From positions 1-41,777 of the forward strand of contig CBFFRP010000158.1 of assembly GCA_965644295.1 (NCBI GenBank): a stretch of 41,777 nucleotides of DNA, in the 5' to 3' direction. Positions 1-41,777 of this stretch are shown in pieces. Origin of the DNA: Paraphysomonas bandaiensis. Its lineage: Eukaryota > Protista > Chrysophyceae. Within the stretch, counting starts at the first letter, position 1, and the number at the start of each line of letters is the position of its first letter. A program made the position numbers and the translations under genes. The notes beneath the pieces were generated by a model, which made no database searches, was not told the origin of the DNA, and worked only from the letters and a program-made list of their open reading frames with translations.

Positions 1-3000
1 TACTGTCTTGAACTATGTAATCAGAACGCCTTGCAGACTGACTCAGCTTTGTTAGTGGATAGCGTTTGCCTTTGTACTCAGCAATGATGACGTCTGCTAG
101 GAATGTGTTCTTCGCATAAAGGGATAGTCCTTTGGCAGTGTTATCGGCGTACGCAATGTAGAACTTTCTTGACCAGTCCTTGTCCCAGCTGGTGGTATCA
201 AGTGCTGGAGTTGGTCTGATCGTTCGTGTGGTCGTGGATTGGTGTGAGTTGTGAAGGTTCGTTGGTTGGTCACTTTCATCGTAATTTACGACCTTTTTGG
301 CTTTCCGGGTTGGCTGGCATCGACTTGTCAACGCAGTTTGGGCGTGTTTCAACTGCATCTTCCTGTGCGATGGTAGTGCTCCAGGGGTTGAAGCCTGCAG
401 AATCTGTCGATTTGTTCGTGCTAACTTGGTGCTGCTGGACGAGGTTGTTCTGGTGCTGGTCGTCTTTGATGTCCTATTGTTGTTCGTGATTGAGTCCGCG
501 GGAAGTGTAGGTGGAGCGATGGGGTCAGACGTTGAGAGTATACTGGTGGCCAAGGTGTTTTCAAGAGATAGTAGGGCGTTGTCTAGGGCAGTAGAAAGAC
601 CGGCAGGGTCTAAGAGGAAGTAGTGAGCATCTTGTAGTATGACATGGTAGTAGTTATCACGAACAGCGTTCCTAAGTTCCTCCACCTTCCATGCGATGTT
701 ATAAGCTACTTTGTCAGTAGGGATACCTACAATGCTGAGATAATTACCATTTTGCGCCCACGTCGTGCAGGGGTTGATAGTAGAGGCTAAAAGGTGGACC
801 TCTCGCACTGAGAGCCAGTGAGTTATGTCGTCCTCCGTAGTGTATGTTGTTTTGGCAGGTATTAAAAGTGCGGCCTGTGCGTGATCCAACTTATGTCGTA
901 GTGGCTGAAGTGTGTGATGGGCCATGCACTCCCGTTGCATTGTGTCGAACGCTTGGGTGCCTAATGTATTTATAAAAGATGCTAGCGTGTGACGGTCCTT
1001 GCGTTGTTTGAGGTCTAATTTCAGACAGGAGCGAGTGTGTCGCCTGCTTGAAGCAAGAATGTGCAGATGATAGAGTGTGCTGTATGCGCAGTATCCATCA
1101 CTTGGGATATGTTGTTGTGTGCGAAGGGCTGAGGGTCTGAGGGTGAGGCGATAGACTCTGCTCATGTCGCACATATGGAGCCTGAGTTGTCGACGGTCCG
1201 TGGGGTTCATCTGCCGTAGTTGACGTCGAGCTCTCGGTGACAAGGAGACTGCAATTACTTCCCTCTGTTCCTGTTGCTCTCTTTGCTCATGTAGCATAGA
1301 TGGTACAGTTGACGGTTCCGAAGTCCAGATGATGTTGGTGCTCTGTCTGGAGGTCTGGTGTTGTAGAAAACAGGATAGCCGCTCCTGAGTTCGTGTTAGA
1401 GCGTGCATGATGGAGGTGGGGATATTTGTTGCATTTAGTATGTGAAACCCATGCTGGCTGCGTATGATGTCATGGGTTACCACAGTGTTGGTAGAAGCGT
1501 GCACTGTTAGTGCCTGTCTGGAGAATGGTGATAGCTGTGCCCAACCAGGCGCCAGGTGCGGTTGAACAGCGTCCCATAGTCTGTATGGTATGGAGAGAAG
1601 ATCGAGTAGCAGTTGGAAATCCTCCGTGTCTAGATGTAGTCCTGTGTGTGGATTCGAGGATTCATATTGCATAAGTGTCTTACGGAGAGTGACAGTGGCT
1701 GTTGAGGGAATACCCTTTGTCAGGCAAAGGGTCCGCACATGCCTAGATACAACATGAGTGGAGTCTGCCCAGGGTTTGTTGCCATTCGCGAGATGCTGGG
1801 CAACTAGTAGGGCGCTGTGCGTGGTGTCCAATTTGTGCTCTGGTAGCGTGAATGATATCATGAGATCATAGTTGTCCGTCCTGGAAGCCTTGGCTATGAA
1901 TCCTTCCCATATGTCTAAACAGGCAGGGGATAGCATGTGTGCGTATATTTCTTTTAAAAGGTTTCCCTGTGGGGAGGCAGCAATGGTTTGGGTTTCATCA
2001 TATCTAACCCAGTTGTTCAGCAGATCGGAGTGAAAGGGCGTGTGACCCCGGCCCTCTGTGTAGTGTAGGGGGTATGTGGCAATATCCTTGGGCAGTACAT
2101 CCGGCCTGAGGTCAGGAGTGGTAGTGGAGAGTGAGGATGGGCCGTCTGGGGCTAATGCTGGAGTTCCCATGGTGTTCAGTTGAGTAGGGTTGGTGGTAGG
2201 TGGCTTCCGTTTGACTGGGAAATAGTCAAATAACGTTGCATACGGTGTGGTGGCATCCTTAGTGGATAAGGGTAATGTGTGGGTGGATTTGCTAGGTCCG
2301 TCACCGCTGTTATCGGAGGAGAATTCCTTCCCCTGAAGGGCGTGGGAGGGATGGTTGATGGACCTGGCACGGTGGACTCCTTGCATTCCCTTGGAATGAC
2401 ATTGCAACACATTTTGGAGACGCATGATGACGAAGTCAGGAATTCTCTCGAGTAGCGCGTGTAGTTCCAACTCCACCGGGTATTTGGTGTCCAGGAAGAA
2501 GTGATCGTTGGAGCAAAACACATCATAAGATGGAAGGAATTGAGTTTGTGGAAGGAAGGAGGAATAGTGGGTGGACCAATACGCCCAGTAAGGGAGAGGC
2601 GATAGTTTGTCTGGGGGTTTTCTAGGAGGAGGTAGAGTGTACTGTGTGTGTGTATGACACTGCAGTGGTGTTATGAGTGTGTTGGACAGTGAGAGAGAGC
2701 TGGTGATGTGTCCAACAGTACAGGTAGACAGGTACATGGACATGGTGATGTGTCCAACAGTACAGGTAGACAGGTACATGGACATGGTGATGTGTCCAAC
2801 AGCAGTAGAGGTATACACGGAATGGTATACATCCTGTAGGACACAGTAGTACAGTAGTCGAGTATACCGTATGCGGAATACAGTGTCTATCCAATGAGAT
2901 GGATGGGCTGTGGGGGTGATAGGTGAACAGGGTGAGGGGGTAGCCTGCTGGGTGGATGGACCACAGACAAACCATGTTGGGTTGGGTTGAGTGGGCGGCA

Positions 3001-3388
3001 GAAGGCAGCCCTGTTGCACAGTTGAGAGGGATCGAGAGTATTCAGTGATTGCATAGGGGGTCCATGGGGGTCGTTTTCGTGAGCCTGCTCGCACGAGCCA
3101 TGTTCTGAGAGGTTGTAGCCGTAGAAAGCGATGGGTGAGACGAAGTTGTCTGCTGAGGGGATAGCACGTAGGTGCGGTCAGCGCTGCATTGGTGCAGGCA
3201 CGTGGTTTAACTGAAGTAGTTGAGTAGGGTGAAGGTTGCAAGGCCAGGCAGGGGGGCTTGGAGCGTGTACAACATGGTGTGACAGGTAATTTGTCGGAAG
3301 CGTGGTGGTCAACAAAATGCAGCAGTAAGGGAGTGTAAAAGGCCCTGGGCACACTGATGTGACTCAGCCACAGTCTCAATAGAGACAT
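1..3388 (-). CDS. Retrotransposon polyprotein, N-terminal part (>=1129 aa, open at window edge): low-complexity N-terminus, OTU-like cysteine protease, S/T-rich linker, start of SET domain
   Basis: Manual translation of the minus frame: ATG at 3388 (in-frame stop just upstream at 3404-3406), no stop down to position 2. OTU motifs IPSDGYCAYSTL (Cys 1088-1090), HWLSVREVHLLA and QDAHYFLL (His 623-625). SET motif I GLSLYAKNTFLADVIIAEYKG at ~68-130. Missing from the ORF track because it has no stop inside the window. Confidence 0.85.
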   Translation of the reverse strand, partial: MSLLRLWLSHISVPRAFYTPLLLHFVDHHASDKLPVTPCCTRSKPPCLALQPSPYSTTSVKPRACTNAALTAPTCYPLSRQLRLTHRFLRLQPLRTWLVRAGSRKRPPWTPYAITEYSRSLSTVQQGCLLPPTQPNPTWFVCGPSTQQATPSPCSPITPTAHPSHWIDTVFRIRYTRLLYYCVLQDVYHSVYTSTAVGHITMSMYLSTCTVGHITMSMYLSTCTVGHITSSLSLSNTLITPLQCHTHTQYTLPPPRKPPDKLSPLPYWAYWSTHYSSFLPQTQFLPSYDVFCSNDHFFLDTKYPVELELHALLERIPDFVIMRLQNVLQCHSKGMQGVHRARSINHPSHALQGKEFSSDNSGDGPSKSTHTLPLSTKDATTPYATLFDYFPVKRKPPTTNPTQLNTMGTPALAPDGPSSLSTTTPDLRPDVLPKDIATYPLHYTEGRGHTPFHSDLLNNWVRYDETQTIAASPQGNLLKEIYAHMLSPACLDIWEGFIAKASRTDNYDLMISFTLPEHKLDTTHSALLVAQHLANGNKPWADSTHVVSRHVRTLCLTKGIPSTATVTLRKTLMQYESSNPHTGLHLDTEDFQLLLDLLSIPYRLWDAVQPHLAPGWAQLSPFSRQALTVHASTNTVVTHDIIRSQHGFHILNATNIPTSIMHALTRTQERLSCFLQHQTSRQSTNIIWTSEPSTVPSMLHEQREQQEQREVIAVSLSPRARRQLRQMNPTDRRQLRLHMCDMSRVYRLTLRPSALRTQQHIPSDGYCAYSTLYHLHILASSRRHTRSCLKLDLKQRKDRHTLASFINTLGTQAFDTMQRECMAHHTLQPLRHKLDHAQAALLIPAKTTYTTEDDITHWLSVREVHLLASTINPCTTWAQNGNYLSIVGIPTDKVAYNIAWKVEELRNAVRDNYYHVILQDAHYFLLDPAGLSTALDNALLSLENTLATSILSTSDPIAPPTLPADSITNNNRTSKTTSTRTTSSSSTKLARTNRQILQASTPGALPSHRKMQLKHAQTALTSRCQPTRKAKKVVNYDESDQPTNLHNSHQSTTTRTIRPTPALDTTSWDKDWSRKFYIAYADNTAKGLSLYAKNTFLADVIIAEYKGKRYPLTKLSQSARRSDYIVQDS
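2701..2802. repeat. 42-bp tandem repeat (~2.4 copies), in frame within the element ORF (TVGHITMSMYLSTC)
   Basis: Unit TGGTGATGTGTCCAACAGTACAGGTAGACAGGTACATGGACA starts at 2701, 2743 and (partial) 2785. Confidence 0.95.
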
Positions 3389-3601
3389 TGGGCTTGGAGC
3401 TGGTTAATAGAGTGAAACTTTATGTTGGACTGTATTTGCCATCGTAGGGCAGAGAATTATGAGCTATATTTACACATCGACTTGCATAGATGTATCAGTA
3501 AAGCAGGGATGTAGTACGCATGTAGTCTTATGAAAATCTTTTGGACAGCAAGCTGTAATTCATTTGCCCATATATTGCATACCTACATATATATAGTCCC
3601 A

Positions 3602-4084
3602 GTGGTGAATATCTTATTATTAGCGTTTAAGAGTCGGGACTAATTTAACATTGCAATTTAACTCACTAGCGCTTAGCTCTGATGTCCTACTATTTAGCGC
3701 TACGAAAGCTGCTTGTGCGTCACCACAAGCGCCAAGGTGTAACCAATTTTTCCCTTTCACTCCAAGGAAACGCAGTGAGCAAGCAGAATGTTGATATACC
3801 TGACACTGAAGGATTTTTGAGTCTTACAGGTGAGCAGCCCGGATGCTTAACTTCAGCGGGCAGCCCAGTACCCCGGATGCCTGTTTATTCGTCAGGGACC
3901 CAAATGAGTCTACTCATGTGACACTTTTTGGTGTCCCTTGTACCACACAAGCATGCGGCTATGAGTGGGTAGAACAACATCTGCTGGCTATATATGCAGC
4001 TCACGTTAGTCTCCCGGAGAAATATCTTCTTTACTTATTCCTCAGAATATCACGTAAAGGTGCGAATCCGACTTTGTTGAGGGC
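3602..4084 (-). mobile_element. SINE-like non-autonomous retroelement, bounded by a 10-bp TSD
   Basis: Direct repeat TATAGTCCCA at 3592-3601 and 4085-4094. 3685-3745 (rc) matches the LINE 3' UTR 26803-26863 at 54/61 nt. Ends in AATAAGATATTCA, similar to the LINE end AATAAAAGACATTCA. Homologous segments occur at ~17325-17595 and ~27378-27620. Confidence 0.75.
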
Positions 4085-4548
4085 TATAGTCCCATAATAT
4101 ATAGCTTGCATTGGTCTGGATATGATGCATTGTGAAGATCCATGCGGCATGCGATCGGATGAAGAAAGAAACAAAACAACGTATCGGCATCCTTTGTATA
4201 TTTTTGTTCAGAGATGCCTCTAATATTGAGACAACAACTATCTGTATTCCAGCCGTAGTTGTATTGCAGTAATATAGAAGCTATTTGCTTCAATTTATTT
4301 CCGAAAAAATATGATGCTGACTGCCGATACGAAAAAAACAACAAGGATGCTTTTTTTGTGTAATGCTCGTATGTTACGTACATATCTATACCATATACAT
4401 GTACCACTACACCATATACAGCCATATACCAGTACAGCAGTACACCTACGATATACTCTATATATACTAGTATAGTTTAATATCTTTAAGTTTCCTGCCA
4501 CTAGTATGAAGTCCACCAATCTAGTTCCAGTATCCTGTGAATGACTCC

Positions 4549-5568
4549 ATGACAGTATATCCCTATCTGCTAGTGGTGTATGTGAGCATCTATCTCACAT
4601 ATACTGATTCCGTATCTATTAATCAGTATACAGACATCGATTTGAATGATGTCAAAATATTTTTTTCAAAGAGTGCGTGCAATTCATCTGTAAACTTTGA
4701 TAAATACAGTCCCAATATGATCAACAAATGGACTGGTAACAACTCACTTTTATTCAGTCAGAAAGAAGTAAAGAGCATTCAACAGAAGAACACTATAAAA
4801 CTGATTAATCCTGGTGCAGGGACTACTGGAACAACAGAAGTATTTACTGTTGTATGCAATGAGATGCACCTCAAATCATGGCATTCTCCTTATCAATGTG
4901 GACATCGTGGTTTCAACTCTCATGTGCTTGCATTTGATCAAGCCCTCAAACGGCCTGGCGTTAGTATAAAAAATAGTCTTAAGAACCGTCTGCGTCTTTT
5001 CACCTCCGGATTTTATATTACTGATGATCCCGTTCGTGGTTTCTTTAGTGAGTTACTCGTACTGTCACCTCAAGCAGGGATAGCAATGACCTTCAGAGAA
5101 CCCACATCTTGGCTTCATAGTAGGATATCCCATCACCCAGGGGTAAAAATCTGTCTCCCCTCTTTATGGGACCATCCCTCTGTTTTGCACCCTTATGATA
5201 TATCCGGATGTTTGTCTGCAACTGGATATCGACCTGCCAAGGCAATAACGAATTTAGGACATTATGTTACGGGTCAACCCACACCTTTTCACTTACGCAG
5301 GAGGAGATTGGAGAAAGGTGGTCCATTCCAGGAAAAGTATTGGCTTCAAGATAGGGTTCAGGAACTTGTCGAGGCATATATTCAAGCTAATACAATGATT
5401 ATATATTTAACCCTCGCTTCTGGTCGTCCTTTTCTCCCAATCTGTCTGTGGGACATGGTTCCCTACAACAAGAATGATTTAGTCGATACTATATATAGTT
5501 TCTTGCGCAATAATTCTATAGAAATATCACCCACAGACATTGAACGAGGTGGAATATCCATTAAATAG
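4549..5568 (+). CDS. Secreted/membrane-anchored sulfotransferase-like P-loop protein (Sulfotransfer_4-like)
   Basis: Single-exon ORF with a hydrophobic N-terminus (YLLVVYVSIYL), motif LINPGAGTTGTTEV resembling the GxGxxxTGT motif of this family, and downstream TDDP...MTFREPTSWLHSR. ATG 4549 preferred over GTG 4537. Confidence 0.6.
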   Translation: MTVYPYLLVVYVSIYLTYTDSVSINQYTDIDLNDVKIFFSKSACNSSVNFDKYSPNMINKWTGNNSLLFSQKEVKSIQQKNTIKLINPGAGTTGTTEVFTVVCNEMHLKSWHSPYQCGHRGFNSHVLAFDQALKRPGVSIKNSLKNRLRLFTSGFYITDDPVRGFFSELLVLSPQAGIAMTFREPTSWLHSRISHHPGVKICLPSLWDHPSVLHPYDISGCLSATGYRPAKAITNLGHYVTGQPTPFHLRRRRLEKGGPFQEKYWLQDRVQELVEAYIQANTMIIYLTLASGRPFLPICLWDMVPYNKNDLVDTIYSFLRNNSIEISPTDIERGGISIK

Positions 5569-6203
5569 ATGTATGATTTCTTACAGTTTCCCTCTCCGAG
5601 GGTGTGCCTTAGTGTAGTGGTAGTGTTGATTAAACTATATAATTCATAGATCTATATTGAAACCCCGGCGGTTTGTTATTTATTGTGTGTGGCGCCGAAC
5701 AAGCTCCTATCGCGGAGTGTTATAGAGTAAAAAATATCTGTCAATGTCCTGCGGCTTAGGAGGTCTACACAATGCAAAGGGGGCCGGATCAACATAGTCT
5801 TCTTAGAATATGCTCAAAAATTTTACTTTCATGTTTACTTAATAAGTTTCTAGACTATCATATTTGGCTGCAACTGATAGTGATATGAATTTATTAGGTG
5901 TATGTTTTGTATATTTAAAAGGTAATGAAACTGTAGGCCATGCTGAAAGCGATGTTTGTATTAACGAAACCTGGCTGCTACATTGTAAGGTTTATCAAGT
6001 TATATTATGTTGAACTAAACAAGATCAGTGATTTATAAGAACAAAGTTATGGAGCTGAAGCGGATTTATATCACAGAAGGGTTTTCAAATTATATAAATC
6101 CACTATAGTACTATACACAAGCAGAGTAACTACATGAAAACTCAATGAGCTGCGAGTAGTGGTTACTTTCGAGGTTATCGGGAATTAACATGCAAATTGC
6201 AAA

Positions 6204-6974
6204 TTACATAGAGGAACATAATTTAAAAAAATCATCCTTAGACAGCATTCGAACCATGTGCTCTTTCGACCAGAGCTCTCTGTGTCGGGATAGTAAACAA
6301 GTGAGGTCATCTCTATTCTGAATAGGTGGACGCTGTAAAGAAGGATTTGCTAAAATCACCTCAACCATATCCCAGAACTGTTGTGCGTTACAAGACAAAC
6401 CCATGGATGTGTTATTACTGGAATTCGGTTGGGCTGACACTGGATTGCTATATGCACCACAGTAGCTACACCACACACTGGAATTCTGACTATAATGAGC
6501 AGACGACAGAGTGCGCTGGCATGTGCCACATATACGATGCTTCTTTATACTACTTACCTGTGCGTTAGTCGATAATATATCGTTCAACTGTTGTGATATT
6601 AACATCGAAAAGGCTTCTACATAGCCATCCACTTGCCATTTTACACTGAGTACAGCCCATATCTTGTTCCACTTCACTTCATGATTTTTACCGCCATTTA
6701 CAATACTCGGTGAAGCAAACGACAGTGTATGAATGTCGAGTAGAAATAGAGCCGCTTGCTCTGGATCGTCTTCCGGAAGGATAATTTCAGAATCCTCTGA
6801 TGCAGAATCAATAATTTCTTTGAAATATTGACTTCTCATTTGTAAGATATCTCGTGAACATACTATAACTTGAGCTGTATGAGCTGACTGTATCTTTATT
6901 GATATAGGATGAGATATACGGTCAATGTTAGGGATCTCTATTATCTTTTCAGGGGTATGAGTATCATTCTCCAT
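6204..6974 (-). CDS. BTB/POZ-like domain protein with a CxxC...CxxC insert
   Basis: 256-aa ORF; VIVCSRDILQMRSQYFKEII...EIILPEDDPEQAALFL resembles BTB; CGTC and CSYC pairs. Confidence 0.55.
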   Translation of the reverse strand: MENDTHTPEKIIEIPNIDRISHPISIKIQSAHTAQVIVCSRDILQMRSQYFKEIIDSASEDSEIILPEDDPEQAALFLLDIHTLSFASPSIVNGGKNHEVKWNKIWAVLSVKWQVDGYVEAFSMLISQQLNDILSTNAQVSSIKKHRICGTCQRTLSSAHYSQNSSVWCSYCGAYSNPVSAQPNSSNNTSMGLSCNAQQFWDMVEVILANPSLQRPPIQNRDDLTCLLSRHRELWSKEHMVRMLSKDDFFKLCSSM

Positions 6975-7548
6975 GATATCTATATGATACTTACTATGAT
7001 TACACTGTAGATAAATGACTATAGTTCGATGATGGTGTTATATATATATGTATACAGTAGATGGCCAGCCACCTTGAGATATTCATAGCTACAAGAGACC
7101 TTCAAGGGAATTTATGGGTTTAATTTTCAAGGAAAATCCGGATTTTGTGTAGAATAGAAGTATAAAATCTGACCTTTTATCTTTTAAATTGGGATATATT
7201 TAGGCATATCCATCCGGCCATTCCAACCACAATACATGCATAGCAACACCTCTACACTGCTCTGACTGACTGATTGACTGTGTACTCGCATTAATCGTAT
7301 AGCACTCGCCAGGATTATTTAGATCTTCCCTGGATAACTTAACAGAAGTGCTGTTATCATAGAAATATCTAATCCAGATGTACCTCGTATAATCTTATGA
7401 GGTTATGTAATACTGACTCTACCACTCAACATATACACATATATATATATGAATTGGATAAGAATGTAACACTACCATGAATCGTATCATATCGTGGAAA
7501 AGAATGCGAGTTATCATCGACTTCACGTCATATGTCTGCTAATAAGGA

Positions 7549-8685
7549 ATGCTCTGGAGTCTAAACCAAACAACTTTAACAATTAGGACAACTTCGGCTG
7601 TTAAATTGATCTAGAATTGAAATGAATACCTCCGATATCTCGTTATGAACAAAATACCAAAATACTGAAAATTTGTCCTGTAATTCTTCACAACATGAAC
7701 ACAGTGATGTTTCTGACCATCACAAGGTGGAACTGCAACAGTTAAATTTAGCAACTTCCTTTGATAGAGATAAACAGTTACATATCCAGTCTGGTACTAT
7801 GTTATTGTAGATACTTCTGTGTTGATAGCAGTAAGAATAACAGTCCACCCCACGATCAAGATAATTTCATCTTACATCCTTTGGCGTGAAGAGATATATC
7901 GTTATGAACAAAATACTGAAAATTTGTCCTGTAATTCTTCACAACATGAACACAGTGATGTTTCTGACCATCACAAGGTGGAACTGCAACAGTTAAATTT
8001 AGCAACTTCCTTTGATAGAGATAAACAGTTACATATCCAGTCTGGTACTATGTTATTGTAGATATTTCTGTGTTGATAGCAGTAAGAATAACTGTCCACC
8101 CCACGATCAAATTAATTACATCTTACAGCCTTTGGCGTGAAGAGATACATCGTTGTGTCTATGCACGTATATTATTTGAATTTACTGACTACGTAAAGTT
8201 TTATTTCGTAATACTATAAGGCACTACTATATTCTTTAATTAAATGAAATTTCAACCGGTTGCTCGCTGGTACTGGATATAGGGGAAGTATTTCGTTGTA
8301 ATTATACTCACGACGTATTAGTGCAAACCTAACACTCTCTATGTGGATAGATAGTTTTGTAAAAACGACAAGCAACAACTATGAGTGTGCTAGCCATCGC
8401 ATATCCTAAATTCTACTTCATTATTGGTGTTTAGTTTTGGTAATACTACGTACGTCGTATGTTCACGCTGACATAAATTCGTATAGTTGAAAACTCAACG
8501 ACTCATTTAGACCTAAGCTGTAACTTTTCTCTTCTTCTTTATAGGTTGCTCATCTTCTACTTTGCTATTGCTGTGCGGATTGGAGCTATTAGACCTGTCA
8601 GGATTCTTTCGGTTTTGTCGTCCGGGTTTAGCTTTGCTACCTTTCTTTCCATTTCCAGCTGTCTGGCGATTTTTCGGGTTGTTAC
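7549..8685. repeat. Direct segmental duplication of 10385-11270, with an extra internal ~251-bp tandem duplication
   Basis: Both copies begin ATGCTCTGGAGTC and end CGGGTTGTTAC. The block TCGTTATGAACAAAATAC...CTTTGGCGTGAAGAGATA occurs twice here (~7640-8150) but once in the other copy; lengths differ by 251 bp. Confidence 0.92.
8513..8685 (-). pseudogene. Duplicated 3' fragment of the RRM gene (C-terminal ~57 codons)
   Basis: Encodes NNPKNRQTAGNGKKGSK...KKKRKVTA*, as at 11098-11270, but lacks the RRM-coding 5' part. Confidence 0.8.
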
Positions 8686-9265
8686 GATGTACATCAATAA
8701 CTACAGCAAGACCATTATACAAATAATGTTACACACAAAGAGTACAGTGATTTAATGTGGTTACCTTTGTTGTCTGTGGTCTGTAGGGACCACAGGAGTT
8801 CAAAATATCAAGATGAATGACGTGGTTTCAAGAGCTCTTAATATAATAATGAGCTATCTGAATTTAACTCTGAAGACATGAGTATAGAGGTAGATGAGTG
8901 CAGTACAGTTTCACGACGACACATCATTGAAATGTTCCAGTCTAATGGACTGGCTCTGGATATATAAAATATCTAACCATGTTCACTTATATAGAGAGAT
9001 ACCCACACGCACAACAAAAAACAGGGAAGATTTTTGGACTTGGGTAGTTTTTTTGGACTGCCTACTCTCGATATGTCATGCACATATACGCCTTATACCG
9101 GTATACGGTATACCCTCATGGTATACGGAAATGCGGAGTAACAGTACAGTACAGTAAACAACTCGCTCGCTCCTCATTGTAAAATTCACAGTCTGGCTAT
9201 CTGGCATTGTGTCTTGCAAACATTAGATTTCAAATAGTCATTACGTAGTATTGATTTGTTTAGTT

Positions 9266-9707
9266 ATGGACCCAGAAATAGCACAAAAATTAGAAGAATG
9301 TGAGGCGACTTTAACGAAATTACAGCAGTCACCATATCAACACGCCGCCAGAACAGTGCAGGTTGGTATATATATATGTAGCAACATATTCGAAAGAAAG
9401 TAATCGTGTACCATTTCCAGGAGATATTGAAGAAGAATGTGGCAATAATAAGCGGTATTATATTATATGCATATTTAAATAGTTTAAATTATTAGCTTAG
9501 AATTAGATAGTATCAAGAAAATTCGGGATGATCAAGATGAATTTTCCAAAAATTCCATCGAGCGCACCGCAGTACTTATCCAAGAGCTAAACTTCAATTT
9601 AAACGAGGTGATCACTTGTATATTGACATTCTTGGATAATGTTGTGGAGATACTAGGTTGTCAGGATATATCAGGATGCTTCAATGTTGCTATCTACCTC
9701 AAAATGA
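9266..9707 (+). CDS. Small hypothetical coiled-coil protein (95 aa, 4 exons)
   Basis: Exons 9266-9361, 9421-9454, 9501-9607 and 9657-9707 with GT-AG introns splice in frame to MDPEIAQKLEECEATLTKLQQSPYQHAARTVQEILKKNVAIISELDSIKKIRDDQDEFSKNSIERTAVLIQELNFNLNEVVRIYQDASMLLSTSK*. Confidence 0.7.
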
Positions 9708-10384
9708 ATTCTGTTATATTTCTTTCACGACATTTTTAGCCTTTCTTCTATATTAGTCAACAAGTTGTTGCTGTCTGCTAAATGAAATATTTGCAACCTA
9801 AATTCTATTGCGTTAAGAGACATATAGCTCATAGAGTGCGCAATCGATCATACACATTGACAAGTTTGTACTTACATATAGCTGAAATTTTTGAAGCCAC
9901 ATGTTTTCCTGAATTCGAAGAATGGAGTGAACTAAAAGCCACAATGAATAAAGTCCCAGTATTGACTCTTTTTAAACGAAAAGAGTGAAACAGTAGCAGC
10001 AACACACCGTACTTGTTCACAGTACTCTGCGTACTGTGTAAATAGCTGGTTATCCCCATTTTGTCTCAAAAAAAGCTTTTAGTTGGCCTGACTTTGTCTC
10101 AACAGGGCGCTCATATCAGCACCGGGCAAATATAAACATTCAACTTCAATATTCGTTTCAACAGAAGCTCACTTCTATCATATTAACAGTCGTATGTATG
10201 TGATTTCAAAAAAACAAGGGGGGGGGAGCGGCAAGCCTTTTAACCCCAAAACCCCCAAGGAGGCCTCTTCTTTTCAAGAGTTTCCAATTACAACCGAAAG
10301 GCTCTCGGTTGTAATTATCTCTCCTTACTAATTTCTACTTATATCTTATTTATAAAGACTTAATTACTCTACATATTATTACAT

Positions 10385-11270
10385 ATGCTCTGGAGTCAAA
10401 ACCAAACAGCTTTAACAATTAGGACAACTTCGGCTGTTAAATTGATCTAGAATTGAAATGAATACCTCCGATATCTCGTTATGAACAAAATACCAAAATA
10501 CTGAAAATTTGTCCTGTAATTCTTCACGACATGAACACAGTGATGTTTCTGACCATCACAAGGTGGAACTGCAACAGTTAAATTTAGCAACTTCCTTTGA
10601 TAGAGATAAACAGTTACATATCCAGTCTGGTACTATGTTATTGTAGATACTTCTGTGTTGATAGCAGTAAGAATAACAGTCCACCCCACGATCAAAATAA
10701 TTACATCTTACAGCCTCTAGCGTGGAGAGATATATCGTTGTGTCTATGCACGTATATTATTTGAATTTACTGACTACGTAAAGTTTTATTTCGTAATACT
10801 ATAAGGCATTACTATATTCTTTAATTAAATGAAATTTCAACCGGTCGTTCGCTGGTACTGGATATAGGGGAAGTATTTCGTTGTAATTATACTCACGACG
10901 TATTAGTGCAAACCTAACACTCTCTATGTGGATAGATAGTTTTGTAAAAACGACAAGCAACAACTATGAGTGTGCTAGCCATCGCATATCCTAAATTCTA
11001 CTTCATTATAGGTGTTTAGTTTCGGTAATACTACGTACGTCGTATGTTCACGCTGACATAAATTCGTATAGTTGAAAACTCAACGACTCATTTAGACCTA
11101 AGCTGTAACTTTTCTCTTCTTCTTTATAGGTTGCTCATCTTCTACTTTACTATTGCTGTGCGGATTGGAGCTATCAGACCTGTCAGGATTCTTTCGGTTT
11201 TGTCGTCCTGGCTTAGCTTTGCTACCTTTCTTTCCATTTCCAGCTGTCTGGCGATTTTTCGGGTTGTTAC
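10385..11270. repeat. Source copy of the segmental duplication (RRM gene 3' end plus downstream flank)
   Basis: Near-identical to 7549-8685 apart from the internal tandem duplication there. Confidence 0.9.
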
Positions 11271-11987
11271 TTTTTCCTACACTTGCCTTTCGAACGGAGA
11301 GTGTCTTGTTCTCTAAAGAAGCACTGTTGTTCAACTGCAAAGCTTGGTCCCGACCACTTAAGTCTCTGAACTCAACATGACCAAACCCACGGCATTTTCC
11401 AGATGCATCACGTGCCAGACGCACGCTCTTGATATCCCCACAGGAAGTAAATACGTTTCGCACATCATCTTCACTAACTTCTTTACAAAGGTTTCCCACG
11501 AATACGGTACTGGTAGAATCTTTTGGTCGCTTTTTCTTTGGATCTTTACCTGTGTGTTCTTTGATCTTTATGAATCTCACACCATCTAAATTGACAGACT
11601 GGTCAGGTCCTACCACACAATAACAAGATTGCAAATACCTCCTCCATTACCAGTCCATATCGTACCATCCAACGACAGTGCGTGCTCTACACTCTCTTTC
11701 GATTTAAACTTAACAAACACACAACCAGTCCAACGTCCCTCATCGTCCATCTGTCTTGTAGTAGAGACAATTTCACCACAATCTACTAAGAAATTAGATA
11801 TCTCATCCAGTGTGGAGCAGAAAGGCAGTCCTTGCATATAAATTATATGTTTAGGGGCCCAAAACGGTTTCTTTGGCTTTTTCGTTTCAGGTTGGACAGG
11901 GGCTGGTGTTTCCTGAGGGATACTGGGTTGAGGTGTGGCCTCATTATCTGAATCTGAGGTGTAGTAGTCGCTATCAGAGGACGACAT
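11098..11987 (-). CDS. Two-RRM RNA-binding protein (nucleolin/RBM34-like), 2 exons
   Basis: RNP2/RNP1 motifs IYMQGL/TGCVFVKF and VFVGNL/RGFGHVEF. A 53-nt GT-AG intron at 11586-11638 joins the two ORF-track ORFs (GNGG-D-GVRF). Basic C-terminus with NLS-like KKKRK. Confidence 0.9.
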
Positions 11988-12121
11988 GGCTAATTATATT
12001 ATATCTCACTACTTGAGAAGTGATTTGGCCAGAATGATATACAAGTGAAGCATTCCTCGAATCAGTACCACTCAACTCCTACCCCCATATTCTATGTACT
12101 GCTGTATATACCCTTCATACG

Positions 12122-12169
12122 TACATACATACATACATACATACATACATACATACATACATACATACA

Positions 12170-12203
<34 letters not shown>

Positions 12204-12705
12204 CATACATACATACATACATACATACATACATACATACATACATACATACATACATACATACATACATACATACATACATACATACATACATACATAC
12301 ATACATACATACATACATACATACATACATACATACATACATACATACATACATACATACATACATACATACATACATACATACATACATACATACATAC
12401 ATACATACATACATACATACATACATACATACATACATACATACATACATACATACATACATACATACATACATACATACATACATACATACATACATAC
12501 ATACATACATACATACATACATACATACATACATACATACATACATACATACATACATACATACATACATACATACATACATACATACATACATACATAC
12601 ATACATACATACATACATACATACATACATACATACATACATACATACATACATACATACATACATACATACATACATACATACATACATACATACATAC
12701 ATACA

Positions 12706-12737
<32 letters not shown>

Positions 12738-12747
12738 CATACATACA

Positions 12748-12779
<32 letters not shown>

Positions 12780-13190
12780 CATACATACATACATACATAC
12801 ATACATACATACATACATACATACATACATACATACATACATACATACATACATACATACATACATACATACATACATACATACATACATACATACATAC
12901 ATACATACATACATACATACATACATACATACATACATACATACATACATACATACATACATACATACATACATACATACATACATACATACATACATAC
13001 ATACATACATACATACATACATACATACATACATACATACATACATACATACATACATACATACATACATACATACATACATACATACATACATACATAC
13101 ATACATACATACATACATACATACATACATACATACATACATACATACATACATACATACATACATACATACATACATACATACATACAT
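12122..13190. repeat. (TACA)n microsatellite, ~1.07 kb (~265 units) with a few interruptions
   Basis: Directly visible; the ORF-track HTYI/MYVC ORFs are translation artefacts of this repeat. Confidence 0.99.
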
Positions 13191-13321
13191 GTGCCTGTGC
13201 GGTGTGTATATATTCTCCATAGCCTCATATGTCCACTAGCCTGTACCTCTGAACCAATATGTTTTCACACTCCTCCTATCGTCACTTCCTTGCCCATGTG
13301 ACTCTATCTCCCCGTAGATCT

Positions 13322-14553
13322 ATGAGTCAGTTCGCCCCTAAGTCTAGGCAGAGATACAGTCTCGCATTAAGCACATGGCTATGTGCTCCTAGTTTAGGTA
13401 TGACTGAGTTCCAAGTTATGATGAGGTCAAGTGCATTTATCATCAAATCATCTCTTGATAAGGAACCACACTATCATGTTGTCACAGCTAGTCATAATGT
13501 TGCTCCATGGAAATACCCGAAGTACTATCCCGAGGAGTTCATGCGTTATATCAATGAAGATCATGTATACTTCACTGTTGAGCTTCGGAATGCTGATTCT
13601 GGTGAAATGATTGTAGCAGGAGACTTGTGTCCGTATTCATATCACCACAAAGATAAGGACCTCGCCATTTTGCACATGCAAGTTGAGATGGAATCTCTGA
13701 ACAAGTTAAAACCGTTTGGGTTCGAGATGCTTGATATAGAGGACTATCAACCTAACGATGGCGAGGTATGTGAAATATGTGTTTGTCACTTTGGTGAGTG
13801 TATATATACTATGTCACCCTGTTTAGACTAGCACCTATGTCCTTAATGACATGATCGCAGGAGTTAATATTTCATGGGCACGAGGTTTACGATCGTAGCG
13901 CGGCCGGACTTTCTGATGAGGATACCATAAAACTCTCCGCACCGAGAACTGTAAAAGGGTCTCTTTTAGGCCGCTCCGACTATCAAACGTTTTGTCGTAC
14001 CCCTGAAGTTCATTTGTGGCAGGGTATGTGTGGTGGGCCGATTGTGGGTGTACGGGGCAGTATCTGTGGGATGGTAGAAGGCATTGTACCCACGGACCAC
14101 CCATCGGATGAACTTAGAGGGGCCGTTTCTATGATAGAGGCGAATGATATACTGAAGTAAGATTAATTTTGTCATATGATTTACAAAATTATTCTATGGA
14201 CATGAGAAGACTTATGATTATATAATTATACACATACTGTGAGCATCGATAATGCTCTGCGCCTGTTTGATAAGGATATCCGTTTATCCTTTGTATAGTT
14301 GCAGCGTAGTCTGGATATATAGTGTCGATATATTGCATGGCAGTGTATGCGACGACTTGAATTATAGCTATATGGCTATTTCTGACAGTACCTGTATCGT
14401 TGTAGGTTTGTGAAAGATGTTGAGGAAGGAAGCGATGATGTCGTTCAACTGGTAGGCGGGAGTTCGTCGGAGCATGTTGGTGAAGAAAGTATGAAGACAG
14501 AAAAGGATGAGTTAGTGAAAGACCCTATGGAGTTTCTAATGAAACGGCTGTAG
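13322..14553 (+). CDS. Trypsin/chymotrypsin-fold peptidase with predicted His-Asp-Cys triad, 3 exons (start uncertain)
   Basis: Exons 13322-13765, 13861-14156 and 14406-14553 splice in frame. Motifs VVTASHNV, DKDLAIL and QGMCGGPIV (Cys 14029-14031) followed by ICGMVEG. Confidence 0.8.
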
Positions 14554-14959
14554 AGACCATGTCATTACGAAAATACATAGTAAATGAGATATACACATAT
14601 TAGCATATGCAATCAGAGATACTTGATAGACGATGTGATTTTCTTTATTGCGCGTTCGACAGCAATTGATGAACTCTCATCTCATTTCATTATCTAATTC
14701 CATAATTATATTATTACTTCTGCCACTAGAGGTGAAGTGTGCGGTAAGCGGGCATTCAATCGGATTGCATTTCCACATATGCAATTATATTTATCGTTTG
14801 TCGTGGAAAGGGTATATTTTTGCGTTATCAATTATATGAGGTGTTGATTACAAAAATAATGCACTGTAGTCTCAATTATAAGACAATAGAAATTTTGTAT
14901 GATGCTCAGAGGTCACGAAAGTATACGGGCAGCTAAATTATATACCTCAGTCATCAGGG

Positions 14960-16124
14960 CAGGGCCTGGTAATCGTCAATGGTAATGGCAATTATAATTG
15001 CCGGGAAATTTTTCATTAATGCCACTATAAATTCCAGGAAATGGACTACCATTAATGTTATCCCGTTAATAGAGTGTACTGGCACTTGATATATGCTATA
15101 TGTGGAACTAAGTGAAATCTAAACAATATGTTAAACAATGTTCATGCAACTCTACAGCTACTTTGTGGAAACTTTATTGATTATCAGTGGCAAACTTAAT
15201 GCTATAAGAGTTAGAAAATAGTTTCCTGAGCAACAACATAACAACGTACTCTTACTCAAAAACTCTTTAAAAACATTGAAAATATGCATATTTCACCTAG
15301 AAACAAACATTCATAAATACATTCTTTTTCCCCAAAGTTGAAAGAAGCTGCAGTACACAACTAAACAACATAATTATACTCTGTAAATATACCATATATT
15401 AATCAACGATGATGGTCAAAAGCGTTGGTGGAAGTGTAATATACAGACACTTCTTCCGAGTGAATTCGCAGGACCACTGAGTCACCTTCCTTCGTTCGGG
15501 CTTTATGTTTCTGAAACTGAGCGAGCAAACTGGCATTACGTGATGAAAAATCTAAAGACGTTTAAGAATAGTGCAAGTTTGCTCTCATCCGACAGCAATC
15601 ACGACAAAAGTGCAGGAACTGATTTTGCACAGCGTGTTCTGGACAGCGCCGAGGTCACCAAGAGATCTCGACTAGGTTCTTAATACCTATCACCTATCAG
15701 TCCAGCTACCGCTGCTTGCTTCATATCAAAGCACAATTTGATGTTGTCGTTGAGAGGCTCTGTAGTCGTGCAAAGTTGATTATGACACCTGAGCGTAGAT
15801 GATGAACCCATATCGTCTAGAATCGTTGCTATTCCTATGAGCCAATTACATGTTGTGGGATACTTATGCCCTCCATGAAGCCCTGCAAGAAGATCCTAAT
15901 GTGCCAGTGGAGAGCGAGAAGTATTGACGATTCGTAGTCTGTTACTCTACACTAAACTAGTAATTAAGGGAGCACTACACTACCTATATGAGCGGTATTA
16001 TCTACTTAGACAATAATGGCCATTACTGGCTATTTTAATTGCCGGGACATTTTTTCAATAATGCCTTTATAATTGCCGGGAACTGGACTACCATTAATGG
16101 GCTATTAATGGTTCCCAGGCCCTG
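14960..16124. mobile_element. Non-autonomous hAT-like DNA transposon
   Basis: TIRs CAGGGCCTGG(T/G)AA...; perfect 8-bp TSD CATCAGGG at 14952-14959 and 16125-16132; subterminal repeats ATAATTGCCGGGA and GGACTACCATTAATG at both ends; degenerate minus-strand coding remnant (GHKYPT). Confidence 0.88.
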
Positions 16125-16346
16125 CATCAGGGTGACATGATTATATTTGCATATACAATGCATTCATATAGCCATGCAATTCCGTAGACATTATACACAT
16201 CAACCATGACAAATGCTTGAGGCTATATTATTGAAAGTTAAAATGTTGAATTTTTAGTTTTTATAAGATTAAAGCTGTAATTCCAAGTGTGCAGCCGTGC
16301 TGCAAATTGTTCTTCAGCAGTTACGTAAGAGAGGTGGGAAAAGGTA

Positions 16347-16790
16347 GTGTAACGCTGTGGCGTTCAACTATACTCCTGTGAGTGAGATTTGGATGTCTAT
16401 CTACTGGTGAGTGCTATGGCTATGGTTGGATACTTATATGGGCTACGCTAGTAAGAGTGAGACCTCTTGCTTGTGATACATATTGTGTATATTATTATAT
16501 GTATGCTTGCATGTACACAACACTATGCCTTGCACTGCATGTCATCATTGTGTTGATATTGCATTGTATGCACTCACATTTATTACTATATCACCCGGTG
16601 TTATACCTCGGGTTAGCTATATAGTAAATTGCATACATATAATAATATACACAATATGTATCACAAGCAAGAGGTCTCACTCTTACTAGCGTAGCCCATA
16701 TAAGTATCCAACCATAGCCATAGCACTCACCAGTAGATAGACATCCAAATCTCACTCACAGGAGTATAGTTGAACGCCACAGCGTTACAC
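16347..16790. repeat. Perfect 160-bp inverted repeat with 124-bp spacer (foldback/MITE-like)
   Basis: 16347-16506 is the exact reverse complement of 16631-16790; no clear TSD. Confidence 0.95.
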
Positions 16791-17324
16791 AAGAATAAAA
16801 GTCTGATTTGAAATGGTATTGTAAAAAAACGAGGAATGATAAGTTCCCGTTAATTTATGGAAGGCAATGGATGCAGCAGAGTAGAATTTAATCCTAATCC
16901 AACAACATATTTGTGATATTGTAACTCTATTAATCATAACTAATCATACTAACAATCAATAATTGCGCCTGTAAGGACTATGCTTATGTAACAAGTAATT
17001 ATTGTTTAAACTGCGTCATTAAAAAATACCAGTACAGAAATTTTAATCAGTTCAAATAGTGTATGATTTTTCTGGATGGATTCGGCGTGATAATCTGCAT
17101 TCCCACGTCATATAAGTACGCGTCAATATCACGGATTTCATTTTTCAGCACTGAAACCCTTTTCTAGAGGTAACAACGCGTCATTCCCACCTCAAAATCC
17201 GACAATCATATATAGTTGAAAATATACAATAACTAAATGTAATTAACATTAACCCTAGTCTTCTAATAAAAGTACATATATGACACTTTTCCATAATAAT
17301 ATGTGAAACCTGGTGAAATCACTT

Positions 17325-17595
17325 TATCCTACTATATTTAACCCTACGGAGGTTGCTTGTGCGTCGCCGCAAGCACCAAGGTGCCTCCACCTCCGGTCTA
17401 TCGTGAGCATGTTTGCAAACGCCGTGAGCAAGCAGAATGTTGATATACCTGACATCTTCTGACTTCAGGTTTTCTTAGTCCTTAAGGTAAACATCCCGGA
17501 TGCTTGACTTCAGCAGGCAGCCCAATACCCCGGTTACCGTTCAGGTGGACCCTCTCCCGGATGCCCTTGAGGTGGGTCCATTTCTGGATGCCTAC
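17325..17595 (-). mobile_element. SINE-like element, diverged/partial copy
   Basis: Contains GCTTGTGCGTCGCCGCAAGCACCAAGGTGC and GTGAGCAAGCAGAATGTTGATATACCTGACA, as at 3685-3880; boundaries approximate. Confidence 0.7.
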
Positions 17596-18117
17596 TGACA
17601 TGTAAATACCTATTGACATCATACATGTGAATACAACAAGATACAATAAAACACAATTGATTGAATTATCATCAGACTATATGAGATACGTGACTGTACA
17701 CGAGTACAAGATAAGCTACTACTATATGATTGGAATATATTGAAATTCATGCTCCTTGTAATAGAATGGTGTTATTGATTCACATGATAAACTACTCAAT
17801 ATTTCTCACTTAACTAATACAAATATTGAAGGTCTGATTATTATTGATAGCTGTACTAGCAGGGTTATCGTGAACTATTTTTATAGATAGAACGTGGTGG
17901 CATTTAGTATTAAGCGTTATCATTCTTCTCATTGTACCTTGTGTCTATTTTTAATCCAATATGAGCTATGAGCACAGTACCCTGCGTTGTACCGCTTCGG
18001 AACTGCTTGTGCATTGCTGCAAGCATCATGATGCGACCGTTCCGATGAGCTTACATTACTGACAACCAACTATAAACCATATTTGTGATTATAATATTTC
18101 TTTTGCTCTAATATTAG

Positions 18118-18937
18118 CTGGGCTGTGTAATTGCAATTGCAACAGTTGAAATTGAGACAGCAAAATATAATTGCAATTATAATTGCCTACAACCTGCTTC
18201 AATGAATTAGAATATTTTTGACACCATCAATATGAGTGCGTATATAATAAGTTACTGGACATAACATACAACTATACGAATAGCTAGGACTTTCAATATG
18301 TGTACAGCTGTGGTCATTCTAGAACTGAGAGACGGAATATACAACTTCCCGGGCTGCTGGGAAAAAAATCTTCATTGACGTGCAACAAGCACTACTTGCT
18401 GCTTTGCCACATGGACCAACACCGAAGTTGCTCAGGAGGTGCTACTTCGCTATGATGTGCAGGATAATGATGAATATTCGGACATGGATTTCACTGTTGA
18501 ATTACTGGGTGACTACTAGTTCGATACATTACAGTTGGTAGGATATGATTTCACTGCAATTGCATTAGTATCAAGTTCCAGAATAACGTCAACATAGCGC
18601 AGCGGAAGCTATCACGCCTTAATTTGATACCGCAGCATGAAGGACTTGCTTGTCATAACCAATGAAGTGGAAATATTATTCATTATTCATTATTCTGCAG
18701 AGCTAAGGTTGTAACGACTGATTTGCGCAAGAGTATGACTCCTCGGCATATGAATCATCGCCTATGGAATGAAATGGCAGTTGATTAAGCTATGTTGGAA
18801 GTTGGAAGCTAAAGTATAGCTATATACGTACGTAGGATAGTACCTGCTATCTATTAAGTGCAATAATTGGGACAGGAAATAATAATTGCAATTATGATGC
18901 ACTACAACCTGCGTCACTAAATTATTACGCAGCCCTG
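18118..18937. mobile_element. Older non-autonomous hAT-like element
   Basis: Imperfect TIRs CTGGGCTGTGTAAT / ATTACGCAGCCCTG; 8-bp TSD AATATTAG (18110-18117) vs AATACTAG (18938-18945); subterminal ATAATTGCAATTAT...CTACAACCTGC at both ends. Confidence 0.7.
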
Positions 18938-19506
18938 AATACTAGACTATATTTATAACTATACATTAGCGGAATAAGTCTAAATTGGTAATATATGGCA
19001 TAGACCTACTAATTCAAATGCTCGTTGAACACTGGAACAGCTTATAATTACTTCAAATACATATTTAGATATCGATTAGACATTACAATAGTAAGACTTC
19101 TTTGAATTGCATCAACACCCATTGGAAAGAGAGTAAATACAGCAAAAGTCCGACTTTTACTCTTCAAATCTGCTCTTTTAAAACGGACATTTCCCCGACC
19201 TTTAATATAATTCATGTCCTGTATATAACTATAAAACGTTTATTACATAGAATTTCGAGGGCGAGTAAAAAACATTATATAAAATGCATGCATAAAATCC
19301 GAATGATCGATAATAGATGTAGAGTTGATATACGCCTAGCAAAGCACAAGACATGTATCAATTTTTCAAATGAAATGCCAAATGCTCATGGCAATATCAT
19401 TCGTAGTGTCACTGTTCTGTACCATTGAGTACTGAGACGATTTTGATGCGCGCATCACATTTATCTGTGATGCTTTTTTGTGGGCACTAGCATAGATAGA
19501 GCCCAA

Positions 19507-20343
19507 TTACTGCTGTGATGCCACAGCAGCTGAGCGGGATGTAGTCCACGGAAGCTTCCCATGCAAATGAAGAGTATGCATATACTGATACCCTGCTTGC
19601 ATCATATCGCTTGCCGTGTTGTGAGAGATGAGCCGTCCAGGTTGCCCTGCAAGTAAACTAGCGTACTGTTTGTCATCTTTCCAGTCTACACAAAACACAT
19701 TTTCGTGAGAACTGACATGGTGTGGCAGTGGAATGGGAGTTTTGATAAGGCAGGACCAGATGGAGCCATCAACATAGGAGCACCCATTGACAGTGGTACT
19801 CAGTCTGCCATCCATGAAAAAGGGAATATGTACTGACGCTAAACATGCATCTATGACCTCAGACTTAGATTTGAAGTCAGACAGTAGGACAGGCCCTTTG
19901 AACGGGTTCAGTGGGGTGGCGGTTATGTGAAGGTTATTGTACACTCCAGAATTCATAGTATCAGGGATTAATTCGTGCAGCCACGTGCGGACACAATCTC
20001 CCCAGATGCCTCCCAATCCTGTTGGCTTCTCTGATATCTTCAGGTCTTCGACATGCTGTAACGCAAACTTGAGGGAGTCATCAAAATCAGCGCCAGATTT
20101 GAGCAGAGTCGCTGTTAGAGATCCTGCACTGGAGCCGATAATAGTAACGTCCTCCAAACAGCATTTCTGTTGTATGAACTTAGCAGCTCCAGCCTGATTC
20201 ATGTCAGATACAAGTTCGACAGACAATATTCAAGGACTAACCTGCCAGAAAAAGTTGACACCTCCACCGGTAAAGTAGAGAACAGTGTAGTCTGTGTTCA
20301 GATCATCTGCAAGCAGCTCCAGCACCACTGATTCTTCGTCCAT
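19507..20343 (-). CDS. Patatin-like phospholipase (PNPLA family), 2 exons
   Basis: Glycine motif FTGGGVNFFWQAG across a 48-nt intron (20194-20241), GSSAG nucleophile elbow, ASVHIPFF and YVDGS (catalytic Asp). Confidence 0.88.
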
Positions 20344-20654
20344 ATTAAGACAGTTGCAAAAATATGCAATGGGAGTTTGTTGTGATGCATTCAATCCTCT
20401 CAAACCACTGTTTTGAGATGGAATTATCTGTTTATAGAACACATATCTGTGGAGGGATGTTGATACCTGAAGCACCCGTATGTATGTACATTGATTGTGT
20501 GGTGCTCTTCCTGTGTGTCCATACGGTATACAGCAGTGTATATACACAGTATTGTAAAGGGAACTTGTGCGTACTATGTATACTATACTACTGTACTGTA
20601 TATGGACGATATACAGGAAAGTGAAAGTGCTGCTGGTCACTTCACAACCTCATA

Positions 20655-20831
20655 CAGGGGGTGGTTGTGCATATCGATTTCATCGATTTGTTCATCGTTT
20701 ATTTCATCGAAAAATCATCGTTTTTTCAGTGAAAAGTGAAAAAAAGTGACTTTTTAATGAAAAAACGATGACTTTTTGATGAAATAAATGATGAACAAAT
20801 CGATGAAATCGATATGCACAACCACCCCCAG
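20655..20831. mobile_element. Foldback MITE, probably Tc1/mariner-type (TA TSD)
   Basis: ~72-bp imperfect inverted arms GGGGGTGGTTGTGCATATCG...; TA on both sides; internal TCATCG repeats. Confidence 0.75.
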
Positions 20832-21171
20832 TATGTACACCTCTGTACATGTATATAGATGTGTCCATATGTACATACGTGTATACACTGCTGTATCTCC
20901 TATAGGATATTTGCTACCTATACATACACCAGTACACCCATACATATACATATACACATATACGCATATACCTATACAGCAGTACATATACATGTACAGT
21001 ATGATCAAGAGGAAAATACAGCAATAGATACGTGTATGTATTACTAGCTACATACTTAAGACCAGCTCCACACCCACATAACTCCATACAGAGTTACCAG
21101 CTTCTATAGAACGAAACAATAAGCTTCACCATGCGTCGATATATCGTCGTAATGGTTTCATCTATTCAGTA

Positions 21172-23717
21172 ATGTGTTCAAAGAAAAGAATCCTTATATT
21201 AACGTGGATTGTAACTGTATGCGTGTATTTCAATAGACAACAAGTGGGGGTCAGTTATCTCCATATATTGGCCCCTACAGAGACTAATCTCATCGGATTC
21301 CTTACATGTATAGCCTATTTTTTAGCTCCGATAGTCTGTGGGATGCAGGGGGATGTCCACGGACACCAGAGTGTGATGTGTGTATGTGCGGCCGTTGTGC
21401 TGGCGGGCAATATCGTGTTTTCATATGGGTGTGCGGGATACAACAGGACTATACTGGAGCTAGGATGGATCATGGTGTCTGCTGGTAGTTGTGGTATATT
21501 GGTACCAGTGTTATCCACTCTCATGGAAGTATTTGAGTATAGCTACATGGGTACTGCATTGTCCAGTGTGTTAACGATAGCTACTTTTGCAGTATACCTC
21601 CACTACTATCTCATATATACGGGTCATATTGTTGGCAATGTGACTGGTAATGTGTATATTTTTATTCTCGTAGTTGGATCAATTTCACTTGCGGCAGCCT
21701 GTTTTGTTGCAGCTCTGCATTCTCGTCCACACTCAACACCGAGTCAAGCTAATAGAAATGCCAGTGGTCTTCATAATAGCAACAAAAGTTCCAGCGGGGG
21801 CTCATTCCAGCTTCACTTGCACGATGTACCTGATGATACTATTAAGCCCTCGCCATCCTATACAATTCTTCTTGCGTCTGTAAAAAGACCCTTGTTCCCT
21901 CTTAGAGCCAATCCTAGCCTTTGGTTCCTTTTAGGGGTGTACTGTTCGCTTCATGGCACACTAGCACCCTTCTTATTTTCAATTTTTGTCGCCTACACCT
22001 CTTTTGGTGGGGATTACAGTAACGTTTCGTATACGTCTGTCTTGCTGTCCTTGGCGGTGGTGTCGTATTTATGTGCTCCCATCGGGGGCTATATTTCGGA
22101 CTGCAGAGGTCAACGCACTGTGGCATTGGTCCTATTTTCTGTTATAGTGTGTGGATCACATGTGCTGTTACTAATGCGATGGGGAGAGCCATTACTTCCT
22201 TTGATATGCATAGCAGCATGTTGTGGGTAAGTGTGTTGGCATGTACGCCGTAAATGTGCTGTTGTATCCGCTAGTTAGGTGCTTCTTTGATTTATTGCTA
22301 AACACATTCGTCGTTTTTACTTCAGTCACTACTGTATCATGCTCTTACTTCAGTATTTTGTAGGGTATGTATGGGTGTTTGCTGGTCTGCAGTGGGTCTA
22401 ATTGTTAAAACCTCGCATATTGGCCGAGCTACAGCTCTTATAGTCACTGCACAACAATCTATCTCGTTGATCTTGCTGTACGCGATGCGTCAGCTGATAG
22501 GAGCGTCGCCCCCACCCATATTCCCCCTACTCTACGAGGAAAGTGTAGCGACAGGAATATTTAGCTCTCGTCAAGACACTACACCAGAACATGTTGGTGA
22601 GCACTCAGGATGTTATGATGAAGTTCTGTTGTTAGTACTGTCTGTCCTTTCTGTGATATGCGCACTAATGTTGAGGATATCGGATGAGAATGGGAATGGT
22701 TGGCGACCACCTTCTTCCCCTACATCGTCGCTCGTTCCTTTTACTCCTGCGGGGTATGCTCAGTGCAACAAAGCTCCGCTTAGTCGCCTTTCCATTCAGA
22801 GTATAGATGCTCTGTCTCGCCGACATAGATCTCCAAGCGGAGGAGACACGGATGATATGGAGGCCCTCGATACCGAAATAGAGGTGGTTTTATAGATATT
22901 TAGTCAGAATGTGGTATAAATGATGTTATTGGCTCGCTGTATATGTCGCAGTTAATATTGTCCGTGTAGCTGTTGAAACTATTCGTTTCATTCTATATAC
23001 ATGTTTAGGGTAAACCATTGCTAGAAATGAACTGTATTCGCAATCGGCACGCATATTTTTATGTTGTATATATTACAGGTGAATATCAACACGAAAATAA
23101 ATCGTACAAGTGGGAAGTGGGAACCTAACCCCCACTATCTGGCCTACAAGACTGTTAGTAGTGGACGCAAAGCTTATATAAGTGCTCTTGAAAGTGGAAG
23201 TATTATGCAAGGGTCCCCTGCGTACAACATACAGTCCTCCATATGTAGTAAAAATGTACATGATAATCACCACCAGGACCACCGAATGTCACAGAATTTG
23301 TCTGATGAACATGAGAGTACAACAGTTGCTATCACACAGGATTTGTCGGAGAGAGAGATAACAGAAAGCACACCCCTTATGGCCTACGCCGGCACTGGGG
23401 CGGGTATCAGCAGTAGTCTTGATGTAGCTAATACGGAATCTTCTGCCCCATGGGCTATACCGACGTCATCAGCAGTATGTCATTCGTCGAAGTCGATGGT
23501 TTCTAGTCACCAAGGTACAGAGGGAGGTATACCCATGCATAGCAGCCTCCCCTCTCCTCACCACATGCAACGTATGCGGCATCAGCGCGTATCATTCGCA
23601 ACCGATGTAGTGTTTCCCGAGCGCAGGCAGGGAGCTGGACAACATCCACCAACTCCGGTGAAAAAGAAAAAGCCTGCTGATATGTTCCCCATACGCTATT
23701 ATAGCACCTTCAAATAG
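21172..23717 (+). CDS. MFS-type multi-pass membrane transporter with long polar C-terminal tail (>=3 exons; 5' end uncertain)
   Basis: Many hydrophobic helices; MFS motif-A-like GMQGDVHG and GYISDCRG; in-frame GT-AG introns 22227-22363 and 22884-23078. Confidence 0.75.
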
Positions 23718-24415
23718 TACTAAGTAAATACGTAGTATAACCTGGATTTGATTGCATGGATAGGTAATATTTCACTCATGACTGAACCTTATCGTACTGT
23801 TATATGTATAATAGGACATCTGGAAAAATTATTGCATACTACTGTTTCTAGTATTGCGTGTAAAATTCGTTACTGTTCTGATATTAATAATATTTGCTAT
23901 TTAAACAGCCACTGCTACTAGATAACTAGTAAACAATGTATTAAAGCAATGACAGATATATTCTAGTGTCTACAGTCTACAGTAATTCTACCGTGGTCCG
24001 AAATAAACTTAAAACAGTTCAGAACAACATGAAGAGGAAGTTAACATCAATTAGACTACTTTACATCATATGACAAAGGCAACAAACACCAATTCGCACT
24101 TTTTAGTGAAATTTTTCATCTAAATGAAGAGTGATAATTGTGGTTTAAAACGAGTGTATACCTGTATCGAAGTGAAGGTCTTGTCGTAAAATTTCATAAA
24201 TTAGAGTTTCCTAGATACTTGACACTAGACTAACTCTCCCAATTTCACTGGGGTACCATTAGAGATTATATTATTCATTTGACTATACTATAAAACATAT
24301 ATTCAAATTTTCACAAGTATATTACGTTGTACTGCATTTATTTCCAAACTATTTTATACTACTTATACACTTGATTACTTAGAAATTGGTAATCGAGCAA
24401 CTCTCAACAGTCATA

Positions 24416-26749
24416 TCGATACACTATTTGGGGGCTGATCTACCACTAACACCTACAGACACGGACTCATACAATTGGTGTACAAACTACCTAAAGGCAG
24501 CGGGCACACACCTTGGGATCAGGCACGCCTCAGCGGGTTGCAAAGTCATGGTTATAGAGACCCAAATCATACCCACTCTACTTTACAAGGCCACCAAGGC
24601 TTCTTGGCCCCTGCAATATTACAAGAACATCGATTCAACTTGCGCAAACCTTTATAGGAAAGCACTAAGCCTGAGTCCTGGTTACCCCACGGAACTGATC
24701 TACCTCTCTCTCAGGCATAATGGACTTGGAATGAAACGCTTCTCAGACTCCGCTCAAGAACAAAAATGGGGCTCCCTACAGCGCGCCATAATCCTAGGCG
24801 GTGATGCCGGTGACGCAGCGCACTTTCTCCTAACACAGACTATCGCGCCGTACCCAAACTACCACCACTTTGCCTTAAGTCTGCGGGAATGGGGTACGGA
24901 GGTTGGCCTTACTCTCCAACAACCCGACAGTCCGGAACCTCAAGATACCAACACCCTGACCAACATTATCCGCACATTAGAACTGGATGATGTAACCGCG
25001 GATACATACCAGGCAATCTTCACCGACGGCTCATACACGCCTACAGCCCTATCCCCGCGCCGCATTACGCATGTAAACCCACGTACAAGATGGGCACATT
25101 ATGGAGGAGCGGCGGCAGTCTGGCTCCCCCCGGAGGATGAATGGAAGAACGGTACAACAAAAATACTGCGATTAGAGACACCCTTCAGCGACGTGCCTGG
25201 ACTTGGCCCGTATGCATACGAGCTCATGGGAGCAGCAATGGCGCTTATACTGTCTGCGCGACTCCCATCACACATACCGATAAATACGGACTGTAAGGCC
25301 GTCTGCATACGCACACACGAAGCACTCTCCGCCAGACGTCGGGCACTGGGGCATCGTGCCAAAGGTGTACTGCTCGAAAGCATTGCAGCAAATAACGATT
25401 GCAAAAGGACAGTAGCCTGGGTCCGATCACACCCCGAACGACGCACCTCTGATGAGTCTGAATGGACATATGAAGACAAAGGAATTTACATTGCCGACGC
25501 AGTAGCAGGAGGGGACTGGCTTGAGGTAGATCGACTACTCGGACGACAAAATTACACTGTCTGTAACATGGAAGTGGACCAAGCCATCGAGAGAATACTC
25601 ACCGAGGGTTTATGGCACTGGCGCCTAACTGGGGAACGACGGCCGTATCGCACTAGCCCCCTGCTCACGGATTTCCAATCCCTCCGTAATCAACGGACGC
25701 TGGAGGCATATACAGCTCTCCGAGACCAACGCTACGGTCACAATCCCGACCGGGCTCCTGGATACTGGAAAGACAGCGGAGCACTACTTCCGCGCAAACT
25801 GGCGCAAGCAGATGGTGGACCATCAAAGGACAAAGTGAGCTCCCACCTGCGCCAAAGAGTACTAAATGCAGCACTGACATGGGACAAATCATTCAGCATA
25901 GGAAGAAACCGGGCGAAAACCAAACACGGACTCGACATGGCTAAAGCCGTATGCTCTGACTGCGGATTTAGACTAGACTCACTCAAGCATATGTGTCTAG
26001 ACTGCACAAACGACACCATAACGCAGATAAGGGAGTCTGCATTTCACAGCCACAAAAACGCGCTCCTAGAAGAAATGAGGAATCCGGAATTACCCCAATG
26101 GACCACCACTGTACTCCAGCGAATCTCCAGCAGGGCCTGGAACCCTTCCGTGCCACAGGTGGAGAGATTCTGGACGGGTACCATCACAATGACACAGCTT
26201 GAAATGGTTTTTGGAGATCACATCCATGAATCACTGTCATCCCAAGGACTGCGCAGCATCGAATCAGCGATCATCAAATTACTGCTACCGCTGTTCGCTG
26301 CAGCAAAGCTCATGATCCAAGATCGCGGAAGAAGATACGTGACCCTACGGAAAGGCCCCCCAAGGCTACTACCGCGGCCGAGTCCAAACCACAGACAGAA
26401 ACGGAAACGCCCAAGGGTGCTAAGATTACTAGGAATCCACAGACGAACCGAGACTGGAACACCGCCCACCGTACCTCTGAACCCTACCAACCATACACAG
26501 AGGACCATAGCAACGGACCGTATGAAACCAACAGGCCCTAGACAAAGGCGACGACGTCTCCGGCAACTCCACCTATGCCCAACGCCCAAACGGTGCATGG
26601 CGACACCGCCACATTCCACCACACCATCAACCTCTCAGTCCACACATCTAGTGCTCGGTACACTCAGGACCTTAATACAGAACCCGGTACCTCAGAGTCA
26701 GGCGGAACCGTATCCCAAGGGGAGACCCCCGGACAACACGCGCCAGTGA
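24416..26749 (+). CDS. C-terminal part of a LINE polyprotein: RT end/thumb, RNase H, CCHC zinc finger
   Basis: Stop-free frame. HYLG and LIYLSLRHNGLGM (post-RT); RNase H acidic residues in FTDGS, AYELMG, NTDCKAV and IADAVA plus WVRSH; CSDC...HMCLDC. The ORF-track start at 24386 lies in flanking DNA. Confidence 0.85.
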   Translation, partial: SIHYLGADLPLTPTDTDSYNWCTNYLKAAGTHLGIRHASAGCKVMVIETQIIPTLLYKATKASWPLQYYKNIDSTCANLYRKALSLSPGYPTELIYLSLRHNGLGMKRFSDSAQEQKWGSLQRAIILGGDAGDAAHFLLTQTIAPYPNYHHFALSLREWGTEVGLTLQQPDSPEPQDTNTLTNIIRTLELDDVTADTYQAIFTDGSYTPTALSPRRITHVNPRTRWAHYGGAAAVWLPPEDEWKNGTTKILRLETPFSDVPGLGPYAYELMGAAMALILSARLPSHIPINTDCKAVCIRTHEALSARRRALGHRAKGVLLESIAANNDCKRTVAWVRSHPERRTSDESEWTYEDKGIYIADAVAGGDWLEVDRLLGRQNYTVCNMEVDQAIERILTEGLWHWRLTGERRPYRTSPLLTDFQSLRNQRTLEAYTALRDQRYGHNPDRAPGYWKDSGALLPRKLAQADGGPSKDKVSSHLRQRVLNAALTWDKSFSIGRNRAKTKHGLDMAKAVCSDCGFRLDSLKHMCLDCTNDTITQIRESAFHSHKNALLEEMRNPELPQWTTTVLQRISSRAWNPSVPQVERFWTGTITMTQLEMVFGDHIHESLSSQGLRSIESAIIKLLLPLFAAAKLMIQDRGRRYVTLRKGPPRLLPRPSPNHRQKRKRPRVLRLLGIHRRTETGTPPTVPLNPTNHTQRTIATDRMKPTGPRQRRRRLRQLHLCPTPKRCMATPPHSTTPSTSQSTHLVLGTLRTLIQNPVPQSQAEPYPKGRPPDNTRQ

Positions 26750-26981
26750 GTCCTCAGACACACGAGCAGGGCGAATTCACACACAAACATCAAGAACGGA
26801 AGTGGTTGCACCTTGGTGCTTGCGGCGACGCACAAGCAGCTTCTGTAGCGTTAAATAGTAGGATAATAGAATTTGCGCTGATTAGTTATGGGTAGAGGTC
26901 TAACTAGTAGACTAGTATTCAACTAGCCGCTATATCGGAACGGGTTTTTAACGCCTATTGCTAAATAAAAGACATTCAATA
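24416..26981 (+). mobile_element. 5'-truncated non-LTR retrotransposon (LINE) with RNase H, bounded by an 11-bp TSD
   Basis: TSD CAACAGTCATA at 24405-24415 and 26982-26992; starts at RT motif 7 (SIHYLG); 3' end AATAAAAGACATTCAATA. Confidence 0.88.
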
Positions 26982-27377
26982 CAACAGTCATAGCCGTTGG
27001 TTTGAGTGTTATTTTTGCTATAATTGTGTTTAGTGACATTCCATGAACCAACATTTAGTTTCTGCTCTCGTCATTGTCATTCTGTAGACCTTGGCAAGTT
27101 TCTATTGGAATTGCTAAACCTTTACCTGTATCATATTAGCATGAATACCATATATATACAACATGCAATGTCTATACCTCTTGAAATATAGCTGAATCTG
27201 GCTACATGCTACACGTGATATAACTCCGTATTACATTAAATATCTGATTTAGAGTTGCAATATGTTATGATCACTCTACAGCATGCTTGAGAAGTGCTAA
27301 TGATTGTGATGAAATTGGAAGTAATAGATAAAAAATACTAGAAGTAGTCACCGTTTCCCACTTGTATACTATGTCAA

Positions 27378-27620
27378 AGCTTGTGTGGTACAAGGGACGC
27401 ATTTTGTCACTGGCCCACCTCAAGGGCGTCCGGGGTATTGGGATGCCTATTGAAGCCAAGCGTTCAGGCTGTTCATCTTAAGGACTCAAAAATCCTGAAG
27501 ACAGGAGATATCAGGAATTTGAACATTCTGCTTGCTCACTGCATTTTCTTGAAGGCAATGATAGAGCGAATGATTGCACCTTGCTGCTTGCGGTGACGCA
27601 CTATTGCTTATAATAGGACT
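27378..27620 (+). mobile_element. SINE-like element, diverged copy
   Basis: GCTTGTGTGGTACAAGGGAC, CCGGGGTATTGGG, AACATTCTGCTTGCTCACTGC and GCACCTTGCTGCTTGCGGTGACGCAC match the reverse complement of 3685-3955. Confidence 0.7.
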
Positions 27621-27944
27621 TTCACTACTATATATGATATATTAATAGTGAGGAATTTACCCTTACAACTGATTTGAACAGAAGAATGGGTCTATACAAC
27701 GATGAATACTAAAGAACTAACTGGTAATAATGAAGCAATTCCGATATCGAAAATTTAAAACGTATGTCATAATATTACATTACAGGGCAAGCAAATCAGA
27801 TTTATAATAAATATTGATTTTGACAGCGATACTTAAATCTTGCATAGCATTTCATATTACATATACATATAAATGAAGTGAAATTAATCTTCACAGTAAA
27901 TAGATCCCACTATAACACAAACAGAGTCCAAGCGGACAATATCA

Positions 27945-30283
27945 TCACACCAGTTTTCCATCCACTAAAGCAGCCAGAGTTTTAGAAACGGCATTGTATA
28001 CTCTGTCCTCAGCTTTTGACAGTGTGGTATCATAAGGCACAGACCCCCGCACACTCAGAGTAAATTCCAAGCCCGCGTTAACAATAGGAGCTTCGTTTTC
28101 ATCCAGTCTACACAACAAAAACAACGGGTCAAAAAAGCAGGGGGCTCACGTCACGTAATTTAAGCTGTGTCAAAAACACAGCAAAATATAGCACTTTAAT
28201 TTGTCATGAAAACAGAGCATATACAACGCGATCCATATACAAAAGACGTTCAAGAGCTAGTGTGTCAAAACACTTACAGCGGTAGACACGCGTAAGCATT
28301 ATTTATAATCTCTCCTCTCTGCCGTGAAGTCGAGTAGCCAGCACCTAACTTAGAGAACACTCGCCATTGTCCTGCCGACTGCTCCTGAACCGCCGAAATA
28401 TTCAGTGAACTTTGAACATATATACTTGGATCCGTAGTCATGCCACCCCACTGAACACTGGGAAACAGTTCTGTTGAATCAGCTCCGTACCTAATCACTC
28501 AAAATCAAATTTTTCGTATCAATTATTCTGATAAGACTACTCAAAAACACTGAAAATAAAAAGGAACAGCGCAATGTGTACTAAATATAGCTGTTCAACA
28601 CGGTCCGCGTATACCATACTCACATAATCGTCTGGGCATCTGTCCAAGTGAGGTTAGGGAATTTGTACTGCTCCTCCATATCCCTGTGAAGAACTAGCCG
28701 ACGGGTCAGTTCTGCAGCAGACAAGCTCTACAAAAGAATGGTAAGTACATAGCGCATATAGTAGATTAGAAATGAAATTAACATTTCCAAGATATGCTAT
28801 GAACATAACATTACAAGTGTATACAAATAGTTCATACACGCTCATGAAATACAAGTACACCGCCTATAGTGAACTGTTTATATAAACATTAACAAGCACA
28901 TGTGTTATCTAATATCGAACATGCTTCATACCGACAAACTGTTGTAGTAGGCGGGTCCAGAGTCCGGGTTCAAAGGACAAGTCTCTCCATCCGAACAGGT
29001 CATAGTAAACCCTAAGTCAGAAGGTGTACTTTCACCCTACAGTCCCACGGATTTTGTTAGTATTACCAAAATAATATATACGATATACGTCATACAACTT
29101 ACATAGTTTCCCCCAAGGGAGTTGTTTGGTTCTCCTATCCAGTCCGTGGCTATATATAGCTCTCTCTGCCTTCCTCCAACGTCGTTAAAGTAGGAAGAGA
29201 GCCCGTTGGAGGAATATCCCATGGTTGTGTCGTATGAGCAAACCACAGTAGCCAAGTCGCCTAGTGGAGTCTTACCGTGGTTTCCTACATAACAAGTATG
29301 CTGTCACAACATATGACAGTACGAACAAAGCTGAACATAATAACTGTTGTCGTAGTGCTATGTTTGCATGACAATATGTACCTGTGGTGGAGGCGTCAAG
29401 GCCAGCATCAAAACATTGCTCCCTGAGGTGACCTCCAGCATTAGCCATGGCGAATATCTGCATGAATATTACCGAAACTATGACAGTTACAATGGTATAT
29501 AGTAAATAGTACCTTAGAGGATGACCAAGTCTCGAACGGAACACTTGTACTATCCTTCCCGTTGCAGAAATACCTAAAAAATTGCTCTGTTAAATATAAT
29601 ATATGATATATGAATACATATATAGTGCACTGCTGTAATGTAACATTGTCATACAGATGTACATGGTGTAGATCGTACTTGTTGTGGACAACGCTATTAA
29701 CCCTACGGGTAACAATGATGCAAATATTTGCTTCTTCTTCACTAACAATAGACGACAGTATATCAGTGTCAACATCAACAGCACTAAGATCAATGTCTGT
29801 CGTGAACCCTTCCAGCTGTGAGTCATCATACACCACTGGGCATGACCACTCTCTGTCGTACACAGAAGGAAACTTCTTAGCGCAGTATTTGTCATCCAGA
29901 TAAGGTAGAGCATAGGCCTCAGCGTTACACCAGTGATCGTAGTAGTATGGACTGTCTCCAAATTCCACATCTGTGTTGTTGCTACTATTAACGCAGCACT
30001 GTAGTTCAGTAGGACCGGTGCAGTACCCCGAATAGGACTCATACGGACAGGCAGACACTTGCATGCACTCACCCTCACCCTCAGGGGCCACACAGACACT
30101 CTCTGTACAGCACTTGATGTCTTCACTCCCCGGACATAGACCATCTGTGACATGTCCATGCGTACAGCACCCGGAAGAGAGAGATACGCATACTCCCAGT
30201 AGACCCTCTGATACACATGTATCTGAGTACACACAGCCTGTGATGGGGGTTAACAGAAGGAGCAACAGGGTGATAATGAACAT
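27945..30283 (-). CDS. Secreted protein: Cys-rich N-terminal repeats plus serine beta-lactamase/PBP-like domain, multi-exon
   Basis: Signal peptide MFIITLLLLLLTPITG; two GxC...C...GxCxG...CC repeats; SxxK (SSSK 29513-29524), SxN (SSN 29205-29213) and K(T)G-like (KLG 28343-28351) in canonical order; last exon ends ...VDGKLV* at 27945. Confidence 0.65.
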
Positions 30284-30495
30284 TAAAGGGTTGATATAGT
30301 GATCGATATGATTGTATTGACTGATAAGTGTGTTACATGATCTCATCAGTATGTTCATCTATATATACACTACCAACACAGTCGATCTTATATACACATA
30401 CATATACATACTCTTTACGGAATATGATGCATATATATTGGTTTATTTTCATGGTCACCATCATCAAGCCACCAGCAATATGCCTTCGCATAGTT

Positions 30496-30568
30496 GCCGC
30501 GATAGCTCAGTTGGGAGAGCGTGAGACTGAAGATCTCAAGGTCACTGGTTCGATCCCGGTTCGTGGCA
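30496..30568 (+). tRNA. trnF: tRNA-Phe (GAA)
   Basis: 73-nt cloverleaf GCCGCGA...TCGTGGC-A, anticodon loop CTGAAGA, TTCGATC T-loop, followed by a T8 Pol III terminator. Confidence 0.97.
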
Positions 30569-30857
30569 TATCTTTTTTTTATTTTTTGCCCTATATATAC
30601 GAAAAGTACGTAGTATGTAATAATGGTATGGAGGGAACTATAGAGTATTCTTCCACTATATCTACAATGGTAAATATAAATAGCATAGACAACTTATGCT
30701 AATGGTATATATTGTTAATTTACTGTGATAAGGTTAAAGTAGCGACTTCAATCATACCATTTCTCAATCATTTGTACAAAAGATAGAGGTGTAAAATTTG
30801 TAGACAAAAATAATTTTGTCCCTCCAAAATTTTGATCAAAAAAATAAAAAAAAGATA

Positions 30858-30930
30858 TGCCACGAACCGGGATCGAACCAGTGACCTTGAGATCTTCAGT
30901 CTCACGCTCTCCCAACTGAGCTATCGCGGC
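30858..30930 (-). tRNA. trnF: tRNA-Phe (GAA), identical inverted copy
   Basis: Exact reverse complement of 30496-30568, also followed by a T-tract. Confidence 0.97.
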
Positions 30931-32070
30931 AACTATGCGAAGGCATATTGCTGGTGGCTTGATGATGATGACCATGAAAATAAACCAATATATATGCATC
31001 ATATGTCATATGAGGGTGTACAGGGCATATGTATGTATAATATGTATGTATGTGTATATATGCATCCACTAGAAGATATAAAGATCCATAGTACAGTGAG
31101 TGGTGCCAGCAGCCCACCAACACGACACGAGGAGAGATGAGATCAGTCTCCAGCAACAAATCTCTTAGTGTCTACTGTACAAGTGGTTGTCTATAGGTTA
31201 CAGGTACACTATCTCATGCATCTCTACTTACTATTGACTGTTACTGCTGCTGCTGGTGCTGCTGGTGTATGCAGTGTACATATCCCATCCATATCATACT
31301 AGAGCCCTACAGATCTTTCAGTAGTTTACCAGCTGAACAAACTACATAGAGACGAACTCCTCTATCAGCTGACGTCGTAATGATGTTGTTGACATGACAT
31401 ATACTCATATACTCACAGCTCAACAGTATGTATATACACACATATACACGTCCACACACAATTTCAGGTATGGAAATGGGAAGAATTATAAAAGTGCTCG
31501 TATCCCTCTATAAAGTTTGTTTTTAGCCTAGTGAAATAATTCTTAACGCCGTTTCTTAGTCGCCTTCTTATTAAGTAATTCTCTGTTGCACTTACACGTA
31601 CATATAAGTTTGAAAACTACAGTATAGTCAGCAGTAGTGCTTATCGTTGCTTTGGACTTCAGAGTACTGAAGCAAGCAGGATTTACAAAAACATAAACTA
31701 TCGTAGTATATACGACAAGGTTCTTATAATTGAGCACTCATCTTCTAGTAGTTGGGATATTAGAAAACGACAACACAGTATAACGTAGAAACCTAAAAAA
31801 TATCACCACAAACATATCAATTATTTTACGATATCAGGAGTAATGAAAGATGGTTTCACAAAGTCTTATTTGTGTGCACATATAGTGGCAATATTGAGTC
31901 CATCAAACATCTAGTTTCTATTTCACCAGTAGACACTACAAAACAGCTCATCGCTATAGTTGCGGAAAATACACAGCATCTGAAGATCTTGGTGAGCATG
32001 ATACAGAAAAGTGTTTATCTGCAGTGGCTGAATCGGATACACATCCAGACGCGTGCTACAAAGAAATAGG

Positions 32071-35000
32071 TTATATAGAGGAAGTATTACTATCACGACG
32101 TACCGCTGATTTCCGGTTGCCATTTGCCGATCTATTTTTACTTCGTCGACTACCATGTCTTGATGATTGTCTGTCACCCATTGGTCCTCCTATATGGTTC
32201 AGCGCGAGAGCCGCATTGAATTCAACCTCAGTAGATGTTGCTTCTCTACTGACATCGCGAGCAGAATTTGTACTACCTCCTCCACCCCCACCCCCTGAGA
32301 GGCTGTCTCCGGCAAATCCCCACTCTGCTATGCTCCCGGCTTGCTCACCGTTCCCTCCTTCATCTTGTGTGTATGTCTATTTCAAAAATTAAAGTGCATA
32401 CAGTGCAATGACATGCTTCTCATTTATACCATATCTTGCATATCTGGTGGAACTTCCTTCGGTTGCTTGCTTTTCTTTTTATCTCTTCGCGCAGACTTCG
32501 GCATCGGTGGTTTCGAAGGAGCATGAGAAGGAACATTCAACGAGGGAACATGACCATACTGTTCACCTCTATGAGAGTTCGGTCGATGACTTTTTCTCTC
32601 CCGTGCGTCACCTACACACTCCACATCAGCCGATGTTCTTGATCCCGGTCGTCGCGAGTGCTTCGCTTCAGCTGCACTCATTTCGGATCGTGAAGAACGA
32701 GCAGACCCTCCCCTCGTATTTTCTCCATCACTATGGTTCCGCGCGGACTCAATTTCTGGAAGTCTAAATTCTGCAGCATCTCTTGTGCGCATGTAGGGAA
32801 CTATCCACTCATCTGTGTCATCATCATACTGACACTTATCCACAATCTACACATAGATTATATCAAAACTTTTTAATATACCAAGCACTCCAGTGGGTAC
32901 CTGTCTCAGTCGTTTTTCATCTAGAAGAGAAAGGCAGATTTGTCTAAACAGCTCTGCGTCTTTGTTTGCTTCTCTAATGTTTTCAAGCATAGCTTCTCTT
33001 TCCAGTTCAAATTCCTTATGGCCAATTAACCTTTGCTGCCTGTAACATATACTTGCCTACCTCGTGAAGGTCATCAATCTCACTCCTAGCAGCCTGTAGC
33101 TTCTTCTCAAATTTCTTCTTTATTTTCGATATTTTCTTTTCAACGCTGTCGTCTTGAGCTCCGATTGTCTGAGCATTGGTGTATTAGTTTACAATAGTCC
33201 GAACACAGTCATAGTGAACCTGCTGTAATTCCCGTTCATATTCATTACGGTCTTTCTCCTTCCGATCCTGTTCAGCCTTTCTCTTTGCCTCCTCCTTCTT
33301 CCTTGCTTTGGCTTTCCGTTCGTTGAGTCTGTTTTCAGCTTCTTGTTGTTCCCTGAGCTGCTTTTCATTCGGAGGAAGCACTAGCTCGATGGCTTCACCA
33401 CTTTCACCGGCTGAGACATCGATACTCAGTGCCCTACCCATTAACTAACGCATAGACAATCAAATGTCATTTGTTTATGTAATGTCCAAGCCACTGCCTA
33501 CCTTGCTTTGAAGCTGTTGCAACCGCATAGCCATTTCCTCTCTCTTTTTCCGCTCCATTTCGACTTCATTGTGCATTTCTTTCAGCTGCTCTCCGAAGTA
33601 GTCCCTCTCCTCTTCCACGGCCTGTGAATATTCCTCCAGACGCTACATTAACACCACAATCATAAGAACTAGAACCAAAAAGTGATCGATGGTACAGATG
33701 ACAACGTGTAGCTCAGCATGCTCCATGCTCTCACAGGAACAAAAGAGTCACCTTTTGTTTGTGCAATTGTTCCTCAGATACTTTTTCCACTTCTACTTTC
33801 ACCTCCACAATCTCTTTCTCAACTTTCACTCGCTCTTCTCGAGGACTACGTTTAGTTCCAGACCGTGGAGATGATCTATTTGAACGAGGTGAGGCCTTTG
33901 TGTTTCCTCCTACAACATAGCAGCAAAATGAAATCCGGATGCTAGACAGACATAGCAGCAATAACGAAATGTCATACAGCCAAAGCCCGCACACGTAAGA
34001 GCGGGGATATATCGACAGTACCTTGAGCCAGAGAAGCGAAGTCTACCTCAGGGAGTGTGTTGCTGGCTTGTGAAGAATCTCTTGCCATGGACGCAAAGTT
34101 AGCTGCATCTGCGGTGACTTCTGCCTTCTGCTGCTTGTGCTGGGCCTCTTGAGGCGAACCATCTTCCGCAGGAGGGGCAGCGGCTGGGGCAATTGCTGGG
34201 GCCTGTGTAGGGGCAGGTGCAACCCCTCCATTCTGCTGACTCAGCAGCTGTCGGAGTCTCTCAATCTCCTCTTTAAACTCACGTATCATAGCATCTTTGG
34301 GATCTTCATTAATCTTAGGCTTATTTTTAATACTTTTTGCACGATTTGCATATCTACAACAGACGCATTACAATAGAAGACAGAGTTTAGCGATAGGCGC
34401 CACCTGAGAGTGGACAATGTTTCGTCGTAGTTATAATCTGCAGGACTCATAGCTGCAACCATCAGAGTCTTGGTATTACCACCAAGAGAGTCTTGCAAAA
34501 GTCGGGTTAGCTTACTGTCACGATATGGGATATGCTTTCCTCCGCCATCTGACAGCGCAGATATCACATTCCCCAGGGCAGACAAAGAAAGATTAATTTT
34601 GCTTCCTTCTTTTAGGCGGTCTCCACTAGCTCCAGTCTTTTTTTGACGTTCCGATCCAGCCAAATCAACCAGATTCAGTTTCCCAGCACGTATATGATCT
34701 TTGCCCTGCTCATCACGGTTGTTCATCTCCACAACAATAGTGAAAATGGAGTGGGATCGCGATGACTCAGCATTCATGAGAGTGGACCCTACAGTACGGT
34801 TCGCAAGACCTTTATTCAGCATTGTATCCATATCCTCTTCTGTCTCAACTACAACATCACATAGATTGGACACAACAATTCCTTTTTGGGGATCTTCTTT
34901 GAGGTCACACTTCAAAGGATTCTTCTGGTCCCCAAGTAAATCCCTTCACACAATTTAAAGAAACTCATAAATCATATAAGTAGATACCTAATAACTTCAT

Positions 35001-35476
35001 TGTAGATTTCTAGATAAGAACACCTTACGAGGTATTCGACATCTTTAGATGCTTTAACATGATCAAAAATATGAGAAAAAGAATTGGGGATTACTCCTCT
35101 CATCTCAGGCGGATCATTTGGCCCTTGCATAGTAAACGTTTTACCTGCCACGAATTAAAAAGTATTACATAACTATGAAATGAATTGTACCGCATCCAGT
35201 TTGCCCATAGGCAAATATCGTGCCATTGAATCCCTCTAAAACACTTTCAATCAATCCAAAACACGATTCTTCGTAGAATGCACGCTGCTGAGTACTTCCA
35301 TCATACACTGAATCAAAAGTGAACACTTTGGGAGGAGCATCAACATTGTCAGGATTTTTAATGGCTACTTGATTCAATTCCATATCCATATCAACAATTC
35401 CCTTGCGACCTTCATTCTTTTCTTTCGTGTTGAAAGGACGCATCCTGACAACGACTTGAATGCACTCATTGCTCAT
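32071..35476 (-). CDS. Kinesin-2 family motor (KIF3/KIF17/OSM-3-like), multi-exon
   Basis: AYGQTG P-loop, [36 protein letters not shown], neck [20 protein letters not shown], coiled-coil stalk; last exon ends ...RDSNTSSI* at 32071. Confidence 0.93.
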
Positions 35477-36198
35477 TGTGCTGTTGAATGGAAGCGGAAT
35501 CTCTTACAGCAATACACTCAAGTTTAAAACATTAGTCAGATAATACACGTACTATTCAATATATTACACTATTTAAAGTGATTTATAAGCATATCGTTGC
35601 ATTCTATGGGATGAGTTGTTACATACTCGGAGAGTGCTGACTGCACTGCACTGCTCTGCTCTGCACTGTACTGTACTTGCCGCACTTGTCAGTTATATAG
35701 ATATATACAGTCTCTATACAGTTGTATTATAGCACTTGTATTGTTGAACGGTTGAGTTGAATAAAACCTTAAATTTTAGGAAAAATAGAAAAATGTTGGA
35801 TTATTTTATGAGAATACTTAAACATCCATATTTTTATAAGATGTAGATCTATTTTACCGGCTTTTTTGAAAATACTTCCATCTAGATAATGTATTCTAAG
35901 GTATTCCATCTGTATTTGCATTGTATTCCTTGAGAAGGAAGTGTTCTGAAGTCAACACTACTGCTGCTGTATGGCACGTGTAGATTATATATGACACTGT
36001 ACAGCTGTACCCTCTACACATATATACATACATATACATAGAGGGACATCTCCTCATACATACATATATACACATATCCTCCCCCACTTATCATCACACT
36101 CATTTAACACTCTATCCTATCTCCTCATATGCTTCTCTATTCTCTTATCATAGTCCCTGTATGCCTTCTTCCCCAGTAGAGTGTATCTAGTAGGATCT

Positions 36199-39100
36199 AT
36201 GCAGTGGAGAGTCCTCTATCAGCTATGGGCCTTAACAATGCCTTTATTCATACATTGTATTACAGTAAACGATAATTCTAATATCGATGGAAGTATGCGG
36301 ATGGTTCCTGATAATGAAGAAGATGAAGAATCAGGTACTTCAGCTAAACGAGTGGTTAACTTTGCATCTATATCTGCTGGTGCGGTCGTATTAGAGGCAT
36401 CGCCTAAAGCCACAGGATATCATAATCTTCTCAATGATGATAAGGATAAGTATGGTATATCTCCTTGTGCAGAGAAGAAATGGGTTGTGATTGGTCTTTC
36501 TGAAGATGTACGTTTACTTTACATCTTTTCGTTTTTTCATTAATATTTTTGTTCTAGATTGTTATCGAAGATATTGTGCTGTCCAATTACGAAAAATACT
36601 CTTCTAGTTTAAGAGACTTCCAAGTTCTTGGCTCTACTTCATATCCTGTGTCCGAATGGATGGATTTGGGTACTTTCTCAGCTGCTCCAGACTTAGGTGA
36701 CCAGTCTTTTGAGATTACTACGCCATCTTGGGGGAGATACCTGAAGTTCAGGTTCTTGACTCATCATGGAGATGAGTTCTATTGTACTCTCAGTCAAATC
36801 AGGTGAGATGTACAGTAAATTTTATTGTTTCAGGGAATGGATGATGTACATACCAATGTAATGTAGAGTGATATCGATATACTAATATCCGTATATGTGT
36901 ATTCCACAGAGTACATGGGAGTACAGTAATTGAGAATCTGAAGAAAGAAGTAGAACGGTCAACGCTGGAAGCACTCGATTTGCATGTTATATTCGATGAC
37001 GATTCAGAGTACTCAGACAGTACAAGTGGATCTGGCGTAGATCTTGGGTCGGGTATACCCGCTAGTTCAAATAGTGATATAACAGTTACTATTGAAGGGC
37101 CTGTGAATATGAGTGATAGTATTCTTACTATTGATTCTAGTATTCATAGTGAGACACATAGTCAGGACACTGGTGAGACTGTAGAAACGAAAATGTGTGG
37201 TGACGACAGCGTTCAAAATGACGTACAGCTCAATGAATCATTGCATAGAAACTTCACAGAAATAGACTGTACGGCGCCGACTTCTGAGCCGTGTTCTGTT
37301 CTCAACACCACCAATAATAGCTCTTCGGTCGTAGGATCAACTAGTGTAACTGACGAAACTGAGCGGACATCTTCTCAAGACAGTGCAGCTGAGAGTACAT
37401 CATCTTCCTCTATTGATGAGACGCATGAAAATATAGTTGATGTGAAAGCAGAAGTCACTGGTAGTCCCGTGGTATTAGAATCTGCTGCACCTGAGACTGT
37501 AGTTGATGGTAGCTCAAGCGTCACTGAAAATCCTTCTGATGGTGCTAGTGATAACTCAAAAGGAAGCCATCTTGAAGCCTCTGACGACCCTAGTCACTCG
37601 CTAGATACTGATACCACTGTAGAATGTAATAAAGATGAATCATGCGCTGGCGTTTCTGGTTCTTATAATGATGGCTCGAGTGCTACACCTGAAACTAACG
37701 AAGTCACTCCACTACCTAGTAGTGATAGCCAACCCCCTAGCAACATCATTGATGTTGATACGAGCGGAAATGATACGATGAAAGAATCTCTTGTCGACCA
37801 CAGTAATGTCAGTGATAGTAAAGGTTATGGTGTTAATGTGCATCTAGTATCATTGTTTAAATTCGTTTTTATTTAGGTATTGGTTCCGACGATAATAATG
37901 GTGAGTCTGATAGATTACTGAATGGGGAAGAAAATATGAATGAGTTATCAAGTGTTCAGTCGCCTGTTAGTGGTGATGATTCTGGATCTGGCAATGAAAA
38001 AGGATGCACAGAACGGAGTGTCGACGACACCGCTCTACAAGCGGACGTACAATTGTGTACTTCTGTCGATGAGAAGCGCACGATTACTGATAGTGATAAA
38101 AATTTAACCACGGTACAGCTACTAGAAAATACGTCTGAGGTGAATATTTCTCATAATTTAGCTCAAAATTCGAACGACAGTACCTCGCGGATGCATGCGA
38201 TGCAGAATAGTTTGGATTCTGATGAGGTAGACAAGCTTGGCAATATCCCGTCCGTTGCACCGAATGAAGAGCCTTCAAAAATTACCCTACAACCTATTTT
38301 TCGAGCAGCAAAAAGCTTTTTGAAAGGTACTGGGGGGGCTGTTGATAGTGAGGTCTTCGAGTCGACGAATGGAGAGTTGCCGACTGAGCCAAAGGTTGCT
38401 AGTGAAGGTGCTGACGATGACACCGTAAACACAGATCAAGATGTACGCGACAGCGGTGTGAATTCAACATCTTCCCAAGAAGCCAGCTCCAATAATTCCG
38501 ATGCGCTTTTAAATTCAACTCCCAATCATACGATATCAATAGTGTCCGAGTCTTCTGATGGTGTTGCGAATTCCAGTACACGACAGAGTGAACGTCAAAA
38601 GATAGGAGATTTAGATGAATCTGAACACGAGAATAGGAAATCTGCTACGTCGAATTCGTCATTAAATGTAGAGCCGATCGATTCTGATGCTCCAAATCTC
38701 TTACAGACTGTTGACACGCATTGCCCTCCAACTGGCACTATTCCTGGCGATACGTCCAAGTATGATGATATCACTCCTCCGACTATAGCGACTTTGGTAG
38801 CGACAGAAGATGACAGTGGTAGCACTACCACACCTGCTAATATTTTGTCAAATAGCTCCATATTTAACAATTCAAAAGATTCTTTACAGAATTCTCTCTC
38901 GGGTTTTGACAGGACATTTGATGAAAATTTTACTGTGTTGTTGCCTAACACTACGGGCGAAACAATACCCATGAATAGTAGTGGACCACATTCACTTGTC
39001 TCTTCAGCGGAAGAAAATAGTACTAATAAAACCGTGTTACATAATACAACTTCATCTGGTAGCAATTCGAGTATGAACAATGCGACTGGAACATATTCGA

Positions 39101-39882
39101 AGCCCCGTAGTGCAGCGTCATGCTTTGATTCGCTCCGATTCCCAGAGTTCCAAGCGAAGATGAGGGCCAAGTTGGCTGCAGGTGGAGGCAACCAGCAAGG
39201 AAATAATGGAGTAGATGGATGGGGTGGTCCATCATCTCAAGATGTTTTCCGTGTGTTAATGCAGAAAATTACATCACTGGAACAGAATTATAAGATAATC
39301 GAGCTTTATACTATTCAGGTAATGTACTTGTAAGTGGATTATTGGAGAGTTATAGTCACGGTTATATATACGTAGATTAGCGAATGCTACCAGTTGCTTT
39401 ACAGAGAAGTGGAAGGCTCCTCATCGAGTGATTTCAAGCGGAATGAAGAAATCTCTAAACAATACGCGGCAGTGTTGAATACTCTCGCGTCACTTCCACT
39501 CGAATGGAGGACTGACCATTCTACTGAGAAAATAGAAGAAGCTCAGTCGAATGAATTACAGGAAAAGTCTATCAGCAGTCAACATCAGGAAAATATACTG
39601 TTAGAGGATAGTCCTATATCAAGTCCGACTTCTAGCCATTGTGAAGTGGAAGAAAAGGTAGTTCAGTCTTCCCGTTTGAATTATATTTTGTCAAACTGTG
39701 TAGTTGCACTACTGAAGAGTCTCTATGGGAGAGAAGTCAATATTACAGAAATATCAGATGACATGCTTTTGAAGGGTGTTGTTATCACCATCTCTATAGC
39801 TGGGCTGTCCGTTCTTTTGTCATTGCTGTGTTGTGCTATAGTCATCGCGGTCAGCTTCGCCCCGCGGAATTCTAAATACTAG
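36199..39882 (+). CDS. Mid-SUN domain protein (SUCO/Slp1-like), multi-exon
   Basis: Signal peptide; NFASISAGAVVL, LLNDDKDKYGISPC, SNYEKYSSS, RYLKFRFLTHHGDEFYCTLSQIRVHG; long S/T/D linker; DVFRVLMQKITSLEQN coiled coil; C-terminal TM helix. Confidence 0.9.
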
Positions 39883-40302
39883 GAAAGTTATTTATATCTC
39901 TTTATTTTAGGTTGTGATTATTGCCTGTAACGAATCCGTTATTGTAGAGGCTCTTGTTTCGTAGGTGTGTAAGAATATTTAAACGAGTTACATTCTTGCC
40001 TAGTTTTTTGTTCAGTGGATCTTCTGCTGCAGCTTATCATGCAGTCCAGGACTGAATGACTGGACATGGCCTCATTATCTAGTATCTAGGCATGGTATTT
40101 GGCCCTAGACACCACCTATAGCGGTCTCTGGTAGTGAATGATGCTAGACAAAATAATATGGCTTTGTAAAGTTCGTTGTGCGAGGTTCCAAACAGCAAGT
40201 GATACTTTGCATGTCCTCCAACTCATGTTCAGAAAAAACAAGGGGGAGGGACAAGGGCGGGCCTCTTTTCTACCCCCAACCCCTGCAAGGGGCTTCTTCT
40301 CT

Positions 40303-41777
40303 ACCAGTATACTCTCAACGTCTGACCCCATCGCTCCACCTACACTTCCCGCGGACTCAATCACGAACAACAATAGGACATCAAAGACGACCAGCACCAG
40401 AACAACCTCGTCCAGCAGCACCAAAAGTTAGCACGAACAAATCGACAGATTCTGCAGGCTTCAACCCCTGGAGCACTACCATCGCACAAGAAGATGCAGT
40501 TGAAACACGCCCAAACTGCGTTGACAAGTCGATGCCAGCCAACCCGGAAAGCCAAAAAGGTCGTAAATTACGATGAAAGTGACCAACCAACGAACCTTCA
40601 CAACTCACACCAATCCACGACCACACGAACGATCAGACCAACTCCAGCACTTGATACCACCAGCTGGGACAAGGACTGGTCAAGAAAGTTCTACATTGCG
40701 TACGCCGATAACACTGCCAAAGGACTATCCCTTTATGCGAAGAACACATTCCCAGCAGACGTCATCATGTCACTGAGTACAAAGGCAAACGCTATCCACT
40801 AACAAAGCTGAGTCAGTCTGCAAGGCGTTCTGATTACAAAGTTCAAGACAGTACTGGTACCTTCGCAATGAATGGCTTTGACCAAGTCCGACAATGTGTA
40901 ACATGCGAAAAGCTGGGTATATTAATGACCCCCTAGCCTGCAAACATGGCTAATGTCAAGTTTGTCACGAAAAATAAACGCCTCTATGTCCGTACAATAC
41001 GTCCCATTGCTAAGGATGAAGAACTTCTCATCAACTACGGGCATCATTACTGGCGTGATCAACGCTGGCCACTTGAGATATTAATCCAAGCCAGGGCTGC
41101 GTAACGACAGCGACATAGGCGGTGCCAATAAAGCAGTATGGGACGGACTCCTTGCAGACAAGAGTGGTACTCCTACAGAGACCTCCAGCAGCATCCCCAA
41201 GGCTCCCTCGGGAGCATAGCCATGGGACTCCGACTCTCCACACATGGAACACAAATGGCAATCCGGCATCTCACACGGGCAAAGTCCAGTGACGATCCTG
41301 ATCATCCGACTGCTTTTTGCGGCAACAATTGGACGTGCTCCTATTACAGGATGTCCATCCACCAGAAACTCAGGCCAACTTCTTCACACGTATCATAGAA
41401 GATGCAATCCAGGGATCAAGAATATGCCTCTTCCTCAGCAAGCGGCCAAAACTGACTTCAAGAGACCCACTGGTGGCGGGGTACAGTAGTCACAATCAGC
41501 GAACACTGGAAGCGCCGCCTCGCCTGCACAAAGGCTGACTTTGCTGGACTCGGTTTAGCGAGGCCGACCAGAGGTTCAAAACGTCGGTGGCGCACGCCCT
41601 AGTACTAATAAGCGTCTATCTACCCCCGAAGCCATCCACGCCAGGCTCTTGCACATTATGGAGCAAATTGACCAAGCTAGGGAGAGCGTCCCGTGGTATC
41701 TGTGCTGCTGACCCCTACAAGCTCCTCTGCAACATCCTTTACGAAGTGGAGTCACTAAAGCCAGAGCCAAGGACCAT
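40303..41777 (+). mobile_element. Non-LTR retrotransposon copy 2 (5'-truncated, frameshifted): linker, SET domain, APE endonuclease; runs off the window
   Basis: 40303-40853 is the near-identical rc of 1-547. SET C-terminal motifs AGYINDP (~40912-40932) and ANVKF...LYVRTIRPIAKDEELLINYGHHYW (~40949-41053). APE motifs LRLST-WNTNG (~41228), DVLLLQD (41332-41352), GG-VVTISEHW and LVLISVYLPP (~41599-41628). Several 1-2 bp frameshifts must be assumed. Confidence 0.8.

Follow-up and report, generated by a model that had tools for sequence, protein, structure and literature searches.

A young APE-type LINE of Paraphysomonas bandaiensis with predicted OTU-like protease and SET modules ahead of its endonuclease

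The element and its copies

The window analyzed here, a 41,777-nucleotide stretch of Paraphysomonas bandaiensis DNA that makes up the whole of contig C158, carries part of the same long interspersed element at each of its ends (Table 1). Copy 1 and the intact copy L013 share 99.5% identity across 3458 nt, and in 12 other copies the 5′ boundary lies at the identical base. From an ATG about 70 nt inside this boundary the minus strand remains stop-free for 1129 codons (3388 to 2), in agreement with the frame of at least 1129 codons described in a first-pass annotation of this DNA. Copy 2, which is inverted relative to copy 1, supplies the remainder of the SET domain and the first ~175 residues of the apurinic/apyrimidinic-type endonuclease (APE). 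Its identity to an intact copy is 95.9%, and 15 small insertions of 1–6 nt, with no deletions, make it readable only across several frames. Both ends of the contig stop within the repeat and are therefore assembly breaks; an association of the element with telomeres or contig ends was considered and dropped.

Table 1. Positions of the element's parts in the window
Feature	Position	Strand	Remarks
Copy 1	1..3458	-	first 3.46 kb (5′ side) of a family A LINE of ~9.36 kb; interrupted by contig start
5′ UTR	3389..3458	-	~70 nt, ahead of the ATG of the ORF
ORF residues 1-1129 of 3016	2..3388	-	stop-free, runs off contig start; homologue L013:674-9721:-
Module m0	2450..3001	-	~aa 130-313; by jackhmmer cross-match and alignment
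42-nt tandem repeat	2701..2802	.	2.4 copies, inside m0; encodes a 14-aa repeat
Module m1	1289..2098	-	aa 431-700; paralogous, Cys box reads Ser in family A
Module m2	554..1186	-	aa 735-945; predicted OTU-like cysteine-protease fold
Linker	134..553	-	aa 946-1085; low-complexity, Ser/Thr/Pro-rich
First ~44 SET residues	2..133	-	motif I, KGLSLYA; Pfam SET at 1087-1191 of intact copy
Copy 2	40303..41777	+	5′-truncated, starts at ~ORF residue 947 with the linker, runs off contig end
SET of copy 2	~40722-41041	+	follows the linker; Pfam SET match at C158:40943-41041
APE of copy 2	~41242-41777	+	follows SET

The 62.5-Mb genome contains at least 55 protein-level matches at 89–100% identity; copies are 98–100% identical, and many retain long open frames. 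An open frame in a multi-copy family of this kind is far beyond chance. Intact copies measure ~9.36 kb, and each encodes one 3016-aa ORF in which, as L013 illustrates, the protease module, SET, APE and reverse transcriptase (RT) lie in a single unbroken frame. The order OTU-SET-APE, which the first-pass annotation had pieced together from the two overlapping copies in the window by drawing the rest of SET and the APE motifs from the inverted one, is thus present within one protein. A 13-bp target site duplication (TSD) brackets L013, and 10 copies with unrelated flanks share the exact 3′ end ...CATTCACTAC. In none of the ten does a poly(A) or microsatellite tail follow; each terminates at ...CATTCACTAC(T). 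LINEs without a tail but with a precise 3′ terminus are known, so the missing tail does not exclude the element from this class. The element is dispersed and multi-copy, and because it combines fixed 5′ and 3′ ends, TSDs and 5′-truncated copies it bears the signature of target-primed reverse transcription. As in other APE-type LINEs, Pfam places APE N-terminal to RT within the single ORF. Poly(A) metatranscriptome contigs, which may themselves hold DNA, cover most of positions 700–3459, and transcription of the element is possible. Among the sequencing runs that hold matches to the element, three are labelled as single organisms and are possibly cultures.

Layout of the encoded protein

From its N-terminus the encoded protein consists of three protease-like modules that are tandem paralogues (m0, m1 and m2), a linker, a PR/SET-like domain, APE, RT, a putative RNase H recognized by motifs, and a CCHC motif with a helical tail. 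Module m0 is a decayed upstream paralogue that retains FVCGL and DHFFLD boxes and is interrupted by the 42-nt tandem repeat. At this point a number of the protein alignments with other copies break in two (residues 1–231 and 197–1129), and the break may reflect a differing number of repeat units. Module m1 keeps its His box (HGFHIL) and is probably a pseudo-protease; a language-model search with m1 gave no usable match.

The downstream domains are identified more directly. In the intact copy Pfam reports SET at 35.7 bits (cut-off 22.4), Exo_endo_phos at 37.7 bits (cut-off 24.5; residues 1257–1494) and RVT_1 at 55.1 bits (cut-off 29.6; residues 1951–2244), although the 1129-aa piece in the window, searched by itself, matches no Pfam family. 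Since full-length copies do encode an RT downstream of APE, the objection that the first-pass annotation had raised against its own reading, that they might lack one, falls away. RNase H is recognized by eye from D-E-D-H-D motifs that align with the RNase H motifs of the metagenomic LINE protein P0018; it has no Pfam profile match, and a search of this piece against PDB sequences returned nothing. A CCHC motif is present downstream of RT.

The same set of Pfam domains (SET, APE and RT) is found in sister families of the genome and in the metagenomic relatives P0005-P0007, and the spacing between SET and APE is 66–87 residues in all families, these relatives included (~65 in the intact copy). 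The layout thus recurs in metagenomic relatives. All comparisons are between natural copies. A regular-expression search for NPGP found none in the families of this genome, and one occurs in each of P0005-P0007.

The OTU-like and SET modules

Module m2 contains SDGYCAY with Cys767 (codon 1088-1090), followed by HWLSVRE and then DAHYF with His922 (codon 623-625), where the first-pass annotation had recognized a DGYC, W-x-x-x-x-E and HY set. Only this last of the three modules retains both Cys767 and His922, neither of which varies even among families with as little as ~30% identity; the position three before the Cys varies between families and is D, N, K or T. An AF2 model of m2 (pLDDT 78.8, pTM 0.78) places Cys767 at the opening of a helix and His922 at the opening of a strand. 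When this model was compared with the PDB by Foldseek the best 50 matches were all OTU proteases (best E 5.5e-3), and with VIA-align only OTU rows spanned 134–150 residues (Z 5.0–5.7). The first row of an ESM Atlas shape search was an otubain cluster, and 29 of the 30 named matches in a language-model search carry PF02338 (OTU). The structural scores are modest (TM 0.3–0.47, Z<6). Pfam gave no OTU match at E<=1 in any family, metagenomic relatives included, and the module HMM searched against PDB sequences found no OTU and only a chance lectin repeat. An exhaustive phmmer search with residues 420–1000 recovered only three short fragments, and no relative emerged when metagenome contigs were scanned with the alignment of the module.

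The predicted fold is common to m2 and the OTU deubiquitinases (PF02338), among them nairovirus vOTU, otubains and the OTU proteins of giant viruses and haptophytes. Also common to both are a Cys at the N-terminus of a helix, a His at the start of a strand, a Cys box with the pattern small-G-aromatic-C-small, and HY or HF as the His box. However, m2 lacks a profile match, does not conserve the acidic or amide third residue, and has a long helical insertion between its Cys and His halves. We assign m2 to a predicted OTU-like cysteine-protease fold on the basis of fold and language-model similarity, without a sequence-profile match. The domain assignments of the first-pass annotation are therefore retained for SET and APE by Pfam and for OTU by fold, but not for OTU by Pfam or PDB sequence. 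Its placement of an OTU-like module upstream of SET-APE holds as an in-frame LINE layout, but with three tandem paralogues in place of one.

In some RNA viruses, OTU-like proteases cut polyproteins as well as removing ubiquitin, and m2 might act mainly in cis, freeing the N-terminal modules or SET from the APE-RT core, and not as a host deubiquitinase. In favor of this, the ORF is a single 3016-aa protein whose folded modules are separated by fast-evolving, low-complexity linkers. Against it, no LxGG-type site is conserved at domain borders across families in a regular-expression search, and we think a predominantly cis-acting role possible but less likely than not. Cis-processing and deubiquitination are in any case compatible and not mutually exclusive.

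The first-pass annotation had cautioned that the SET motifs are non-canonical, and this is the case. Motif I reads GLS in family A in place of the canonical GxG (GAGQG in relatives), and ND stands in place of NH in all families. Even so, families at 25–35% identity all retain, without variation, the catalytic Tyr of NYG, the C..ND motif and the N and YW residues. In family C the SET match reaches 55.3 bits and PRDM2_PR scores 41.8 bits against a cut-off of 27. The C-terminal segment of the domain, EELLINYG..YW, resembles vSET (E 0.004). The domain is like the PR/SET domains of the PRDM family and PBCV-1 vSET in having a SET fold above the Pfam cut-off and no post-SET cysteine cluster; it differs from them in having ND for NH and in residing within a retrotransposon polyprotein.

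The SET domain could act as a binding module only. Alternatively, none of the accessory domains may be catalytically active, all being passengers or binding modules, with SET a histone-tail reader comparable to inactive PR domains, the OTU-like modules serving as ubiquitin binders or spacers, and the domains kept for targeting or folding. Such an interpretation would account for the deviations in SET motif I of family A and in NH, for two of the three protease modules being decayed or without the Cys, for the lack of a Pfam OTU match, and for the variable third catalytic residue of m2. It is harder to reconcile with the invariance of the SET residues described above and of Cys767 and His922, or with the PRDM2_PR score of family C. 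To our knowledge, active PRDM-type SET domains are also without the His. On balance we regard catalytically dead domains as possible but not the probable case. Amino acid identity between families A and D, for which dS is saturated, is 0.66 for the OTU-like part, 0.70 for SET, 0.74 for APE, 0.74 for RT and 0.45 for the linker. By this measure, conservation of the OTU-like and SET parts between diverged families comes close to that of APE and RT.

Relation to known elements and proposed role

A second, restriction-like endonuclease (RLE) located after the CCHC motif is the hallmark of Dualen elements. Among them is Dualen-1_GCr of the cryptophyte Geminigera cryophila, described as a 5287-aa protein with SET, C48 peptidase, APE, RT, RNase H, CCHC and RLE domains (Lescot et al. 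2016, ISME J; PMC5029228). Compared through this published description, both are giant marine-protist LINE proteins that join SET and a cysteine peptidase (predicted in the present element) to APE, RT, RNase H (by motifs in the present element) and CCHC; however, Dualen-1_GCr carries C48 (Ulp1-type) and a C-terminal RLE, whereas the present element, with 3016 aa, lacks an RLE and carries OTU-like modules, up to three in number. Two metagenomic LINE proteins with C48 and SET, P0018 and P0019, are homologous to the element across the APE-RT-RNase H core, and the alignment of P0018 with it spans 1203 residues (25% identity, E 6e-80). The order in P0018 is APE-RT-RNase H-CCHC-C48-SET-C48, placing C48 and SET after CCHC, whereas in the present element the modules lie ahead of APE. 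The only link to Dualen by RT-region homology is indirect, through P0018, and a search of the P0018 C-terminus against PDB sequences for an RLE returned nothing.

Both the union of SET, cysteine peptidase and APE in Dualen-1_GCr and the P0018 alignment would fit the element being a plain member of the published Dualen/RandI group (SET + C48 + APE + RT + RNase H + CCHC + RLE), with nothing new about it. We find this possible but less likely than not, on two counts. The second endonuclease is absent, the region after CCHC being modeled as all-helical (pLDDT 80.7) with no PD-(D/E)xK motif and no nuclease fold match, and the protease modules are OTU-like and not C48. Even so, the earlier statement that the architecture was undescribed was overstated, because a SET + C48 peptidase + APE + RT cryptophyte Dualen LINE is on record (PMC5029228) and C48- and SET-bearing LINE homologues exist. 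The design is a rare, new variant with a brief precedent in that report, and not wholly undescribed.

Accessory proteases are reported in other mobile elements, OTU in Ginger1 and Helitron and Ulp1 in NeSL/Utopia and Mutator (PMC2836005, PMC4640811). The present element resembles these in carrying a cysteine protease, here predicted, of ubiquitin or SUMO type as an accessory domain. However, the OTU-bearing Ginger1 and Helitron are DNA transposons, whereas the present element is a LINE, and the non-LTR cases in the cited literature carry Ulp1/C48 and not OTU. The pairing of a protease with SET is absent from these reports (PMC2836005, PMC4640811).

As we interpret them, window positions 1–3458 (minus strand) cover the 5′ third of an autonomous APE-type non-LTR retrotransposon of ~9.36 kb that was active recently. 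That this is a young element whose OTU-like and SET modules serve the element itself, with their enzymatic roles predicted, we give a probability of roughly 0.75. In the mechanism we envision, SET, always beside APE, would be brought to nicked chromatin, where it would methylate a lysine of a histone or repair factor, or at least bind the lysine-bearing tail. The m2 protease would strip ubiquitin or a ubiquitin-like tag or, like viral OTU proteases, cleave the large polyprotein. We infer, as did the first-pass annotation, that the element may edit chromatin and ubiquitin marks. A broader and decidedly speculative proposal is that a widespread marine-protist LINE clade repeatedly paired a SET lysine methyltransferase with a protease for ubiquitin or ubiquitin-like proteins (OTU-like here, C48 in relatives), and that the element uses the two beside its endonuclease to rewrite chromatin or ubiquitin marks at its insertion site.

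As a rule, retrotransposons are acted upon by histone methylation and ubiquitin signaling and do not themselves encode such enzymes. Here a LINE lineage keeps SET beside its endonuclease and pairs it with a ubiquitin-type protease from two superfamilies in different branches; the recurrence of this pairing suggests that it is useful to the element. Self-marking at the insertion site, if true, could allow a retrotransposon to evade or steer host silencing, and if the domains are active the young, intact elements would be a tractable system for manipulation of host chromatin at integration.

That a host protease and SET gene was fused to a LINE by misassembly at the contig end, as might be imagined from both window copies touching contig ends and from the many small insertions of copy 2 that may be assembly errors, is refuted by the colinear, TSD-flanked ORF inside the long contigs C440, C433, C426 and C644 and by the same ORF layout in independent metagenome assemblies. 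The genome also holds other SET-bearing long ORFs, on C476, C661 and C654 and in a multi-copy 1526-aa frame.

A LINE with conserved accessory domains

The element in the window is a LINE of the TPRT type whose accessory domains are conserved, and the finding holds up and is well anchored. The first-pass annotation had described a frame of at least 1129 stop-free codons at the window's start, and translation of 3388->2 on the minus strand gave 1129 codons that begin with an ATG and run without a stop. The claimed motifs lie in it: SDGYCAY (Cys767), HWLSVRE, DAHYF (His922) and, close to the end, KGLSLYA of SET motif I. The ORF is missing from the mechanical ORF list because the frame runs past the contig start. 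G+C is 0.49 in window 1-4000 versus 0.36-0.39 in adjoining DNA. The inverted copy claimed for 40303-41777 is also present (start at 40296/40303; 95.9% identity to an intact copy). It carries 15 insertions of 1-6 nt each and no deletions, and is therefore readable only across several frames, a pattern that fits either genuine decay or uncorrected errors in the assembly near a contig edge.

A search of the genome (62.5 Mb, 669 contigs, of which the window is complete contig C158) with the 1129-aa query returned at least 55 matches (89-100% identity); many of these lie at a contig end, and many contain a long open frame. A telomeric reading of the contig-end copies was rejected, these positions being assembly breaks inside a repeat. 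An intact copy of this family, family A (L013; C440:3500-13400, minus strand), contains a single ORF of 3016 aa and bears out the proposed order of OTU-like module, SET and APE in one frame, with RT downstream of APE (Pfam; see table). Downstream of RT are D-E-D-H-D motifs of RNase H type, seen by eye in a region with no profile match, and a CCHC motif; the C-terminal part comprises a conserved domain followed by a basic proline-rich tail. The 5′ boundary falls at the identical base in 12 copies (window ~3458), with a 5′ UTR of ~70 nt. The element terminates precisely in ...CATTCACTAC(T), with unrelated DNA beyond it in ten copies, and in these ten a poly(A) or microsatellite tail is absent. 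A 13-bp duplication lies on both sides of L013, and full length is ~9.36 kb. Recent activity is indicated by family A copies that are 98-100% identical and have kept intact frames.

In the comparison of family A with its sister family A2, dN/dS came to 0.04 in RT, 0.15 in the OTU-like module and 0.42 in SET, where changes are few. Taken with the domain identities to sister family D, these values indicate that the accessory domains evolve as functional components of the element would.

Features of the element, of related frames and of the window. Residues refer to the L013 ORF; identity is amino acid identity of family A to D, a comparison in which synonymous sites are saturated.
Feature	Location	Description	Identity
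m0	residues ~130-313	decayed; interrupted by a 42-nt tandem repeat	
m1	residues 431-700	Ser at position of other families' Cys; His box kept	
m2 (OTU-like)	residues 735-945	both Cys and His kept	0.66
Linker	residues 946-1085		0.45
SET	residues 1087-1191	Pfam 35.7 bits, cut-off 22.4	0.70
APE (Exo_endo_phos)	residues 1257-1494	Pfam 37.7 bits	0.74
RT (RVT_1)	residues 1951-2244	Pfam 55.1 bits	0.74
Two SET domains, family C	C644:3665-4036 and 7658-7972	3731-aa open frame (G000:C644, copy L039; also C566)	
SET in further long open frames	C661:12575-12892; C476:5077-5394; C654:17896-18207		
SET in multi-copy frames	e.g. C119:140077-140379	1526-aa open frames	
Upstream ORFs of P0007 and P0006	L048 385-1443; L050 212-1246	344-352 aa, separate from the giant ORF	
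LINE fragment	window 24416-26982 (+)	5′-truncated; RNase H to 3′ end	
Open frame in LINE fragment	window 24386-26749	787 aa	
Two 3′ UTR-like pieces	window 3677-3748 and 17323-17399 (minus strand)	72-77 nt, 87% identical to LINE 3′ UTR segment	
Matching 3′ UTR segment	L013 reverse strand 9275-9353	GC-rich	
251-nt unit	window 7658-8154 and 10494-10793	two tandem copies 97% identical; third copy 2.6 kb off	
(CATA)n microsatellite	window 12116-13190	~270 units, 1.07 kb, 98% matches	
Near-perfect inverted repeats	window 16347-16790 and 30422-31004	160-nt arms, 124 nt apart; 166-nt arms, 251 nt apart	

Protease-like modules upstream of SET

The N-terminal region upstream of SET has no Pfam match in any family. 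Profile searches among the sister families in the same genome (A2, D, B (= P0001) and C, all diverged) divide it into up to three tandem paralogous modules, m0 to m2. The OTU-like domain claimed here stands as a predicted fold bearing Cys767 and His922, but the region holds three tandem modules, and a module HMM search of PDB sequences gave m2 no sequence-profile link to OTU proteins.

Four results support the fold. An m2 model built from a 7-row alignment of natural sequences reached pLDDT 78.8 and pTM 0.78, and in a Foldseek search of the PDB every one of its best 50 matches is an OTU deubiquitinase, among them nairovirus vOTUs, otubains, OTUD2 and a Wolbachia OTU (best E-value 5.5e-3; TM by target up to 0.47). 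In an independent all-against-all structure alignment the rows spanning 134-150 residues are OTUs only (Z 5.0-5.7), the remaining rows being helical hairpins of 50-75 residues. The first row of an ESM Atlas shape search is an otubain (Peptidase C65) cluster, and a language-model feature search gave PF02338 (OTU) in 29 of 30 named clusters (scores 0.90-0.92), from giant viruses and haptophytes. Cys767 opens a helix and His922 opens a strand in the model, matching expectation for active sites of the papain-like and OTU kinds, and neither residue varies in an alignment extending to metagenomic relatives. Counting against the assignment, the position three residues ahead of the Cys varies and the structural similarity scores are modest; we place the probability that m2 has the OTU fold at about 0.8; putative enzymatic activity of m2 is judged an even bet. 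The modules m0 and m1 may be decayed duplicates in family A.

SET, relatives and precedent

Across families at 25-35% identity, the motif I Ala, the C..ND motif, an Asn, and the YG and YW of EELLINYG..YW are invariant or nearly so in SET. Both departures from the canonical motifs recorded by the first-pass annotation are genuine: IND replaces NH, with ND in every family, and GxG reads GLS in family A (GAGQG in relatives). The closest solved sequences are PBCV-1 vSET, KMT2C/D and PRDM1 (E 0.004-0.02), and the family C SET scores above the Pfam PRDM2_PR cut-off. The distance from SET end to APE is 66-87 residues in every family. Family C has a second, N-terminal SET, far upstream of its protease modules. 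Among those tested, the closest in-genome relatives of the LINE SET are in the long frames of C661, C476 and C654 (28-37% identity, E 1e-11 to 1e-19), and the best host SET gene is more distant (27%, E 3e-5). The SET of the 1526-aa frames (25-27%, E 1e-5 to 1e-8) is not evidently nearer to the LINE SET than the host gene is. These sequence comparisons suggest a transposon-borne SET lineage common to different element types.

A search with the RT region found three proteins, each from a different metagenome source: P0005 (3392 aa), P0006 and P0007. Identity to family A is 39-41% in the RT region, and Pfam identifies SET, APE and RT in each of them. P0009 and P0013 (RT regions 37% and 42% identical) have SET among their precomputed Pfam domains, and by the module HMM the OTU-like module is present twice in P0005 and also in P0006, P0007 and P0016. 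Unlike P0006 and P0007, whose upstream ORFs have no Pfam match on record, family A is without a separate upstream ORF1. Two further proteins, P0018 (4243 aa) and P0019 (4844 aa), came from a second search, and both have Pfam Peptidase_C48; of the two only P0018 has a Pfam SET, and P0019 has two SET-like stretches by BLASTP with the family A SET. The order in P0018 is APE-RT-RNase H-CCHC-helical domain-C48-SET-C48, and its alignment with the family A element spans 1203 residues (25% identity, E 6e-80).

OTU domains occur in Ginger1 and Helitron DNA transposons (PMC2836005) and Ulp1 domains in NeSL/Utopia LINEs (PMC4640811). The 5287-aa protein of cryptophyte Dualen-1_GCr contains SET methyltransferase, C48 peptidase, APE, RT, RNase H, CCHC and restriction-like endonuclease (Lescot et al. 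2016, PMC5029228), so a LINE uniting SET and a cysteine peptidase with APE has already been described, in one sentence and one Repbase entry; our literature search found no further paper on such a LINE. The claim of an undescribed architecture goes too far. In family A the region after CCHC lacks a PD-(D/E)xK motif and has an all-helical predicted fold (pLDDT 80.7) with no nuclease match in a structure search. Since no second restriction-like endonuclease was found, family A falls outside the dual-endonuclease (Dualen) definition, yet it is homologous to the C48+SET LINEs. The element is a new form of a barely described design rather than categorically new. Within one LINE lineage the protease is OTU-like in family A and C48 in P0018 and P0019, and this pairing of SET with ubiquitin-type proteases of two superfamilies argues that the pairing itself may be selected. 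SET would be delivered together with APE to target chromatin and would there methylate or bind a lysine-bearing substrate, and m2 could strip ubiquitin or a ubiquitin-like tag, or process the polyprotein.

Occurrence, transcripts and other repeats

DNA nearly identical to the window's element occurs in runs belonging to 14 studies; seawater metagenomes and three coded organisms are among the sources. Poly(A) metatranscriptome contigs cover most of window 700-3459, which suggests, short of proof, that the element is transcribed. These contigs are 10-100 times deeper over its first ~1.2 kb (window 2200-3460) than downstream, and they break off at 1718, 2286 and 2590 into one common unrelated sequence; the breaks and depth step suggest that alternative 5′ parts exist, in subfamilies or in chimeric transcripts.

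The third LINE fragment in the window ends ...GACATTCAATAC, with an 11-bp duplication, CAACAGTCATA, on both sides; its DNA is 71.5% identical to the last 2.57 kb of family A, and it is a member of a related family rather than of family A. The two 3′ UTR-like pieces had been labelled a SINE-like family with the LINE's 3′ tail, and similar pieces adjoin the 3′ ends of other LINE copies (L021, L026). The (CATA)n microsatellite yields spurious ORFs in several frames on both strands, and the inverted repeats may be small foldback or MITE-like elements.
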